Made by a program: the position numbers and the translations under genes
Notes under the pieces: model-generated
What the model was told of the DNA's origin: nothing
Seen by the model: the letters and a program-made list of their open reading frames with translations, nothing else
The model's database searches: none
Shown: piece by piece, positions 1 through 64,000 of the stretch
How the letters are laid out: each line of letters starts with the position of its first letter
Position numbering within the stretch: position 1 is the stretch's first letter
Assembly: GCA_937899245.1 (NCBI GenBank)
Contig: CALDKB010000049.1
Span: forward strand, 133,101 to 197,100
Length of the DNA: 64,000 nucleotides
Origin: an uncultured Bacteroidales bacterium
GTDB taxonomy: Bacteria > Bacteroidota > Bacteroidia > Bacteroidales > ML635J-15
Direction: 5' to 3'

Positions 1-450
1 AGATTGTCGCACTATCTTTCTGGTCGAAATAATGTGTCATTAGAATTTGTGACTGGAATTTTGGAAAGATTTCGCGGTATAAATCCCGATTGGCTTTTGT
101 TTGGACGTGGCGATATGTACAAGTCTAACGAGTCTGGGGTTCGACAAAGTCAAACGCAGGGCGACTTGTTTTCTTCAGCCGACGTTAATGATTCGGTTAC
201 TAAATCCGATGTTAATGACGTTCCGTCTATGCAGCCGCTTTCTTCTGTAGAACAGGAACCTAAAGTGCAGGAAGTCTCTAATTCTATTGACAATGAGGAT
301 ATTGCAGATTCTCCTATTGCTAAAAATGTAAATCGAACAGTAGAAGATGTTGCCGAAAGGCCAAATGGACATAAGACGATGGAAAAGATTGTCGTCTTTT
401 ATGCTGACGGAACTTTCGACTGCTATTTTCCAAATGGAAAGCGAATATAA
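1..450 (+). CDS. HTH (XRE/Cro-like) DNA-binding protein, 5'-truncated by the window edge
   Basis: The reading frame is open to position 1. The visible N-terminal part, HYLSGRNNVSLEFVTGILERFRGINPDWLLFGRGDM, resembles the end of Bacteroidota XRE-type HTH domains and is followed by a Ser/Asp-rich tail. Confidence 0.5.
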   Translation, partial: RLSHYLSGRNNVSLEFVTGILERFRGINPDWLLFGRGDMYKSNESGVRQSQTQGDLFSSADVNDSVTKSDVNDVPSMQPLSSVEQEPKVQEVSNSIDNEDIADSPIAKNVNRTVEDVAERPNGHKTMEKIVVFYADGTFDCYFPNGKRI

Positions 451-506
451 TGGAGCTTCGCCTATATAATATATAGGTAAAAGCGTTGTCGTGCCGATAA
501 AAATTG

Positions 507-514
507 TATTTTTG
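507..514 (+). promoter_or_regulatory. Bacteroidota -7 promoter box TATTTTTG upstream of clpC
   Basis: Exact TAnnTTTG match 23 nt upstream of ATG 537. It lies inside the longer 504-start ORF, which argues for the 537 start. Confidence 0.45.
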
Positions 515-536
515 CATTCCTAATTTGAAGAGAAAA

Positions 537-3050
537 ATGGATAGAAATTATTCCCAGTCGTTAATAGATACCTTGCAATACAGTAGAGAAGAGGCAGTTA
601 GGATGGGTAGTAATACTCTTAATCCCGAACATTTACTTTTGGGCATATTGCGTAATTCGGATTGTGAGGCGATGCAGAAACTCAAGGAGTTGAATATCAA
701 TATTCCCGAGTTGAAATCGGCTATTGAGGATAGCTGTAAAACAAACGAATTGGCATTGACAGACCCTGACGATGTGGTTGAAAGCAAGCATATTTCGCGA
801 ATACGACTATTTATGCATTCCGAGGCAATTGCCCTGGGAAGTGAAATGATTGACACTTGTCATTTGCTACTTGCAATTCTTAAGGTTCCAAGTCGTTTGC
901 TGCTAGTTCTCGACAAGTTTAACATTGAATATGACTTGTTTAGAATGACTATGGAACTGGGAAATTGGGACGTAGTCAGCGAAGAAGCTTCCGAAGACGA
1001 TGAAGAGGACGAGGTCATTGATGATGGCTTTATGGAGGAATCGTTTGTAGGACGAGGGGAAAGACGTAGCGGTAGACGCTTTAGCAAATCTAAGACGCCT
1101 ATGCTTGACCAGTTCGGTGTTGATTTGACTGCAGCAGCTAAGGAAAACAAGTTGGATCCAGTGTACGGCCGTGAAAGTGAGATAAATCGTATAACTCAGA
1201 TTCTTTCGCGCCGCCGCAAGAATAATCCTGTAATAATTGGCGAACCTGGCGTCGGCAAGTCGGCCATAATAGAAGCTCTGGCAACAAAGATTGTCAACAA
1301 GGAGGTGTCGCATGTCCTTTTTGATAAGCGCCTTATCATGCTGAATATGACGTCGATGGTTGCAGGCACTATGTATCGCGGTCAGTTTGAGGAACGAATG
1401 ACTGATCTTATTGACGAATTGAAGGCGTCAAACGATGTAATATTATTTATTGACGAGATACATACCATTGTTGGTGCCGGCGACATGTCTGGAAACTTTG
1501 ATGCTGCTAATATTCTAAAACCTGCACTTGCTCGCGGTGAAATTCAATGCATAGGTTCAACAACGCTTGACGAATACCGTAAAATAGAGCACGATGGAGC
1601 TTTGGAACGTCGTTTCCAAAAAGTTATAGTTGAGGCGCCGTCTGTTGAGGATACGATACAGATTCTGCAAAAAATTAAGGGCAAATACGAAGATCATCAC
1701 AAGGTTGTATATTCCCAGCAGGCTATCGAAGCTTGTGTAAGACTGACTGACAGGTACATTGGCGACCGTTCGCAGCCGGACAAGGCTATAGATGCAATGG
1801 ATGAGGCCGGCGCTAGGATGCATTCAAGCAAAGTCGCTGTGCCGTCTAAAATTATGGAAATTGAGGAAGAACTTCAGAAGGTTCGTGAGTCAAAAATGCA
1901 ATCTGTTAAGGACCAGCAATTTGAGGTCGCTGCTGCGTATCGAGATCGCGAACGCGAGCTGGAGACTTCTATTGAGCATATCAAGAAGCAGTGGATGTCG
2001 GAGATGAACGACGACAAAAAACTCATTACCGAAGATGATGTCGCTGAGGTTGTCGCAATGATTTCTGGTGTGCCTGTAAAACGTGTCGCTCAGACCGAAG
2101 GTGCCCGCCTGCTTGAGATGAACAATGCTCTTTCTGGCAAAATAATTGGCCAGGATGATGCTATATCAAAGATTGTCAGTGCTATACAGCGCAATCGTGC
2201 TGGACTTAAGGATCCGAATAAGCCAATTGGCACATTTATTTTCCTAGGTCCGACTGGTGTCGGAAAAACTCAGCTGGCAAAGATTCTTGCAAAATATTTG
2301 TTTGACACAGAAGACGCTCTTATTCGTATCGACATGAGCGAGTTTATGGAGAAATTTTCTGTTTCCAGACTTGTCGGAGCGCCTCCCGGATACGTTGGAT
2401 ACGAGGAGGGTGGTCAGTTGACCGAACGTGTTCGTCGTAAGCCTTATTCGGTAGTTTTGCTCGACGAGATTGAAAAAGCTCATCCTGATGTTTTTAATAT
2501 CTTGTTGCAAATACTTGATGAAGGACGTCTTACCGACAGTTCTGGCAGAAAGATTGACTTTAGGAATACAATCTTGATTATGACGTCTAATATCGGTTCT
2601 AGGCAGTTGTCTGATTTCGGTATTGGCGTTGGCTTCGATACTAAGGCAAGAAAAGATTCGTATAACGAAAACACAAAGTCAATCATTGAAAATGCGTTGA
2701 AAAAAACATTCTCGCCAGAATTTATCAATAGAATCGACGACATAATTCAGTTCAACACGCTTACCAAGGAAGATATCGGCAAGATTATCGACATTGAGCT
2801 TGTCGGCTTGTACGAACGTGTACGTGATATGGGATTCACATTGAAAATTGAACAGTCGGCTAAAGACTTTGTCATCGAAAAAGGCTTCGATCCTAAGTTT
2901 GGCGCAAGACCGTTGAAGCGTGCTATTCAGCGTTATATTGAAGATGTGCTTGCCGAATATATTATCAAGGCTGAAATATCAAAGGAGAATTGCATTTCTC
3001 TTGAGTACTCTGAAGGCGACGGCATGAAGGTTATCTTGTCTAAAATCTAA
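537..3050 (+). CDS. clpC: ATP-dependent Clp protease ATP-binding subunit ClpC (class I AAA+ chaperone)
   Basis: Two Clp_N repeats, Walker A motifs GEPGVGKS and GPTGVGKT, and a UVR-like linker [17 protein letters not shown] between the two AAA modules. The protein is ~837 aa. Confidence 0.92.
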
Positions 3051-3052
3051 TA

Positions 3053-3871
3053 ATGGACAATAACAACTTAACCGTCAACGCATTGTGGATAGGCAAGTAC
3101 CTGTCGGCATGTGAGTTGTTGACCATAAAATCGTTCTTGAATAATGGACATCGGTTTGTCCTTTGGACATACGACGAAATAAAAACCATGCTTCCTGAAG
3201 GTGTGGAACTTCATGATGCTGCGGAAATTATTCCTAGAGAAAAAGTATTCTGCTATAAGTATAGGAATCAATTTGGCCATGGCAAAGGCAGTTATGCTGG
3301 ATTCAGCGATATTTTTAGGTATAAATTGCTGTATTTGTATGGCGGTTGGTGGACAGATATGGACGTAACTTGCCTAAAACCAATGGATTTTGAAGATGAG
3401 TATGTGTTTCGTACACATCATTCGTTGCCTTTGGTAGGTAATATTATGAAATGTCCAAAGGGGGCTGAACTCATGAAGGCTTGCTGGGAAGAGGCAGAAC
3501 AAAAAATTGACGAAAATAATAGGGATTGGCATTTGCCGATAAATATATTGGTTGACAATGTCAATAGGTTCGGGCTGGGTAACTTCATAAAGTCTTACTC
3601 GAATCCTGATTCATGGAATGTAGTACGAAAGCTCTTGAAGGGAAAAACGGAGGTTCCCGACGAATGGCATGTGATACATTGGATAAACGAGGAGTGGAGG
3701 CGCAATAAAATCGACCGGTATTATTTTCTGAAGAAATCGTTTTTTTCAAAATTGGCAGAAAGGAATGGCGTTGCTATTGGTCATCCAAATTTTTTGAAAT
3801 CAATTTCGGTCCGCATTAAACTTTCGTTGGCATGGCATAGCTACCGCGTTAGTGTTGGAAACCGAAACTGA
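3053..3871 (+). CDS. Putative glycosyltransferase with DXD motif (GT32 / sugar-binding-region family-like)
   Basis: 272-aa ORF starting 2 nt after the clpC stop. It shows LWIGKxL...FSDIFRYKLLYLYGGWWTDMDV, the pattern typical of DXD-containing alpha-glycosyltransferases. The family assignment is from memory only. Confidence 0.55.
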   Translation: MDNNNLTVNALWIGKYLSACELLTIKSFLNNGHRFVLWTYDEIKTMLPEGVELHDAAEIIPREKVFCYKYRNQFGHGKGSYAGFSDIFRYKLLYLYGGWWTDMDVTCLKPMDFEDEYVFRTHHSLPLVGNIMKCPKGAELMKACWEEAEQKIDENNRDWHLPINILVDNVNRFGLGNFIKSYSNPDSWNVVRKLLKGKTEVPDEWHVIHWINEEWRRNKIDRYYFLKKSFFSKLAERNGVAIGHPNFLKSISVRIKLSLAWHSYRVSVGNRN

Positions 3872-3899
3872 TTTCAAAAATTGTCAGTATAATCTTTCG

Positions 3900-4766
3900 T
3901 TAAATTCGAGGATCATTTGGGCCGCTAATGTCTTTAAGTTTTTTGATGGCCTTGTATTTGGCCTGATAAACTTGTTGCTCGGTCATGTTTTCCTCTTCGG
4001 CAATATCTCTAATTGACATTTCTTCAGCATCATAGCCAAAAGTGTGTTTCAGTACATTGCGGCTCTTTTCGTCTATTTCAGGCGAATAAAGTGCAAAGTC
4101 GATTGTGTCCCTGTAGTGAGTAGTCGTGAAGTTTTCGTATGGATCACTACCGTCTGAAATGGTATCGCCAATGCAGTATCCGCTTTCCGAATCAATTAAG
4201 GTGTCGATAGATACCGTTGTCGTGCTGTCGAAAGTACTTGTAACGACATATTCTGGAAGTCCAAGTTCTTCTGCCAGTTCAAAAGTTGTGGGATTTCGCT
4301 TGTGTTTGTGTGCGAACCTATTGGCTGCTTTCATAATCTTCTTTTTCTCGTTTATGACATTTGCAGGAATTCGTATGGTTCTGCCATACTTGTTTAGTTC
4401 GTCCATGATTGCCTGGTGAATCCAGTATGTAGCAAAGGAGATGAACTTGAAGCCTCTTTTTTCGTCAAACTTATTTGCAGCAGTTATAAGGCCAATGTTA
4501 CCTGCTTCTATCAAATCAAGAAGGTCAAGACCGCATTTTTGGTAAGACTTTGCTACAGAGATGACATAACGAAGATTTGAGTTCACTAATTCCACAAGGG
4601 CTTTGGGGTCGTTTTGCCTGATTCTATTAGCCAGCTCAACTTCTTGAGCTTGGGTTAGAAGTTTGTAGTTTGAAATTTGACGCATGTAAATGTTTAGATT
4701 TGCGTCGGTGCGATCGGTAATCGACTTACTGATAGTAAAATCTTTCATAGACTTAATTTTTTTCAT
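3900..4766 (-). CDS. Sigma-70 family RNA polymerase sigma factor, divergent paralog of the adjacent rpoD
   Basis: Full region 1.2-2-3-4 architecture: RYVISVAKSYQ, GNIGLITAANKFDEKRGFKFISFATYWIHQAI, and a C-terminal HTH IRDIAEEENMTEQQVYQAKYKAIKKLK. Alignment with rpoD suggests the start may instead be the ATG at 4748. Confidence 0.8.
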   Translation of the reverse strand: MKKIKSMKDFTISKSITDRTDANLNIYMRQISNYKLLTQAQEVELANRIRQNDPKALVELVNSNLRYVISVAKSYQKCGLDLLDLIEAGNIGLITAANKFDEKRGFKFISFATYWIHQAIMDELNKYGRTIRIPANVINEKKKIMKAANRFAHKHKRNPTTFELAEELGLPEYVVTSTFDSTTTVSIDTLIDSESGYCIGDTISDGSDPYENFTTTHYRDTIDFALYSPEIDEKSRNVLKHTFGYDAEEMSIRDIAEEENMTEQQVYQAKYKAIKKLKDISGPNDPRI

Positions 4767-4966
4767 TAATATATATTGGTATTTTCAATTTTTTTCATCA
4801 GATTGCAAGGTGTGGCAATAACACAAACTGTGCCCGGTCATTATTTTCTTGAGGAAAACTCAAAAAAATGCTATTTTTAGTAGATTTTAATTGACCGTGA
4901 ACTTAAAGTTGTGACAATTTGTCTAGTTGTCACCTCTTGTGTCATGTCGTATTGGCGTATGGTGGT

Positions 4967-4996
4967 AAAAAAAGCATCCGTTAGGATGCTTTTTTA
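4967..4996 (-). terminator. Rho-independent terminator downstream of rpoD (bidirectional shape)
   Basis: The GCATCC (4974-4979) / GGATGC (4984-4989) stem has a 4-nt loop, flanked by an A7 run on one side and a T6 run on the other. It sits 3 nt beyond the rpoD stop. Confidence 0.75.
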
Positions 4997-4998
4997 AG

Positions 4999-5859
4999 TT
5001 ATCCTAAATAGCTTTTTAGCAATTTGCTTCTGTTGGAATGCTTTAGTCTGCGGATTGCTTTTTCCTTAATTTGGCGAACTCTTTCTCTTGTCAAACCAAA
5101 CTGGTCGCTGATTTCTTCAAGTGTTCTTTCTGGACCTCCAATGCCAAAGAACATTTTGACGATTTCTCTTTCTCTTTCAGTTAAAGCGGCAAGCACTCGT
5201 TCGATTTCCTTCGAAAGCGATTCTTCGATAAGCTTTGAATCGGTGTTCGGCAGGTCTGTGTTTTCAAGAACGTCGACAAGGCTGTTGTCTTCTCCATTTG
5301 CAAAAGGAGCATCCATGGAAACGTGACGACCGGAAACCTTCAATGTGTCAGAAATTTTATCTTCTGGCATGTCTAGAACCTTTGCAAGTTCTTCTGAGGT
5401 TGGACGGCGTTCGTTTTCCTGCTCGAAGCGAGAAAAAGCCTTGTTGATTTTATTTAATGAACCTACTTGGTTCAAAGGTAATCTAACGATTCGTGCTTGT
5501 TCGGCCAATGCCTGCAATATTGATTGGCGAATCCACCACACTGCGTATGATATAAATTTGAAGCCTCTTGTTTCGTCAAATTTTTCAGCTGCCCTAATAA
5601 GTCCCAAGTTGCCTTCGTTGATAAGGTCGGGGAGGCTTAAGCCCTGATTTTGGTATTGTTTTGCTACAGAAACGACAAATCTCAAATTGGCCTTTGTGAG
5701 TTTTTCCAATGCCTGTCGGTCGCCCTTCCTGATTCTTTGAGCTAATTCAACTTCTTCTTCAACAGTAATAAGTTCTTCTCTACCAATCTCTTGTAAGTAT
5801 TTGTCCAAAGATGCACTTTCACGATTGGTAATTGATTTTGTAATTTTTAATTGTCTCAT
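4999..5859 (-). CDS. rpoD: Primary RNA polymerase sigma factor (short Bacteroidota sigma-A type)
   Basis: 286 aa with [51 protein letters not shown] and region 4 [28 protein letters not shown]. Confidence 0.92.
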
Positions 5860-5920
5860 TTCAAAATTTATAAACTATTCCCTTATACGATGAATTAGAA
5901 AAAAAGTTTTATCTGATTGC

Positions 5921-5954
5921 AAAAAAAAATCTGCCTCTTGCGAAGCAGATTTTT
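5921..5954 (-). terminator. Rho-independent terminator downstream of the T9SS cargo gene
   Basis: A stem at 5929-5937 / 5942-5950 (one mismatch, TTGC loop) is preceded on the + strand by A9. On the minus strand this gives a U9 tail after the hairpin. Confidence 0.7.
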
Positions 5955-5974
5955 ATATGCGTAGAAACAACCTG

Positions 5975-8908
5975 TTACCTAATGATATTTACCTTGATAA
6001 CTTTTTCGTTAATCTTGATGAAGTATGTTCCGCTAACAAGATTGCTAATGTCTACAGATTGATTGTTTGAAATGCCGTTCTTTGTCATAACTGTCTGGCC
6101 AAGAGCGTTTACGAATTCAACATTTGCGTTTTCAGCATTTGCAATTGTAATAACATTGTTTGCCGGATTCGGGTAGATGCTGATTTCGTTAGCTGCATTT
6201 TCCTCAATTTCGGTACATAGGTCGATTGTTATAGAATCTGTTGCAACGCTAGTTCCGCATTCGTTTGTTGCAGTAAGTACTACATTGTATGTTCCGTTTG
6301 TGGTGTAGTTCATTGTTGGGTTTTCTTCGGTTGAAGTTGTGCTGCCGTCACCGAAAAGGCTGCCGATGTCGAATCCAGTTTCACCAGTCAAATCGCCAAG
6401 GTTGATGCCAAGGCCATCGCCGAAGTTCCAAGCGTATGAATCTGCATTTTCGGAAGTATTTGTGAATACGACAGTTCCGGTACATGGCTCGTTGGTGTAA
6501 GTGAACGAAGCAGACGGAACAGGAACCTGACATCCGTAAACTATGAACTGGGCAATTGCTGCACCGTTGATATTGCCGCCCATAAAGTTGCTAATGTCGA
6601 ATGGAATTTCTTCGCCACCCATATTCATGCTGGAGGTCTTGAATGAGAAGCGGAATTTAACGTTAGTGAGGTCTGCACCTGCAGGGAAAGAGAGGGAAGT
6701 TTTAACGGAGATGAAACCGTCAGAATTGCCAGACCATCCTGGTTCGCTGACTTCACTCATCAGTTCGTTTGCTGAATACCATCCTTCGTTAAGTTCGCCT
6801 GCTGTAACTGTAATCCATGCAGATCCGTTCAAGGTGTACTGGAGCGAAAGGTTTCCACCAAACATTCCCATCATGCTGCTTGGGTCGATTGGTGTTTCTT
6901 CGCCTTCAATATCGCCCATGTCGATAGAACTCATATTATATTTAAGGTATATCTTGACGATTGGGTTTGTTATATTGCTCAGATCGTAGCAAGGCGAATA
7001 CAAGAAAGAAGTTTCGTTGTCGTTTGCCGGTCCGTTTGGATTTGTTGCCCATGTCCATGTGCTGTCGGAGCCATTTGCTGTTTTGCCGAAAGCCCACGAA
7101 GAGTTGGTTCCTGCCGGGTACCAGTCGTTGATAATTCTATATTGTGGATTTGTGTTGTAAACGTCGTCAAAGATAACTTCAGCGTTTGTGTATAAACCTT
7201 GTGAGACAACAGACTTTTCTGTAGCATTGTTGCTGTTTTCTTCATCGTCTCCGGTTGATGCCAGGATTATGTATTCGCCATAAGTTGACAAATTTGTCGA
7301 TGTGTTGAATGTGTAGTTGTAAGTTTCTGATGGTGCAATTGAAGTTGCTATTGTTTCTTCTGTCCATGTTGCGCCGTCGTCAAGCGAGAACTTTACAGTG
7401 TAGTTCGACTGTGCCTGGCGTCCGTAGTTCTTTACAACAATAGCTACATGAGTGTCAGACAAACCACAGCCGGAAACAGGTGCCGTAATGCTTGTTACGC
7501 CAAGGTCGTTCTGAGGTGCGTCCTTGATGATGATGTTGTCGATGGCAACACCTTCGCCGCCAACGGTAGTAATACCTATCAATGATGCTATTGAGCTAAG
7601 TCCGACGTTATAGTAAATGCGTAACATAACACTGGATTCGCCTGCATAATTTGCAAGGCTGATGTTTTTGTTAACCCAGCCGGTTGTTGCGTCGATGTTG
7701 GCAACGGTATCCCAGCTGCTACCACCGTTTGTAGAAGCAAGAAGGGCTGACTTTACAGAGAAGGAAATGTCGCCGAGGCCAAACATTGAACCAATCTGGC
7801 TGATGACGCCGCTAAGAGTTGGAAAGTTTGCCTTTACGTCAAAATGAATTTCCGGCATTTCCAATTCTGCAAAACTGAAGCAAGGTCCTGTGATGTTTGA
7901 GTTCGTGCTAACGGCGGTGTCTGTCTTATAATAGTGGTTTTCGTTTTCGTCTGTTAATATTGTCCATGCACCGCTTGCGCTAGGAAGCCATTCTGTTGTT
8001 GCGTTTTCAAAATTCTCAGTGTACGGATAAGAAACAATAACGTTGTTTCTGTGTGCAGTAATACTTTGTGTGTTGTCGGAATTGTTTTCGTCTAATCCGT
8101 ATGTTGCAGTCAATATAATGGTGTTGTTTCCTTCAGCAAGTGCAACGTCGGCAAATGTCATGTTAAGCGATGCGCCGGAGGCGATTTCTGGTAGTGTTTC
8201 GCTTGCGATATCGTTGCCATTTACATTGCATACAACAGTTACAGCATCAGCATCAACAGCTAATTCGCCATTATTAACAATGGTGTAGGAGACGGTTGTG
8301 CTTTCTTCGCAGCCAGATTCAGGTGCGGAAACGGATTGCAAAGCAATGTCATGTTCAACAACTCTTGCAACAGAAAGGTTGAATGTCGCAGTTGTGTAGC
8401 TGGCTGCGCCTTCAGAAATTACAAAACCCAATATGGAAATTGGATCAACGATAAGAGAGTCAACGGCAACAACGATGAAATATTCGTTTCCTGCAATTAG
8501 GTTGGCACCGCTAATTGAGCCTGAAGTCGTTAACGCAGAGGATGTAACAAATGGAGTTCCAACCAATTGTGGAGTCTCTGAGTCAGGACAGCCCTGATAC
8601 AGGAACAAACCTACATTCGGATAAGATGTGTAGGTCGTGGCTGCTGGGGTGTATGTCCTGGAAATACTTGAAATTGAAATGTTTACAGCCATATCTTCTG
8701 TGGGCGTATATGCAAAAACATAATTTCCACTTCTCATGGTGTAATCTGATAGGTTGTAGTGGCATGTGCCAATGGTCGACACGCCTTGCGCCGAAAATGG
8801 CAGACTTGTAATTGCGCTAGGATTAGCACAATTAGAGCCTATTTCTGTTTGTGCAAATGCTACAAACGAAACGAATGCGGCTAGAATTGTTAATAAAGAT
8901 TTTCTCAT
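5975..8908 (-). CDS. Large secreted multidomain protein with PKD domain and T9SS C-terminal sorting domain
   Basis: Signal peptide MRKSLLTILAAFVSFVAFAQ. Two CARDB-like segments (DIALQSVSAPESGC..., DLGVTSITAPVSGC...), a PKD-like segment (FTNTSENADSYAWNFGDG...GTYNVVLTATNECG) and a Por_Secre_tail-like end (ISIYPNPANNVITI...GTYFIKINEKVIKVNIIR). Confidence 0.82.
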   Translation of the reverse strand: MRKSLLTILAAFVSFVAFAQTEIGSNCANPSAITSLPFSAQGVSTIGTCHYNLSDYTMRSGNYVFAYTPTEDMAVNISISSISRTYTPAATTYTSYPNVGLFLYQGCPDSETPQLVGTPFVTSSALTTSGSISGANLIAGNEYFIVVAVDSLIVDPISILGFVISEGAASYTTATFNLSVARVVEHDIALQSVSAPESGCEESTTVSYTIVNNGELAVDADAVTVVCNVNGNDIASETLPEIASGASLNMTFADVALAEGNNTIILTATYGLDENNSDNTQSITAHRNNVIVSYPYTENFENATTEWLPSASGAWTILTDENENHYYKTDTAVSTNSNITGPCFSFAELEMPEIHFDVKANFPTLSGVISQIGSMFGLGDISFSVKSALLASTNGGSSWDTVANIDATTGWVNKNISLANYAGESSVMLRIYYNVGLSSIASLIGITTVGGEGVAIDNIIIKDAPQNDLGVTSITAPVSGCGLSDTHVAIVVKNYGRQAQSNYTVKFSLDDGATWTEETIATSIAPSETYNYTFNTSTNLSTYGEYIILASTGDDEENSNNATEKSVVSQGLYTNAEVIFDDVYNTNPQYRIINDWYPAGTNSSWAFGKTANGSDSTWTWATNPNGPANDNETSFLYSPCYDLSNITNPIVKIYLKYNMSSIDMGDIEGEETPIDPSSMMGMFGGNLSLQYTLNGSAWITVTAGELNEGWYSANELMSEVSEPGWSGNSDGFISVKTSLSFPAGADLTNVKFRFSFKTSSMNMGGEEIPFDISNFMGGNINGAAIAQFIVYGCQVPVPSASFTYTNEPCTGTVVFTNTSENADSYAWNFGDGLGINLGDLTGETGFDIGSLFGDGSTTSTEENPTMNYTTNGTYNVVLTATNECGTSVATDSITIDLCTEIEENAANEISIYPNPANNVITIANAENANVEFVNALGQTVMTKNGISNNQSVDISNLVSGTYFIKINEKVIKVNIIR

Positions 8909-8943
8909 AATTACTTTTTTTAATTAATGGTTTTTTACTGTGA

Positions 8944-8951
8944 CAAATATA
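8944..8951 (-). promoter_or_regulatory. -7 promoter box TATATTTG for the T9SS cargo gene
   Basis: Exact TAnnTTTG match on the minus strand, 36 nt upstream of ATG 8908. Confidence 0.4.
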
Positions 8952-9180
8952 CAAAATTTGTTTTTAGGACTATTAAATAAGGCAATTATTTTGTCAACAG
9001 ACATTTTGTGTTCCGTTATTATTGACTGTTATCGTATTTTGATTTTATGTTTATGAAAATCAGTTTGTTAGCCTCGTCTTGCAAGAATGTGCATTTTGCT
9101 CTGTAGAAGTTTTATTAACAAATTAACAAAAAAAGTTAATAACTTTCTGCTGAATAAAATGCCACAATGACCTTGATTGG

Positions 9181-9188
9181 TATTTTTG
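9181..9188 (+). promoter_or_regulatory. -7 promoter box TATTTTTG upstream of nnr
   Basis: Exact TAnnTTTG match 17 nt upstream of ATG 9205. Confidence 0.45.
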
Positions 9189-9204
9189 TGTAAAATCATT
9201 GGTT

Positions 9205-10734
9205 ATGAGAAAAATACTGACATCTGCGCAAGCTAGGAAACTGGATGAAATGACAATTTCCAAGTTAAACATTACTTCATACGAGTTGATGGAACGTGCT
9301 GTACATCAGCTGTTTCAGAAGATGGCAGATAGCGTTTCCTGGCATTTTGAGAATAAGAGGTTCATTGTTGTCGCAGGGTGTGGCAATAATGGTGGTGACG
9401 GACTTGGCGTGGCCAGATTGCTGATGGAGCATAATGCAAATGTTGTTGTTTGGTTATGTGACTTCTCTTCACGGATAACACCGGAATGCCAGAAGAATTT
9501 AGACTTGCTTTTAGAGAAAAACAGCGAATGTGTTATTTCTTTGAAAAACAATAAAATACCTTCTATTGATTTAAGTGAAAATGTCATAGTTATTGATGCT
9601 ATTTTTGGCACAGGATTGAATAGGTGCGCAGAAGGTCGTTATGCGGAAGTTATAGCTGCTGTAAACAATCTTGGCGCAAGTGTGTGGTCGATTGATATTC
9701 CATCCGGTTTGTTTGGTGAGGGTAATTCAGAAAATCATGGGCAGATAATTAATGCTGACATGACTTTCACGATACAGGATTTTCCTTTGTCCGCAATGTT
9801 TTCTGAAAGTGCTTCATATTTTGGTGAAATATCTATTGTGAATATTGGACATTGCGAAGAATGTATTGATAGCTTATCGCCTGGTTTCAAGTATGTTGAG
9901 GAACTTGATATAATCCGATTGATTAGACATAGGAAATCTTTTGACCATAAGGGCAGTTTCGGCCATGCAATGTTGATTGCGGGGGCGGAGTGCAAGGCTG
10001 GGGCTGCAATAATGTCAGCCCGCGCATGTATGCGTTCAGGCACAGGTCTTTTAACTGTACATTTGCCACGAAATATCGGTAATGTCATGCATGTTTCGTT
10101 GCCAGAAGCAATGGTTGAGTTGGATGTTGATAACAGCTTGCAAACCAATTGTGAAAACCTACATAGATATACTTCTATAGGTATTGGTCCTGGTATCGGC
10201 ACGGACATAAAAACAGTCGGGGTTGTCAAGCAAGTCTTGAACGCCAACCAGCCAACTGTACTTGATGCTGATGCTTTGAATATTATATCAAGCAACGACA
10301 TGATTCCCTATGTGAGAGAGTCAATATTGACGCCGCACCCAAAAGAGTTTGAACGTTTGTTCGGAAAATTCAACTCGTCAATTGAAAGGCTGTCTTTTAT
10401 GTCAAAATTTTCTGTCGAGCATAAAAGTGTAATAGTGCTAAAGGGTGGAGTTACAGCAATTTCGCTAACGACAGGCGAAGTTGTCCTTTATGTCGGATGC
10501 AATCCAGGAATGGCGACTGGAGGTAGTGGCGATGTGCTGACAGGTGTTATAACCGCCTTGACTGCGCAAGGATATTCACTTGATGATGCGGTGCTGCTAG
10601 GAGTGTGGGTGCATGGCGAGGCAGGTCGGCTCGCTTCGGGAAAAATGGGTGTAATATCCATGGTCGCATCAGATATAATTGATAATATACCGCTGGTTTT
10701 CAGGCGTTTGTATGAATTGCATAATTCGTATTAA
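9205..10734 (+). CDS. nnr: Bifunctional NAD(P)H-hydrate repair enzyme (epimerase / ADP-dependent dehydratase)
   Basis: The N-terminal YjeF_N part has GCGNNGGDG. The C-terminal carbohydrate-kinase-like part has HKGSFGH, GPGIG and GGSGDVLTG. Confidence 0.87.
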   Translation: MRKILTSAQARKLDEMTISKLNITSYELMERAVHQLFQKMADSVSWHFENKRFIVVAGCGNNGGDGLGVARLLMEHNANVVVWLCDFSSRITPECQKNLDLLLEKNSECVISLKNNKIPSIDLSENVIVIDAIFGTGLNRCAEGRYAEVIAAVNNLGASVWSIDIPSGLFGEGNSENHGQIINADMTFTIQDFPLSAMFSESASYFGEISIVNIGHCEECIDSLSPGFKYVEELDIIRLIRHRKSFDHKGSFGHAMLIAGAECKAGAAIMSARACMRSGTGLLTVHLPRNIGNVMHVSLPEAMVELDVDNSLQTNCENLHRYTSIGIGPGIGTDIKTVGVVKQVLNANQPTVLDADALNIISSNDMIPYVRESILTPHPKEFERLFGKFNSSIERLSFMSKFSVEHKSVIVLKGGVTAISLTTGEVVLYVGCNPGMATGGSGDVLTGVITALTAQGYSLDDAVLLGVWVHGEAGRLASGKMGVISMVASDIIDNIPLVFRRLYELHNSY

Positions 10735-10739
10735 TTGTA

Positions 10740-10747
10740 TAGTTTTG
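10740..10747 (+). promoter_or_regulatory. -7 promoter box TAGTTTTG
   Basis: TAnnTTTG match 31 nt upstream of ATG 10778. Confidence 0.35.
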
Positions 10748-10777
10748 TAGTCTAATTTTTGTAAAAACATATTCCTT

Positions 10778-11953
10778 ATGAATAGATTCAGTTTAACGAC
10801 GATATTTCTTTTGTTATCAGCGCTTTGCTGTTATTCGCAAATACAGGTGCTTAAGGTTTCCGACCATGAAGCTCAGGTGAAAACCAACGCGTTGATGTAC
10901 TATTTGCCTCAATCAACTTTGGAAATCACGCTAAAAGTTACTGCAGAAACCTTTGTTCCTGGACCTTATGCAAAATATGCTGAAAAATATTTGAGCATTA
11001 AGAATGTAGCGACTACTCCAAGCTACAATGTCAAAATAGAAAGCGTTGGTGTTGAACATATTACTCAGCCAGATCCAACGGCTTGCTTTGCTGTTGCAGG
11101 CAAGCAGATGTCGAAAGTTAAATTCAACCATTTCGGTATCATAACGGGCTATAACACAACGAGCGATGATTGTGAGCCCAGCAGTGTCCTTGCAAACAAA
11201 TGCTGTTCTAATGGCGCATCAATGTCGCATATTCCAGATTTTGTGGATTATGGTGTGAAGCGTAACTTTACCGGCAATACAGACACCACGTATAAGGTTG
11301 TAGAGATTGACTCTGTGTTCCAAAAAATTCCAGTATACAACAAAGTAATTATAAGCAAAGATGAAGAGACAAAGGCAGAAGAAGCTGTAAATTATATAAT
11401 TAAGATAAGGAAACGCCTATTTAAAATTATCACGGCCCAGTTTGAAACCGAGACTCCGCCGTCCGACATAAAAATAATGGTCGAAGAATTGAAACAGCTT
11501 GAAAAACACTATTTGGAACTCTTTGTTGGAAAGGTCGTTACCAATACAATGGAATATGTTTTCTATTATACGCCTCAGTCAGATTTAACTGAAGAACGTG
11601 TGCCTTTGCTGTATGTTACAAGCGAAAACGATATTAAGATGCAGAAAGTTGATGGGGCTGAGCCGATTAGCATTGTCCTCAAGAATTCGCCAGCAGCTTC
11701 TGAAGTTTCAAATTTTTATGGGCGTCAGGAGTTGTTGAAAAAGAAGGAAAAATCATGCGGCTTGTTCTATAGGATACCATCGCTTGTTACATTGACAGTT
11801 GACTATAAGGATTTTACGTATTACTCAGGCGTTGTAGAAGTTCCCCAGTGCGGATATCTTGGCCATTTGCCTGCTGACATTTTCAAGAACAAGAACCTTC
11901 GTGTGGATTTTGATGCCAAATCTGGGGCTGTTAAGGGGATGTACACAAAATAG
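10778..11953 (+). CDS. Hypothetical secreted protein
   Basis: 391-aa ORF with the signal peptide MNRFSLTTIFLLLSALCCYSQ. No catalytic motif was recognised. It is directly upstream of a beta-barrel OMP gene. Confidence 0.6.
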   Translation: MNRFSLTTIFLLLSALCCYSQIQVLKVSDHEAQVKTNALMYYLPQSTLEITLKVTAETFVPGPYAKYAEKYLSIKNVATTPSYNVKIESVGVEHITQPDPTACFAVAGKQMSKVKFNHFGIITGYNTTSDDCEPSSVLANKCCSNGASMSHIPDFVDYGVKRNFTGNTDTTYKVVEIDSVFQKIPVYNKVIISKDEETKAEEAVNYIIKIRKRLFKIITAQFETETPPSDIKIMVEELKQLEKHYLELFVGKVVTNTMEYVFYYTPQSDLTEERVPLLYVTSENDIKMQKVDGAEPISIVLKNSPAASEVSNFYGRQELLKKKEKSCGLFYRIPSLVTLTVDYKDFTYYSGVVEVPQCGYLGHLPADIFKNKNLRVDFDAKSGAVKGMYTK

Positions 11954-12040
11954 TTGAATTTGAATTGCGGACAAAATTTAATATTAGTTTGTGATTATCA
12001 AAAAACAAGAAGACACGACTCGTCGTGTCTTCGCCATATT

Positions 12041-13708
12041 GTGAGACGTATCAACTTGCTTTGTGTCGTTTTGTCGCTGTGCTTTGTGTGCAACGGTGTG
12101 TTTTCGCAGAGTCTGAAAGTCTATGTGAGGGACTCCGCTCCTGAAAATTATGTGCTAGATGCTTGCAAGCGTTATAACGACACGACATTTGCGTATTCTT
12201 ATATTGGCAAATATATTTCAAAATTGACGTCCAAATCGTTTGTAGAGGCTGGATGTGATAGCATTGTTATTGATAGCATGGAAATGTCGGCTTATGTGAC
12301 ACGGGGAAAGTCGTATGAAAATGTAAATGTCGATTGCTCCGAATTGCCTGACAGGTTTAAGGTGAGAAGTGACAGACCGATAGATTATTATATCAACCTG
12401 TGCGATAGAGTCGTCGACTATTATTCTAATTCGGGTTATCTGTTTGCAAAGGCAGGTCTTGATAGTGTTTCTTTTGGCCAAGGAACATTTTCTGCCAAAA
12501 TTATAGTTGATCGTAGTTGCAGAATAGAAATAGACAGTCTGATAGTCATGGGTGATGCGAAAATCACTAATAACTATCTTGAACGAAGTCTTGAGCTAAG
12601 AAAGGGAAAGGTGTTGGATTTCTCTAAGATAAGTAAGATTGATGCCAGGCTGAACAATATGCCGTTTCTGGAGCAGGAGAAGGCGTATCAGCTTGCGTTT
12701 TCCGACTGCAAGTCTGACGTTATGCTTTTTCTAAAAAAAAAGAAGGCAAGTGCATTTAGCGGAGTACTTGGGTTGATGCCGCAAAGCCAGACTACTGGAA
12801 AGCTTATGGTTACAGGTGATATAGACTTGTCTTTGGTCAACGTGTTTCATCGTGGCGAGAACTTTAATTTTGCATGGAAAAAATATGAAACGCAAAATCA
12901 AACATTAAATGTTGGTGGCAGTTTCCCGCATGTCTTCAAGTCGCCGTTAGGGCTGGGGGGCGACTTCAATTTGGAGAAAAAAGACTCTTCTTATTTGAAG
13001 ACTGATTTTGTTGGAAAGATAATAATTGGGAATTCGTCGGATGTCATGTACAGCCTTTATTACAAGTATGTGTCGTCGTTTCCGATTTCCAAGGTGACGA
13101 ACGATACTTCAGGCAATTTTGCAAGTTTGTCAACTAATATGGCAGGTGTCAGTTTGTTTTTCCGCAATGTTGACAATGCAAGGAATCCGTATAGGGGCGT
13201 AGTCCTCTCTTTGTCGGCTGATGCGGGTCAAAAGAAGGGAAAATCTGACGAGTTTGGAGGAAATATGTTTGCTGCAACAGTTCAATACAGTGTTGACGGA
13301 TACATAGGATTGTGTCCGAAGCTGACACTCCGCTTGCGTAACGACTCGTATTATGCTTATGGCAGCTCGATGTACGACAACGAACTTTTGTACGTGGGCG
13401 GGCTTAGGACAATAAGAGGTTTTGATGAACTGTCGTTGCCTGCAACGTTCTACACGCTTGCAAGTGCTGAAGTTAGGTTCCTGTTTGAGGAAAATTCAGC
13501 GGTTTATTTGCTGTCCGATTATATGTTCCTTGGCAAGAAAAATACGCTGTCGGATTGCGCAAATCATGCGTTGGGAGTTGGCGTCGGTTTGGATTTGAAC
13601 ACTCCAGCAGGCGTGTTCTCTCTGGTTTATGCCGTCGGCAAATGGAACGACAATCCTTTTAGCATAAGGAATTCCAAAATACATTTTGGTTACAAAAGTT
13701 ATTTTTAA
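12041..13708 (+). CDS. Outer-membrane beta-barrel protein (surface antigen D15 / BamA-like family)
   Basis: The C-terminal half shows alternating beta-strand patterns and ends in ...KIHFGYKSYF, a terminal aromatic residue typical of OMPs. A GTG start at 12041 gives the signal peptide MRRINLLCVVLSLCFVCNGVFSQ. The TTG 11954 start in the ORF track would read through a perfect hairpin at 12011-12030. Confidence 0.65.
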   Translation: MRRINLLCVVLSLCFVCNGVFSQSLKVYVRDSAPENYVLDACKRYNDTTFAYSYIGKYISKLTSKSFVEAGCDSIVIDSMEMSAYVTRGKSYENVNVDCSELPDRFKVRSDRPIDYYINLCDRVVDYYSNSGYLFAKAGLDSVSFGQGTFSAKIIVDRSCRIEIDSLIVMGDAKITNNYLERSLELRKGKVLDFSKISKIDARLNNMPFLEQEKAYQLAFSDCKSDVMLFLKKKKASAFSGVLGLMPQSQTTGKLMVTGDIDLSLVNVFHRGENFNFAWKKYETQNQTLNVGGSFPHVFKSPLGLGGDFNLEKKDSSYLKTDFVGKIIIGNSSDVMYSLYYKYVSSFPISKVTNDTSGNFASLSTNMAGVSLFFRNVDNARNPYRGVVLSLSADAGQKKGKSDEFGGNMFAATVQYSVDGYIGLCPKLTLRLRNDSYYAYGSSMYDNELLYVGGLRTIRGFDELSLPATFYTLASAEVRFLFEENSAVYLLSDYMFLGKKNTLSDCANHALGVGVGLDLNTPAGVFSLVYAVGKWNDNPFSIRNSKIHFGYKSYF

Positions 13709-13733
13709 AAAAATGATTTTGTGAAAAAAATGA

Positions 13734-13741
13734 TACTTTTG
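13734..13741 (+). promoter_or_regulatory. -7 promoter box TACTTTTG upstream of the sensor kinase
   Basis: TAnnTTTG match 24 nt upstream of ATG 13765. Confidence 0.4.
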
Positions 13742-13764
13742 CAAATCGAATCATTTAATAGTTT

Positions 13765-14781
13765 ATGAAAAGGCAGTCGGGTATGGTAAAGATTCCTGTG
13801 GGCAGGTTTTCGATATGCTTTGCGGCTTATTTGGCCGTTCTGCTACTGAATATTAGCCTAATTCGGGAAGTGTGTGTTGAGGACTGTGCGTTCATCGCAA
13901 TATTTTTGTTTAAGGATTTTTTGCTTGTCGGCTTTATGTGCATTATAGTCGGCATGATAATTAAAGCACATAGTGGAAGAAAGCTGAATTATTCTCCTGT
14001 TATACTAATGCTTGAGCAAATAGTTAATGTCGGGATTTCGATTTTGATAGTTCGCGCATTGTTCGGCGAAATTGGCATTGAGGTTATGTTTGCCATCGAA
14101 TTGTCGGTTTTGTATAATGTCGTTGCTTCTTCAATCTGCTGTGTGAAAATGGTTAACGACGAACATTTGAATAACCTGTCGAGACTTGAAAAGGAGAAGC
14201 ATGATCTGGAGCTGTATTATCTAAATCTGCAGCTAAATCCGCATTTTCTTTTTAACACGCTGAATGTCATATATGTCCAGTCGAGAAAAGAAAAGGCGAG
14301 AAATACTGCTGATATGGTCATGTCGCTGTCGGACCTTTTGAGGTATCAGCTATATGAGAGTGTCGATAAAAAGGTAATGCTTAAGTCGGAAGTCAAATTT
14401 CTTGAGAATTACATAGACCTTCAGAAAATGAGGCAAATGGACATTGACATTGATTATAAAAAGGAAGGTGATTTCGACGGCGTAATGATATACCCGTTTT
14501 TATGCATTTCTTTTTTGGAAAATGCCTTTAAGTATGTTAATGTTAATAAAGATGGTGAAAAAAATATAAATATTCTTATTGCAGTTGAGAAAAAAAACGT
14601 TTTCTTTGTAGTAAGAAACACAATGAATGAGGAGTCGCAAGCTTCTACTTCGGAAAGGTCCAGCAAGATAGGCATACAGAATGCCAAGAAACGTCTGGAA
14701 CTTTTGTACAATGGCAAGTACGAGCTTAATATCGATTCCGATGGCAAGTATTTTAATGTTGAACTAAAAATAGAATTTTAA
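13765..14781 (+). CDS. Membrane sensor histidine kinase, LytS/YehU (His_kinase PF06580-type) family
   Basis: Hydrophobic multi-TM N-terminus, followed by LQLNPHFLFNTLNVIY (phospho-acceptor His region) and a HATPase-like C-terminus. Confidence 0.8.
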   Translation: MKRQSGMVKIPVGRFSICFAAYLAVLLLNISLIREVCVEDCAFIAIFLFKDFLLVGFMCIIVGMIIKAHSGRKLNYSPVILMLEQIVNVGISILIVRALFGEIGIEVMFAIELSVLYNVVASSICCVKMVNDEHLNNLSRLEKEKHDLELYYLNLQLNPHFLFNTLNVIYVQSRKEKARNTADMVMSLSDLLRYQLYESVDKKVMLKSEVKFLENYIDLQKMRQMDIDIDYKKEGDFDGVMIYPFLCISFLENAFKYVNVNKDGEKNINILIAVEKKNVFFVVRNTMNEESQASTSERSSKIGIQNAKKRLELLYNGKYELNIDSDGKYFNVELKIEF

Positions 14782-14782
14782 A

Positions 14783-15496
14783 ATGATTAAATGTATTATT
14801 GTTGACGACGAGCCTCTTGCACGTGAAGGCATGAGAATGAACGTTGAAGAACTCGACAATTTGAAATTGTTGGGCGAATTTGGAAGTGCTGCAGAAGCTA
14901 GCAAGTTCTTACTGAAGAACAAGGTTGACTTGATGTTCCTTGACATTGAAATGCCAGGTACAAACGGTCTCGATTTCTTGAGAACTCTTGATAGACCGCC
15001 TATGGTAATACTTACTACAGCATATCCTCAGTATGCAGTTGAAGCATACGAACTCGACGTTGTTGACTATTTGGTAAAGCCAATTAAGTTTGAACGCTTT
15101 GTAAGAGCCGTTGCTAAGGCAGAAGAAACATTGAAGATGTCTTCTTGTCCAAGTGTTATCGACGCTATTGAAGATAAATTCATCTTCATTAAGTCTGAAA
15201 GAAAGTATGTAAAGGTAACATTTGACGAATTGTTGTTCATCGAAGGTCTTAAGGATTATGTTATTATCCATGCTACTCACGGCAAGTACATGACTGCCAT
15301 GAATGTAAAGACCATCTACAACAAGCTTCCGGAAAGCATATTCTTCAGAGTAAGCAAGTCGTACATCATCAACGTTAACCACATTGATGACATTGACGGT
15401 GCATATATTAACATTAAGGGTAGCCAAGTTCCAATCGGACGTTCTTATAGAGACACGTTTGTTGAATATATTAACACACGTTTGGTTAGAAGATAA
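14783..15496 (+). CDS. LytR/AlgR (LytTR) family response regulator
   Basis: Receiver domain (IIVDDEP...DLMFLDIEMPG...TAY) plus a LytTR DNA-binding domain (IFIKSERKYVKV...FFRVSKSYIINVNHI). It starts 2 nt after the kinase stop. Confidence 0.9.
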   Translation: MIKCIIVDDEPLAREGMRMNVEELDNLKLLGEFGSAAEASKFLLKNKVDLMFLDIEMPGTNGLDFLRTLDRPPMVILTTAYPQYAVEAYELDVVDYLVKPIKFERFVRAVAKAEETLKMSSCPSVIDAIEDKFIFIKSERKYVKVTFDELLFIEGLKDYVIIHATHGKYMTAMNVKTIYNKLPESIFFRVSKSYIINVNHIDDIDGAYINIKGSQVPIGRSYRDTFVEYINTRLVRR

Positions 15497-15511
15497 CACT
15501 TCCTTAATAAA

Positions 15512-15556
15512 AACAAAAAAAATAATACCATATTATTGTGGTATTATTTTTTTTTG
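15512..15556 (+). terminator. Rho-independent terminator after the two-component operon
   Basis: A 10-bp stem AATAATACCA (15521-15530) / TGGTATTATT (15539-15548) with an 8-nt loop, followed by a T8 run. Confidence 0.8.
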
Positions 15557-15564
15557 TATCTTTG
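15557..15564 (+). promoter_or_regulatory. -7 promoter box TATCTTTG for the HPt-like gene
   Basis: TAnnTTTG match immediately after the terminator and 13 nt upstream of ATG 15577. Confidence 0.45.
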
Positions 15565-15576
15565 ACTTTGGTACTT

Positions 15577-15921
15577 ATGGAAAAAGTAAAAGTTGACATA
15601 GATGCCCTTATGGAGCGAACGGCTTTCGACAAGCAACTTGCTGGAGAATTGCTTGCGTGCTTGGAAAGTGATTTGCAGGAAAAGAAGAAAGCTCTAGTGT
15701 CGGCAGCTAGCGATGCTAACAGACAGCAGATGTTGGCTTTGCTTCATGCATTTAAGGGCGAAATAGGAATCTTCGGGTTTGTCAGTATTGATGGCCTTAT
15801 CGTCAGCTTGGAGCTTGAAATAAAAAATAGTGCCGATGCAAACTATGCGGAACGCTTTGACGAACTCTTTGCATCCATTGAAAAGCATATAGTTGAATTG
15901 AAAAAAATACTAAATAAATAA
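15577..15921 (+). CDS. Small stand-alone HPt (histidine phosphotransfer)-like protein
   Basis: 114 aa and predicted all-helical. It contains LLHAFKGEIGIFG, matching the HxxKG(x)5G phosphohistidine motif of HPt domains. The 15538 start in the ORF track lies inside the terminator. Confidence 0.55.
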   Translation: MEKVKVDIDALMERTAFDKQLAGELLACLESDLQEKKKALVSAASDANRQQMLALLHAFKGEIGIFGFVSIDGLIVSLELEIKNSADANYAERFDELFASIEKHIVELKKILNK

Positions 15922-15933
15922 AAACAGAGAAAT

Positions 15934-17076
15934 ATGGGACTATTTACAAAACTGAAAAATGAGTTCATCGACATTATCGAATGGCTTGATTCGAGTAATG
16001 ACACTATTGTATATCGTTTTGAGCGATATCAGAATGAGATAAAGATGGGAGCGAAACTTACCGTAAGGGAGTCTCAAGTTGCAGTGTTTATAAATGAGGG
16101 TCAGATTGCTGATGTATTTCAGCCTGGCATGTATACACTAACAACCGAGAACATGCCAATCCTTTCTACATTGAAGGGTTGGAAATATGGTTTCAACAGC
16201 CCGTTCAAGGCAGAAGTTTATTTTGTAAACACAAAGAAATTCCTTGACAACAAATGGGGAACTCCAAATCCGGTCATGATGCGCGATCCAGAATTTGGTC
16301 CTATACGCTTGAGAGCTTTTGGTGTATATGAATATAGGGTGGAAGATGCCGCAAAGTTCATTAAGGATGTTGTTGGTACCGATGGCGACTTTACAGTTGA
16401 CAAGATTAACAACCAGTTGAGAAACATTATTATAACCCGTTTCACTGATGCAGTTGGCGAATCCAAGATTCCTGTATTGGACATGGCGTCAAACTACAAC
16501 GAATTTTCTGAAAAGATAGGTCAGGTTATCATAGACGAATATAAGGAATATGGTTTGAACATGACCAAGTTCCTTGTGTCGAACATCAGTCTCCCAGAAG
16601 AAGTTGAAAAGATGCTCGACAAACGTTCAAGCATGGGTATTCTTGGCGACATGGGAAAATACACTCAGTTCCAGGCCGCAAATGCAATGGAAGCAGCAGC
16701 AACAAACCCTGGTGGCGGAGCGGCAGCTTCAGGCATGGGCATGGGTATGGGATTTGCAATGGCAGGACAGATGATGAATGCCATGAATCCTCAGCAGCAG
16801 ATGTATCAGCAGTCGCAGCAACAGCAAATGGCACCACCGCCTATGCCGGCTCAGTCGACATATTTTGTCGCAGTAAACGGCCAGCAGTCGGGACCTTATA
16901 ATATGGGTGCTTTGCAGGGAATGGTTGCTAATGGACAATTGACTAGGGAATCTTTGGTATGGAAGCAGGGAATGCCGGCATGGGCTGCAGCAGGAATTGT
17001 TCCTGAATTGTCGGCTTTGTTTGGCGCCGTGCCACCTCCAATGCCGGGTCAGGTGCCACCAATACCAGGTATGTAA
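15934..17076 (+). CDS. SPFH/band-7 domain protein with Q/P/M-rich linker and C-terminal GYF_2-like domain
   Basis: The N-terminal ~250 aa resemble the YdjI/'virion core protein'-type SPFH family. Then comes a low-complexity stretch GGGAAASGMGMGMGFAMAGQMMNAMNPQQQMYQQSQQQQMAPPPMP, followed by YFVAVNGQQSGPYNMGALQGMVANGQLTRESLVWKQGMPAWAAA (GYF_2 pattern). Confidence 0.72.
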   Translation: MGLFTKLKNEFIDIIEWLDSSNDTIVYRFERYQNEIKMGAKLTVRESQVAVFINEGQIADVFQPGMYTLTTENMPILSTLKGWKYGFNSPFKAEVYFVNTKKFLDNKWGTPNPVMMRDPEFGPIRLRAFGVYEYRVEDAAKFIKDVVGTDGDFTVDKINNQLRNIIITRFTDAVGESKIPVLDMASNYNEFSEKIGQVIIDEYKEYGLNMTKFLVSNISLPEEVEKMLDKRSSMGILGDMGKYTQFQAANAMEAAATNPGGGAAASGMGMGMGFAMAGQMMNAMNPQQQMYQQSQQQQMAPPPMPAQSTYFVAVNGQQSGPYNMGALQGMVANGQLTRESLVWKQGMPAWAAAGIVPELSALFGAVPPPMPGQVPPIPGM

Positions 17077-17102
17077 AATCGAATTATTAAAACTATAATG
17101 TT

Positions 17103-17486
17103 ATGAAATTAAGGTGTTTTTTATTGGTAGCTTTTGCTGCATTGACTTTAAGCGCTCAGTCGCAGGTACTTACCGCAAATGAAGTCCCCGAAGGATTAAA
17201 TCCGGAAGAATATCAATTTCCAAGGATGGAAGAATTCGAACAGCAGATGCCGAAGGATGCGGACTTATGCTCCGTATCGTTTGAAAACGCAACTGGATAT
17301 TATGTCGATGTATGGATTGACAAATCATACAAGGGCAGAATCACACCTTGGAAACGCATGGCAATAAAACTTGCAACTAAGGAATATGAAATATATTTCA
17401 GGACAAGTGGCGGTACTTTCCAGTGGTATTCAAAGGGCGATTGCGAAAGTGCATTCGTTTTGGAGGTAGAGGAAGAGGAAGAATAG
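17103..17486 (+). CDS. Hypothetical small secreted protein
   Basis: 127-aa ORF with the signal peptide MKLRCFLLVAFAALTLSAQS and an acidic C-terminal tail EVEEEEE. No recognisable domain. Confidence 0.5.
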   Translation: MKLRCFLLVAFAALTLSAQSQVLTANEVPEGLNPEEYQFPRMEEFEQQMPKDADLCSVSFENATGYYVDVWIDKSYKGRITPWKRMAIKLATKEYEIYFRTSGGTFQWYSKGDCESAFVLEVEEEEE

Positions 17487-17488
17487 TA

Positions 17489-18529
17489 ATGCCGATAATT
17501 AGTGCCTTTGCAAAAGAACTTGCTATATTCTCAGAGAGATTGACTCTTTCTGAGAATATAGTTATTATACACCATTATAATCCTGATGGCGATGCCGTCG
17601 GCTCTTCTTTGGGATTATATAATGCGATAAAGCAGATGGGGAAAAAAGTTCAGGTCATAAGCCCGACTATTTTCCCTGACAATTTGAAATGGCTTCCTTG
17701 CGCCGATAAAATCAAGGTGCTAGGAAAAAAAACACAAAAGGACGATAGTCTCTTTGATGATGTCGACATGATAATATGCGTCGATTTAAACGCAAGGAAT
17801 CGTGTGGGAAATATACGTCCGCAATTTGAAAGTTCTAAGGCTTATAAAGTTGTTTTTGACCACCATCCGTATGTCGAGGACTTTACGGATCTGGCTATAG
17901 AAGACACAACATACTCCTCTGCATGTGAACTTGTCTTCGAGGTCATTGAAAATACTTTCCTTAACCAATACTTTAATAAGGATGTCATGACATGCCTATA
18001 TACAGGCATACTAACTGACACTGGCTCTTTTCAGTATAACTCGTCCAATCCGAATCTTTTCAGGATTGTAGGGAAAATAATGGAATATGGAATCGAAAAG
18101 AACCAGATCTACAACAAGCTGTTTAATGCATGGTCGGAAAATCGCACCCGCTTTATGGGGTTTGCAATGCTTAACCGAATGGTTGTAATGCCAGAATATA
18201 AGACTGCTTACATATATATTACGGCAGACGACAGAAAAAAATTCAACGAGCAATTTGGCGACACGGAGAATTTTGTGAATCTGCCGATGCAGATAAAAGG
18301 TATCGTATTTACCGCCATATTTATTGAAAGGGACAACTTTGTAAAAGCAAGCTTCCGTTCGAAAGGAACTTTCGACGTTAACTTGTTCAGTTCAAGACAT
18401 TTTAATGGTGGTGGACATATAAACGCTTCTGGTGGAGAAAGTTACGAACAATTGTCGGTCGTGTGCCAAAAATTCGAAAGTCTAGTTAAGGGCGAATATT
18501 CCGATGAGTTGTTGAACTATATCTATTGA
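17489..18529 (+). CDS. nrnA: DHH-family phosphoesterase (NrnA-like oligoribonuclease / pAp phosphatase)
   Basis: DHH motifs HHYNPDGDAVGS, CVDLN, FDHHP and GILTDTGSF, plus DHHA1 GGGHINASGG. ATG 17489 is chosen because it follows the stop of the upstream gene. Confidence 0.8.
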   Translation: MPIISAFAKELAIFSERLTLSENIVIIHHYNPDGDAVGSSLGLYNAIKQMGKKVQVISPTIFPDNLKWLPCADKIKVLGKKTQKDDSLFDDVDMIICVDLNARNRVGNIRPQFESSKAYKVVFDHHPYVEDFTDLAIEDTTYSSACELVFEVIENTFLNQYFNKDVMTCLYTGILTDTGSFQYNSSNPNLFRIVGKIMEYGIEKNQIYNKLFNAWSENRTRFMGFAMLNRMVVMPEYKTAYIYITADDRKKFNEQFGDTENFVNLPMQIKGIVFTAIFIERDNFVKASFRSKGTFDVNLFSSRHFNGGGHINASGGESYEQLSVVCQKFESLVKGEYSDELLNYIY

Positions 18530-18533
18530 TTCC

Positions 18534-19124
18534 GTGAGAAAAGTTCTAACATATTTATTTGTTTTCACATGCTTGTTTGCCTTGTTGTCGTGCAGTTCGA
18601 AAAAAGAACCGGCCGAAACAAAGGTGCCGTACTCGCAAATAAAAAACGAGAACAAAGAGGAAACGATAAAGATAAACCACGATATGCTTGATGTAAATCG
18701 AGATGTAATAAACAAGTATATAGAACGTCACAAATGGCAGATGACTGAAACCGAAACAGGATTGTTCTATATGATTTACGGAAAGTCTAATGGTGTAGAA
18801 GTGAAAAGTGGCGACGAAGTCGAATTTACATATAAGACTACACTTTTGAATGGAGATGTGCTGTACGATTCGGAAACATTGGGCAACAGGAAGTTGACTA
18901 TTGACAAGAACCAGGAGGAGGCGGGGTTGAATGAAGGTCTAAAGTTAATGAATGAAGGTGAAAGTGCCTATTTTATTATTCCTCCGCATTTGGCTTTCGG
19001 CGTGCCGGGCGATTCGTACAAAGTGCCTCCTTATTCGGTACTAATCTATGATGTAAAGATTATAAAAGTGAAATCGCCTAATGATAATTTAGATATTGAA
19101 TCCAACGGTCAAGTTGTATTATGA
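18534..19124 (+). CDS. FKBP-type peptidyl-prolyl cis-trans isomerase (lipoprotein-like)
   Basis: GTG start, a lipobox-like LLSCSS, and an FKBP_C pattern GDEVEFTYKTTLLNGDVLYDS...FIIPPHLAFG...LIYDVKIIKV. Confidence 0.8.
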   Translation: MRKVLTYLFVFTCLFALLSCSSKKEPAETKVPYSQIKNENKEETIKINHDMLDVNRDVINKYIERHKWQMTETETGLFYMIYGKSNGVEVKSGDEVEFTYKTTLLNGDVLYDSETLGNRKLTIDKNQEEAGLNEGLKLMNEGESAYFIIPPHLAFGVPGDSYKVPPYSVLIYDVKIIKVKSPNDNLDIESNGQVVL

Positions 19125-19987
19125 CAAGAAGAATATTTTATGCGATATTTGCGCTTTCGGCAGCATTGATTTCCTCGTGTGGCGACAAGTATGGAGATTT
19201 TGAGGTTGCAGAGTCTGGGTTGAACTACAGGATTGTTGAAGAAAATGTTGAAGGAAACACACCTCAGCTTGGTGATATTCTGGAACTTAAATATTCGTAT
19301 GAAATTGAAAACGGCAAGGTGCTGTTTAATTCTGAAAATGATGGGAAAAGGTATCTGAAAAAGTTGGAAAAACCTGCGCATCTTGGTGGAAGCATCGAAG
19401 ATGGACTGGCAATGATGCACGAAGGAGATTCGGCTATATTTAAAATTACGGCAGAGAATTTTATGCTGTTTTCGGAGAAAAATGGCAAATTGCCAGAAGG
19501 TGTAAATGCTCTGGACCAAATAATTATAAAGGTTCGTCTAGTCGATATAATGGATAAGAACGACATGGAAATGTACATGGCGTCTTCATACCATAGTGGA
19601 GAAGAGAAAGAACTTGAAATTCTTGAAAATTATATAAAAAATGCAAACATCACAGAAGAGCCGACTTCAAGTGGTGTATATATAGTTGTAAATGAAGAGG
19701 GTAGAGGCGATTGCATAGCCGACGGTGATGTTGTTACGCTAAACTACACGTTGACACTTGTAGATGGCGTTTTGGTAGAGACTACACTTGGAAACGAACC
19801 TATGGTTTATGTCGTTGGACGTGACAGGATGATACCGGGATGGGAAGAAGCCATGTCTAGGCTAAAAAAAGGTTCTTCCGCCCAATTCATAATTCCGTCA
19901 AAAATGGCGTATGGTTCAGCCGGGAAGGGCAATATTTTGCCATACTCAACGTTAATATTTGACATTGATATTATTGATGTGCAATGA
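19121..19987 (+). CDS. FKBP-type peptidyl-prolyl cis-trans isomerase (two FKBP-like modules)
   Basis: The C-terminal module reads GDVVTLNYTLTLVDGVLVETT...MIPGWEEAMSRLKKGSSAQFIIPSKMAYG...LIFDIDIIDV. There is a 4-nt ATGA overlap with the upstream gene. Confidence 0.82.
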   Translation: MTRRIFYAIFALSAALISSCGDKYGDFEVAESGLNYRIVEENVEGNTPQLGDILELKYSYEIENGKVLFNSENDGKRYLKKLEKPAHLGGSIEDGLAMMHEGDSAIFKITAENFMLFSEKNGKLPEGVNALDQIIIKVRLVDIMDKNDMEMYMASSYHSGEEKELEILENYIKNANITEEPTSSGVYIVVNEEGRGDCIADGDVVTLNYTLTLVDGVLVETTLGNEPMVYVVGRDRMIPGWEEAMSRLKKGSSAQFIIPSKMAYGSAGKGNILPYSTLIFDIDIIDVQ

Positions 19988-21012
19988 GATATAGTATTTT
20001 GGCAATATTATTTGCGATTGCAATATCGGCCTTAGCATTGTCTTGCAATGATGGTGACAAGAACAATGAAAAAGACAAGTCAGACAAGAATAAACATGTC
20101 GATTCGGATTCCTTGTTGTCGCAATGGAACTACAGCAACGATTCAGGTGAAGTGGCCATGATGGTTTTCGGTGAAAATGGTGAGTGCGACTATGTAGTTG
20201 ATCGTCCCGAAAACGTATTTCTAAAGACTTCGACAGGAATAGAATATAAGATTGTAAAAGCTTCTAAGTCAAGACGTACACCTCAGATAGGCGACATTTT
20301 GTACATGGACATGACATACAGGACGGAAAAAACTGATTCCTTGTTGTTTTCAAGTAAAGATTTAAACGAGGAATTTAAGTTGCGTATGTCAGCACCTGCT
20401 GCAAAAGGTTGTATCGAAGAAGCATTTTTGCTACTGCATGAAGGCGATAGTGCTGTTATAAAGGTCGACGCCATCGATTTTTTCATCAAATCACAAGGCA
20501 AGATTAACATACCTGCATTTATAAATAAAGGCGAACGCCTTGTGTTTAATGTGAAACTGAAGAAAATTGTTTCGAGTGTCGACTATGCAAAAGCAAATAA
20601 AGATGTGTATAAGAAGAGGATAGAGGAGGAGAACAGCATGATAAACAGGTTCCTCATGAATATGAACTATCCGAAAAGAAAAACCGACAGCGGTTTGCAC
20701 ATATTGACTATCAGCGGTGGAACCGGAAAGAAACCAAGTGTCGGCAGTACGGTTAAGATTGACTATACAGCGGCATTCATTGACGGATCCGTATTCGACT
20801 CCACGTTGGAACGTTCGGAACCATTTTCTTTTGTTACAGGGAAAAAACAAGTAATTGAAGGTCTTGATGAAGCCGTCATGAACATGTGCGTAGGCGAACA
20901 TTGCCTTGTCGTGATTCCATTCCGACTGGCTTACGGCGACCAGAAATACGGTAATATAATTCCACCATTTAGTACGTTAGTATTTGAAATAGAACTACTT
21001 GATGCAAAATAA
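19984..21012 (+). CDS. FKBP-type peptidyl-prolyl cis-trans isomerase (two FKBP-like modules)
   Basis: The C-terminal module reads GSTVKIDYTAAFIDGSVFDST...VIEGLDEAVMNMCVGEHCLVVIPFRLAYG...LVFEIELLDA. There is a 4-nt overlap with the upstream gene. Confidence 0.82.
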   Translation: MRYSILAILFAIAISALALSCNDGDKNNEKDKSDKNKHVDSDSLLSQWNYSNDSGEVAMMVFGENGECDYVVDRPENVFLKTSTGIEYKIVKASKSRRTPQIGDILYMDMTYRTEKTDSLLFSSKDLNEEFKLRMSAPAAKGCIEEAFLLLHEGDSAVIKVDAIDFFIKSQGKINIPAFINKGERLVFNVKLKKIVSSVDYAKANKDVYKKRIEEENSMINRFLMNMNYPKRKTDSGLHILTISGGTGKKPSVGSTVKIDYTAAFIDGSVFDSTLERSEPFSFVTGKKQVIEGLDEAVMNMCVGEHCLVVIPFRLAYGDQKYGNIIPPFSTLVFEIELLDAK

Positions 21013-21607
21013 GAAAAAGGAGATATTGCTGTATTTCGGTTCGTTCAATCCAATTCATATTGGACATATGGCTATAGCGAACTATCTTGTAGAATACACC
21101 AATGTTGACGAATTGTGGTTCGTTGTAACACCACATAATCCGCTGAAAAAATCATCCACACTAATAGACGATCGCGTCAGACAGCATCTGGTGCAACTGG
21201 CAATTGATTCGTATCCGAAGTTTAGAGTTTCGGACATTGAGTTTTATTTGCCGAAGCCAAATTATACGGTAACGACGTTGGCTTATTTGTCGGAAAAATT
21301 TCCAGACTACAATTTTAGCATATTGATTGGCGGAGATAATTTGGCATCGTTTCATAAATGGAAAAACTACGAAGTAATTTTAAGGAATTATAAATTGTAT
21401 GTTTACCGTAGACCAGGCTATGAAATCGTTGAATATGAAAATTCCAATATTGAAATTGTCGACGCTCCGCTAATTGAAATCTCATCAAGTTTTATTCGCG
21501 AGTCGATTGGCAATGGCAAGGATGTTAGATTTTTTATGCCGCCAAAAGTTTCAGAATATATTGAACAGATGGGATATTGGAAAGAAAGGAAATCATTATC
21601 CGATTAA
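21002..21607 (+). CDS. nadD: Nicotinate-nucleotide adenylyltransferase
   Basis: GSFNPIHIGH (the H/TxGH motif), ISSSFIR (ISSTxxR-like) and a ~200 aa length. The start overlaps the end of the third FKBP gene. Confidence 0.9.
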   Translation: MQNKKKEILLYFGSFNPIHIGHMAIANYLVEYTNVDELWFVVTPHNPLKKSSTLIDDRVRQHLVQLAIDSYPKFRVSDIEFYLPKPNYTVTTLAYLSEKFPDYNFSILIGGDNLASFHKWKNYEVILRNYKLYVYRRPGYEIVEYENSNIEIVDAPLIEISSSFIRESIGNGKDVRFFMPPKVSEYIEQMGYWKERKSLSD

Positions 21608-21744
21608 ATCATGTTACGAAAAATTTCAAAGCAAGGGAGAACCTTATTTTTGTTTTTTCACATGTTATTTGACATAATATAAATTATAAGACAAATAAGG
21701 GTGAAATATCTAAAGCCATTATGGTTGCCATATTTGCGCGCGGC

Positions 21745-22572
21745 TTATGGCTCGACCATGAAATTTATATAGAAATTGTATTTGGAATCTAGTTGCTTTT
21801 CATTTATGGTTTCGCTGTCGCAGAAATTGTCAAGAGTCAATTCCGATTTTTCATACACAGGAATTACAACGTCATAAATTCGTTCAACAACTTTAACTTC
21901 GTTATCTCTTGTAAAAGTAATCTTTTGTGGAATCCAGCCAGTGCCACCAATTTGAATATAATTTTCTATATCAATCTGGTATATGTGTCCATCTTTGTTT
22001 TTGATATATTTCACTGGAAATAGCGTCTTCGAGTCAAACCATATTTGACTGCTGTCGGCATATTTATCTGAATACTCAGGAATTCCAACAATGTAAAAAT
22101 TATCATCGTTTCTGTTATAACGGCAAAATTCCGAAATATTTACCTCATTTAGTTCTTCAAGACGGCTCATGATATCTTTTTTCGTAGAATTGAAAATATC
22201 CATGGCTGTTAATATAAAGTCGTTATTGGCAGGATGTTGTGAGGTTAACAAGCCGTTTGTAAACGTGAAAACGCTGTCGTTTTTATGAATATATCCGTTA
22301 TTGTTTTGGATGTCGGTCTTTATGATAGATTGTGCAGGATAAACATATTCGCCGCTGTAAGTGCTTCGTTTCTCGACGTTTCCATCTTTCATTTTTGTTA
22401 CCGAAAGCATAAATCTGACATCAGTAAACCAAGAGCCGTAATATTGTTTTTCGATTGCTGCGAACAGAGATTCAGAAGAATTAATTCCTGTAGAACACGA
22501 ATTTGCCATAACCATCAATGTCATGGCAAAAACAATCGGGATAATATTCTTAAAGCGCGAAAAAATAAGCAT
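21745..22572 (-). CDS. Hypothetical lipoprotein
   Basis: 275-aa ORF with a signal peptide and lipobox (MTLMVMANSC). No recognised domain. The start overlaps the hutI stop. Confidence 0.55.
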   Translation of the reverse strand: MLIFSRFKNIIPIVFAMTLMVMANSCSTGINSSESLFAAIEKQYYGSWFTDVRFMLSVTKMKDGNVEKRSTYSGEYVYPAQSIIKTDIQNNNGYIHKNDSVFTFTNGLLTSQHPANNDFILTAMDIFNSTKKDIMSRLEELNEVNISEFCRYNRNDDNFYIVGIPEYSDKYADSSQIWFDSKTLFPVKYIKNKDGHIYQIDIENYIQIGGTGWIPQKITFTRDNEVKVVERIYDVVIPVYEKSELTLDNFCDSETINEKQLDSKYNFYINFMVEP

Positions 22573-23822
22573 TAGATAATTTCGCCGTTAAGTATAATCG
22601 TATCGATTAAGTCGCTGCAATAAGCGTATGGCATAAATTCGATTGAAGGAATATCCTTTGTAATAAACAAGTTAGCTTTTTTACCTACAGTAATACTGCC
22701 GGCTATGTCGCTGACACCCATTGCGTATGCGGAATTCAAAGTGGCGGCAATTATAGCTTCCTCCGGAAGCATTTTGTAGTTGACACAAGCCAATGACATC
22801 ATGAACTTCATGTTTCCGGCAGGAGAAGAGCCCGGATTATAGTCGGAAGCGATAGCAACAGGAAGCCCCGCTCCTATCATCTTACGTGCCGGTGCGTATG
22901 GCATATTCAAGAAAAAGGCTGCGCCAGGAAGTATTGTCGGCATAGTTTCGCTATCCTTCAAAATTTCAATTTCTTCGTCTCCTGTATATTCGATGTGGTC
23001 AACAGACAGAGCATTATATTTAACACCCACCTGTATTCCACCAGACTTGGCCATTTCATTAGCATGAATCTTAGGTCTCATGCCATATTTTATGCCTGCC
23101 ATTAAGATGCGCTCAGTCTGTTCTGTAGTGAAAAATCCCTTGTCGCAGAAAACGTCGACATAGTCGGCCAGGTCCTCTGCTGCAACAAGCGGTAACATTT
23201 CGTTGATAATCTTGTCGACATAAGCATCCGGATCGTCCTTAAATTCTGTTGGAACGCCATGTGCGCCCAAGAATGTGGACTTTATTATTATAGGTGTAGT
23301 TTCCTTTATTCGCTTAATGACGCGCAACATTTTAAGTTCGCTTTCTGTATCAAGGCCATAACCGCTTTTAATTTCAACAGCGCCAGTGCCGAACGAAATT
23401 ATTTCGTTAATTCGTTCCATCGCTTGTCTGTAAAGTTCATCTTCGCTTGTGTTTCTTAATCTTTCTGCCGAATTAAGAATGCCGCCTCCGCGTTTTGCAA
23501 TCTGTTCGTAGCTCAGGCCTCTAATTTTGTCGCTGTATTCGATTTCGCGACTGCCCGCATAAACAAGATGTGTATGTGAGTCGCAAAATGACGGGAATAC
23601 CATCTTTCCTGTAGCATCCACTTCAATGCTCTTGTCGTCGTCGTCATCCCAGTTTGGATTCAGTTCGGACATTTTGCCGTAAGCGGCTATTTTATCATCG
23701 TTTATAATCAAATATGCATCCTTGATTGTCTGAAGTTTAGACATTTCATCTCCTTTTGCCAAAAGACGTCCGCTTTCGTCAACATTTACAAGTTCCTTTA
23801 TGTTACTTATTAAAGTTTTCAT
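22572..23822 (-). CDS. hutI: Imidazolonepropionase
   Basis: Amidohydrolase-fold motifs FCDSHTHLVYAG, KIHANE and VAIASDYNPGSSP. At 416 aa the length is typical of HutI. Confidence 0.9.
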   Translation of the reverse strand: MKTLISNIKELVNVDESGRLLAKGDEMSKLQTIKDAYLIINDDKIAAYGKMSELNPNWDDDDDKSIEVDATGKMVFPSFCDSHTHLVYAGSREIEYSDKIRGLSYEQIAKRGGGILNSAERLRNTSEDELYRQAMERINEIISFGTGAVEIKSGYGLDTESELKMLRVIKRIKETTPIIIKSTFLGAHGVPTEFKDDPDAYVDKIINEMLPLVAAEDLADYVDVFCDKGFFTTEQTERILMAGIKYGMRPKIHANEMAKSGGIQVGVKYNALSVDHIEYTGDEEIEILKDSETMPTILPGAAFFLNMPYAPARKMIGAGLPVAIASDYNPGSSPAGNMKFMMSLACVNYKMLPEEAIIAATLNSAYAMGVSDIAGSITVGKKANLFITKDIPSIEFMPYAYCSDLIDTIILNGEII

Positions 23823-23833
23823 GCTACTTATAT

Positions 23834-24133
23834 TTACCTTACAATAATTTCATCTATGGTGTCGTGTCCAACGGCTTGGTTGAGCTTATAGGTCAACTGG
23901 CTGCGGATCATCATGATTTCGCTGCGGATAATTGCTGAATTTAATTTGACATACATTTTCCTGCCGTTGATATTGATGTCTTCAGTGGCATTGGCGACAA
24001 ATTCACCTGCTACGTCCTTCCATGAGGATTTAATCTTTTGTTTGTAGTAACCATCAGCCAATGAGGAATTTGCAGCAATAACGGCTGCCAATATCGTACC
24101 AATATGCTTCTCTCCTTGCCTATCCATTTGCAA
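23834..24133 (-). CDS. Small conserved protein (DUF721-like)
   Basis: 99-aa ORF with its own TATCTTTG box. The family call is based on size and general composition only. Confidence 0.45.
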   Translation of the reverse strand: MQMDRQGEKHIGTILAAVIAANSSLADGYYKQKIKSSWKDVAGEFVANATEDININGRKMYVKLNSAIIRSEIMMIRSQLTYKLNQAVGHDTIDEIIVR

Positions 24134-24148
24134 TTGCTATATGACTTG

Positions 24149-24156
24149 CAAAGATA
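24149..24156 (-). promoter_or_regulatory. -7 promoter box TATCTTTG for the 23834-24133 gene
   Basis: TAnnTTTG match on the minus strand, 16 nt upstream of ATG 24133. Confidence 0.4.
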
Positions 24157-24433
24157 TGAAAAACCAAGTTATATTCAAAGTCATAAAAGAAGAATATTTC
24201 TTTGCTGATAAGACAATATTCAGTAATTTCGCAATTTAAAATTGAATTGAGTTATCGACTATAAATGCTAAATTATAATGGCTGGCAATAAAAATATGAA
24301 ATTGCATGTTCTTGACATAATGCCGAAGCGTATGTCGTATGTTGCCGGCAGCAACGACAAGAAGCGAAATTTACTCTTCATCCGCAACTTACGGATGACA
24401 ATATAATTGATTACACACTTAATTATTCTATTT

Positions 24434-26308
24434 ATGGACGAATTATTAAACACTGAAAAACCTATCGAGGACGAAGTTGTTGAAACATCAGTTGTTTCAG
24501 AAGTTGAACAAGCGGAAGTTGCAGAAACAGAAACTTTAACGGAAGAAGTTCAGAAAGCCGAAGAAGCACCGGAAGACTTCTCGAATCTTACAAAAGATGA
24601 GATCCTTGAAAAAATTCGCTATTACATTCACGATTCAGGCAAGGAAGATTGCAAGGCAGAAATTGACAGCCTTCGCAAATTGTATTATGAAAGACAGCGC
24701 GAAGAATTTGCCGCAATAATGAAAGATTTGAAGGCAAAGGCAGGTGAAGGTGTTGAAATTGAAAAGCCGAAGGATTCAACTGAGGACTATTTTAACGAAC
24801 TTATCGAAGATTACCGCAAGCAGAGAGCCGAACTTGTTCGTAAGCAGGAAGAAATTAAGGAAAAGAACTACGAGGCAAAGCTTGCAATTATAGAAAAGAT
24901 TAAGCAGCTGGGCAACAGCGAATCTGTTTCGCAGTCGCACAACGACTTCAAGGCATTGCAAAAGGAATGGTCGGAGATTGGCCCTGTTCCAGCTGAAAAG
25001 AACAAGGATTTGTGGGAGACCTACAAAGCTAATGTATCTAATTATTATGAGCTGCTGAAGATAAACAACGAACTACGCGCTCTGGATTACAAGAAAAATC
25101 TGGAGCAGAAAATCGTTCTATGCGAAAAGATGGAAGAACTGCTTCTTGAACCAAGCATAATAACCGCTTATCGCAAGTCTATAGAATTGTTCAAGGAATG
25201 GAAGGAAATCGGTCCGGTATCAAACGACAAGCGCGAAGAAATATGGGAAAGATTTAACGAAGTTCGTACGAAAATCTTCAACAACTTCCAAGAGTATAAC
25301 GAAAAGCAGAAAGCAGAAAGAGAAACCAACTACGAACAGAAGATTCTCCTGTGCGAAAAGGTTGAGGCAATGGTTGCAGAAGAGGCTTTGCCAAAAAGCG
25401 GCAAGGACTGGGTTGTAATGTCGCAGAAGATTCTTGAAATACAGGCAGTTTGGAAAACCATAGGTATGGTTCCGACTTCGGTTAACACCGAAATTTATGA
25501 AAGATTCAGAACTTCTTGCAATAAGTTTTTCGAGTTGAAGAAAGAATATTTCGACAAGATGAACAATGACTTGACTGAAAACCTGCGCAAAAAGACTGAA
25601 TTGTGCATTACTGCAGAATCGATTCAGGACAGCACCGACTGGAAGAAAACAACAGAAATGTTCTATGACTTGCAGAAGAAGTGGAAAGAAATCGGACCTG
25701 CACCCAAGAAGCATTCCGACCAGATTTGGGGACGTTTCAGAGCTGCATGCAACAAGTTCTTCGATGCAAAGAATAATTTCTACTCGAATATTGAGGCAGA
25801 ACATCAGATGAACCTAGACAAGAAGCAGAATCTAATTGCAGAAGTTAATGCTTATGTTCCTGTCGAAGATCAAACTCAAAACATTGAGAAGATCAAGGAG
25901 TTCAGGACTCGCTGGAACGAAATCGGCTATGTTGCTACAAGCGACAAGGATCGTCTGTACAATGAGTTTAAGGAAGCTATCAACAAGATTTTTGCAACAG
26001 TAAACCTCAACAAGAACGACATGGAATTGTCGGCATATAGTTCTCAGGTTGAACTTCTTAAGGAAACTGGTGAAGTTGCTGCATTGCAAAAAGAAAGAGC
26101 AGGCATAGTTCGTAAGATTCAAGATTTGACAACCGAAATATCTCAGATTGAAAACAATCTAGGTTTCTTCGGCAATGGTTCGGAAGCTATTGTTAACGAG
26201 TACAAAAGAAAGATATCAAAGATTAAAAACGAAATTTCTGTTCTAAAGGAAAAGAAAAAAGCGATAGACATTGCAGAGAGAGAAGTTAAAGGACAGAATA
26301 ATGAATAA
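24434..26308 (+). CDS. DUF349 repeat protein
   Basis: At least five copies of the W(K/S/N)EIGPVP...(I/L)W(E/G)RF repeat, for example EWSEIGPVPAEKNKDLWETY, EWKEIGPVSNDKREEIWERF and KWKEIGPAPKKHSDQIWGRF. The N-terminus is acidic. Confidence 0.8.
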   Translation: MDELLNTEKPIEDEVVETSVVSEVEQAEVAETETLTEEVQKAEEAPEDFSNLTKDEILEKIRYYIHDSGKEDCKAEIDSLRKLYYERQREEFAAIMKDLKAKAGEGVEIEKPKDSTEDYFNELIEDYRKQRAELVRKQEEIKEKNYEAKLAIIEKIKQLGNSESVSQSHNDFKALQKEWSEIGPVPAEKNKDLWETYKANVSNYYELLKINNELRALDYKKNLEQKIVLCEKMEELLLEPSIITAYRKSIELFKEWKEIGPVSNDKREEIWERFNEVRTKIFNNFQEYNEKQKAERETNYEQKILLCEKVEAMVAEEALPKSGKDWVVMSQKILEIQAVWKTIGMVPTSVNTEIYERFRTSCNKFFELKKEYFDKMNNDLTENLRKKTELCITAESIQDSTDWKKTTEMFYDLQKKWKEIGPAPKKHSDQIWGRFRAACNKFFDAKNNFYSNIEAEHQMNLDKKQNLIAEVNAYVPVEDQTQNIEKIKEFRTRWNEIGYVATSDKDRLYNEFKEAINKIFATVNLNKNDMELSAYSSQVELLKETGEVAALQKERAGIVRKIQDLTTEISQIENNLGFFGNGSEAIVNEYKRKISKIKNEISVLKEKKKAIDIAEREVKGQNNE

Positions 26309-28622
26309 AACTTTAGCATTCATAGTTTGCGTGGTTGCGCTATTGCTTAGCACAACCAAGCTATATTCTCAAACGGGAACTCTTAAGGGGTTTGTCCATG
26401 ACAAGGAAACCGGAGAGCCATGTATGTTCGCCAACGTGTCGATACCTACGGGCAACATTGTTCTCGGGGCTTCAACCGACATGAATGGTTATTTTTCCAT
26501 ACCAAAAATTCCCGTTGGCACTCATCATGTTGTAATTAGTTACCTCGGATATAATGATATAGATGCCGAATTCACAATTGTCAAGGAAGGACAACTCATT
26601 TCGAAGAATTTCCAGATGGAGAAATCGGCTGTAGTGCTTCAGGAAACTGTTATTTCAGCGGAACGGGAAGAACAGCAGACTCAAGTAAGAGCATCTATCA
26701 TAAAGGTGTCACCTGCACAAATAAAGCAGCTGCCTTCTGTTGGCGGTGAACCCGATATAGCTCAGTTCCTGCAAGTGCTTCCCGGTGTTACTTTCACAGG
26801 TGACCAAGGCGGACAATTGTATATTCGTGGCGGTTCCAACATCCAGAATCTTGTGCTGATTGACGGAATGACAATATACAATCCTTTCCACTCAATCGGC
26901 TTGTTTTCGGTCTTCGATTCCGACATAATTAGAAACGCTGATGTTTATACGGGAGGTTTTAATGCTGAATTCGGAGGCAGAAACTCTTCGGTCATGAACA
27001 TTACGATGAAGGACGGAAACGCCAAGAAGTTCAGCGGCAAATTTTCAGCCAGCACTTTCGGCTCAAAGCTTATGCTCGAAGGTCCTATCGTCAAGTATAT
27101 GGAAGGAAAAACCAGCTTGTCGTACATTTTGTCGGCAAAGACTTCGTATCTGGAACAGACATCTAAATATATTTATAAGTATATAAACGATGGTCAGGGC
27201 CTACCCTTCAACTATACCGACCTCTACGGCAAATTGTCGTTAATGTCTCCAGGCGGAAGCAGAGTGAATGTTTTCGGGTTTAACTTTAACGACAATGTTA
27301 GTTATCAGGGGTTAAGCGATTTGCATTGGCGCACATATGGTGTTGGCGCAAATGTAACCGTTGTTCCACCAAACTCATCGATGATGCTTAAGGCACATGC
27401 CTCCTACTCCAATTATGCCATTTCATTGCAGGCATTGGAAAACTATCCTAGCGCCAGTTCGATTAACGGATTTAATGTAGGTCTTGACTTCATCTACCAC
27501 ATGGGAAAGAACGATTTCACATGGGGACTTGAAATGCTTGGCTTCGACACCGACTACAGGTACTATAATTCTGTAGGTAGCGAATATTCGCAGGAAGAAT
27601 ACAGTACCGAGCTTGCTGCTTTTGCTAAATACAAGTGGAATTTAGGAAGCATTGTGATTGAGCCCGGATTCCGTTTGCACTACTATGCATCAATGGGTTC
27701 CCTATCGCCAGAACCACGACTTGGTGTTAAATACAACATTGTCGAAAAGTTCAGACTGAAATTGGCAGCCGGCCTATACTCACAAAATCTTGTTGCAGCA
27801 AATAGCGACAAAGACGTTGTAAATTTGTTTTATGGATTCCTCAGCGGCAACTTGCCAAGCATGCCTAACAATTTCAAGGGCGAAATCCTTAAGACCAAGT
27901 TGCAGAAATCGGAACACGTTATCTTCGGATTCGAATGGGACATAATAAACTCGCTGAATCTTAACGTTGAAGGTTATCTCAAGCATTTTGACCAGATTAC
28001 CACAATTAATAGAAACAAAATCTACGATGACAATTCTGCTAACGCATCACGTCCCGACTATCAGAAGAAGGACTTCTTGGTTGAATCAGGTTATGCTTAT
28101 GGAGTTGATTTCCTGTTGAAATTCGATCAGGAATCGTGGTATGTCTGGGCTGTGTACTCTCTGGGTTGGGTGCGCCGCAACGATGGTGTTACGACTTATG
28201 CTCCAAACTACGACAGACGTCACAACGTAAATCTAGTCGCTACATACAAGTTTGGCAAAAAGAAGACATGGAACGTAAGCTTGAGGTGGAATTATGGATC
28301 AGGATTCCCTTTCACGCTAACATCTGCATTGTATGAAAATGTTGACTTCACAAGCGGACTTAACAGTTCGTACTGGACAAATAACGGAACATTAGGCGTT
28401 GCATATTCGGACCTTAACACAGGACGACTTCCAAATTACCATCGTCTCGACCTTACCATCAACAAGGTGTTCCTATTCACACACGACATGAAACTTGAAA
28501 TTAATCTTGGTGTAACAAATGTTTACAACCGTGCCAACATATTCTATTTCGACAGACTTGAATATAATAGAGTTGACCAGTTGCCAATTATGCCGAGCTT
28601 TGGGTTGAACTTTACATTCTAA
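26301..28622 (+). CDS. TonB-dependent receptor with N-terminal carboxypeptidase-regulatory-like domain
   Basis: Signal peptide MNKTLAFIVCVVALLLSTTKLYSQ, a CarbopepD_reg pattern GTLKGFVHDKETGEPCMFANV, a plug region (PGVTFTGDQGGQLYIRGGS...DGMTIYNP) and a C-terminal ...FGLNFTF. Confidence 0.85.
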   Translation: MNKTLAFIVCVVALLLSTTKLYSQTGTLKGFVHDKETGEPCMFANVSIPTGNIVLGASTDMNGYFSIPKIPVGTHHVVISYLGYNDIDAEFTIVKEGQLISKNFQMEKSAVVLQETVISAEREEQQTQVRASIIKVSPAQIKQLPSVGGEPDIAQFLQVLPGVTFTGDQGGQLYIRGGSNIQNLVLIDGMTIYNPFHSIGLFSVFDSDIIRNADVYTGGFNAEFGGRNSSVMNITMKDGNAKKFSGKFSASTFGSKLMLEGPIVKYMEGKTSLSYILSAKTSYLEQTSKYIYKYINDGQGLPFNYTDLYGKLSLMSPGGSRVNVFGFNFNDNVSYQGLSDLHWRTYGVGANVTVVPPNSSMMLKAHASYSNYAISLQALENYPSASSINGFNVGLDFIYHMGKNDFTWGLEMLGFDTDYRYYNSVGSEYSQEEYSTELAAFAKYKWNLGSIVIEPGFRLHYYASMGSLSPEPRLGVKYNIVEKFRLKLAAGLYSQNLVAANSDKDVVNLFYGFLSGNLPSMPNNFKGEILKTKLQKSEHVIFGFEWDIINSLNLNVEGYLKHFDQITTINRNKIYDDNSANASRPDYQKKDFLVESGYAYGVDFLLKFDQESWYVWAVYSLGWVRRNDGVTTYAPNYDRRHNVNLVATYKFGKKKTWNVSLRWNYGSGFPFTLTSALYENVDFTSGLNSSYWTNNGTLGVAYSDLNTGRLPNYHRLDLTINKVFLFTHDMKLEINLGVTNVYNRANIFYFDRLEYNRVDQLPIMPSFGLNFTF

Positions 28623-30239
<1,617 letters not shown>

Positions 30240-30242
30240 TTT

Positions 30243-32183
30243 ATGGATAAAAAAACGATAATTGGCTTTCTGCTGATAACTGTCCTGCTAATCGGATACA
30301 TGTTTCTTTCGCGTCCAAGCAAGGAGGAAATTGCTGAACGTCAAAGAATTCAGGATTCAATTTCACTTGCCCAGATGGCAGAGGCAGAAGAAAAGGCAAA
30401 GGCAGCTGCAGAACTCATGAAGCAAGAAACGGCTTCAACCGATTCCACAGAAGTTGTTGCCCTCACTGCAGAACAGCAAGACTCTATTAACCAGATTAAA
30501 CTTAAAAACGAACACGGAATTTTTGCCAACGCCGCTACTGGCGAAAACAAATACACGGTTGTTGAGAACGACAAGATGATCATCACTTTCCTCAACCGTG
30601 GAGGTAAAATCTATTCCGTCGAACTGAAGGACTACAAGACATTCAACCAAGAACCTCTTGTGCTATTTGAAAACGGAGAAAACTCTATTTTCGGTATCAC
30701 TTTGACTGCGAACAAAAAGCCGTTGGTAACCAACAACATGTATTTTGAACCATTGGTTGACGGCAAGGCATTTTCTGGAGATACCATTAAGGTTGGAGAA
30801 AAAGGTCTGAAGTTTGGAATGCGCATGTGTACTAACGATAATGCTAACAAGTACATAGAGTATGCGTACAATATCAGACAGGCCGACTACATGTTGGATT
30901 TCAGTCTCAACATAGTTGGACTTGCAGAAGAAATCAAGGATAACACCAACACCAAGATGGAATGGGTTGTTGATATGCAGGCGCTCGAAAGAGGTCGTGA
31001 CTGGGAATCGAACAACACCACGATCTTCATGCGAATGGATGACGAAGAGATTGAAAATCTTAGCGAGGTGAAGGATGCCGACAATTACGAGACAAAGGGC
31101 AAGGCACAGTGGATTGCCTACAAGCAGCAATTCTTCTCTTCGATCCTGATTTCAAACGACAGCGCTATTGCCGATCCTACAATTTCGCTGATAAAACTTG
31201 ATGAACAGGAACATCCGAACACATTGAAGACTTTCAAGTCGGAATTCTTCCTCGACTTCACCGAAGGCAAGAATGTAAAAAAAGATTTCCGTTTCTATTT
31301 TGGTCCTAACAAATATTCAGACTTGAAGGACTACGACATGGACATGGAAAAGGTCATTCCTCTTGGCTGGGGAATTTTCGGCTGGGTGAACAAATATGCC
31401 ATCATTCCAATGTTCAACCTTTTGGGACGAGGAATTACAAATTATGGTATCATTATATTGATAATGACTATAATAATCAAGCTTGTACTTTCTCCGTTGA
31501 CATACAAGTCGTATATGTCGACAGCGAAGATGAGAGTTTTGAAGCCACAGCTCGATGCCCTAGCAGAAAAATATCCTAAGGGCAAGGAAATGGAACGCCA
31601 GCAGGCACAGATGAGTTTGTACCAGCGTGCAGGTGTAAGTCCTATGGGCGGATGCTTGCCGTTGTTGCTGCAGTTCCCAATCCTTATTGCAATGTTCCGC
31701 TTCTTCCCTGCTTCTATCGAATTGCGCCAGCAGCCATTCCTTTGGGCTACAGACCTTTCTTCGTATGATGCAATTGTTGAGTGGAACGCTCATATTCCAT
31801 TGATTTCGTCGTTGTATGGTAACCATGTCAGCTTATTTGCCTTGTTGATGGCGATATCAATGCTGATCCAGCAGAAGATTACAAGCACCCAGAATGCTGG
31901 CAACTCAATGCCTGGTATGAAGTTCATGATGTATTTCATGCCTATTATGATGTTGTTCTGGTTCAACAAGTATTCTTCTGGTTTGAGCTACTACTATTTA
32001 CTTGCCAATATCTTCAGTATCCTTCAGACTTGGATAATTCAGAAGTTCGTTGTAAAGGAGGACAAACTGTTAGCTCAAATGGAAGCCAACAAGAACAAGC
32101 CAAAGAAAAAGTCGAAGTTCATGCAACGTCTTGAAGCTGCACAAAAAAAGCAACAGGAACAGTTGAAGAACAGTAAGAGATAA
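30243..32183 (+). CDS. yidC: Membrane protein insertase YidC (long Bacteroidota form)
   Basis: N-terminal TM segment, a large periplasmic domain, and the 60-kDa IMP core (LKPQLDALAEKY...MSLYQRAGVSPMGGCLPLLLQFPILIAMF). Confidence 0.95.
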   Translation: MDKKTIIGFLLITVLLIGYMFLSRPSKEEIAERQRIQDSISLAQMAEAEEKAKAAAELMKQETASTDSTEVVALTAEQQDSINQIKLKNEHGIFANAATGENKYTVVENDKMIITFLNRGGKIYSVELKDYKTFNQEPLVLFENGENSIFGITLTANKKPLVTNNMYFEPLVDGKAFSGDTIKVGEKGLKFGMRMCTNDNANKYIEYAYNIRQADYMLDFSLNIVGLAEEIKDNTNTKMEWVVDMQALERGRDWESNNTTIFMRMDDEEIENLSEVKDADNYETKGKAQWIAYKQQFFSSILISNDSAIADPTISLIKLDEQEHPNTLKTFKSEFFLDFTEGKNVKKDFRFYFGPNKYSDLKDYDMDMEKVIPLGWGIFGWVNKYAIIPMFNLLGRGITNYGIIILIMTIIIKLVLSPLTYKSYMSTAKMRVLKPQLDALAEKYPKGKEMERQQAQMSLYQRAGVSPMGGCLPLLLQFPILIAMFRFFPASIELRQQPFLWATDLSSYDAIVEWNAHIPLISSLYGNHVSLFALLMAISMLIQQKITSTQNAGNSMPGMKFMMYFMPIMMLFWFNKYSSGLSYYYLLANIFSILQTWIIQKFVVKEDKLLAQMEANKNKPKKKSKFMQRLEAAQKKQQEQLKNSKR

Positions 32184-32216
32184 AAAAAGAGCCGATGAAA
32201 GTCGGCTCTTTTTTTG
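32184..32216 (+). terminator. Bidirectional rho-independent terminator shared by yidC (+) and the type IIG-like gene (-)
   Basis: A 7-bp stem GAGCCGA (32189-32195) / TCGGCTC (32202-32208), flanked by an A7 run upstream and a T7 run downstream. Confidence 0.8.
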
Positions 32217-32296
32217 TTGCTCGCCGTCATTCCTAAAAGCAATTCGAACCAACAAAGAAAATAAGTTCGTTTGTCTAGAATGACAATGTAAAGATT

Positions 32297-34759
32297 CTAT
32301 TTCAAGAACCCATATTCGTAAACCTTCGGCTCGATTTTCTTGGCGAGGGATTTCAGTGTTAGTCGCAGATTTGCATTTAGTTCGTTGTATTTTTCGTCGG
32401 TGCTAGTGCTGTTCATCTTGCCCTTGTCGTTGCGACCCTGGAAATATTCGCGGATGTCGTAGAGTGAAGCGTTGGGATTGGCATCGGGTTGTGAATGATA
32501 ATATTTCCATAATTCGCGACCGGCATCGAAAACCGCTTGCGCCTCAGCCGAAAATACCATCGGCTCGGTTGGAACGAACGACTCCGTTTCGCTTGCAAAT
32601 AACTCTGTGTTAGTGTCTTGCGCCTCACTTCTACACTTTCCACGCATAAAGTCGGTCATAAAGTGCGACTCGAATTTCTCCTTCGCTTCCACCTCGCTTT
32701 CGGTAAACGGAATCCAATGGTTAGTGCCGTATTTTGATTGAATATTATTGTTGAACAATGTCCAGCACAAACAATCAGAATGGAATTCATTGTCTGTTTT
32801 CCAACCATCATTGGGATATAAAAATTGGTCGCGGTCGTTAAGCCAAGTAGCAGAAAAACAATGGACAACAAAACTATATATTGCTATTTGACATAAGTTG
32901 CCTAATGCGACATAAGAACCTCGAGGATTTGTTACATTTGATTTGTCATTGATAATGTAGTTATATTTACTTTGCTGAAAATCACAGCCTCTAACTGTCA
33001 TATAACCAATGAATTTATCTTTCCTTCGCGATTCGATAATCCAATCAGTTATTGTTTTTAATCCATTAGTGTTAAATATTCTTTTTGTGCCTATTTTCGT
33101 CGAGTTATCATCGATTACATCACAAACAATTTCATTAAACGAATCGGATTGATTTAAATTCCATATGAAAAATCCGATTGGGAACGATCCCTTTACGTTA
33201 TCAAACGTATATGATGGAACAATAAATGATTTTTCTAATCTTGCAAGAAAAATCTCTCTAAACTCTTTGAAATTAGATGCTTGTAGAATTTTTAATTTAG
33301 AAAACTCAGCAAGTAAACAATTTGGAATTTCCTTGTAAATGCGAATAAAAAATTGAGCAAAAAGTTCTCGGCCAGCAATGCCAATTTGAGAAAGATACTT
33401 TTCATATGTTTTTTGAACTACTGCGACATCATTTTTATGCTCTCCAGTACCAGTTATTTTTTTTACATTACCTGCCTCCGCATACGGCGGATTAATGTAA
33501 ATCACTAATTTTCTTCGCTTTGTATCGTCAGCAATTATCTTTTGCAATTCGTCGGGAAGCTTCGAAAAAGCGTCGTTTAGAAAATCGAACTGAAACACGT
33601 GAGATTCAAGCAGATTGGCGCCATTCTTAATTCGTTCGTGCATAACGTCAACATCCTGCTGGTCGAGAGTCGATGCCCAAATGTTGTACTTGTTTGTCAG
33701 TCCATTTAGCAAATTTCCAGTTCCCGCACAGCAATCCCACACATAATAATCTTCCTGCCAGTTGTCGCCAAGAACGTCGGCAATGTATTGCTGCGACTTT
33801 TCTACCCAAATCTGCGGTGTGAAGAATGCCCCTTTTCTTTCGCGAACGTCCTGTGGTACAAGCAAATCCAAGCGTTCGGTTATGTAGTCCCAATCTTCTT
33901 TTTGTGGTGGTCGCTTGTAGCGCTTCCAGAAATCGGCATATTTTTCAAGCCCATTTTTGCGGAATCCAAATTCGTAGGCAACGTCAAAACCCATGGCGTC
34001 CTTGCGGTTCAGTCGGTATGGCTTGCGAGAATTTGCATTGAAGGTAACATAAAAATCATCATAAACCGATTTGTCATCGCTGATGTCGGCAGTTCCGTTG
34101 TCATCAACATTCAATTCGGCAATGAAAAAGTCACGGTCGTAGATGCTGTAGGTCTTTTTCAGCAGGTCCCAGTTGGTGTCGATGAAAGGCATTATTTCGC
34201 TACGCCACTTCTGATAAATGAAAATGAAGTTGTTTCTGTCGATTTGCGTTGAGAGGAGATTTGAGTTAATGTCGAGATTGAAGTTGTTTTTAATAAAACT
34301 CTGTAACTCAAATTTATGCGTATCGAAATAATACGTAAATATTTTGTTTTGATTAATGGAATTTCGTACAGTTTCTATGCTTTTTGCATCTACGGCCGAC
34401 GGAGTTTGCGTCCAGTTGAAATCGTTTACGTTGAAGACAGGCAGAACGTAATGATACTCGACGAAAGCTATTTTTTCGGTATCGAAGCAGCCGACGAATC
34501 GTGGCGGAATCATGTTTTTGGCATCCTGGCGAATAGTAATCAGCAGTTGTGCCAGCATTTTGTAGATATCGGTTGGTTGCTGCTTTGCTTCCGCCCAGAG
34601 CAAATATTCGTCATCGAATTGAATTTCAGACTGCTTACGCAGAATTTTAACGGCAAAATCTATACGTCCAATAATATTGGTGCAGTCGAATTTTGGAAAC
34701 CAGTCGGCAGCGACTTTCAGTTTCAGCGATTCCTCGCGGATGTTGGTATCGTAGGCCAT
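32297..34759 (-). CDS. Single-polypeptide type IIG-like restriction-modification enzyme: N-terminal PD-(D/E)xK-like region, gamma-class N6-adenine DNA methyltransferase, C-terminal putative recognition domain
   Basis: N-terminus GRIDFAV...x22...LLWAEAKQ (a D...ExK pattern). MTase motifs in gamma order: KGAFFTPQIW (X), VWDCCAGTGNLL (I), LVIYINPPYAEAG (IV). About 280 further aa have no recognised catalytic motif. No separate R or S gene is adjacent. Confidence 0.68.
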   Translation of the reverse strand: MAYDTNIREESLKLKVAADWFPKFDCTNIIGRIDFAVKILRKQSEIQFDDEYLLWAEAKQQPTDIYKMLAQLLITIRQDAKNMIPPRFVGCFDTEKIAFVEYHYVLPVFNVNDFNWTQTPSAVDAKSIETVRNSINQNKIFTYYFDTHKFELQSFIKNNFNLDINSNLLSTQIDRNNFIFIYQKWRSEIMPFIDTNWDLLKKTYSIYDRDFFIAELNVDDNGTADISDDKSVYDDFYVTFNANSRKPYRLNRKDAMGFDVAYEFGFRKNGLEKYADFWKRYKRPPQKEDWDYITERLDLLVPQDVRERKGAFFTPQIWVEKSQQYIADVLGDNWQEDYYVWDCCAGTGNLLNGLTNKYNIWASTLDQQDVDVMHERIKNGANLLESHVFQFDFLNDAFSKLPDELQKIIADDTKRRKLVIYINPPYAEAGNVKKITGTGEHKNDVAVVQKTYEKYLSQIGIAGRELFAQFFIRIYKEIPNCLLAEFSKLKILQASNFKEFREIFLARLEKSFIVPSYTFDNVKGSFPIGFFIWNLNQSDSFNEIVCDVIDDNSTKIGTKRIFNTNGLKTITDWIIESRRKDKFIGYMTVRGCDFQQSKYNYIINDKSNVTNPRGSYVALGNLCQIAIYSFVVHCFSATWLNDRDQFLYPNDGWKTDNEFHSDCLCWTLFNNNIQSKYGTNHWIPFTESEVEAKEKFESHFMTDFMRGKCRSEAQDTNTELFASETESFVPTEPMVFSAEAQAVFDAGRELWKYYHSQPDANPNASLYDIREYFQGRNDKGKMNSTSTDEKYNELNANLRLTLKSLAKKIEPKVYEYGFLK

Positions 34760-34807
34760 AGTCCGATGGTATTAGTTTCGCTATCAGACACTTGGCAACC
34801 GGAAATA

Positions 34808-35080
34808 AAAAAGGCGCGGCCTCTTCTACTCACATTCACGGGAAGCCTGAGAAGAAACCCGCTGCTCCCAATAGATTCAGCTCACGCCTATGCGCGAGCA
34901 TCAACAAATATTGAGTGCAATGCGGTCACTCAGACCACCGTTAGATTATTCCGATTCTCAAGAAATCGTTTCTCAGGCTTTTTCTTGAAATGCTTTTCGC
35001 CGGAGCGTCGAGCACGAATGTGAATAATAGCTAATGCGTTATTTTATAATATTTTACGTTCTAAACATTTTGTTTAAATG
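34808..35080 (-). ncRNA. Candidate structured 5' leader or small RNA upstream of the type IIG-like gene (class unknown)
   Basis: The region contains nested complementary segments, an inner hairpin that favours the minus strand, a weak terminator-like hairpin and a promoter box. Nested segments: 34830-34837 pairs with 35016-35023 (8 bp) and encloses 34843-34853 pairing with 34970-34980 (11 bp). The inner 8-bp hairpin at 34880-34899 has G-U on the minus strand but A-C on the plus strand. The terminator-like hairpin at 34807-34825 has a U6 tail only in the minus sense. A TACATTTG box lies at 35087-35094. The ends are approximate. Confidence 0.35.
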
Positions 35081-35086
35081 TTAATG

Positions 35087-35094
35087 CAAATGTA
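35087..35094 (-). promoter_or_regulatory. -7 promoter box TACATTTG (minus strand) upstream of the candidate leader RNA and type IIG-like gene
   Basis: Exact TAnnTTTG match on the minus strand, about 330 nt upstream of ATG 34759. Confidence 0.4.
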
Positions 35095-35159
35095 TATAAA
35101 AAATGATGGTTGGCAAAATCTCCCTTATGAAAAAGATACAGATTGTTATGAATAAGGAG

Positions 35160-35226
35160 ATTCCGGACAGTTGAGCATTACAACGCTCCCCGTGCCGTAT
35201 CGCGTGTATGCTCTAACTTCCGGAAT
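35160..35226. repeat. 67-nt imperfect inverted repeat (long hairpin) in the divergent intergenic region
   Basis: ATTCCGGA (35160-35167) pairs with TCCGGAAT (35219-35226), and GAGCAT (35173-35178) with ATGCTC (35208-35213). An inner ACGC/GCGT pair is also present. The interior is GC-rich. Confidence 0.5.
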
Positions 35227-35289
35227 GACGGTGCGCTGTGTTTTCTTGATTGTCTTAAAAACATTATTTTCAAACACGTAAAAAAGCAG

Positions 35290-35297
35290 TAATTTTG
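35290..35297 (+). promoter_or_regulatory. -7 promoter box TAATTTTG upstream of the DMT transporter gene
   Basis: Exact TAnnTTTG match 26 nt upstream of ATG 35323. Confidence 0.5.
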
Positions 35298-35322
35298 CAC
35301 CCGCATTTTTAAGCACAGCAAA

Positions 35323-36198
35323 ATGGCAAATAAAAAAGTATTTGGAACGATTTGTGGGATCTTGGCTGCAATTTTCTACGGCACAAATCCTCTTGGTGCT
35401 TTAAAACTATATGAGCAAGGCATGAACACTAATTCGGTGTTGTTCTTCCGTTTCGGCTTGGCGTGGTTGATTGTTGCCATAATTATGCTTTTCCGCAAGG
35501 AGAAAATTCGTGTCACCAAGCGCGAATTTGGTGTGCTTACAATGCTCGGACTGCTTTTTATTGCGTCATCATTAACACTTTACCTCAGTTTTCACTATAT
35601 GGCCGCAGGCGTGGCGTCGACAATACTTTTCACATACCCTATTATGACCGCCGTTATCATGGCTTTGTTTTTCAAGGAGAAAGCATCGTTCAGGACAATT
35701 CTTGCGATTGTAATTTCTCTTGCCGGTGTCGTCTTGCTTTATTGGAGTGATAACGGAGGAACACTCAGTACGTTAGGTGTAATTCTTGTTCTTGTTTCTG
35801 CACTTACATACGCACTTTATATTGTTGTCGTAAATCGGTTTCCTGTGGAGATGTCATCGTTCAAAATGAACTTTTACATTATCTTCTACTGTGCAATCGG
35901 GATGCTTCTGTTTGGACTTGTTTCGGGAAACGAACTGATAGTTCCGCAAAACGCAACAAGTTGGTTTTATGTTAGTTGGCTCGCTGTTGTTCCAGCAACA
36001 CTTTCGCTTGTTCTTATGGTTTATGCATCGAAATATGTAGGCGCAACGCCTACCGCAATACTTGGCGCATTGGAACCGATGACGGCAGTTTTGATTGGTA
36101 TTTTCGTTTTCAACGAGTCGTTCACCTTGCAGTTGGCGTTAGGTATCGTGCTGATATTGTCGGCGGTGATAATGATTTCCGTTGGAAAAAAGAAATAG
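35323..36198 (+). CDS. DMT-superfamily (EamA-like) transporter
   Basis: 291 aa with about ten hydrophobic segments arranged as two EamA-like halves. Confidence 0.85.
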   Translation: MANKKVFGTICGILAAIFYGTNPLGALKLYEQGMNTNSVLFFRFGLAWLIVAIIMLFRKEKIRVTKREFGVLTMLGLLFIASSLTLYLSFHYMAAGVASTILFTYPIMTAVIMALFFKEKASFRTILAIVISLAGVVLLYWSDNGGTLSTLGVILVLVSALTYALYIVVVNRFPVEMSSFKMNFYIIFYCAIGMLLFGLVSGNELIVPQNATSWFYVSWLAVVPATLSLVLMVYASKYVGATPTAILGALEPMTAVLIGIFVFNESFTLQLALGIVLILSAVIMISVGKKK

Positions 36199-36300
36199 AC
36201 GGCGGTACGGCTAACCCGCTAACCGGCTGACCAGCGTATTCCAATTAATATAATTTTGTTTTATACCCGACCCTTCGACTAACGCTCAGGGTGCGGAACC

Positions 36301-37554
36301 TTACCCGCCGAAATCGTCGAATGCAATCATCTCCGGAGGAACTCCATAAGAATCAAGCATCTTGGTTACGGCAGCTGTCATCATTGGCGGACCGCAGAGA
36401 TAATACTCTATTTCTTCTGGTTCCTGATGGTTCTTAAGGTAGTTGTCCTCGATAACCTTGTGGATGAAGCCAATATAACCATCCCAATTGTCTTCGGGCT
36501 TAGGTTCGGACAGAGCTATATTAAACGAGAAGTTCGGGTATTCTGCTTCTATTTGCTTAAAATCAGACTCATAGAATATTTCTCGTTTTGATCTAGCTCC
36601 ATACCAGAATGAAACTTTGCGTGAGGTCTTAAGTGTTTTGAACAGGTGGAAGATATGCGATCTCATTGGAGCCATGCCAGCGCCACCACCAATAAACATG
36701 ATTTCACGTTCAGTATCCTTTATGTGGAATTCTCCATAAGGACCCGAAATCATAACCTTGTCGCCCGGCTTGCGTGAGAACAAGAATGACGAGCAAACAC
36801 CTGGATTTACGTTCATGAAAGTACCGGCGCTCCTGTCCCACGGCGGAGTCGCAATACGAATATTTAGCATAACCATATTGCTCTCGGCTGGATGGTTGGC
36901 CATTGAATATGCGCGGAATGTTGGCTCCGGATTATTCATTTTCAACTTCCAGATTCCCAGAGTGTCCCAGTCTCCCTTGAACTCGTCGTCGACATCAATA
37001 TCTTTTGAATAATCGACAGAGACCTGCGGAACGTCTATCTGTATGTATGATCCAGACTTGAAGTTAAGCGTCTCTCCTTCAGGCAACTTAACAACAAATT
37101 CCTTAATGAATGTAGCAACATTGCGATTCGACACAACTTCGCATTCCATTTTCTTTATTCCCATTATGTCTTCGGGAATAACAAGCTTCATGTCGTTGCG
37201 GACTTTCACCTGACACGCAAGTCGCCAGAAATTTTGCTGCTCCTTTCGAGTGAAAAAGCCGGTTTCTGTCGGTAGAATACCATTCCCGCCCTCGACAACA
37301 CGGCATTTGCACATTCCGCAACTTCCGCCGCCACCGCAGGCCGAAGGAAGATGAATGTTATGCTCCTTTAGTGTTAGCATCAACGTGTTACCTGTGTCTA
37401 CCTCAAGTGTGTCTTTATTGTTGATAGTTATTTTAACTTTCGATTGTGGAGTCAATCTTTTCTTGGCGATAAGCAGAATTGCAACCAAGACAACCATAAC
37501 GGTTAGGAATACCGCAATGGCACTGAACAGTATAATTGATTGGAACAACAGCAT
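36301..37554 (-). CDS. nqrF: Na+-translocating NADH-quinone reductase subunit F
   Basis: N-terminal TM segment, a 2Fe-2S ferredoxin motif CGGGGSCGMCKC, an FAD-binding RAYSMAN motif and the NAD-binding GGGAGMAPMRSH. Confidence 0.95.
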   Translation of the reverse strand: MLLFQSIILFSAIAVFLTVMVVLVAILLIAKKRLTPQSKVKITINNKDTLEVDTGNTLMLTLKEHNIHLPSACGGGGSCGMCKCRVVEGGNGILPTETGFFTRKEQQNFWRLACQVKVRNDMKLVIPEDIMGIKKMECEVVSNRNVATFIKEFVVKLPEGETLNFKSGSYIQIDVPQVSVDYSKDIDVDDEFKGDWDTLGIWKLKMNNPEPTFRAYSMANHPAESNMVMLNIRIATPPWDRSAGTFMNVNPGVCSSFLFSRKPGDKVMISGPYGEFHIKDTEREIMFIGGGAGMAPMRSHIFHLFKTLKTSRKVSFWYGARSKREIFYESDFKQIEAEYPNFSFNIALSEPKPEDNWDGYIGFIHKVIEDNYLKNHQEPEEIEYYLCGPPMMTAAVTKMLDSYGVPPEMIAFDDFGG

Positions 37555-37558
37555 AATT

Positions 37559-38176
37559 CTAAAGTTTAATTCCCATAAATCCCATGAACGCCAACCCCAT
37601 AAGACCTACAATGATAAAAGCGATGCCAAGTCCGTCGAGAGACTTTGGAATCTTTGAATATTTTATTTTCTCACGAATTGCGGCGAGGCTAACGATAGCC
37701 AACAGCCAACCAATTCCCGAGCCGAAGCCGAATGTAGCCGCTTCGGCCACGTTGGCGTATGCACGTTCGGCCATAAACAGCGAACCGCCTAATATTGCGC
37801 AGTTTACAGCAATAAGCGGAAGGAAAATTCCAAGTGAATTATATAGCGACGGCGAGAATTTTTCAATTACCATTTCAACGACTTGTGTCATTGATGCGAC
37901 AACAGCAATAAAGACAATGAATGTAAGGAAAGAAAGGTCAACGTCAGCAAATTCCGGTGATATCCAAGACATTGCACCCCTACACAGCAAGTATTTCTCT
38001 AAAAGATAGTTTATGGGGACGGTGATCGTCAGCATGAAAGCCACAGCAACACCAAGTCCAAACGAAGTCTTAACGTTTTTAGACACAGCCAGATACGAGC
38101 ACATTCCAAGGAAATATGCAAATATCATATTGTCGATGAAGACAGACTTTACGAAAATGTTTACCAAGTTTTCCAT
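37559..38176 (-). CDS. nqrE: Na+-translocating NADH-quinone reductase subunit E
   Basis: 205-aa polytopic protein of the Rnf/Nqr A/E family ([11 protein letters not shown]...AVNCAILGG), in operon order between nqrD and nqrF. Confidence 0.92.
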
Positions 38177-38803
38177 TTATTTGCCCTCCTCATTTTTGTC
38201 CTGACGCGAACGTTGCAACCACACAATCAACCCGACAGCAATCAAGGCCATCGGAGGCATTATCATAAGTCCGTTGTTCATGTAGCCGGCATCGTAGAAC
38301 GCTTGCGGAATAACCGGATAATTCCATATTGTTCCGCTTCCGAGCAGTTCCCTGAAAAAGGCCACAACGACCAGAATTAGGCCGTATCCCATCCCGTTGG
38401 CCAATCCGTCGAGCAAACTGCGTTTTGGGCTGTTTGACATCGCAAAAGCCTCGAGACGCCCCATGACGATACAGTTTGTAATTATAAGTCCTACAAATAC
38501 TGATAATTGCTTGCTTATGTCAAAAACAAAAGCTTTTAAGAACTGGTCGACAACAATAACAAGAAATGCCACGACGACGAGCTGCACTATAATTCTTATT
38601 CTATTTGGAATCGTTTTGCGCATTAACGAAATGCAGACATTTGACAAAGCGACTACAAACGTAAGGCTCAACGCCATAACTACAGCGGACTGAAGTTTGA
38701 CTGTAACTGCCAATGCCGAACAAATACCAAGTACCTGAACGGTTATCGGATTGTTTTTTATTAGCGGATCTAAAAATATTCTTTCCTTATTGTTCTTCAC
38801 CAT
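38177..38803 (-). CDS. nqrD: Na+-translocating NADH-quinone reductase subunit D
   Basis: DPLIKNNPITVQVLGICSALAVT is the typical NqrD/RnfE N-terminus. ATG 38803 lies 4 nt after the nqrC stop and is preferred over the overlapping ATG 38827. Confidence 0.9.
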   Translation of the reverse strand: MVKNNKERIFLDPLIKNNPITVQVLGICSALAVTVKLQSAVVMALSLTFVVALSNVCISLMRKTIPNRIRIIVQLVVVAFLVIVVDQFLKAFVFDISKQLSVFVGLIITNCIVMGRLEAFAMSNSPKRSLLDGLANGMGYGLILVVVAFFRELLGSGTIWNYPVIPQAFYDAGYMNNGLMIMPPMALIAVGLIVWLQRSRQDKNEEGK

Positions 38804-38807
38804 AAGT

Positions 38808-39455
38808 CTATTTTCTTGATATTTCAATATATGGCAGATATTTCCTCAAGCAGTCCTCTATCATGGAGCTAACTGATGTCGACGTGATTGTTGCACCCGA
38901 AATCGCATCTACTTCGTTTTGGTTGGTAGCACCGTGCTTGTTTGTCTTGACAGAAACGAACCTGTCTTCGCTGTCGAAAATCCTCTTTCCTGAAAATTGC
39001 GACTGGAAGTGTTCGGTAGCTATTTCCGCACCTAATCCCGACGTTTCCGACTTGTGGTCGAAATACGCACCATATATTGTGTTAAAATCTTCATTCAGAG
39101 AAATGTAGCCCCAGATCGGACCCCACAAACCCTTGCCCTGAAGCGGGAATACATACTTTACGCCGTCATCGCTAGTAGCCACATAAAGGACATTTGTGCT
39201 TTCGCTGGCGTTTTCTTTCGTCATCCCTTTATCATCGACAAAAATTTCATCAACCATACCTTTGTATGTTTCTTCAACCTTGTCGGTTTCAACATTGATT
39301 TTTAGTGCCGATAAAATATTCCTTTTCTGCTCTATTTCAAAGTTCTTGTCCTGCCTTGGCTGAAGTAGTATTGCAACTAAGCTAAGAGCTCCGCCGACAA
39401 TGACGACAAGAACGATTGAATAAATGAATATGTAAGAACTTTTATTTTTGTCCAT
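38808..39455 (-). CDS. nqrC: Na+-translocating NADH-quinone reductase subunit C
   Basis: Single N-terminal TM segment and an FMN-binding domain with DAISGATITS (flavinylation Thr motif SGAT). Confidence 0.92.
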   Translation of the reverse strand: MDKNKSSYIFIYSIVLVVIVGGALSLVAILLQPRQDKNFEIEQKRNILSALKINVETDKVEETYKGMVDEIFVDDKGMTKENASESTNVLYVATSDDGVKYVFPLQGKGLWGPIWGYISLNEDFNTIYGAYFDHKSETSGLGAEIATEHFQSQFSGKRIFDSEDRFVSVKTNKHGATNQNEVDAISGATITSTSVSSMIEDCLRKYLPYIEISRK

Positions 39456-40626
39456 GAGTTTTCCTCCTCCTCCTTGACCTTGTGCGGTTCAAACGATGTC
39501 TTATGTTGCACCTTACAACGCAATAGTCGATAAGCGGCGCAAAGATGTTCATCAGCAAAATGGCAAGCATCATCCCTTCCGGATATGCAGGATTTAATAT
39601 TCTGATTATCATAGCCATTGCGCCTATTAGCAATCCGTATATATATTTACCCTTTTCGGTTTGTGCGGCCGTTACCGGATCGGTGGCCATAAATACGGCG
39701 CCAAAGGCGAAGCCGCCAAGACAAAGATGCCAGTACCAGTCTATTGGCGTATGAGTACTAAGGGCGAAAGCCATTGCACCACCACCCGCAAACACCGACA
39801 GCATTATCTTCCAGCTTGCTATTCCTGTGAACAATAAAACAAACGCACCAATTGCAATGGCAATTAGCGAAGTTTCTCCTACCGACCCAGGAATAAGTCC
39901 TATTGTTAAATCCATTATTGAAACTGGCTCGCCAAAACCATTGACAATCTGAGTACATCCTTCTCCTATTTGTCCTAATGGGGTCGCGCCAGAGAAACCG
40001 TCGACAGCCTGTCCGTCTGTCATGCCTGCAATCCAAACTTTGTCACCCGACATTTTTGACGGATACGAAAAGAACAGAAAAGCACGTGCGAGCAATGCGG
40101 GGTTAACAATGTTCATTCCTGTGCCGCCGAACAATTCCTTGCCTACAAGAACTGCAAATGCAGTGGCAATGGCAATCATCCATAGCGGTGTATCTACAGG
40201 TACAATCATCGGAATGAGCATTCCGGTTGCGAGATAACCTTCATTAACCTTGTGATGCCTTGCCTGGGCGAAAGCAAATTCGATTGCCAGACCGACCAAG
40301 TATGATACCAGAAGCATCCAGAACACCTTGACAAATCCGTACCAGAATATAGTCCAGAAACTGGTCTGGCACAAAAGTCCCGTTGACATAAAATGTTGGT
40401 ATCCCACATTATACATGCCAAAAAGTAAACTGGGGATTAAAGCAAACACAACGACAATCATTGTGCGCTTCATATCTATTGCATCGCGAATGTGTGAGCC
40501 GTTTTCGGTAACATCGTTAGGCACAAAGAAAAAAGTCTCAAAGGCCTCGAATGTCGATGTCATAAACGGAAACCTGCCAAGCACCTTCGGTTTAATCTTA
40601 TCTATTTGTTTTCGTAGTGGGTTCAT
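39442..40626 (-). CDS. nqrB: Na+-translocating NADH-quinone reductase subunit B
   Basis: 394-aa polytopic protein with DGFSGATPL (FMN attachment motif) and an NqrB/RnfD-like core. Confidence 0.93.
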   Translation of the reverse strand: MNPLRKQIDKIKPKVLGRFPFMTSTFEAFETFFFVPNDVTENGSHIRDAIDMKRTMIVVVFALIPSLLFGMYNVGYQHFMSTGLLCQTSFWTIFWYGFVKVFWMLLVSYLVGLAIEFAFAQARHHKVNEGYLATGMLIPMIVPVDTPLWMIAIATAFAVLVGKELFGGTGMNIVNPALLARAFLFFSYPSKMSGDKVWIAGMTDGQAVDGFSGATPLGQIGEGCTQIVNGFGEPVSIMDLTIGLIPGSVGETSLIAIAIGAFVLLFTGIASWKIMLSVFAGGGAMAFALSTHTPIDWYWHLCLGGFAFGAVFMATDPVTAAQTEKGKYIYGLLIGAMAMIIRILNPAYPEGMMLAILLMNIFAPLIDYCVVRCNIRHRLNRTRSRRRRKTHGQK

Positions 40627-40636
40627 AGCAAGCGTT

Positions 40637-41965
40637 TTATTCCATTTCTTTTCTTACAAGGTCCAACCCGTGACGCAAAATTTGCTGGACGTTGACTTTT
40701 GATGTGCAGACAAACTCGCATAGTGACAAGTCTTCCTCTATGACCTCGTAGATGCCGAGTTCTTCCATCTTGTCGATATCATCGGTAATTGCCGCCTTTA
40801 CAAGCAGTTGCGGGTAAATGTCCAGCGGGCATACCTTTTCGTACTGACCTGTAACTACGTATGCTCGTTCTTCACCATGCATGTTCGTGTCAATCCTGAA
40901 TCGCTTCCACGGCATAAGCATCGAAAGGAAGGTCCTGGAATTGCTGCACTTGTCGGCTCCGGGAAGCATCCATCCGAACATCTCGTACTCGTTGCCCTCC
41001 GGAATTACACATATTTGGTGCTCATTGTAACCCAAATATGGATTTTCGGTTATGTTAATTCCCGACAAAACATTGCCGGAGATAATGCGGACATTTTCGG
41101 ACTTGAGCATACCATTGCGCAATTGCGAAAGATTGGCGCCTACTTTTATATTGTAATATTGTGGATTTTTGACTTCGGAGCCACATACTGCCACCGTTTT
41201 TGTGGGCAGATATTCGCCTGTTCTCAGCAAGCGTCCTATTATTGGCAAGTTGCTTGCCTCGATTGTCCACAACACTTCCCCCTTATTTATTGGTTTTAGC
41301 TTGTTGATTTGTGTGCCTACAAGACCTGCTGGATGCTTGCCAAGGAAAACTGATTTTATTATTTCGGGATCGTCGGGAAGTTTTGTTGCGAGTTGCGAAA
41401 CCTTGCCAAACGACAGATACACATTACCTTTTGTTAGACAATATAGAGAACGTATTGCCAGCTTCATGTCTTCGGAGTCCTCCTTTAATGAAAATTCGAG
41501 GTTGCTGGCAAGTGGAGCCGTATCGACAAAAGAAATAAAGATATCCCGCGGCATAATGGCCGGATTTGCTATAATGCCGTATGGGCGTTGGCAAATGAAC
41601 GGGAATATTCCTGCTTTAGAGAATAGAGTGCGTGTATCTTCAGCGACATCAAACTTTTCGGCCTCGTCGGCATTGTCCGCATCAATCTCAATCCGCAAAA
41701 TTCTACGCTTGTCGCCCCTGACAATATCGGCAACGGTACCAGAGCAAGGAGATACAAAACGTATTTCAGGGTTGTCCTTGTCGTGAAAAACAGTAGAGCC
41801 CCGTTTTAGCCTGTCGCCCACGTTGCAGTCCAGCTTGGGCGTTAGGCCATGAAAGTCTGTAGGCCTTATGCAGTAACGCTTGGGCGTCGTTATCAGCGAA
41901 ATAATTTCTTTTGCTGACCCCTGCATATTAATGTCCATACCTTTTCTAATCTTTATTGTTTTCAA
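40637..41965 (-). CDS. nqrA: Na+-translocating NADH-quinone reductase subunit A
   Basis: IKIRKGMDINMQG matches the conserved NqrA N-terminus (IKIKKGLDLPIxG). A TATTTTTG promoter box lies inside the longer 42064-start ORF, so a TTG start at 41965 (about 442 aa) is proposed. The start remains uncertain. Confidence 0.85.
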   Translation of the reverse strand: MKTIKIRKGMDINMQGSAKEIISLITTPKRYCIRPTDFHGLTPKLDCNVGDRLKRGSTVFHDKDNPEIRFVSPCSGTVADIVRGDKRRILRIEIDADNADEAEKFDVAEDTRTLFSKAGIFPFICQRPYGIIANPAIMPRDIFISFVDTAPLASNLEFSLKEDSEDMKLAIRSLYCLTKGNVYLSFGKVSQLATKLPDDPEIIKSVFLGKHPAGLVGTQINKLKPINKGEVLWTIEASNLPIIGRLLRTGEYLPTKTVAVCGSEVKNPQYYNIKVGANLSQLRNGMLKSENVRIISGNVLSGINITENPYLGYNEHQICVIPEGNEYEMFGWMLPGADKCSNSRTFLSMLMPWKRFRIDTNMHGEERAYVVTGQYEKVCPLDIYPQLLVKAAITDDIDKMEELGIYEVIEEDLSLCEFVCTSKVNVQQILRHGLDLVRKEME

Positions 41966-41992
41966 ATTATGAATGTTTAAAACATTAGAGCG

Positions 41993-42000
41993 CAAAAATA
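41993..42000 (-). promoter_or_regulatory. -7 promoter box TATTTTTG for the nqr operon
   Basis: Exact TAnnTTTG match on the minus strand, 28 nt upstream of the proposed TTG start of nqrA. Confidence 0.45.
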
Positions 42001-42089
42001 TAGTTTGTTTGGCAAACACCGATATTCTTGTTTTTATATTTATAAACAAGTTTTCAAACTGCAAGAATTGAAAATGAATTGGTCAAGAC

Positions 42090-42965
42090 CTAATCTGCAA
42101 TTCTTTTTGCTGGCTCTATGTGTATGGTGGCTTCTATTTTTAGCTGCTCACGTATTTTTATTTCGATGTTGTCGGCTATGCGGTGAGCTTCAAGTATAGT
42201 CATTTCAGGCGGCAAATAAATATGGAAAGTAAGTTCGCTATGACTTCCATAATTGTGAATATGGAAATGGTGTGCGGCAAGATCAATGTTGGCTGTTTCG
42301 TCAATGATAGCCATAATCTTTTTCTCCAAATCGTCAGATATGTTTTCGCCGAGGAACTTGTTTACTACCTCCTTGACAATCTGATATACAGCCACCAACA
42401 AAATCAATGATACGCAAATGCCAAGGACGGCGTCGATCCACCAAAAATATTTCTGCAGGAAAATGCCGGCCAGCACCACAATTGAAGATAAAGCATCGCT
42501 ACGGTGATGCCATCCGTCGGCCTTAACCGAGGCGTTGCCCGTCTTTTTTGCTATGCGGAACGAAAATTGAGCCAGAGCTTCCTTCACGACAATAGATACT
42601 ATAGTCACGACAATTGCTATTGTGCCAAAAACCGCTTGATTTTCAATATTTTTGAATTTGTCAATAGACTCAGTTATAAATTCGTAGGCAACAATGGCAA
42701 GCATTATCCCAACCAGCAAGGAAGCTAGATTTTCTATACGTCCATGGCCGAAAGGATGTTCGTTGTCTGCTTTTCGCGACGACAGTTTCAAACCGCCCAG
42801 CACGACAACCGAACTTAATGAGTCGGACAAAGTATGCCAGGCATCAGCCATAAGAGCAACAGAGCCGGACACCATGCCGGCCCAGTATTTCAAACCAAAA
42901 AGCAAAGTATTAACTATAATTGAAACTACGCCGGCGGCGTAGTTCAATCGTGCGTTCTTTTCCAT
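42090..42965 (-). CDS. Cation diffusion facilitator (CDF) family metal efflux transporter
   Basis: Six TM segments, signature SVALMADAWHTLSD, HHRSDALSS, and a C-terminal cytoplasmic domain. Confidence 0.85.
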   Translation of the reverse strand: MEKNARLNYAAGVVSIIVNTLLFGLKYWAGMVSGSVALMADAWHTLSDSLSSVVVLGGLKLSSRKADNEHPFGHGRIENLASLLVGIMLAIVAYEFITESIDKFKNIENQAVFGTIAIVVTIVSIVVKEALAQFSFRIAKKTGNASVKADGWHHRSDALSSIVVLAGIFLQKYFWWIDAVLGICVSLILLVAVYQIVKEVVNKFLGENISDDLEKKIMAIIDETANIDLAAHHFHIHNYGSHSELTFHIYLPPEMTILEAHRIADNIEIKIREQLKIEATIHIEPAKRIAD

Positions 42966-42974
42966 TTTAAAATC

Positions 42975-45179
42975 TTAATTGCCCATCTCGCAGATGAATT
43001 TCATCCTTACAAGGCGAATTTCCTCTTCGGAATATACGTCACCGAATTCTTGCAATGCCTCGTCCAAAGTGCCTTCTTCTGTGTCTTCGCGGAAATAGGT
43101 GTAGATTTCGTCGATATCATCGTTGTCAAGAATCGTATGCAGGTAATAGTCGATATTTATCGTTGTGCCGGAATCCACAAAAGATTCGAGAAGTTCAATC
43201 AGTTCCAAAAGCGTTATTTTCATGCCATCGGCAATGTCGTCCAACATCATTCGGCTGTCGATATTCCTGATAATCATCCTTTTGCTTTCGGAACTTGAAC
43301 CAACGGACTTAACGACAAAATCTTCTGGACGGTCGATGCCGTTAACTTCTATATGCTGCTTGATAAGGTCGCAGAATTCCTGTCCGAATTTCTGTGCCTT
43401 GCCCTGTCCCACTTTCTGGCAATTCTTAAGTTCTTCGATAGTTATAGGATATTGAATTGCCATGTCCTGCAATGAAGCGTCGTCGAAAATGACGTATGGC
43501 GGCAATTTCAGTTTTTTGGCAATGTCCTTGCGAAGATTTTTCAGCATTGCGTACAATTCCTCGTCTGCCGCTGCCGTTCCGCCATATTCAGAATCGCGTT
43601 CCTGATCCTCGATGGCCTCGTAATCTGTGTCTCTTGTCAGCAATATCGACTGTGGGTTTTCAAGGAACTGTTTTCCTGCATCAGTAAGTTTCAGCAATCC
43701 GTAGTTGACAATGCCTTTTTCTATGTATTTGGCAATAATCATCTGCCTAATCACGCCCTTCCAATACAAAGGAGTCTCGTCGGAACCAATACCGAACATC
43801 AGCAACTTGTCGTGCTGATAGGTAGATATTTCTGCTGTCAGTTTTCCTGTTATTATATTTATTATATGGTCAACCTTAAAGCCCTCTTTGGTGGCAAGAA
43901 TTGTTTCGAGCACGGTAGCCACATCTTCTTTCCCCTCGAATTTTTCCTTTGGATTCAAGCAGTTGTCGCAGTTTCCACAGTCCTCGGCCATTTCTTCGCC
44001 GAAATAGCTCAGCAGCTGGCGAACGCGGCAAGTTGTTGACTCTGCGTACGACACTGTTTCAGCCAAAAGCTGCTTGCCGATTTCTTGTTCGTTCATCGGC
44101 TTGTTCTGCATGAACTTTTCAAGTTTTTGTATATCGTCGTAGGTGTAGAATGCAATGCATTTGCCTTCACCGCCGTCGCGACCTGCACGTCCAGTCTCCT
44201 GATAGTAACCCTCAAGACTCTTTGGAATGTTGTAATGGATTACGAATCGGACATCTGGTTTGTCGATGCCCATGCCGAAAGCGATAGTTGCGACAATGAC
44301 ATCAACTTCCTCGTTCAGGAACATGTCCTGATTTCGAGAGCGTGTGGCCGCATCCATGCCTGCATGATACGGTAACGCCTTTATCTGGTTTACGACAAGC
44401 ATTTCTGCCAGTTCCTCAACCTTTTTGCGGCTCAAGCAGTAGATGATGCCCGACTTTCCGGGATTATCCTTTATATACTTGATTATCTGCTTGGTAGCAT
44501 TAATCTTTGGTCGTACTTCATAATATAAGTTTGGCCTGCGGAATGACGACTTAAACACATTGGCGTCGAGCATATCGAGGTTCTTCTGTATGTCGTGCTG
44601 GACCTTTGGAGTTGCAGTAGCAGTAAGCGTCATTAGCGGAGCACGACCGATTTCATTGACAATGGATCTAATCTTGCGGTATTCGGGACGGAAATCGTGT
44701 CCCCATTCAGAAATACAGTGAGCTTCGTCAACGGCATAGAACGAAATCTTGAATTTCTTTAGGAATTCAATGTTGTCCTCTTTGGTCAATGATTCCGGGG
44801 CAACGTAAAGCAACTTTGTCTTGCCGGACATAATATCGTCCTTGACAAGATTTATTTCGGTTTTGCTGAGTGTTGAGTTTAAAAAGTGAGCTACGCCTTC
44901 CTCCATGCAGAAGCCTCTCATGGCGTCCACTTGGTTTTTCATCAAGGCGATTAACGGCGAAATTATTATTGCAGTTCCTTCAAGCATCAAGGCCGGCAAC
45001 TGATAGCACAACGACTTCCCTCCTCCTGTCGGCATTAAGACAAAACTGTCGTTGCCGTCAAGAAGACTAAGAATAACTTCCTTTTGCTGTCCTTTGAATT
45101 GGCTGAAGCCAAAATATCTCTTTAACAGCTCATATATTTTTTCTTCTCTATCGTCCATACTCGATTCGTTTTGGTTCAA
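42975..45179 (-). CDS. recQ: ATP-dependent DNA helicase RecQ
   Basis: FGFSQFKGQQKEVI, MPTGGGKSLCYQLPA, the DEAH box VDEAHCISEWGHDFRPEY, the zinc-binding CRVRQLLSYFGE...CGNCDNC and an HRDC region. Confidence 0.95.
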   Translation of the reverse strand: MNQNESSMDDREEKIYELLKRYFGFSQFKGQQKEVILSLLDGNDSFVLMPTGGGKSLCYQLPALMLEGTAIIISPLIALMKNQVDAMRGFCMEEGVAHFLNSTLSKTEINLVKDDIMSGKTKLLYVAPESLTKEDNIEFLKKFKISFYAVDEAHCISEWGHDFRPEYRKIRSIVNEIGRAPLMTLTATATPKVQHDIQKNLDMLDANVFKSSFRRPNLYYEVRPKINATKQIIKYIKDNPGKSGIIYCLSRKKVEELAEMLVVNQIKALPYHAGMDAATRSRNQDMFLNEEVDVIVATIAFGMGIDKPDVRFVIHYNIPKSLEGYYQETGRAGRDGGEGKCIAFYTYDDIQKLEKFMQNKPMNEQEIGKQLLAETVSYAESTTCRVRQLLSYFGEEMAEDCGNCDNCLNPKEKFEGKEDVATVLETILATKEGFKVDHIINIITGKLTAEISTYQHDKLLMFGIGSDETPLYWKGVIRQMIIAKYIEKGIVNYGLLKLTDAGKQFLENPQSILLTRDTDYEAIEDQERDSEYGGTAAADEELYAMLKNLRKDIAKKLKLPPYVIFDDASLQDMAIQYPITIEELKNCQKVGQGKAQKFGQEFCDLIKQHIEVNGIDRPEDFVVKSVGSSSESKRMIIRNIDSRMMLDDIADGMKITLLELIELLESFVDSGTTINIDYYLHTILDNDDIDEIYTYFREDTEEGTLDEALQEFGDVYSEEEIRLVRMKFICEMGN

Positions 45180-45207
45180 TGTGCAATTTTAAAGTCGCAC
45201 TCAAAAA

Positions 45208-45215
45208 CAAAGATA
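45208..45215 (-). promoter_or_regulatory. -7 promoter box TATCTTTG for recQ
   Basis: TAnnTTTG match on the minus strand, 29 nt upstream of ATG 45179. Confidence 0.4.
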
Positions 45216-45239
45216 CATTTTTTTTATTACCTAAAATGT

Positions 45240-45247
45240 TAATTTTG
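45240..45247 (+). promoter_or_regulatory. -7 promoter box TAATTTTG for the KpsF/KdsD-like gene
   Basis: TAnnTTTG match 17 nt upstream of ATG 45264. Confidence 0.45.
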
Positions 45248-45263
45248 CAAAAAAAATTTTCCA

Positions 45264-46232
45264 ATGCAAGATTATCAGGAAATCATAGAGATAGGCAGAC
45301 GTGTTGTTTTGCATGAAGCAAATGCCATAAACAAAATTGCCGACTACATAGATGCAAGTTTTGCTGAAGCCGTAACCCGCATATCGCAATCAAAGGGTCG
45401 AGTTGTAATTACAGGCATTGGCAAGAGTGCTGCCATAGGAACAAAAATTGTTGCTAGTTTGAACTCCACCGGCACGCCGGCAATTTTCATGCATGCTGCA
45501 GATGCCATTCATGGCGACCTCGGCATTGTTCAGGAAGACGATGTGGTAATCTGCATATCAAAAAGCGGAAATACGCCTGAAATCAAGGTGCTAATACCTT
45601 TAATTAAACGTAATAGCAATCTTCTAATTGCGATAGTTTCCGACACGGAGTCGTTCCTTGCAAAATCGGCCGACATAGTATTACGCTCAACAGTCGATTC
45701 CGAAGCTTCACCGCATAATCTTGCACCATCGTCAAGCACAACAGCGCAACTTGTTGTCGGCGATGCTCTTATGGTAGCTCTGCTCGAAATGAAGGGCTTC
45801 ACTCCTAACGATTTTGCAAAGTTCCATCCGGGAGGTTCGCTCGGAAAGAAGCTATATTTAAAGGTAAACGACATCTATGTGCAGAACGAAAAACCACAAG
45901 TTTCGCCCGACTCCGACATCAAGTTTGTAATTTCCGAGATTTCGCACAAGCGACTTGGCGCTGCCGCAGTGATCGACGACAACGGAAATGTGGCCGGCAT
46001 CATCACCGACGGTGACATTCGCCGCATGCTGAGCAAATACGATAATATAAAGGACATCAAGGCAAAAGACATAATGAGCAAAAATCCAAAATGCGTGCAA
46101 AATGGAGAGCTCGCTGTTAACGCCTTGGAAATAATGCAAAAAAACAGCATTACTCAGGTTCTTATTGTGGAGAACGGAAAATATCTTGGCATTGTTCACC
46201 TTCACGACCTTATGCGTGAAGGCATAGTATAA
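45264..46232 (+). CDS. kdsD: KpsF/GutQ-family arabinose-5-phosphate isomerase (SIS domain + tandem CBS)
   Basis: SIS motifs GRVVITGIGKSA and ISKSGNTPE, followed by two CBS-like repeats at the C-terminus. Confidence 0.85.
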   Translation: MQDYQEIIEIGRRVVLHEANAINKIADYIDASFAEAVTRISQSKGRVVITGIGKSAAIGTKIVASLNSTGTPAIFMHAADAIHGDLGIVQEDDVVICISKSGNTPEIKVLIPLIKRNSNLLIAIVSDTESFLAKSADIVLRSTVDSEASPHNLAPSSSTTAQLVVGDALMVALLEMKGFTPNDFAKFHPGGSLGKKLYLKVNDIYVQNEKPQVSPDSDIKFVISEISHKRLGAAAVIDDNGNVAGIITDGDIRRMLSKYDNIKDIKAKDIMSKNPKCVQNGELAVNALEIMQKNSITQVLIVENGKYLGIVHLHDLMREGIV

Positions 46233-46304
46233 CACCATCAGCAAGAACAAATGATGTATATCTTTTGTTCTTGTGTTTTTATAAGAACTAAAAAGAAAAA
46301 ATAT

Positions 46305-47183
46305 ATGGCAAACGACACATTGAAAAAACTGAAGACGCCGGTTAAAAATTATACGATAATGTTAATCGGCCTAATTATCTATACATTTGGCTATTCGGCA
46401 TTTATGTTGCCGAACAAACTTACCGGCGGCGGCATTGCCGGTCTGTCATCGGTTCTATACTATGGAACCTCCTGCCCTGTCGCAATTAGCAACTTCGCAC
46501 TCAATCTCATTTTAATTGTAATCGGAGCAAAAACTCTTGGAAAACGTTTTGCTATCAATACTGTTTTCTGTACGCTGATAAGTTCTTTGCTTTTTGGATT
46601 GTGGCAGGTGCTAATTCCCGAACCGCTAATTTATAACGACTTGCTTGCCAATGCAGTACTTGGTGCAGCTATTTCGGCAATCGGTGTCGGCATAGCAATT
46701 TCATACGGCGGCAACACCGGCGGAACAGACATCATCATCCTTATGATTCTCAAGTACAAGAATATTCCATACGGACGTATTTCGATGTATATCAACGTGC
46801 TGATAATCGGCTCATCTTACTTGGTTGTCCGCGACATACAGACCTTAATCTACTGCTATATTTATATGTTCTCGTACTCCTATGTCTCCGATATGGTTAT
46901 GGACGGACAGCGCAAGACTTTCCAGATATTGATATTCTCCAACAATTCGAAAGCCATTGCCGACAGAATTACTACAGAAATACATCGAGGAGTTACGGTT
47001 TTGAAGGCATCTGGCTGGTATTCGAAGGAAGACAAGGACGTGTTACTTGTCCTTGCACATCGTACCGACAAGCAGGATATAATGCAGCTAATCAATCAGG
47101 AAGATCCGGATGCTTTTATCTCGATAGCAAAGGTCCAGGGTGTTTTCGGAAAGAACTTTGACGAGCTGAAAAGAGAAGTCTAA
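46305..47183 (+). CDS. YitT-family membrane protein (with C-terminal DUF2179-like domain)
   Basis: Polytopic N-terminal part containing the GGGIAGLS motif, and a soluble C-terminal domain (RGVTVLKASGWY...ISIAKVQGVFG). ATG 46305 is preferred over 46251. Confidence 0.75.
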   Translation: MANDTLKKLKTPVKNYTIMLIGLIIYTFGYSAFMLPNKLTGGGIAGLSSVLYYGTSCPVAISNFALNLILIVIGAKTLGKRFAINTVFCTLISSLLFGLWQVLIPEPLIYNDLLANAVLGAAISAIGVGIAISYGGNTGGTDIIILMILKYKNIPYGRISMYINVLIIGSSYLVVRDIQTLIYCYIYMFSYSYVSDMVMDGQRKTFQILIFSNNSKAIADRITTEIHRGVTVLKASGWYSKEDKDVLLVLAHRTDKQDIMQLINQEDPDAFISIAKVQGVFGKNFDELKREV

Positions 47184-47511
47184 ATTTTTCGCAAAACGAC
47201 CACTCCTCACAACCCATTCCATACAAAAGTTTAGGCCAACTAACAAGTCTGTAACTAGTTGGCGATCAGTCGGCCACGAATTAGCATGAAGCTTGGCTTG
47301 TCGGCTGTTGTCATAGTCATTCTTTGAAAACAAAAGGGCCTTTTATGCCTGTCGCATTGCCTGCGACAAACAATTGTTAGAGCACCCGGCAAAATGTCAT
47401 CGCCCACCTGAATGTCTGCATTTAAAACGCACATCACCACCCTGTTTATAAAACTCATTAGTCGGTTAATACCTTTTGCCAAAATGTTTTTCACTGCGTA
47501 CACTTTTTTTT

Positions 47512-47519
47512 TATTTTTG
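47512..47519 (+). promoter_or_regulatory. -7 promoter box TATTTTTG upstream of hpt
   Basis: TAnnTTTG match 22 nt upstream of ATG 47541. This implies a short leader and no room for a riboswitch. Confidence 0.5.
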
Positions 47520-47540
47520 CAGACTAAAAATTATAAACTT

Positions 47541-48077
47541 ATGGAAACTATCAAAGTTTTGGACAAGACTTTTGTCCCATATATCGACCACGAAGTCATT
47601 GTGTCGAAAATCAAGGAAATGGCAAAGAAAATGGACGAAGACCTTAAGGGCAAGGATCCTTTGTTCCTTGGTATTCTCAACGGTTCGTTCATGTTTGCCG
47701 CCGAACTTTTCAACCACCTCACGGTAGACTGCAATATTTCATTCCTGAAATTGGCATCCTACGAAGGCACAAACTCGACCGGCAAGGTAAAAAGACTTAT
47801 CGGACTCAACGAGGACATCAAGGGCAGAACAGTCGTTATCGTTGAAGACATCATCGACACCGGCGTTACAATGGACCACATTGTAAAGCAGCTTATTGGC
47901 TACGAACCGGGCGAAATTAAAATCGCCACCTTGCTGTACAAGTCGGAAATATACAACAACAAGTACCCGATCGACTATTTCTGCTTCGACATTCCGCAAA
48001 AGTTTATAGTCGGCTACGGCCTCGACTACAACGGTTTTGGAAGAAATATCCCGAGCATTTACCAGGTAACCGATTAA
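47541..48077 (+). CDS. hpt: Hypoxanthine phosphoribosyltransferase
   Basis: 178 aa with the PRPP-binding motif VVIVEDIIDTGVT and the typical LNGSFMFAAEL segment. Confidence 0.9.
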   Translation: METIKVLDKTFVPYIDHEVIVSKIKEMAKKMDEDLKGKDPLFLGILNGSFMFAAELFNHLTVDCNISFLKLASYEGTNSTGKVKRLIGLNEDIKGRTVVIVEDIIDTGVTMDHIVKQLIGYEPGEIKIATLLYKSEIYNNKYPIDYFCFDIPQKFIVGYGLDYNGFGRNIPSIYQVTD

Positions 48078-48098
48078 TAACACAAAAATTATATAACC

Positions 48099-48671
48099 AT
48101 GTTGAACATAGCAATTTTTGGAGCTCCAGGAGCAGGAAAAGGAACTCAGGCTCAGAGCATTATCGAAAAATATAACCTCAAGTACATATCTACCGGCAAC
48201 ATCCTGCGCGCAGAAATAGCAAACAAGACACAACTGGGACTCGAAGCCAAGGCAATCATCGAGAAGGGCAACCTTGTAAGTGACGAACTTGTTACAAGAA
48301 TCATTGAAAAGTTCATCGCAGACAATCGCAATCCAAACGGATTCCTTTTCGACGGATTTCCTCGCACTTGCGAGCAGGCAAAGAATCTCGACAGAATACT
48401 CAAGTCGGAAAACACAGAGCTTTCGTGCCTTCTTAACATGGACGTACCTCGCGAAGAACTTATCAAGAGAATGATGCACCGCGCTCAACTCGAAAACCGC
48501 GCCGACGATACTCCAGAAGTTTTCGAAAACCGTCTCAAGGAATACGAAGAGAAGACTTTCCCTGTAATGGAATACTACCAGAAGCAAAATAAAGTTTTGT
48601 CTGTAAGCGGCGTCGGAACTATCGATGAAATCTTTGTTCGTCTGACGGATAAAATTGACAGCTTAAAGTAA
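48099..48671 (+). CDS. adk: Adenylate kinase
   Basis: P-loop GAPGAGKGTQ, STGNILR, FLFDGFPRT, and a short LID without Zn-binding cysteines. Confidence 0.95.
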   Translation: MLNIAIFGAPGAGKGTQAQSIIEKYNLKYISTGNILRAEIANKTQLGLEAKAIIEKGNLVSDELVTRIIEKFIADNRNPNGFLFDGFPRTCEQAKNLDRILKSENTELSCLLNMDVPREELIKRMMHRAQLENRADDTPEVFENRLKEYEEKTFPVMEYYQKQNKVLSVSGVGTIDEIFVRLTDKIDSLK

Positions 48672-48838
48672 AGAATTTGTCTCTGCAGAAAAAAACGCAG
48701 GGGCTTTTTCGCAATGCTTTTGTATTAGGCGCGACCTCGCAAGGGTCAAATGTATTTGCGACAGCATATCTAATTTGTCGCCGACCCAAAAAATGTAGTA
48801 CAAGTCAAAATTTGACAGACATTATTAAGAATTAAACA

Positions 48839-49858
48839 ATGAACAGACCAAAAATTCTGATAATATATACCGGCGGAACAATCGGAATGATTCAGGACGA
48901 GAATGGTGTCTTGCAACCGTTCAATTTCGAGAATCTCATGAGTTTCATTCCGCAGCTGAAGGATTTTCCTGTCGACATCAGCTCCTACAGTTGGGAAACA
49001 CCAATCGATTCTTCAGATGCCGACCCTGACTTCTGGGTTGACATTGTTGAAGTTATCGAGGAAAACTACGAGCAATACGACGGCTTTGTTGTTCTTCACG
49101 GCTCCGACACGATGGCATATACGGCTTCGGCCTTGAGCTTCATGCTCGAAAATGTCAACAAGCCGATAATTCTGACAGGTTCACAATTGCCAATAAGTCT
49201 GCTAAGAACCGATGGCCGAGAAAACATGATTTCGGCATTGGAGCTTGCTAGCATGCAACGCGACGGGAAACCGTTAATCCACGAAGTTTGCGTATATTTT
49301 GAAAGCAGTCTGTATAGAGGCAACCGAACAACAAAGTTCAGCGCCGAAAATTTCGACGCATTCCGTTCGCCAAACTATTCGAGACTGGCACAAGCGGGCA
49401 TCGACATCAAGGTCTTTGAAGACAGACTTTGGTCAAGTCCTAACAAACCGCTAGTTACACACAAGAACTTGTGCCGCGACATTGCCGTATTGAAATATTT
49501 CCCCGGCATCCAGCCGAAAACTATCGAAGCAATCACCAATATTGATGGTTTGCGTGGCTTAATCATAGAATCATACGGTTCGGGAAACCTTACGACAAAT
49601 GACGAAGTCATCAAGATATTGAAGAATGCAATCGACAGGGGAATCACAATACTTAACATTACGCAATGTACTGTTGGGTCGGTTGTTCACGGCAAATATG
49701 CCACGAGCTTGAAATTGCAGGAATGTGGAGTCGTAAGCGGCAAGGACATGACCAGCGAAGCTGCAATTACAAAGATGATGTTTATTTTGGGTATGAATTA
49801 TTCACAAGATGAAATAAGACGTTTGCTGCCATTGTCGATTCGCGGTGAAATATCTTAA
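48839..49858 (+). CDS. ansA: Type I (cytoplasmic) L-asparaginase
   Basis: Catalytic motifs YTGGTIGM and HGSDTMAYTASAL. The length is 339 aa. Confidence 0.85.
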   Translation: MNRPKILIIYTGGTIGMIQDENGVLQPFNFENLMSFIPQLKDFPVDISSYSWETPIDSSDADPDFWVDIVEVIEENYEQYDGFVVLHGSDTMAYTASALSFMLENVNKPIILTGSQLPISLLRTDGRENMISALELASMQRDGKPLIHEVCVYFESSLYRGNRTTKFSAENFDAFRSPNYSRLAQAGIDIKVFEDRLWSSPNKPLVTHKNLCRDIAVLKYFPGIQPKTIEAITNIDGLRGLIIESYGSGNLTTNDEVIKILKNAIDRGITILNITQCTVGSVVHGKYATSLKLQECGVVSGKDMTSEAAITKMMFILGMNYSQDEIRRLLPLSIRGEIS

Positions 49859-49874
49859 AAATCCTCATAGAATT

Positions 49875-52355
49875 ATGATGCAAAGATTTGTTTGCCTATT
49901 TATTGCTTGCCTACTGGCAAGTGTTTCTTATTCCCAGCGTCAGGGCGGCACACCGGCTGATGGCGTTATTTACGGAACAGTTTTGGACAAAGACAGCAAC
50001 GAGGCTGTTGAATTTGCCAATATCGTTGTATATGACGACGGAGGCAATGTCATTGCCGGAAGCATGAGCGACAAGAACGGTAAGTTTAGTGTTCAGAATG
50101 TCAAGTACGGCAAGCATAAGGTCGAAATCTTGTTCATCGGTTACGGCAAGATTACCCGCGAGGGCGTAAATATTACGGCCGACAAAAAGTCCTTTAACAT
50201 GGGTAAGGTATACTTGAGCATTGATGCTCAGATGCTTGGCGAAGTTGAAGTAGAAGCCACAATGAACAATGTCGACTATCGTCTCGACCGCAAGGTTATA
50301 AATGTCAACCAGGACATTGTGTCTGCAGGGGCGTCGGCAGTCGAAGTTCTCGAAAATGCACCATCTGTGACAACCGACCTCGACGGCAATGTCTCGTTGC
50401 GAGGAAGCGACAGTTTCCTAGTGCTGATTGACGGACGTCCAAGTCCGCTTGAAGGCAGTGAAGCTTTACAGCAAATTCCAGCAAACACTATTGAGAGCAT
50501 AGAAATCATCACCAATCCATCGGCAAAATATGCTCCTGATGGCGTAGGCGGCATTATCAATGTCGTGCTGAAAAAGGAAAAGCGCTCCGGCTACAACGGT
50601 CAGGTATCGGCCAACTACGGAGCAAACAATACTATGGGCGGAAGCGCCAACTTTAATGTTCGCACTCAGAAACTTAACTTTTTCATCGGAGGCGAATACA
50701 ATCGTCGCCGCAACAAGAGTTCGGGCGATTCGCAAAGAAAGACTTACCTGAACACCGAGAAGGACTCTATGTTCTGCCTTAACAACACAAATTTCGGCAG
50801 TCATGGACGCCAGTTCTGGAGCGGGCGCGCCGGCCTTGACATTTATGTTACCGACAACGACATAATTACCGTATCTGGAAAAGTTGGCGGTCGTGGACAT
50901 TTTGGCGATGGAATTACAGAGGCAGAGACTTTCTATTTCAACGAACGCTCAAATCTTGTGTACGATCCAAATTCTCTGTTGCTTGGAACGCCTTATTCCT
51001 ATTATACAGACGAAATTTCCGACGAGAAAAACATGTATTGGGGCGGCGACATCAATTACCAGAAAAAATTTGCCAAACCGGGACACGAACTTCAGATATA
51101 TTTTAACTATTCGGCAAGTCGCAACAACGACTTCAACGAATATACCGAAGCCGAAACCGACAGTCTTGGCGGCGAAATAAAAGATGGTGCAGTTACAGAC
51201 AGCTACCGCACACATGAAACCGGAGCCAACGACAAGTACGAGGCAAAAGTGGATTATGTTCTTCCGTTCAACGAAAAGTCGAAGTTGGAAGCTGGATATC
51301 AGCTGAAAATCCGCAACCAGTCAAACGACTACAACTATGCCGTACTAACTAACGACAATTGGATTGACGACCCTTTGCGTCACAGTCCCTACGATTTCGA
51401 CATGGACATACAGTCGGGTTATTTGATATATTCTAACTTCATAAAGGATTTCGGCTTCCAGGTCGGAATGAGGACCGAATATACGAACAGGTGCTTCGCT
51501 GTTCCCGACAGCAACTACGTATATAAGAAATTCGACTTCTTCCCTTCGTTGCATCTATCCTACTCCTTCAACGAGGATTTCCAGATTATGGCAAGCTACA
51601 GTCGCCGTCTCGAACGTCCTCGCGGCTGGTTTTTAAACCCGATGGTCGAAGTTGAAGACCCGAACAATGTTCGCAAGGGAAATCCATCATTGAATCCCGA
51701 ATACACTAATTCGTACGACATGTCGCTGCAAAAACGTTTCGGAGAACACTTCGTTTCTTTTGAACTTTATGCACGCCAGACCAACGACCTGATTCAGCAT
51801 GTAACTATCGTCGACACGGTCAACACGAACATGTACATAAAGACATTCGATAATATCGGAAAGGACCTTTCCGTCGGAACCGAAATCATGGGCAACTTCA
51901 ACCCTACCAGCTGGTACAATTTAAACGTAAGTGCAAATGCATACTACTATTCAATAATCTCAGAAAAATACCTCAGCAAGAGCACTTTCACATGGCGACT
52001 TCGCATGAATAACACATTTAGAATCAAGAAGTCGGGAACAAATATCCAGTTTGGCGGTTTCTATGGAGCTCCATCAATTACTGCCCAGGGACGCCGTGCC
52101 GGCATGGTTGCTTTCAACCTTGGTATCAAGCAGGACTTTTTCAACAAGAAACTTTCTGTCAGCATCAATTTCCGCGATTTGTTCCATACTATGAAACATA
52201 ATGAAACGACAGAAACCGACGAACTATATTATCACGTCAACAGACGACAGACATGGCCGAATTTCAACATTTCGATCACATATAGAATTAACGATTTCAT
52301 TAAGCATAAGGACAAAGAATCTGGAGAATCAGACTATGATGGCAATGACATGTAA
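49875..52355 (+). CDS. Outer-membrane beta-barrel receptor (CarbopepD_reg + plug-like + OMP beta-barrel family)
   Basis: Signal peptide MMQRFVCLFIACLLASVSYSQ, GVIYGTVLDKDSNEAVEFANI (carboxypeptidase-regulatory-like), a plug-like VSLRGSDSFLVLIDGRP, and a long beta-strand-rich C-terminal region. Confidence 0.8.
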   Translation: MMQRFVCLFIACLLASVSYSQRQGGTPADGVIYGTVLDKDSNEAVEFANIVVYDDGGNVIAGSMSDKNGKFSVQNVKYGKHKVEILFIGYGKITREGVNITADKKSFNMGKVYLSIDAQMLGEVEVEATMNNVDYRLDRKVINVNQDIVSAGASAVEVLENAPSVTTDLDGNVSLRGSDSFLVLIDGRPSPLEGSEALQQIPANTIESIEIITNPSAKYAPDGVGGIINVVLKKEKRSGYNGQVSANYGANNTMGGSANFNVRTQKLNFFIGGEYNRRRNKSSGDSQRKTYLNTEKDSMFCLNNTNFGSHGRQFWSGRAGLDIYVTDNDIITVSGKVGGRGHFGDGITEAETFYFNERSNLVYDPNSLLLGTPYSYYTDEISDEKNMYWGGDINYQKKFAKPGHELQIYFNYSASRNNDFNEYTEAETDSLGGEIKDGAVTDSYRTHETGANDKYEAKVDYVLPFNEKSKLEAGYQLKIRNQSNDYNYAVLTNDNWIDDPLRHSPYDFDMDIQSGYLIYSNFIKDFGFQVGMRTEYTNRCFAVPDSNYVYKKFDFFPSLHLSYSFNEDFQIMASYSRRLERPRGWFLNPMVEVEDPNNVRKGNPSLNPEYTNSYDMSLQKRFGEHFVSFELYARQTNDLIQHVTIVDTVNTNMYIKTFDNIGKDLSVGTEIMGNFNPTSWYNLNVSANAYYYSIISEKYLSKSTFTWRLRMNNTFRIKKSGTNIQFGGFYGAPSITAQGRRAGMVAFNLGIKQDFFNKKLSVSINFRDLFHTMKHNETTETDELYYHVNRRQTWPNFNISITYRINDFIKHKDKESGESDYDGNDM

Positions 52356-53253
52356 AAATATCATTACAACCATAATGCTTGCCTGCGCAATGCTGGCTGC
52401 TAATGCTCAAGTTTATGTTACCGACTTCAAATCGTCAAAAACGCAAAAGGCTTTGTTCTCAAGCTATACTTTATCGTATGAGACCTACCGCATTGAAGAT
52501 GGCGAAGTTTATGTCGAAGAATTTGATTTCGACATTGAGTCTCCGGAACAACAAGCAATGGACGACATTTCAAGAAAATCAATAGACGAAAAGATACGGC
52601 AACTCATTTCAATAGAATCAAGTTCGGCAGCATACGAGGATCTGCTTCGCGATTATGCCCTTTTTTCATGCAGGACAAGATATGGCGAAAATTGCGTTTT
52701 CGGTGATTCGGAATGTCAGAAGTTCATTTCAGAAATCAAGGCAAAAAACAGTGCCGCCGAATCAGATTTATTCTGGGAGCCATCACATTATGGACTTCTA
52801 ACAGGAAAATTGATTTTTCAGGCAAACATGTTTGTGTCTTATATAATGACAGCAGAAGAGTGCAATGCCATGACCTGCCTCAGAAACGAGCAAGCTTTCG
52901 TTTACGACATCATTGGCAAGCGATTCCTTAAGGAAAGCGATTTTGTAAATCCTCAATTTTTATCTGGATTTTCAAATCTAATCAACAGCACAATTACACG
53001 CAACCAGCTGATTGACATTAACAAAACAAGCGTTGACTTCAACGGGAACTTCTTTATGGATGAATATGGATTGACATATGTTTTCAATTCTGACAAATAT
53101 ATTGAACAGGGAGCTGAAGTGCATGTCATCCTTGATCCGAAAGCCCTCAGGCCTATGCTTCTGCCAGAATCGGTCGTGTATAAATTCTACAACATCGGCC
53201 AGGTTGAAAGGGCAAAGGCAAAGAAGCAGAACAAATTGATAACCAACAAATAA
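52336..53253 (+). CDS. Hypothetical secreted protein
   Basis: Starting at ATG 52336 gives the signal peptide MMAMTCKNIITTIMLACAMLAANAQ. The longer 52201 ORF overlaps the receptor gene. No domain was recognised. Confidence 0.5.
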   Translation: MMAMTCKNIITTIMLACAMLAANAQVYVTDFKSSKTQKALFSSYTLSYETYRIEDGEVYVEEFDFDIESPEQQAMDDISRKSIDEKIRQLISIESSSAAYEDLLRDYALFSCRTRYGENCVFGDSECQKFISEIKAKNSAAESDLFWEPSHYGLLTGKLIFQANMFVSYIMTAEECNAMTCLRNEQAFVYDIIGKRFLKESDFVNPQFLSGFSNLINSTITRNQLIDINKTSVDFNGNFFMDEYGLTYVFNSDKYIEQGAEVHVILDPKALRPMLLPESVVYKFYNIGQVERAKAKKQNKLITNK

Positions 53254-53259
53254 GGCATT

Positions 53260-53784
53260 ATGGACAAAAAAGACATACGCAAGCAGATAAAGCTATTGAA
53301 AAAAGAACACACAAAGGAGCAACTTGCCGAACAGTCGTCGGTAATTATGGGTAAAATCGAGGCGCGCGAAGATTTTGCCAAGGCCGGAATCGTAATGCTT
53401 TACTGCTCGCTTCCAGACGAAGTTCAAACAATGCAGTTTATTGAAAAGTGGCGATTCAAGAAGCAGATAATACTTCCGACTGTTGTCGGCGACGACATAA
53501 TACCAGTACGGCTTGACAACGACACAACATTTGCCGAGGGTGACTTTAACATACAGGAGCCGCAAAATAATCCATATACCGGCGATTACGACCTGATTAT
53601 TGTTCCCGGTGTCGCTTTCGACAAAAATTGCAATCGTCTTGGTCGTGGACGCGGATATTATGACCGTTTTTTGTGCCAGCATCCAAATGTCAAGAAAATA
53701 GGCATCTGCTTTGATTTCCAGCTTGTCGACGAAATTCCGACAGAACCTACGGATATCAAGATGGATGAAATTGTAAGCCTATAA
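53260..53784 (+). CDS. 5-formyltetrahydrofolate cyclo-ligase
   Basis: 174 aa containing IIVPGVAFDKNCNRLGRGRGYYDRFL, the hallmark 5-FTHF cyclo-ligase motif. Confidence 0.85.
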   Translation: MDKKDIRKQIKLLKKEHTKEQLAEQSSVIMGKIEAREDFAKAGIVMLYCSLPDEVQTMQFIEKWRFKKQIILPTVVGDDIIPVRLDNDTTFAEGDFNIQEPQNNPYTGDYDLIIVPGVAFDKNCNRLGRGRGYYDRFLCQHPNVKKIGICFDFQLVDEIPTEPTDIKMDEIVSL

Positions 53785-53857
53785 TTTAATATTGCAGGCA
53801 CGCATCAGCGTCGAACATTTTCCTTATGATTCTACAAAACGGGCAAAAAGTTGCATC

Positions 53858-55141
53858 TTAGCCCAAAAACTTTTCCAGGATTTCAAGATTCGTAGTATTG
53901 TGCCACAGAAATACGAAATCGCCTTCTACCGCTTTGCAGCGTTCGTTCAACCGGCACAAACTTTCAAGAGCATCATCGTCAGATAGAGAGCGATATTGCA
54001 ACAATGTCGTGTCCATTGCAATCAGCGGACTTTCAACAACATTCATTTCCTTGTCGGCTTCAAAATCGAACAACGGGTATGGGTGGCAAGTCCCGCATCT
54101 AAAGCCCTCGTGCTCGGCGAAACCAAGTGTCGAATCGTTTGAAAAGCCAGTTGCGTTCCATATTTCTGGCGTCAGACTTGACTTAAAGCGGAGAAAATGC
54201 TGGCGGACACACGAAATCTTGCCATCGAATACAGATTCCAAATTGAGCTTTTCATATTGCATTTCCAGCTGGTTGTCATACGAATAAAAACCACCATGGA
54301 GACCGACTCCGACCCCATTTTTCTTCGCAAGCTCAATGCATAATCTAGCAGCTTTTGAAAAAATATCGTAAGTGCAATCCCTATCTCCTTTTTTCAATGC
54401 CTTGAAATAAAAACGACTGTCGAGCTTTTTCACTTTTGCGATTTCAACAAGTTTCAGAAATGCAGCTACGTAAGGATCATTTTCGCAGTTGTGGCGCGAC
54501 TTGAAAAATAACGATAACGAATTCAACATTTTCCTCATGCTCTTTCGCACCAAAAGGTCGCCACCGATTGTTTTAAACGACTGGCCAAGACTGCGGAACC
54601 TTACGAGAAAATCAATGTCGTGCGTCGGTATAAGCCGATATCGCCGTGGACGTATCCTGATGTCAGGGAAGTTGGCGGACAATTCTTTCCTTAGCAACAT
54701 GGCATATTCGTCAACTATAGGAATGTAAACAATTTCGTAACGACAACTTATGCTGTTAGCATATTCAAACCGCCCATATTTGTCCATGCTGTGCGAGACA
54801 AACTCCTCGTATCTTGACAAAAGGACGAACACTGTGGAAAGAATATCAGCATTGGCTGTGATTTTACGACCATCGCAAGAAAACATTTTTTTGTCGGGCG
54901 CCAGAAAAAAACCCTTCACTCCTACTTTGCCGTCAAACGACATGACTTCTGAATACAAGGCGTTACCAGAGAGCAAATCCTGCACATTGGCATCAGTAGG
55001 CGTAGGGAAAGCAACGGAAATTCCGTCCGGCAGCAATATTTGCGGTTCGGGCGACAAGGCAAAGTTGCATTCCAGCGAAGGAAAAGCAATTTCGGCAATT
55101 CGTCGAAGCGTGTATGTTATTGCGTTGGACGTTAAAATCAT
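53858..55141 (-). CDS. Conserved hypothetical enzyme, possibly polysaccharide-deacetylase-superfamily
   Basis: 427-aa ORF with His/Asp-rich motifs THDIDF, GLHGGFYSY, VRQHFLRF and CGTCHPY, reminiscent of the CE4/deacetylase-like fold. The assignment is tentative. Confidence 0.4.
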   Translation of the reverse strand: MILTSNAITYTLRRIAEIAFPSLECNFALSPEPQILLPDGISVAFPTPTDANVQDLLSGNALYSEVMSFDGKVGVKGFFLAPDKKMFSCDGRKITANADILSTVFVLLSRYEEFVSHSMDKYGRFEYANSISCRYEIVYIPIVDEYAMLLRKELSANFPDIRIRPRRYRLIPTHDIDFLVRFRSLGQSFKTIGGDLLVRKSMRKMLNSLSLFFKSRHNCENDPYVAAFLKLVEIAKVKKLDSRFYFKALKKGDRDCTYDIFSKAARLCIELAKKNGVGVGLHGGFYSYDNQLEMQYEKLNLESVFDGKISCVRQHFLRFKSSLTPEIWNATGFSNDSTLGFAEHEGFRCGTCHPYPLFDFEADKEMNVVESPLIAMDTTLLQYRSLSDDDALESLCRLNERCKAVEGDFVFLWHNTTNLEILEKFLG

Positions 55142-55261
55142 CGTAATAGGTTGTTATATAATCACGAGACAAAGGTAATATTTTTGTTAATAACCTTATG
55201 CCGAGAAACGATATTAAGACCATATTATTATTTAATTTCGCCAATAATTTCATGAAGAAAA

Positions 55262-56143
55262 ATGGAAAAGGAAAAAGTCCTGATAATAATTAACCCCGTT
55301 TCGGGCACTGGCAAGCAAAAGTCTGCCATTAAGTCGATTGACAAAAAAATTGACAAGATAAATTTCGATTATGAAATTGTCGAAACAAAATACGCACATC
55401 ATGCCACCGAACTTGCCTCGAAAGCAGCAGCCGACGGTTACGACATGGTTGTAGCAGTTGGTGGCGACGGTTCTGTAAACGATGTCGTTGCAGGACTTGT
55501 AAACACCAACACGAAACTTGGAATTATTCCATGCGGTTCGGGAAACGGACTTGCAAGATGCCTGAAAATTCCGTTGTCGCCATCAAAAGCAATCGAAACA
55601 CTGAACGACAACAAGATGAAACGCATTGACACAATGTTAATAAACGGACATGTGTGCGCCAGCATTGCCGGAATTGGTTTTGATGCTCTTATTGCAAAAG
55701 AATTTCAAGAAAAGCCGAAAAACACCAGAGGTTTCCATTCGTACCTGCAGCTCATTGCCACCGAATACCCAAAATACAAGGCGAAAAACTACGAAGTTGA
55801 AATTGACGGCCAAAGAATCTCACACAAAGCCATGTTTGTTAGTTTTGCAAACGCAAATCAATTTGGTTATGAGGCAATTGTTGCTCCCGACTCTCGTGTC
55901 GACGACGGCTTGGCCGATGTGTGTTTCATTGAAGAAATCCCAATACTGTCGGCTCCGCCAACTGCAGTTCTGCTCTTCGCAAAGAAAATAAACAAATCGC
56001 CTCGCGTGAAAATTTGGAAGGCAAAGCACATCAAGATTTTCAACAATAATCTCGAATGGGTAAACCTTGACGGCGAAGCTATAAAAATGGATAAGGAATT
56101 GGATATTGTTGTAAACCACAAGTCTTTAATGATAGTCTGCTAA
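55262..56143 (+). CDS. Diacylglycerol-kinase-family lipid kinase (YegS/BmrU-like)
   Basis: DAGK catalytic-domain motifs IINPVSGTGK, VVAVGGDGSVNDV and IPCGSGNGLA. Confidence 0.8.
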   Translation: MEKEKVLIIINPVSGTGKQKSAIKSIDKKIDKINFDYEIVETKYAHHATELASKAAADGYDMVVAVGGDGSVNDVVAGLVNTNTKLGIIPCGSGNGLARCLKIPLSPSKAIETLNDNKMKRIDTMLINGHVCASIAGIGFDALIAKEFQEKPKNTRGFHSYLQLIATEYPKYKAKNYEVEIDGQRISHKAMFVSFANANQFGYEAIVAPDSRVDDGLADVCFIEEIPILSAPPTAVLLFAKKINKSPRVKIWKAKHIKIFNNNLEWVNLDGEAIKMDKELDIVVNHKSLMIVC

Positions 56144-56820
56144 TGTTTAGATTTAAGCACATGGAACTTCTTTTCGCTATTCTGCTCGCTGTTTTCGCAA
56201 GCTGTACGGCAGTAGCCCAGCAGGACTCCACACCATCTTATGTGCAGTACGACTATTCATTTGAATTCAACGACGGCGTTTACACATCTTTCCAGTCGTT
56301 CCGCAACAACACCCCTATTCCTTTCGAAAACTTTGTGTCTCCTGCTTTTGACGACGATTTCTTCAAGCAATTGCTCAAGACTGATGCCATTAGTTTCTTT
56401 GACGAAAACGGCATCGTAAACGAAATGCCGCGAAAGCTAATATGGGGATATGCAAACAACGGTAAACCATATATTTACAATTCCGGAAAATTCAACTTGA
56501 TTCCATATATCGGCACAATCTCGCATTTCATGACCACCGAACTTGTTACACATTTCATCAACAGCCCTTCGGCAATGTACAGTCCGTATTATTCGCCAGC
56601 GACACAAACGTATGTCACCGAAGAACTTGTACATTACTTCCTTAACACAAAAAATGGTGAAATTATACCGTACAACCAGGCCTCATTGCAAGATCTGATT
56701 AGCGACGACGAAGAACTTCATGCAGAATATATGAAACTTAGCAAGCGACGTCGTGCAAAATCAATTATTGAATACATGCAGAAATACAACAAACGCCATC
56801 CAATATTATTCGGCAGATAA
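56143..56820 (+). CDS. Hypothetical secreted protein
   Basis: 225-aa ORF with a signal peptide (LLFAILLAVFASCTAVAQ) and a TAATG stop/start overlap with the upstream gene. Confidence 0.5.
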   Translation: MFRFKHMELLFAILLAVFASCTAVAQQDSTPSYVQYDYSFEFNDGVYTSFQSFRNNTPIPFENFVSPAFDDDFFKQLLKTDAISFFDENGIVNEMPRKLIWGYANNGKPYIYNSGKFNLIPYIGTISHFMTTELVTHFINSPSAMYSPYYSPATQTYVTEELVHYFLNTKNGEIIPYNQASLQDLISDDEELHAEYMKLSKRRRAKSIIEYMQKYNKRHPILFGR

Positions 56821-56823
56821 ATT

Positions 56824-57684
56824 ATGAAACATTTTTCATCCATATTATTTTGCTTTGTCTTCATTTCAAGCGTGGCAATTTCGCAGGTTAAAATCCCGGT
56901 AGGCAGCAAAGCGGAAATTGCAAAATTCATGAAGACAACGACTTATGTCGTTCTAAAGAACGATTTCATGTGTGATTATAATGATGAGATACGTGAGGCC
57001 GTAAAGGCATTTTGGAACATCACGCCAGTCGAATTCATAAAGGAAAGCGAGTTTAACGGCAAGAGAAACGACGAGACGAAGTCGTTCCTAATGATTAACA
57101 AGGTATATTTCGAGCAGGACAAAAGCAATACCAAGTTTGATTTCCTTATTCTTTCGCTCGGCGGCAAGTTCAAGACAGTCAACGACATGCCTACATTATG
57201 CGCTATTCCGTTGTGCTACAGTGGCGACGACGAACAAAAATATCTGTACAAGCTTGGCGCAATGGTTAAGCACTGCCAAACGCACATCGGCATTTGCAGC
57301 AGTCATCCCGAACTGACACAGGAAAACATTTTGGACTACTACACTAGCAACTCTGGCGACCTTTCAAAAATGAACCTATGTCTGCTCAAAGACGAGATTG
57401 CAGAAGAACTTCGCACACCAGCGGAAATAAAAGCCGTCTACCCGCATAATTTTGAAATTTGCAGCAAGGATAAAATAAGAGAATACATCTCCGGCGACAA
57501 CGAGCAAACTGTTATTGCACACATTATCAGCCCATTGTCGAGCAGCGAGTTGCCGTTTTGCGTCAAGATTGTCATCAACGCAAAAACCGGAATGCTATAT
57601 TATTACGACACTCAAAGACTAAAGAAAAATCACGACGGATACATACTATCTACAGACTTAAAGAAACTAGCAAACAAAAAATGA
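56824..57684 (+). CDS. Hypothetical secreted protein
   Basis: 286-aa ORF with the signal peptide MKHFSSILFCFVFISSVAISQ. No domain was recognised. Confidence 0.5.
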   Translation: MKHFSSILFCFVFISSVAISQVKIPVGSKAEIAKFMKTTTYVVLKNDFMCDYNDEIREAVKAFWNITPVEFIKESEFNGKRNDETKSFLMINKVYFEQDKSNTKFDFLILSLGGKFKTVNDMPTLCAIPLCYSGDDEQKYLYKLGAMVKHCQTHIGICSSHPELTQENILDYYTSNSGDLSKMNLCLLKDEIAEELRTPAEIKAVYPHNFEICSKDKIREYISGDNEQTVIAHIISPLSSSELPFCVKIVINAKTGMLYYYDTQRLKKNHDGYILSTDLKKLANKK

Positions 57685-58994
57685 ACTACCAGGAAGCAAT
57701 TGAATTTATGTTCAGTTCGCTGCCAATGTACCAGAGAGTTGGCAAGGCAGCATATAAGTCGAACCTCGACAACACGTTGGCGCTTGACGAGCATTTCGGA
57801 CATCCGCACAAGTCATTCAGGACCATACACGTTGCCGGCACAAACGGCAAGGGGTCAGTTTCGCATTCGTTGGCGGCAATATTGCAGAAAGCCGGCTACA
57901 AGACAGGACTTTACACATCACCGCATCTCGTTGACTATCGTGAGCGCATTAGGGTAAACGGTGAAATGATATCCAAGGATTATGTCTGCAATTTCATCAA
58001 CGACAACCGCGGAATTATAGAGGAGTTAAAGCCATCATTCTTCGAAATGTCGGTTGCTCTGGCCTTCAACTATTTCAAGGATCTGCAAGTTGATGTTGCA
58101 GTTGTCGAAGTCGGCATGGGCGGACGTCTGGATTCAACAAACATAATTTCTCCCGAACTGTCTATTATCACCAACATCGGCTTTGACCACACGCAGTTCC
58201 TTGGCAACACGCTCCCGCTTATAGCCGGCGAAAAAGCAGGCATTATCAAGGGTGGAGTTCCGGTTGTCATTGGAGAAACCCATCCCGAAACCAAGGATGT
58301 TTTCATCGCAAAAGCTCAGGAAAAGTCAGCCCCTATCCTTTTTGCCGACAAGGAAACACGCATTGAGAAACTATGTGTTGCCACAAGTCACAAATATGCC
58401 GAATATAAGGTAGATGGCGAAAAAACTTACAAATTCGACCTGTTTGGCGAATACCAGACCAAGAACCTATCCACAATACTCACCTCGGCGAGACAACTTT
58501 CAAAATTAGGCTTTAGAATCAACGATTCGAACATCAGTGAAGCGCTTGCCAATGTAAAGGGACTTACAGGATTACATGGGCGCTGGGAATTTTTAGCCGA
58601 ATCGCCGCTGACAATGTGCGACACAGGTCATAATTTCGACGGACTGTCGTATGTTACAGCACAGCTGAAAAATCTCAACTGCCGCAAGCTGCATATAGTT
58701 ATAGGTTTTGTAAACGACAAGGATGTCGCCAAGGTTATGCCACTGTTCCCGAAAGATGCCATTTACTATTTTACACAGGCAGAAATACCGCGCGCCATGG
58801 CAAATTCGGAAGTCAAAGCCTACGGAGAGAAGTTAGGTCTTACGGGCGATATTTTCCAAAATGTGCCGGCTGCATACGAATCTGCGAAGAAAAATGCCAC
58901 TTCCGACGATGCAATTTTCATTGGAGGCAGCACGTTTATCGTAGGCGACTACTTTAAACATTATGGATTTCAGCATGATACAGGCGATAAATAA
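57681..58994 (+). CDS. folC: Bifunctional folylpolyglutamate synthase / dihydrofolate synthase
   Basis: The Mur-ligase-type P-loop HVAGTNGKGS, EVGMGGRLDSTN and a C-terminal Mur ligase domain. ATG 57681 overlaps the previous stop (ATGA). Confidence 0.9.
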   Translation: MNYQEAIEFMFSSLPMYQRVGKAAYKSNLDNTLALDEHFGHPHKSFRTIHVAGTNGKGSVSHSLAAILQKAGYKTGLYTSPHLVDYRERIRVNGEMISKDYVCNFINDNRGIIEELKPSFFEMSVALAFNYFKDLQVDVAVVEVGMGGRLDSTNIISPELSIITNIGFDHTQFLGNTLPLIAGEKAGIIKGGVPVVIGETHPETKDVFIAKAQEKSAPILFADKETRIEKLCVATSHKYAEYKVDGEKTYKFDLFGEYQTKNLSTILTSARQLSKLGFRINDSNISEALANVKGLTGLHGRWEFLAESPLTMCDTGHNFDGLSYVTAQLKNLNCRKLHIVIGFVNDKDVAKVMPLFPKDAIYYFTQAEIPRAMANSEVKAYGEKLGLTGDIFQNVPAAYESAKKNATSDDAIFIGGSTFIVGDYFKHYGFQHDTGDK

Positions 58995-59094
58995 TTCTGC
59001 AAAAAACTTAAAAAAAGTTTTGGTAGGTTGTAAAATTTGCCCTACATTTGCACTCGCAAACGACAAGGAAAACGTTCTTTAAAGATTGCAAATT

Positions 59095-59169
59095 GGGAGT
59101 TTAGCTCAGTTGGTTTAGAGCACCTGCCTTACAAGCAGGGGGTCATAGGTTCGACTCCTATAATTCCCA
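59095..59169 (+). tRNA. tRNA-Val (anticodon TAC)
   Basis: A manual cloverleaf folds correctly. The acceptor is GGGAGTT/AATTCCC, the D arm GCTC...GAGC, and the anticodon stem CCTGC/GCAGG with loop CTTACAA. The T arm is ATAGG-TTCGACT-CCTAT with discriminator A. No CCA is encoded. Confidence 0.95.
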
Positions 59170-59175
59170 CACGAA

Positions 59176-59204
59176 AGCGGTTAAGAAATTGACCGCTTTT
59201 TTTT
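59176..59204 (+). terminator. Rho-independent terminator after tRNA-Val
   Basis: Stem AGCGGT (59176-59181) / ACCGCT (59092+100: 59192-59197) followed by a T8 run. Confidence 0.75.
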
Positions 59205-59319
59205 GTATACCTACCCTAACCTATTCCATATTCGTAATACATTTCGTGTATTCTTCACTTTTGTTCATTTTGTTAATAAAAACACTCCCGAAACATATCA
59301 TTACTTGCATTAATAGTTA

Positions 59320-59327
59320 TATCTTTG
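59320..59327 (+). promoter_or_regulatory. -7 promoter box TATCTTTG upstream of hsdM
   Basis: TAnnTTTG match about 165 nt upstream of ATG 59491. The distance is long, so the assignment is tentative. Confidence 0.3.
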
Positions 59328-59490
59328 TAACATGCCAATATTTTTATTTTATCCGCATGATAATTTGACAAGCGTATGCCGACAAAGACAAAGATATTCC
59401 CCCATCAGGCCTTGAAATCTTTTTCAAAGAAGGTATGCCTATTGCTTTTATTTAGTATACCTTGCTGAAAGTAATTTAAACAGACTTTTT

Positions 59491-61098
59491 ATGCCCAAAA
59501 TGAAATCCACTGAAAACGTCATCAACCTTGACAATATCCTGTTCAACTGCCGCGACATTCTGCGTGCCGCACGCAATTCCGGTTCGTTTTTTGAAAAACG
59601 CGATATGATGCTCACGCTCATTTTCCTCCGTTTCATTGGAGAAAAATACGAAGACGGCGTGGCCAAACTGCGCCAGCAACTGAAGGATGACGGTCTTGAT
59701 CCCGATAATGAAGAAATCATAAAGGCCTTCTTTGTCGATGCAACCTTTACCGACGGCACCTACAATCTGCCGCCCGAGGCACGCTGGTCGAAAATCATCA
59801 ACACGCCGGCGCCGCAACTCAATGTGGCGCTCGACACGGCCTTGCACAGCATTGCCACCGACTCCAAGCAACTGAAAGGCTGCTTCATCGAAGGCACTTT
59901 CACCACGCGAAATTTAGGAGCCAACGATATCAAGAAGTTGGTGGACGAAGTAAACAAAATCAGCCACAAGGCCTTTGGCGAGGAAAAGGACTTGATAGGC
60001 CGCGTGTACGAGTATTTTCTAAAGGAGTTTGCCGTAAATGCCACCAAGGAAGAAGGCGAGTTTTACACGCCGCACGATGTGGTGCAGCTCATCGCCTCGA
60101 TGATTGAGCCTTACGAAGGAACGCTTTACGACCCTGCCTGCGGTTCCGGTGGTATGTTTATACAAAGTGCCGAATTGGTAAAGGCCAAGCAAGGTGACGT
60201 GAACCGTATTAACATTTACGGACAGGAAAAAGAGGCTGCCACTTACCGTTTGGCCAAAATGAATCTTGCCTTAAGAGGGCTAAGCCATAACCTTGGCGAA
60301 ACCTACGATTCTTCTTTCACACACGATTTACACCTTGGTGCGTATTTCGATTACATTATGGCCAATCCTCCGTTTAATTTGAAAGGATGGTATAATGATG
60401 AATTGAAAAATGATGCCCGCTGGGCTGACTACGCCACACCACCCGAAAGCAACGCCAACTACGCCTGGATTCTGCACATCCTTTCGCACCTAAAGCCCGC
60501 CAACGGCGTGGCGGGCTTCCTGCTGGCCAACGGTGCGCTGAACGACAGCGACACGCTCGAAATCCGTAAGCGGCTGATACAGAACGACAAGGTTGAAGCC
60601 ATCATCGTTCTACCCAGAGAGCTGTTCATTACCACGGATATCAGCGTAACGCTTTGGATTTTGAACCAGAACAAGAAAGGCGGCGACTACCACGGCACGA
60701 AGTTGCGCAACCGCGAACACGAGATTCTCTTTATGGACCTGCGCCAGTGGAACGAAAACCCGGTAAAGAACGAACAGAAAAAGAAGGTGCGTTTGCTGCC
60801 TGAACAGATAGTGCGTGCCGCCGACATTTACCACACCTGGCAAGGCGAAGGCACCGACGGCGCCGCCTACGAAGTGCCGGAGCTCTACCGCAGCGTGGGC
60901 ATCAGCGAAATTGAAAGCAAGAACTGGACGCTCACGCCCAGCAAGTATATCGAGTTCATCGACCACGACTTGGATATTGACTACCCAGCGGAGATGGCCC
61001 GCATACAAAACGAGATGAAACAGATTATGGCTGCCGAAAAACAGTCACAGAAAATGCTCGAAGAGGCGTTCAGGGGAATTGGCTATGGGGTTGAGTAA
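59491..61098 (+). CDS. hsdM: Type I restriction-modification system methyltransferase subunit M
   Basis: HsdM_N pattern (LFNCRDILR...MLTLIFLRFI), EFYTPHDVVQL, motif I YDPACGSGGMF and motif IV IMANPPFN. The gene is visibly GC-richer than its surroundings. Confidence 0.9.
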   Translation: MPKMKSTENVINLDNILFNCRDILRAARNSGSFFEKRDMMLTLIFLRFIGEKYEDGVAKLRQQLKDDGLDPDNEEIIKAFFVDATFTDGTYNLPPEARWSKIINTPAPQLNVALDTALHSIATDSKQLKGCFIEGTFTTRNLGANDIKKLVDEVNKISHKAFGEEKDLIGRVYEYFLKEFAVNATKEEGEFYTPHDVVQLIASMIEPYEGTLYDPACGSGGMFIQSAELVKAKQGDVNRINIYGQEKEAATYRLAKMNLALRGLSHNLGETYDSSFTHDLHLGAYFDYIMANPPFNLKGWYNDELKNDARWADYATPPESNANYAWILHILSHLKPANGVAGFLLANGALNDSDTLEIRKRLIQNDKVEAIIVLPRELFITTDISVTLWILNQNKKGGDYHGTKLRNREHEILFMDLRQWNENPVKNEQKKKVRLLPEQIVRAADIYHTWQGEGTDGAAYEVPELYRSVGISEIESKNWTLTPSKYIEFIDHDLDIDYPAEMARIQNEMKQIMAAEKQSQKMLEEAFRGIGYGVE

Positions 61099-61227
61099 AT
61101 GCGGAATAAAATTCTCTCCAGTGGTGAGAGAAATTGCACCAAAAGCAGAAAGCGTTTTCGCAACCACCATGTGATGGAATTTATCGGTGAAAAAGAGGCG
61201 GATTCCGAGTTGGAGAAAATGGTTTGA
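61099..61227 (+). pseudogene. Remnant of a DUF1016/YhcG-type nuclease gene fused directly to the hsdM stop
   Basis: The 42-codon ORF ends in HHVMEFIGEKEADSELEKMV. This parallels the ALEFINTEEIGERDRQDIDERVVEQ segment of the intact DUF1016 gene downstream and the usual (D)PYxLEFLGLxxxxSExDLExAL pattern of that family. Confidence 0.4.
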
Positions 61228-61241
61228 TTGTAAAAATAGTG

Positions 61242-61249
61242 TAATTTTG
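61242..61249 (+). promoter_or_regulatory. -7 promoter box TAATTTTG upstream of the DUF1016 gene
   Basis: Exact TAnnTTTG match about 108 nt upstream of ATG 61357. Confidence 0.35.
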
Positions 61250-61356
61250 CACCATTCCCAACCCCGATAAAAGAGGCCTACTAACGCACTGGCTTTCAAA
61301 CTGAATGACGGAATAGCGAAAACGAAACATAAATTACGAAGGAAAATATTAACGTT

Positions 61357-62571
61357 ATGGATAAAGAAAAATCATTAATATCATTGACCGAAGCGGTTGA
61401 GGCGATAAAAACTGCAATTTTGCAAGGCCAGTACGAGGCATTGAAAGATGTTAACCGCGTGCAACTCGCTGTTTATTTTGCGATTGGAAAATATTTATCA
61501 GAAAATACGCGCAAAGGTGTTTGGGGAACTGGTGCATTAAAACAAATAAGTCTGCAACTTAAGAAAGAACTGCCAGGACTTCGAGGTTTTTCAGAAACTC
61601 AACTTAAAGAAATGCGCAGTTTTTATGAAGGTTGGGAAATCCTTGATGCAAGCACTCAACAATGCAAAAATCTGTCAGTTGAAATTTCGTCGGTTGCGAC
61701 CGACGAAATCAACCAATGTGATTTGTCGGTTACAACCGGCGAATTGCAGATGGTTAATAATCAGATAGATATTTACAAAACCATTAAAATTCCAGATATA
61801 GCTGATTTCCCAATCGAAGATTTTTTCAGAGTTCCGTTTACGCATCACACTCGCATTATGGCAAAATGCAAAGACCTTTCGGCTCGATATTACTACATAC
61901 ATCGCACTGCGGAAGAGCATCTTTCAGTCGATGCGCTTGAAAAAATCATAAAACAACAGGCGTTTGAAAATAGGGACAAACTACCCAACAACTTTTCTCA
62001 AACCATCACAAATTCATCTATGGCGCGCAAGGCGGTAATGATGTTCAAAGATTCGTACGCATTGGAGTTTATCAATACGGAAGAAATCGGTGAACGTGAT
62101 CGTCAGGATATTGATGAGAGAGTTGTTGAACAAAGGATTGTCCAGAATATCAAAAACTTTATAATGACATTCGGGAAGGATTTCTCCTTCATTGGCAATC
62201 AATATCATTTGGAAGTGTATGGCGTTGAGTTTTTCCCCGATTTGTTGTTTTTTAATCGCGAGTTAAATGCCTTGGTAGTCGTTGAACTGAAACTGGGTGA
62301 ATTCAAACCGGCCTATCTTGCCCAACTGACCACTTATCTGCAAATTCTTGACGACCACGTGCGCAAACCACACGAAAATCCTTCAATAGGAATTGTGCTA
62401 TGCAAATCTGCCAACAAGGAATTTGTGGAATATGTTATTCAGAAATATACAAGTCCTATGGGCGTGGCCACCTATAAAACCGCCGCCGATATGCCTGAGG
62501 ACTTACGGAAAGCATTGCCCGATCTTGAAGATTTGAAAAGAATTATTAGTGAAGGGACAATGGAAGAATAG
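61357..62571 (+). CDS. DUF1016 / YhcG-family PD-(D/E)xK nuclease-like protein
   Basis: The N-terminal helical DUF1016_N-like part (VNRVQLAVYFAIGKYLSE). The C-terminal core reads FSFIGNQYHLEVYGVEFFPDLLFFNRELNALVVVELKLGEF (D...ELK nuclease motif). Confidence 0.75.
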   Translation: MDKEKSLISLTEAVEAIKTAILQGQYEALKDVNRVQLAVYFAIGKYLSENTRKGVWGTGALKQISLQLKKELPGLRGFSETQLKEMRSFYEGWEILDASTQQCKNLSVEISSVATDEINQCDLSVTTGELQMVNNQIDIYKTIKIPDIADFPIEDFFRVPFTHHTRIMAKCKDLSARYYYIHRTAEEHLSVDALEKIIKQQAFENRDKLPNNFSQTITNSSMARKAVMMFKDSYALEFINTEEIGERDRQDIDERVVEQRIVQNIKNFIMTFGKDFSFIGNQYHLEVYGVEFFPDLLFFNRELNALVVVELKLGEFKPAYLAQLTTYLQILDDHVRKPHENPSIGIVLCKSANKEFVEYVIQKYTSPMGVATYKTAADMPEDLRKALPDLEDLKRIISEGTMEE

Positions 62572-62646
62572 ATATTTCAACTACTTTAATTTTTTGTCGG
62601 AGTATGTTAAATCAACAAAACATTTAGCTACGAATAAAAAGATAAA

Positions 62647-63720
62647 ATGGCAACTTGGAAAAAAGACGATATAACGATTCAGAACGGCCAGCAGGTTTCT
62701 GCCATGGCTCCGATTATTGTTTCTGCAAGCAGAAGCACTGACATTCCTGCTTTCTATTCTGATTGGTTCTTTCACAGACTGTCGGAAGGATATTCGGCAT
62801 GGAAAAACCCGTTCAACGGGAAGTATTCATACGTGTCATATCATCAGACCAAGTTCATTGTGTTCTGGTCTAAGAATCCACGTCCTTTGTTGGACCATTT
62901 GAATAAACTCAAAACATTGAATGGAGGCATAGGATGTTACATCCAATACACCATGAATGATTATGACAAAGAAGGTTTGGAGAAAGGCGTACCGCCACTG
63001 ATTGATAGAATAGATACTTTTAAAAGATTGGTAGATTATTTCGGTGGTGCAGGTCAAGTGATTTGGAGACACGACCCGCTTATCCTTACTGACCAAATCA
63101 ACATAAACCAGCTATTGGACAAAATCGAAAGAATCGGAGACCAATTGAAAGGTTATACAGAGAGATTGGTTTTCAGTTATGCAGATATTGCCGACTACAC
63201 CAAAGTAAAACGAAACCTTGATAACAACGGAATCAACTACCAAGAGTGGCGACAAGACCAGATGGTAGAATTTGCCCAAAAGCTAGTTGAGATGAATCGC
63301 GAGAAAGGATGGAACTATGAACTGGCAACTTGTGGCGAGCCTGGTCGTTATCCAGGCATCATTCCCAATCATTGTGTCGATGACAGACTGATTGTCAGAT
63401 ATGGATACAAATCCACAGAACTTCTCAAACTATTAGGAGCAGAAGTCATTAGTCCAATGGGAGACCTGTTTGGCTCTCCAGAAATACCTTCCGATGCAAT
63501 AGAACTTGGAGACGGACAATATGCGATCATCAAGAAAAACAATCGAGACGCTGGCCAAAGAACAGCTTGTGGTTGCTGTATCAGCAAGGATATTGGGGAG
63601 TATGATACCTGCCCCCATCAATGTGAATATTGTTATGCAAACACTACAAAAGAGATAGCATTGGCAAATTATAAAAGGTATTGCAATAACAAAGAATCTG
63701 AAACAATAACAGGGAAATAA
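62647..63720 (+). CDS. DUF1848-like protein with C-terminal Cys cluster including a Cx3Cx2C motif (putative Fe-S / radical-SAM-like enzyme)
   Basis: 357 aa. The N-terminus SASRSTDIPAFYSDWFFHRL and WRHDPLILTD fit my recollection of DUF1848. The C-terminus ACGCCISKDIGEYDTCPHQCEYCYAN is encoded at 63568-63633. Confidence 0.6.
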   Translation: MATWKKDDITIQNGQQVSAMAPIIVSASRSTDIPAFYSDWFFHRLSEGYSAWKNPFNGKYSYVSYHQTKFIVFWSKNPRPLLDHLNKLKTLNGGIGCYIQYTMNDYDKEGLEKGVPPLIDRIDTFKRLVDYFGGAGQVIWRHDPLILTDQININQLLDKIERIGDQLKGYTERLVFSYADIADYTKVKRNLDNNGINYQEWRQDQMVEFAQKLVEMNREKGWNYELATCGEPGRYPGIIPNHCVDDRLIVRYGYKSTELLKLLGAEVISPMGDLFGSPEIPSDAIELGDGQYAIIKKNNRDAGQRTACGCCISKDIGEYDTCPHQCEYCYANTTKEIALANYKRYCNNKESETITGK

Positions 63721-63722
63721 TT

Positions 63723-64000
63723 ATGTCATACATTCAAGACCTAGCGAAGATAAGTGATATTTCGTTTGACAAAATCCTTCGGATTGCCAACGATAACGTT
63801 CCTCTTTCTAAGAGAAGTGCCCCATGGATCGGCCTTGAACATGGAGTAAAGCTACTGACCAATGATGATGAAATGGCACAATACCTATCAGCGTATGGGC
63901 CAATGCATCGAGAAAAAATAGTGGCAGCCTTGGATACAGTTCAGACACCGATTGATTATTTTACAAAGAAGATGACTGTAGTTGATTGGGGGTGCGGACA
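63723..64000 (+). CDS. Putative class I SAM-dependent methyltransferase, 3'-truncated by the window edge
   Basis: The ATG lies 2 nt after the DUF1848-like stop. My own translation reads MSYIQDLAKISD...YLSAYGPMHREKIVAALD...KKMTVVDWGCG, and the last residues match the motif I (V/I)xDxGCG pattern. This ORF is not in the supplied track because it has no stop in the window. Confidence 0.5.
   Translation, partial: MSYIQDLAKISDISFDKILRIANDNVPLSKRSAPWIGLEHGVKLLTNDDEMAQYLSAYGPMHREKIVAALDTVQTPIDYFTKKMTVVDWGCG

Follow-up and report, generated by a model that had tools for sequence, protein, structure and literature searches.

We conclude, with a probability of roughly 0.6, that a solitary 820-aa gene and the region directly upstream of it, found in a 64,000-nt stretch of DNA from an uncultured Bacteroidales bacterium (hereafter the window), constitute a Type IIG/IIL-like single-chain restriction-modification cassette of a new family, in which an RNA leader would govern the expression of a putative nuclease-methyltransferase. 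The leader, which is carried by the cassette itself, is a previously undescribed structured RNA of ~280 nt whose covariation is unusually clear and for which Rfam lists no family. The protein belongs to a very large family for which Pfam, NCBIfam, PADLOC and PHROGs offer no model. The layout of the locus is as follows:

32250..35116, no strand assigned: inserted cassette of 2,867 nt, comprising promoter box, leader RNA, gene and a 47-nt 3' tail; absent in the sister genome L232
32297..34759, minus strand: 820-aa ORF with ATG start, comprising nuclease-like domain, arm, gamma-class methyltransferase (MTase), variable module and conserved C-terminal helical domain (ORF call, alignment, predicted structure)
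32188..32209, no strand assigned: bidirectional hairpin with an A-run before and a T-run after it; host yidC terminator, also present in L232 beside yidC

The sequence-only reading had described the gene as inserted between yidC and a DMT transporter, and synteny in related genomes bears this out. Positions 3-2261 of the sister genome L232 align with window 30006-32249 and positions 2325-2436 with window 35117-35231, and at this empty site yidC adjoins the transporter, with 63 nt in place of the insert and no trace of the gene. The junction that is filled in the window is thus empty in the sister species, giving a clean pair of filled and empty sites that delimits the mobile unit. At strain level, every strain with an identical YidC or EamA has the gene, the empty site being found in the sister species only. 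Inspection by eye revealed neither target-site duplication nor terminal inverted repeats at the cassette ends, and no transposase or integrase linked to the cassette was found. Window 32250-35116 is best read as a self-contained cassette that moves horizontally. The gene was also said to share the yidC terminator. The hairpin at 32188-32209, located 88 nt past the stop codon of the 820-aa gene, is kept at the L232 empty site and is therefore a property of the host yidC locus; the hairpin probably serves the cassette as terminator as well.

The 563-nt region upstream of the gene, which had been passed over as plain spacer, contains the most novel feature of the locus, a structured leader RNA with the following elements:

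35087..35094, minus strand: TACATTTG, match to the Bacteroidota -7 promoter box TAnnTTTG
34760..35042, minus strand: structured leader RNA, the 283 nt upstream of the ATG (alignment and covariation)
35013-35024 with 34829-34840, minus strand: P1 of the leader (covariation)
34970-34978 with 34845-34853, minus strand: P2 (covariation)
34963-34968 with 34952-34957, minus strand: P2a
34909-34915 with 34867-34873, minus strand: P4 (covariation)
34892-34899 with 34880-34887, minus strand: P5
34858-34861 with 34839-34842, minus strand: possible pseudoknot or alternative helix
34806..34828, minus strand: terminator-like hairpin and U-run, directly 3' of the P1 3' strand (helix 6 of the covariation model)
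34761..34789, minus strand: hairpin P8, ending 1-6 nt before the ATG

The leader lies within the inserted segment and is found upstream of 15 loci of one sub-clade whose surroundings are unrelated. At 15 of 15 loci it shares the strand of the gene and ends at the ATG, with orientation and distance to the ATG fixed. A perfect match to TAnnTTTG, the -7 box of Bacteroides promoters, precedes it in seven of eight aligned loci, L010 being the exception, and we take TACATTTG to be a Bacteroidota -7 box. In the alignment of 14 loci, compensatory double changes were observed for 22 of 46 leader pairs, a number which 0 of 500 shuffles reached and which was counted on an alignment fitted to the model and leans towards structure. 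The share of leader cells that are paired amounts to 96.1%, compared with 83.7% in shuffles and 37-51% with slid partners, and the folding z-score is -3.6. Sequence variants, all of them complementary, number six for P1, five for P2 and about fourteen for P4, and the strand of the RNA is fixed by its G-U pairs. P1 and P2 form nested long-range helices enclosing 110-170 nt, and an ACGGG/CCCGU helix, which becomes AAGGC/GCCUU in L138, crosses P2. With G-U pairs allowed, P4 pairing comprises 10.1 bp versus 6.1 +/- 1.3 in shuffles, 5% of which reach at least 9 bp; given this high background we rely on the formal covariation count (22/46). The terminator-like stem is weak, with 2-3 G-C pairs, and a consensus terminator scan did not flag it; together with the start-proximal P8 it is conserved across leader copies. 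These two hairpins and the helix that crosses P2 may contribute to an expression platform of mutually exclusive structures. Pairing between the 5' block and the P8 arm, considered as an alternative, was rejected: the two are complementary but almost invariant, which leaves the pairing without statistical support. We likewise rejected the idea that P4 mirrors the specificity module of the protein, since the variable modules of L138 and L086 are 99% identical while their P4 arms differ (r = -0.15); P4 looks like drift under a pairing constraint.

Searches with Rfam 15 gave no match at gathering score in the whole window and none at E<=10 in the leader, using the window copy and the copy of locus L005. 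Outside the sub-clade, nhmmer and covariance-model searches (CM R1) over ~1.8 Mb of loci returned no leader copies; weak matches in L052 and L079 (E 0.03-0.13) were discarded as distant copies, the former lying inside coding sequence. Conserved sequence upstream of the gene in other subfamilies turned out to be protein-coding (GmrSD or T5orf172-DUF4268). Since the leader is confined to one sub-clade and even a close homolog, L140 (66% identical), does without it, it is not required for the enzyme as such. Within the sub-clade it probably controls expression of the gene: transcription would start from the Bacteroidota-type promoter and pass through the ~280-nt multi-helix leader, which most likely would set the amount of full-length, translatable mRNA, either by attenuation or by masking of the start codon.

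More tentatively, and with the odds rather against it, the leader may be a sensor or partner that gates the restriction enzyme, either as a metabolite riboswitch or as an RNA that binds and silences the enzyme, much as type III antitoxins do. Sensing of AdoMet or its by-products would be physiologically plausible, since self-restriction would then be averted whenever methylation falls behind. Classically, restriction-modification genes are regulated through C-proteins, antisense RNAs or phase variation rather than by riboswitches, and we found no published case of a structured RNA leader controlling such a gene. If the leader does act as sensor or partner, this would be the first case of a restriction-modification enzyme gated by RNA, and the leader would represent a new class of RNA carried by a mobile defence cassette. 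Control by such a leader would bear on the long-standing question of how a new host survives the arrival of a single-chain nuclease-methylase.

The explanation that survives best beside our own assigns the leader a role, possibly an additional one, as a trans-acting RNA partner in the manner of type III antitoxins or the abiF-motif RNA RCd22, in which abundant terminated transcripts would bind the enzyme and hold its nuclease in check until infection sets in or the cassette is lost. The order of promoter, structured RNA, terminator-like hairpin and potentially toxic nuclease gene is what such a system would display, and RNA and gene travel as one cassette. However, the leader has no tandem repeats of the type III antitoxin kind, its terminator is weak, its hypervariable stem P4 tracks no protein module, and L140 as well as whole subfamilies dispense with the RNA. 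We regard this explanation, in which the protein would have to bind the RNA, as unlikely.

The ORF was confirmed as a single one on the minus strand with an ATG start, and its 820 residues, modelled as a whole with AF2 at pLDDT 85, can be divided as follows:

34430..34759, minus strand: N-terminal domain, putative PD-(D/E)xK endonuclease (models with pLDDT 85-89; E9, D34, E57, K59 and Q71 invariant)
33860..34429, minus strand: mixed alpha/beta connector or arm, aa 111-300 (predicted structure; no significant fold match)
33200..33859, minus strand: gamma-class N6-adenine MTase core, aa 301-520 (GAFFTP, DCCAGTG, NPPY at 33482-33493; Foldseek)
32840..33199, minus strand: hypervariable, AT-rich, beta-rich module, aa 521-640, presumed target-recognition domain (identity drop, mosaic pairs, allelic replacement, GC 0.28-0.35)
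32300..32839, minus strand: conserved, mostly helical C-terminal domain, aa 641-820 (NHWIPFTE, YDIRxYFQGR, PKVYEYGFL)

By predicted fold, the central part of the protein belongs to the gamma-class N6-adenine DNA MTases. This had been proposed from the motifs GAFFTP (aa 310-315), DCCAGTGNLL (aa 342-351) and NPPY (aa 423-426, nt 33482-33493), which indeed follow each other in the order X-I-IV; all 32 homologs retain D342, G346 and N423-P424-P425, motif I taking the form DxxxGxG. Foldseek searches with the predicted structure gave E 1e-9 to CamA and M.BseCI and 1e-8 to LlaBIII, DrdV and MmeI, and weak N6_Mtase Pfam matches were obtained for 6 of the 32 homologs.

The AT-rich stretch in the central and C-terminal coding part, already suspected of being an exchangeable recognition module, is real, with a GC content of 0.28-0.35 over 32750-33500 compared with 0.43-0.48 at the gene ends. 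It spans aa ~420-670 and therefore includes the poorly conserved segment aa ~521-640, where identity falls to 20-47% between proteins that are 80-90% identical elsewhere. In the mosaic pair L138 and L086, identity is 34% for the N-terminal part, 88% for the MTase, 99% for the variable module and 98% for the C-terminal part, and 66 of the 86 mismatches between two alleles in one species fall in window 33050-33450, which amounts to allelic replacement. Tandem paralogs, including tandem multi-allele arrays, differ chiefly in the variable module. Judged by these alignments, the module is exchanged by recombination, and swapping is seen in nature even inside one species. Single-chain restriction-modification enzymes are the restriction enzymes easiest to re-target. 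We infer that the module recognises DNA.

At the N-terminus, the D-x22-ExK motif is located where it had been placed, with D34 at 34658-34660, E57 at 34589-34591 and K59 at 34583-34585. The nuclease assignment depends on these residues being conserved among homologs, and they are kept in distant ones: D34, E57 and K59 show no or almost no variation among 32 full-length homologs, the most distant of which are 30% identical, and among 28 N-terminal domains, while E9, D34, E57, K59 and Q71 are invariant across N-terminal domains just 37-44% identical to that of the window. The strand order of the predicted structure, alpha-beta-beta-beta-alpha-beta-beta, fits the canonical PD-(D/E)xK core. Fold searches with the N-terminal 300 aa against PDB and BFVD returned no significant nuclease fold; the best PDB match had E 0.5, the best BFVD match was an uncharacterised protein (E 1.4e-3), and MGME1, RecU and DrdV were found below threshold. 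A profile of the N-terminal domain matched no PDB sequence. Of the proposed PD-(D/E)xK fold, motif and strand order thus stand, while support from fold and profile searches does not, and on the former two we consider the domain a putative PD-(D/E)xK endonuclease.

The protein as a whole has no match in Pfam (E<=1), NCBIfam, PADLOC (0 matches), PHROG or PDB sequences; matches of the family profile to Rab GTPases (E 0.003 and weaker) lie in the variable region and look like chance. Its relatives formed at least 8000 clusters in a first search and 1945 clusters at 50% identity in the exhaustive one, and are labelled 'hypothetical' wherever a source names them. They are scattered over many phyla at ~50% identity, with several copies in some MAGs, and occur on small plasmids and viral contigs. 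Many phage relatives keep just the MTase-plus-variable part, aa ~270-675. As anticipated from the locus itself, no partner R, S or C gene is found in the window, nor an M gene, and across 137 loci there is no conserved neighbour or partner gene, only subfamily-specific neighbours: in other subfamilies, the gene lies 4-5 nt downstream of GmrSD or T5orf172-DUF4268, or beside RhuM. With regard to BREX or DISARM with a PglX-like MTase, there was no PADLOC match and no conserved partner genes were seen. Conserved presence and synteny would be expected of a housekeeping or orphan MTase, whereas the spread observed here is sporadic and horizontal, with an empty site in L232, closest homologs in differing genomic contexts and a patchy representation of phyla. 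The family has the look of a new, compact branch of the single-chain restriction-modification enzymes.

It is improbable, more so than an RNA partner acting in trans, that the protein is instead a solitary (orphan) DNA adenine MTase for epigenetic regulation, the N-terminus of which would serve as a DNA-binding or oligomerisation module rather than as an active nuclease. CamA and M.BseCI, which rank first by fold, act as orphan or stand-alone MTases, and the reduction of many phage relatives to aa ~270-675 as well as the absence of a significant nuclease match for the N-terminus in fold and profile searches would fit such a role. Recognition modules that vary are also known from phase-variable regulatory MTases. 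Against it stand the invariance of E9, D34, E57, K59 and Q71 at 37-44% N-terminal identity, as an active site would show, the sporadic, horizontally transferred distribution with an empty site in the sister species, the tandem multi-allele arrays and the presence of other subfamilies in defence-type operons. Least probable is a DNA-level element upstream of the gene (recombination or transposition end, or operator palindromes) with covariation arising from inverted-repeat maintenance, since, even though the region marks one end of a mobile cassette and the pre-ATG palindrome GTGATTGATAG...CTATCAATCAC could be an operator, many conserved G-U pairs (helices 1, 3, 5 and 6) would turn into A-C mismatches in a cruciform or when read from the opposite strand, nested P1 and P2 enclosing 110-170 nt are typical of RNA and not of protein-binding sites, no transposase or integrase accompanies the cassette, and orientation and ATG distance are constant at 15 of 15 loci.

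We propose a model for the restriction-modification cassette in which the variable module (aa ~521-640) and the gamma-class MTase core recognise a short DNA site and methylate adenine, by which host DNA would be marked as self, while the domain harbouring D34, E57 and K59, carried on the arm of aa 111-300, would cut unmethylated foreign DNA near the recognised site. Specificity would shift once recombination replaces the variable module.

Among known systems, members of the MmeI family comprise a PD-ExK domain, an arm, a gamma m6A MTase, a TRD and conserved C-terminal helices, without partner MTase or conserved neighbours (PMC2731913). Enzymes of this family are also marked by AdoMet-dependent cleavage at a fixed distance, by methylating one strand only and by needing two sites. 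Our protein resembles MmeI and DrdV (Type IIL) in the order of its parts in one polypeptide, with a D...ExK domain, here a putative nuclease, at the N-terminus and the presumed recognition module C-terminal to the MTase, and in lacking a partner MTase and consistent flanking genes; a short aromatic-Pro motif, WIPF here and FPFP in MmeI, precedes the C-terminal helices in both. However, sequence similarity is not detectable, as a PDB sequence search with the family profile recovers neither MmeI nor DrdV (5HR4, 7LO5) at E<=10, and whole-chain superposition with MmeI and DrdV yields a TM of only ~0.25. Compared with MmeI, the protein is ~100-200 aa shorter, its D-to-ExK spacing is 22 instead of 9 residues, its connector is mixed alpha/beta and not mainly helical, and genes of the MmeI type are not reported to have a structured RNA leader. 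Neither MmeI nor Eco57I is matched in Pfam, a single Eco57I match among 32 homologs having E 0.13. The MmeI family sensu stricto is delimited by full-length similarity of E<1e-20 or a Pfam match to MmeI/Eco57I (PMC2731913), and the protein lies outside these bounds. Of the suggested MmeI/Eco57I-like enzyme, the Type IIG/IIL-like architecture holds, with a gamma-class MTase in the same chain, a variable C-terminal module and neither a separate MTase, S or R gene nor fixed neighbours, while sequence membership of either family does not. The best structural matches are CamA, M.BseCI and the MTase-TRD part of LlaBIII (Type ISP), with Foldseek E 1e-9 to 1e-8 over 350-450 columns, which span the MTase core and reach into the domain that follows. 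These differ in the lack of the N-terminal D/ExK domain and arm, in a sequence identity of 13-15% and, for LlaBIII, in an extra helicase-like motor.

With respect to the RNA, the structured non-coding RCd22 (abiF-motif) and type III toxin-antitoxin RNAs directly precede a gene for defence or for a toxin, share its strand and are inherited together with it (PMC12373285). The leader shares with them the position immediately upstream, the strand and the inheritance as one unit. It is, however, unrelated in sequence and fold, contains no repeats and has no Rfam match, and its putative partner is an enzyme of restriction-modification type and not an RNase-like toxin. From riboswitches and attenuators the leader differs in being known upstream of one gene family only, in the weakness of its terminator and in that no ligand can be deduced, but it resembles them in a multi-helix junction closed by a long-range P1, the 3' strand of which abuts a hairpin and U-run, in highly conserved joining regions and covarying stems, and in a 5' UTR of ~320 nt. 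One trait of riboswitches and cis-regulatory leaders, a conserved structured domain with covariation, located in the 5' UTR and on the strand of the gene, is found here.

The 820-aa open reading frame reported in the sequence-only reading was confirmed exactly, with an ATG start and its named residues in place. It is flanked by a TonB-dependent receptor, pyrG and yidC on one side and by an EamA/DMT transporter followed by the nqrF-A operon on the other. A candidate partner gene is absent from the whole window, as had been claimed, and the AT-rich centre likewise held up, with a GC content of 0.28–0.35 at about 32750–33500 vs 0.43–0.48 at both gene ends. The 563-nt region upstream of the ATG, which lay outside the coordinates considered earlier, proved not to be mere spacer, and the following features are distinguished here:

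32297–34759, minus strand: 820-aa open reading frame
34760–35042, about 283 nt, minus strand: leader RNA, with nucleotide-level conservation in front of homologs whose surroundings are unrelated
35087–35094: TAnnTTTG box, 44 nt upstream of the conserved leader block

The 820-aa gene is present in every strain with an identical YidC or EamA protein. Comparison of the yidC–transporter interval in related genomes revealed its absence from the sister genome L232, in which EamA (97% identical) follows yidC after 675 nt, the flanks show 80–84% nucleotide identity and the nqr operon is syntenic. Homology between the window and L232 stops at 32249 and restarts at 35117, and the insert therefore comprises 32250–35116. 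Both genomes have the yidC terminator hairpin, which falls outside the insert. Host sequence outside the cassette also includes a 115-nt non-coding block upstream of EamA (35117–35231; 2325–2436 in L232), which is 84% identical between the genomes, contains nested inverted repeats (ATCTCCCTTAT...ATAAGGAGAT; GAGCAT...ATGCTC; CCGGA...TCCGG) and has no Rfam match at E ≤ 10. Elsewhere in the yidC–EamA spacer, 382 nt of L232 (2437–2818) are missing from the window, which carries 39 nt (35232–35270) instead. The EamA–nqrF gap (36202–36500) contains a stretch of about 81 nt in the window vs about 10 nt in other same-species strains, and the subsequent 218 nt are only 91% identical vs about 99% elsewhere.

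By nhmmer and a covariance model, the leader was detected at 15 distinct loci, all from the sub-clade of the window protein and all on the gene's strand, ending at the ATG, with no further copy in about 1.8 Mb searched. Its indels are not multiples of three. Independent RNAfold runs agreed on one architecture for 11 of 12 sequences, composed of these elements:

P1: long-range closing helix, 9–12 bp, six sequence variants
P2: second long-range helix, 8–9 bp, five variants
P2a: hairpin
P4: hypervariable stem, 7–14 bp, different in nearly every sequence, enclosing the conserved hairpin P5
Terminator-like hairpin with U-run: directly after the P1 3' strand
P8: hairpin ending 1–6 nt before the ATG

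In an Infernal alignment of 14 leaders, which is fitted to the model and hence tilted towards structure, 96.1% of cells are paired, vs 83.7% when shuffled and 37–51% with slid partners, and both-sided changes occur in 22 of 46 pairs (75 cells). None of 500 shuffles matched the leader in paired cells, covarying pairs or changed cells. P1 is 100% paired, with covariation in 7 of its 11 pairs, and the helices also show up when sequences are folded one at a time and in the raw table of helix arms. G–U pairs are frequent, which fixes the strand, and folding of the window copy gives z = −3.6. We are highly confident that the leader RNA structure is real. Neither the window copy nor the best-conserved copy matched Rfam 15 at gathering score or E ≤ 10. 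An additional ACGGG/CCCGU helix, AAGGC/GCCUU at the homolog locus L138, crosses P2 and represents a pseudoknot or else an alternative fold. A perfect TAnnTTTG box, which we take to be the Bacteroides −7 promoter element, precedes the conserved block in 7 of 8 aligned loci, the exception being L010, and from its position the 5' UTR would measure about 320 nt. Since box and leader both lie within the insert, the RNA belongs to the mobile unit. At L010 (10001–10495; MAG SUWW01000017) the leader is intact and the first 165 codons contain an in-frame stop, so that this copy may be a pseudogene or reflect a sequencing error.

The P1-closed junction, the terminator-like hairpin and the start-proximal hairpin together would constitute an attenuator or riboswitch layout. 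The invariant 5' block could pair with the complementary 5' arm of P8, a possible competing helix of almost invariant sequence. A strong terminator is argued against by a stem of only 2–3 G–C pairs, which a consensus scan did not flag. The same layout is found in type III toxin–antitoxin loci and in the abiF-motif RNA RCd22, which neutralises its adjacent defence toxin (PMC12373285). The absence of the leader from L140, a 66%-identical homolog, and from every other subfamily counts against an obligatory partner. We slightly favour an action of the leader in cis on expression. A correspondence between P4 and the variable protein module was rejected, as P4 does not follow the module. Our literature search found no paper on such a leader at a restriction–modification gene.

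The protein, including its methyltransferase core, had zero matches in Pfam, NCBIfam, PADLOC and PHROGs, and in a phmmer search of PDB sequences. A word-indexed search gave at least 8000 candidates, the named ones all being 'hypothetical protein', the label also carried by RefSeq-plasmid relatives. An exhaustive search of 50%-identity representatives gave 1945 proteins at E ≤ 1e-3, of which 457 reached E ≤ 1e-30. The family is new, large and unannotated. The AlphaFold2 model of the whole protein, built on the family alignment (mean pLDDT 85), was placed by Foldseek against the PDB among gamma-class N6-adenine DNA methyltransferases, bearing out the assignment of the centre made from sequence. 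CamA and M.BseCI matched at E about 1e-9 over 360–420 columns, and LlaBIII, DrdV and MmeI at about 1e-8. For DrdV and MmeI the aligned region extends over 760–830 columns with a TM of only about 0.25, indicating that domain order is alike while packing is not superposable.

In a 32-sequence alignment reaching down to 30% identity, D34, K59, D342, G346 and N423-P424-P425 show no variation, and E57 and Y426 hardly any. Among 28 N-terminal domains from different phyla, E9, K13, D34-F35, W55-A56-E57, K59, Q71-L72, T75 and P85-P86 are invariant. Residues 1–300, modelled separately (pLDDT 89), form a helix (9–20), two strands (35–39, 52–58), a helix (65–79) and two further strands (88–92, 96–101). 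D34 marks the beginning of one strand, and the strand after it finishes with E57-x-K59; in the model this is the canonical PD-(D/E)xK core arrangement, and the order of strands nearly equals the one published for the nuclease domain of MmeI (PMC2731913). Foldseek of this model against the PDB gave nothing significant (top match E 0.5), the sub-threshold matches including the PD-(D/E)xK nucleases MGME1 and RecU as well as DrdV. The top BFVD match was an uncharacterised viral protein (E 1.4e-3), and the domain profile did not match any PDB sequence. We therefore regard the N-terminal domain as a likely, not a demonstrated, nuclease.

Against close homologs, sliding identity is 80–90% in the flanks and falls to 20–47% at residues ~521–640, and by sequence comparison the protein is a recombination mosaic. 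For the N-terminal, methyltransferase, variable and C-terminal parts, identities are 34/88/99/98% between L138 and L086 and 96/79/38/83% between L005 and L141. Same-species contigs from other samples share about 99% identity with the window, and those from two samples break within the gene. In the same-species contig L223, 66 of 86 mismatches fall within 33050–33450, with 0–2 per 200 nt outside, and a second variable-module allele therefore segregates in this species. Three tandem paralogs at L084 (9989–17669, ~65 nt apart), differing mainly in the variable module (41–43% identical, N-terminal part 80–96%), all retain D34, E57, K59 and NPPY. Similar arrays of two or three copies occur at L021 (299–4807) and L067 (9956–14129); one L021 paralog lacks the N-terminal D/E/K region. 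The exchangeable module proposed earlier is thereby directly supported, and such exchange would be the behaviour expected from a restriction–modification target-recognition domain. In some members (P0103, P0116, P0121; about 1050 aa), LPD3 (Pfam PF18798, 'large polyvalent protein-associated domain 3') is inserted within the module at residues ~585–682.

In a set of one genome per species, at least 486 pattern matches encode relatives (486 of the 600 listed). The best 80 of these, about 50% identical, come from Bacteroidota, Kiritimatiellia, Treponema, Brachyspira, Proteobacteria, Planctomycetota, Chloroflexota and others, with several copies in some MAGs. IMG/VR contigs hold about ten full-length relatives, and many phage contigs the methyltransferase-plus-variable part only. 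The Helicobacter pylori plasmid NZ_KM583817.1 (3210–6097) carries an unannotated, full-length 42%-identical match in three pieces, which may be frameshifted or phase-variable, and small Acinetobacter and Fluviibacter plasmids (9–16 kb) carry relatives ~31% identical, aligned from residue 54 onward. No neighbour gene is conserved across 137 loci; some subfamilies have fixed defence-type neighbours. GmrSD (Type IV restriction) lies 4–5 nt upstream at seven loci (L097, L105, L106, L107, L116, L127, L128) and a T5orf172-DUF4268 gene upstream at four (L094, L100, L108, L109), both in rumen subfamilies of 46–50% identity, and these pairs look like two-gene defence operons. RhuM lies downstream at L097, L104, L113 and L140. 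The nearest homologs of the window protein occupy quite different genomic places. At L140 (1–8475), homolog, RhuM and a SocA/Panacea-domain gene lie between two Peptidase_M24 genes, in what looks like a small island; at L141 an IS200-type Y1 transposase is inserted just downstream of the family gene, and apart from this insertion the site is identical to that in L002.

The sequence-only reading of a solitary, Type IIG-like nuclease–methyltransferase fusion stands, and the locus is best read as horizontally acquired and of the Type IIG/IIL kind. We assign a probability of roughly 60% to the overall model, a restriction–modification cassette of this kind with a leader RNA. The suggestion of an MmeI/Eco57I-like enzyme is retained for the predicted mode of action, which is that of an MmeI-type enzyme; by sequence, the protein does not belong to the MmeI family. 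In MmeI, the target-recognition domain is C-terminal to the methyltransferase and ends at a short aromatic-Pro motif followed by conserved helices (PMC2731913); likewise, the variable part here precedes a conserved NHWIPFTE motif and a helical C-terminal domain. What we add is the structured leader RNA, which sets this cassette apart within a known kind of system.

Follow-up and report, generated by a model that had tools for sequence, protein, structure and literature searches.

A conserved, covarying RNA leader candidate upstream of a type IIG/IIL-like restriction-modification gene family in rumen and gut Bacteroidales

A restriction enzyme can be lethal to the cell that makes it, and the control of restriction genes is a long-standing question; for the single-chain type IIG/IIL enzymes, in which nuclease and methylase share one polypeptide, we know of nothing established on this point. 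The question is raised anew by a 64,000-nt stretch of DNA from an uncultured Bacteroidales bacterium (ML635J-15; GCA_937899245.1, contig CALDKB010000049.1, positions 133,101-197,100 of the forward strand; hereafter, the window), in which a first-pass annotation had flagged positions 34790-35094, upstream of a type IIG-like gene, as a candidate structured RNA. Is this segment an RNA, and what might it do for the gene that follows? The flagged span proved to be structured, although the true element is larger, reaching on the minus strand from a promoter at ~35117 to the ATG at 34759. Its comparison with homologous loci points to an RNA leader that is conserved, folds intricately and belongs to a class absent from RNA databases. 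At a probability of roughly 60%, we read it as a new cis-acting regulatory 5' leader of the enzyme's mRNA, riboswitch-like or autoregulatory, which most likely throttles or switches the production of a potentially self-toxic enzyme.

The downstream gene (32297-34759, minus strand) encodes an 820-aa protein with the motifs D34...E57-A-K59, FTP, DCxxGTGN and NPPY (invariant positions D34, E57, K59, FTP 313-315, D342-G348 and NPPY 423-426), suggestive of a type IIG/IIL-like restriction-modification enzyme. It has no sequence matches in Pfam, NCBIfam, PADLOC or PDB; weak Rab GTPase matches from a PDB profile search (E about 1e-4) were treated as spurious. The AlphaFold model (pLDDT 80.8) retrieved DrdV, LlaBIII, CamA and M.TaqI as top Foldseek matches, the best being DrdV (7lo5, E = 9e-8, ~790 columns), and this fold supports the type IIG-like assignment made earlier. 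Judged by motifs and modeled structure, a single chain would combine an N-terminal nuclease of the PD-(D/E)XK type, a gamma-class N6-adenine methyltransferase and a variable, presumed target-recognition domain (TRD), as in type IIG/IIL enzymes; nucleotides 1250-1850 of the gene are swapped between alleles that are otherwise 93-100% identical. The family includes over 8000 homologues and, since none of Pfam, NCBIfam and PADLOC holds a model for it, is unannotated in current pipelines.

An element of ~280 nt was found immediately 5' of this restriction-modification gene, on the gene's strand, at 30 loci of rumen and gut Bacteroidales, which amount to 22 distinct sequences from ~7 lineages and, thus, to a modest effective sample. 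At all 30 loci it lies directly upstream of the gene and on the same strand, within a leader of ~330 nt from promoter to ATG. Scans of the window and 122 loci with a covariance model and an HMM yielded no further copies. The association of several gene families with one metabolite, by which riboswitches may be recognized, is not seen, as every one of the 30 instances precedes the same 820-aa family. Homology between loci starts at the promoter and stops at the stop codon; promoter, leader and gene appear to move as one cassette, and the gene stands alone, flanked by unrelated housekeeping genes. Conservation is stronger in the leader than in the coding sequence (96% vs. 63% identity for loci L018/L107, and 89.5% vs. 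66% for L011/L052). Some close homologues lack the leader and have a plain short 5' UTR or a place behind another gene, for which reason the element is regarded as a regulatory add-on. Both the covariance model and the HMM were negative for distant paralogues, and what is conserved upstream of these is protein-coding DNA with GmrSD-like and T5orf172/DUF4268 genes.

On the minus strand the segment folds at -99.2 kcal/mol (z = -3.5, with none of 100 shuffles equally stable) vs. z = -1.8 only for the plus strand, and single-sequence minimum-energy folds gave the same architecture in eight of 11 homologues folded. Both nested pairs noted in the first-pass annotation are present: TCACATTC (34830-34837) with GAATGTGA (35016-35023), which can be lengthened to 11 nt with 91% of positions complementary (repeat I10), and AAGCCTGAGAA (34843-34853) with TTCTCAGGCTT (34970-34980), complementary at 11 of 11 positions (repeat I4). 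Read on the minus strand, the former is helix P1, with arms at 35016-35026 (core UCACAUUC, 35023-35016) and 34827-34837 (core GAAUGUGA, 34837-34830), and the latter is helix P2, with arms AAGCCUGAGAA (34970-34980) and UUCUCAGGCUU (34843-34853). P1 occurs in eight sequence variants, is paired in 159 of 160 cells (99.4%) and has compensatory changes at six of eight pairs; P2, in seven variants, is Watson-Crick paired in 160 of 160 cells (100%) and has such changes at five of eight pairs. For both helices together this makes 319 paired cells out of 320 and compensatory changes at 11 of 16 pairs, a result reached by none of 500 shuffles, with slid controls only 13-53% paired. Because MAFFT alone misaligned the P2 5' arm between subgroups, alignments anchored on invariant flanks and model-based alignments (covariance model) were used; in the latter, 95.7% of cells are paired vs. 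82.9% in shuffles, and 23 pairs show double changes vs. 9.9 expected (0 of 500 shuffles), including 9/10 pairs of helix 1 (P1) and 9/11 of helix 2 (P2).

Since 21 further distinct sequences preserve these helices through compensatory changes, the helices are real and beyond chance. Short inverted repeats are, admittedly, common in AT-rich intergenic DNA, and 25 pairs occur in 700 bp here; covariation far above controls nevertheless refutes chance complementarity. A pseudogene or small-ORF remnant is equally refuted. None of 20 leader sequences shares a conserved ORF (seven have none at all, the others differ in frame and length), so that a leader peptide or small ORF was rejected as well, and an antisense ORF called by gene finders over one leader (L110:322-600), used as a protein query to probe for the RNA in other contexts, returned only itself among 5.8 billion proteins.

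The architecture predicted from these alignments has P1 and P2 stacked, with P2 enclosing a four-way junction that carries hairpins P3, P4 and P5. In the window only, the P1-P2 linker holds an extra hairpin (34990-35015; 35015-35011/34994-34990 and 35007-35005/35000-34998 in the constrained fold), whereas in all homologues this linker is A-rich and 4-10 nt long. P3 (34952-34968, CGAUUU ... GAAUCG) is conserved in homologues as UUGAUUU...AAGUCGGA, its substitutions including exchanges of G-U for Watson-Crick pairs (helix 3). P4 (34922-34938), the second hairpin of the first-pass annotation, varies in sequence and length to the point of not being alignable, and a hairpin folds here in every homologue. 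P5 (34862-34920) is a long hairpin composed of P5a (34920-34909/34873-34862) and P5b (34905-34892/34887-34875); the tip of P5b is the 8-bp hairpin noted before at 34880-34887/34892-34899, which on the minus strand includes one G-U pair. Within subgroups, covariation is seen in P3 and P5. P5a changes yet stays complementary in near-identical relatives (CAATCATC/GATGATTG, TAATTGCC/GGCAATTA and CACTGTC/GGCAGTG), and P5b holds a conserved GGUGYG along with several G-U pairs.

The local hairpin proposed earlier at 34958-34965/34981-34988 is present in the window (8/8, repeat I18) but is not conserved, as it needs a 32-nt insertion found in the window only. The associated idea, that one arm of the 11-bp helix is bracketed by a second pairing, survives in another form: a conserved CGGG (X, 34861-34858) and CCCG (X', 34842-34839), together spanning 34839-34861, bracket the other, 3' arm of P2. 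X:X' is paired in 97.4% of cells, six of them G-U, and a double change occurs once (AAGGC/GCCTT in L105); RNAalifold picked this pairing when P2 was misaligned. It may be a pseudoknot or, instead, a hairpin that forms in place of P2. Several unpaired or junction stretches are invariant (CUAUUWUUC, GGAAAC, UCGGA, GGUGYG, CGGG, CYCG). Among them, the 5' box CUAUUAUUC (35022-35030; 7/9 positions invariant across the family) may form an outer extension of P1 by pairing with the GA(N)UAG that directly follows the P1 3' arm. The element thus presents a conserved, structured 5' UTR domain with covariation, as riboswitches do.

Transcription of this domain can be traced to a predicted promoter (35087-35117, minus strand), which consists of the -7 box TACATTTG, found at 35094-35087 as previously noted, and an upstream TTTG/TTGCCA element (35117-35111); a consensus scan also marks 35116-35089. 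In 15 of 20 distinct leader sequences a TAnnTTT[G/A] box (TAnnTTTG in nine, a final A in six) lies 64-91 nt ahead of the invariant 5' box; five sequences lack it, and none of the 20 has a second box of this kind inside the leader. A second promoter between the terminator-like hairpin described below (T) and the ATG was rejected, no leader having a TAnnTTT[G/A] box there. Because the promoter box lies upstream and none lies inside the leader, the gene must be transcribed through the element. We infer the transcription start from the promoter position; the first segment of the transcript (35031-35086) would be A-rich with little structure and is conserved within subgroups only.

Two further hairpins separate the P1-P5 domain from the coding sequence. 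Hairpin T (34803-34826, GAAGAGGC-CGC-GCCUUUUU and then a U-rich run), noted before as a weak hairpin at ~34808-34826 with U6 following it in the minus sense only, resembles an intrinsic terminator and is present in 22 of 22 sequences with a conserved CGCA loop and stem (helix 4). It is weak (6-9 bp with only two to three G-C pairs, and a U-run partly inside the stem); the L002 copy passes a terminator scan, while those of the window and of L001 fail. The ATG follows ~45 nt past the U-run, as reported, and the start codon is adjoined by hairpin S (34760-34791; family consensus GUGAUUGAUAG-loop-CUAUCAAUCAC), which is degenerate in the window. In homologues S has 11 bp, ends 2-6 nt before the ATG and folds at -8 to -17 kcal/mol; 92.6% of its cells are paired vs. 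23-53% with the partner slid, and both arms are highly conserved in sequence. The layout originally put forward, promoter, structured region, terminator-like hairpin and ATG, is therefore recurrent, with the promoter box shared by most leaders and both hairpins conserved.

The strand of the RNA can be read from wobble pairs. Over P1, T and S, G-U pairs outnumber A-C by 38 to 9, and for this reason the RNA is assigned to the gene's strand, in keeping with the minus-strand reading proposed at the outset; for T alone, 18 G-U cells vs. one A-C cell indicate a hairpin that forms on the sense strand only. The same wobbles bear on a DNA-level element, be it an invertible promoter (inverton) or an operator for a protein that binds the S palindrome. 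At the DNA level the helices amount to inverted repeats, both S arms are highly conserved in sequence, and Bacteroidales carry many invertons, some at restriction-modification loci (PMC7641763 and PMC7672463). Such repeats lie 5' of genes, as here. G-T wobbles, however, break repeat identity (nine in P1, 18 in T and 11 in S), the arms are short (8-11 bp) and nested among at least five helices, all 30 loci show one orientation, the promoter lies outside the repeats, and the cassette has no regulator, invertase or recombinase gene. An inverton was rejected on grounds of orientation, wobbles, promoter position and lack of a recombinase, and DNA-level readings as a whole are very unlikely.

Whether the leader senses anything is a separate matter. 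T and S alone would cut expression and, as T lies outside P1 save for 2-3 nt, both could be constitutive. The element may then be a fixed structured leader that stabilizes or processes the mRNA or sets transcription and translation low without any sensing. It would agree with this that none of the alternative structures is strongly backed by covariation (an antiterminator or anti-sequestor conserved with covariation was not found in the leader sequences) and that P4 and P5a are constrained in structure only. Long unpaired and junction stretches are nonetheless invariant, a ~200-nt four-way junction conserved above the coding sequence seems too elaborate for a fixed damper, and leaderless paralogues are expressed from a plain promoter; we consider this reading unlikely.

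We favor, instead, a regulatory leader that would work as follows. Transcription would start at a Bacteroidetes-type promoter ~330 nt before the ATG, and T and S would hold the output of the potentially self-toxic enzyme low. A rationale for a low enzyme concentration is that, in DrdV-type enzymes, DNA cleavage needs several enzyme molecules assembled and methylation does not. The P1-P5 domain would be the sensor, its state altering read-through at T, access to the start site, or both. This state might be set by a bound effector, by the P1 extension, or by the choice between P2 and X:X'. The extension, formed via the invariant CUAUUWUUC box, would compete with the base of T, the two overlapping by 2-3 nt only; the same box is complementary to the S 5' arm at 8/9 positions, a pairing without covariation. 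Bacteroidetes initiation does not depend on Shine-Dalgarno pairing and requires an open start region, which S, 2-6 nt before the ATG, would occlude. That T terminates, that S occludes and that the leader switches at all are proposals from the predicted structures. As to the effector, the gene context offers no ligand clue because the element accompanies one gene family only; since it travels only with this gene, as a cassette, the enzyme itself (autoregulation) and a small-molecule ligand appear about equally likely.

The same exclusive partnership might, alternatively, reflect an RNA partner of the enzyme akin to a type III antitoxin or abiF-like RNA. Most transcripts would end at T, giving a stable ~250-nt RNA that binds and restrains the enzyme, with rare read-through making the enzyme; once transcription is off (e.g., upon phage infection), the RNA would decay and free the nuclease. 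The order of promoter, structured RNA, terminator-like hairpin (here a predicted terminator) and toxic defense gene on one strand is that of type III toxin-antitoxin loci, e.g., ToxIN, and of AbiF with its abiF-motif RNA RCd22 (10.1101/2025.04.15.648962), in which a structured RNA immediately precedes the toxic anti-phage gene and a terminator-like element separates the two. Attachment to one protein family in a co-moving cassette, the stronger constraint on leader than on protein, and the lack of an antiterminator, which fits constitutive partial termination, would agree with it. Unlike those systems, the element has no tandem repeats (no direct repeats beyond chance), no processing sites and no sequence or model similarity to them, and carries an extra hairpin at the start codon; the protein is a predicted DNA nuclease-methyltransferase with a DrdV-like fold rather than an endoribonuclease or Abi_2 protein and has no PADLOC match. 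Close homologues lack the RNA, and the conserved S lies past T and is therefore part of the mRNA. Variable RNA parts also track no protein module: L052 and L105 are 98% identical in the TRD yet only 48% in P4-P5 and 65% in the remaining leader, and the Spearman correlation between TRD and P4-P5 is 0.23, so that the idea of an RNA encoding or tracking enzyme specificity was rejected. On balance, we regard an RNA partner as improbable.

The leader also stands apart from described RNAs, in agreement with the earlier remark that it fits no known class. Rfam 15 at gathering thresholds detected only a tRNA (59095-59169) in the whole window, and permissive scans (E <= 10) of the window element, L007 and L001 gave chance matches only (E >= 2.2; 12-18 bits vs. 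gathering scores of 40-176). In viral contigs the pattern TAGARAGGN{3,4}GCACCTTTYTWT had two matches, both by chance, the rest of the motif being absent. A literature search found no described motif and no riboswitch-type control of restriction genes; a 270,000-character 2025 review never mentions riboswitch, leader, untranslated or attenuation. Known modes of such control, by C (controller) proteins, methyltransferase autorepression and antisense RNAs (reviewed in PMC3874152 and PMC12707154), address the same problem of limiting or timing a host-lethal restriction activity but use DNA-binding proteins or antisense transcripts. Here, in contrast, we see a folded sense-strand leader and no regulator gene; with a solitary gene and no conserved ORF in the leader, control by a C protein is not indicated.

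Closest in form are the orphan riboswitch candidates and structured leaders of Rfam, which share the conserved multi-stem 5' UTR junction with covarying helices and invariant junction nucleotides, the possible pseudoknot, the downstream terminator-like and start-site hairpins and a leader conserved above its gene. The element differs from them in having no Rfam 15 match even at E <= 10, in co-traveling with the one restriction-modification family to which it is tied, and in offering no ligand clue and no clearly mutually exclusive expression platform. Ribosomal-protein leaders resemble it as structured 5' leaders devoted to one protein family, with possible binding of the own product; unlike them, it shows no apparent mimicry of a natural RNA substrate, the substrate of the protein is DNA, and the domain is much larger.

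Overall, a covarying leader that moves with its gene as a cassette points to RNA-based control of single-chain restriction-modification enzymes and provides a well-defined new RNA fold for ligand- and protein-binding screens. It is possible, if rather doubtful, that the leader is a sensor coupling production or activity of the enzyme to a cellular or infection signal, either as a metabolite or nucleotide riboswitch or as an enzyme-binding RNA that inactivates the enzyme until transcription collapses. If this is true, restriction-modification would have its first described RNA-based switch, with a new aptamer or RNA-protein fold. With the element, rumen and gut Bacteroidales, which to our knowledge have few characterized regulatory RNAs, would gain an orphan riboswitch-like class.

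The divergent intergenic region (34760-35322, 563 bp) between the minus-strand gene for an 820-aa protein (32297-34759) and a plus-strand EamA transporter gene (35323-36198) contains a genuine structured leader RNA, not described before, ahead of a type IIG/IIL-like restriction-modification gene. Structured cis-regulatory 5' leaders are a known kind of element; this one is new in its fold and in its gene context. All complementary segments listed in the first-pass annotation were recovered in place, including an 11/11 pair (34843-34853 / 34970-34980), an outer pair (34830-34837 / 35016-35023) extendable to 11 nt, an 8-bp hairpin (34880-34899) and a weak hairpin that precedes U6 in the minus sense, as was the promoter box TACATTTG (35094-35087). 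A 19-nt inverted repeat (79% complementary, 35160-35178 / 35208-35226) lies outside the leader, upstream of the EamA gene. That annotation's inability to assign the RNA to a known class was borne out by Rfam 15, in which neither the window copy nor either of two compact representatives matched anything at a useful threshold; the sole Rfam match in the window is a tRNA gene (59095-59169, plus strand, 73.2 bits). The main text of a 224-motif survey does not mention restriction, and its two mentions of methyltransferases concern the nhaA-II and sul1 motifs (PMC5737381); likewise, the main text of a human-microbiome survey ties no motif to a restriction or DNA-methyltransferase gene (10.1101/2020.03.31.018887). 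A long 2025 review of restriction-modification makes no mention of riboswitch, leader, untranslated or attenuation (PMC12707154), and such systems are known to be controlled by C proteins, by autorepression through the methyltransferase and by antisense RNA (PMC3874152).

Folding of the minus strand gave -99.2 kcal/mol (z = -3.5, with 0 of 100 shuffles as stable), compared with z = -1.8 only for the plus strand, and a constrained fold forcing both nested helices lies 1.3 kcal/mol above the unconstrained optimum. Minimum-energy folds of single homologues share a common architecture in 8 of the 11 cases. In sense order, this comprises an invariant box (CUAUUWUUC); helix P1; an A-rich linker; helix P2, enclosing hairpins P3, P4 and P5a/P5b; a CGGG...CCCG pairing (X:X') on either side of the P2 3' arm; hairpin T (AGAAAGG-loop-CCUUUYU) and, after it, a U-run; and hairpin S (GUGAUUGAUAG-loop-CUAUCAAUCAC), ending 2-6 nt upstream of the ATG. 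In the window copy, the linker between P1 and P2 contains an additional 32-nt hairpin, and hairpin S is degenerate. A terminator scan was passed by hairpin T of one homologous locus (L002), and not by that of the window or of another locus (L001).

Homologues of the 820-aa protein were compiled through exact-protein look-ups and from collections of genomes and metagenomes. The window derives from a Logan assembly of run SRR28408250, and its closest relatives are rumen and gut Bacteroidales MAGs labeled Salinivirgaceae or Bacteroidales. Two models of the upstream region, an HMM and a covariance model, were run over 122 loci and located the element in 30 loci (22 distinct sequences), in every case immediately ahead of the gene and on the same strand, with no further copies in the window or elsewhere in these loci. 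In a covariation alignment anchored on invariant flanking sequence only, P1 and P2 occur in 8 and 7 sequence variants with 159/160 and 160/160 cells paired, respectively; compensatory double changes affect 6/8 P1 pairs and 5/8 P2 pairs, the observed scores were reached by 0/500 column shuffles, and sliding one partner by 1-3 columns reduced pairing to 13-53%. An independent alignment to covariance model R1 agrees (95.7% of cells paired vs. 82.9% in shuffles; 23 double-change pairs vs. 9.9 expected, 0/500 shuffles), although, being fitted to the structure, it is a less clean test than the anchored one. P5a retains complementarity despite sequence differences even among near-identical relatives. 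The X:X' pairing (97% paired, 6 G-U cells, just one double change) is plausible but not proven; topologically, it would be a pseudoknot unless it forms in place of P2. In nucleotide identity, conservation of the leader often exceeds that of the gene (96% vs. 63% for the locus pair L018/L107; 89.5% vs. 66% for L011/L052).

G-U outnumbers A-C by 38:9 over P1, T and S (18:1 in T), and therefore the RNA lies on the strand of the gene. Of 20 distinct sequences, 15 have a -7 box of the Bacteroidetes type (TAnnTTTG or a near variant) 64-91 nt ahead of the invariant box, and no leader contains such a box internally, so the gene must be transcribed through the element. As to a coding origin, no conserved ORF was found in the leader. 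Antisense ORFs cross it in the window (34316-35023, plus strand) and in two homologous loci (L110:322-600 and L105:136-492, both minus), and some long ones are called as proteins by gene finders; the L110 ORF matched only itself among 5.8 billion proteins, and such ORFs are thus spurious calls over a non-coding RNA. Four other readings (inverton, operator, ORF and chance) were rejected in view of orientation, promoter position, wobble pairs and covariation.

The encoded protein has no sequence match in Pfam, NCBIfam, PADLOC or PDB, and its family (>8000 homologues of about 820 aa) bears only the source-given name hypothetical protein. Its alignment contains invariant D34...E57-A-K59 (PD-(D/E)XK), FTP, DCxxGTGN and NPPY motifs, and its AlphaFold model (pLDDT 80.8) best matches DrdV (type IIL/IIG; ~790 columns, E = 9e-8), followed by LlaBIII, CamA, M.BseCI and M.TaqI; motifs and model together justify the initial "type IIG-like" label. 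The gene is mosaic: in the locus pairs L105/L114, L106/L107 and L002/L006, nt ~1250-1850 (aa ~415-620) are 50-69% identical between alleles that are 93-100% identical elsewhere. This ~600-nt segment is presumably the target-recognition domain (TRD), and the drop in identity fits TRD swapping; N-terminal, TRD and C-terminal modules recombine independently. Tracking of the TRD by variable RNA parts was rejected (L052/L105: TRD 98% identical, leader only 48-65%).

A covarying, conserved sense-strand fold lies between the sole promoter and the ATG, with a conserved terminator-like hairpin T and a conserved hairpin S abutting the start codon; we infer that a cis-acting regulatory leader is the best-supported function. 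Hairpin T would cause partial termination and hairpin S would limit initiation, since initiation in Bacteroidetes requires the stretch ahead of the start codon to be open, while the P1-P5 domain would modulate either or both effects. Candidate switch points, all three without covariation support, are an extension of P1 by the invariant 5' box and UAG at the base of T, alternation of P2 with X:X', and 8/9 complementarity of the 5' box to the 5' arm of S. The leader may instead be a constitutive damper, but this would hardly account for the many invariant unpaired nucleotides. For a regulatory leader, the enzyme itself (autoregulation) and a small-molecule ligand are about equally plausible effectors, autoregulation being weighed level since the RNA travels with no other gene. 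A low level of a DrdV-like enzyme would be a sensible goal, as cleavage in this family, unlike methylation, needs several enzyme molecules.

The gene is solitary, amid unrelated housekeeping genes at different loci, and inter-locus homology (L001 vs. L003, L002 vs. L006) extends from ~330 nt upstream of the ATG, at the promoter, to the stop codon. It follows that the promoter, the leader and the gene move as a single unit, apparently behaving as a self-contained cassette inserted between differing housekeeping genes. Several close homologues (L109, L122, L037, L008, L050) lack the leader, having a short plain 5' UTR or a position behind another gene. Two of these have mobile or defence-like neighbourhoods, with a Bro-N protein upstream and a deaminase downstream in L122 (331-1182, 3752-4165) and RhuM and SocA/Panacea genes close by in L109 (5487-7566). 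An antitoxin-like RNA partner of the enzyme, whose layout in AbiF/RCd22 is similar, is a weakened alternative given the DNA-enzyme fold of the protein, the leaderless homologues and the placement of S beyond T. Distant Prevotella paralogues (46-50% identity) lie 3 nt behind GmrSD-like or T5orf172/DUF4268 genes (e.g., L094:247-1497, L033:3074-3997, upstream in L013, contigs CAUTNK01...), an arrangement suggestive of two-gene defence modules; some MAGs hold 4-5 paralogues, with tandem copies in L013. Leaderless close homologues and distant paralogues behind other genes thus indicate that, rather than an obligate cofactor, the RNA is a clade-specific regulatory add-on.
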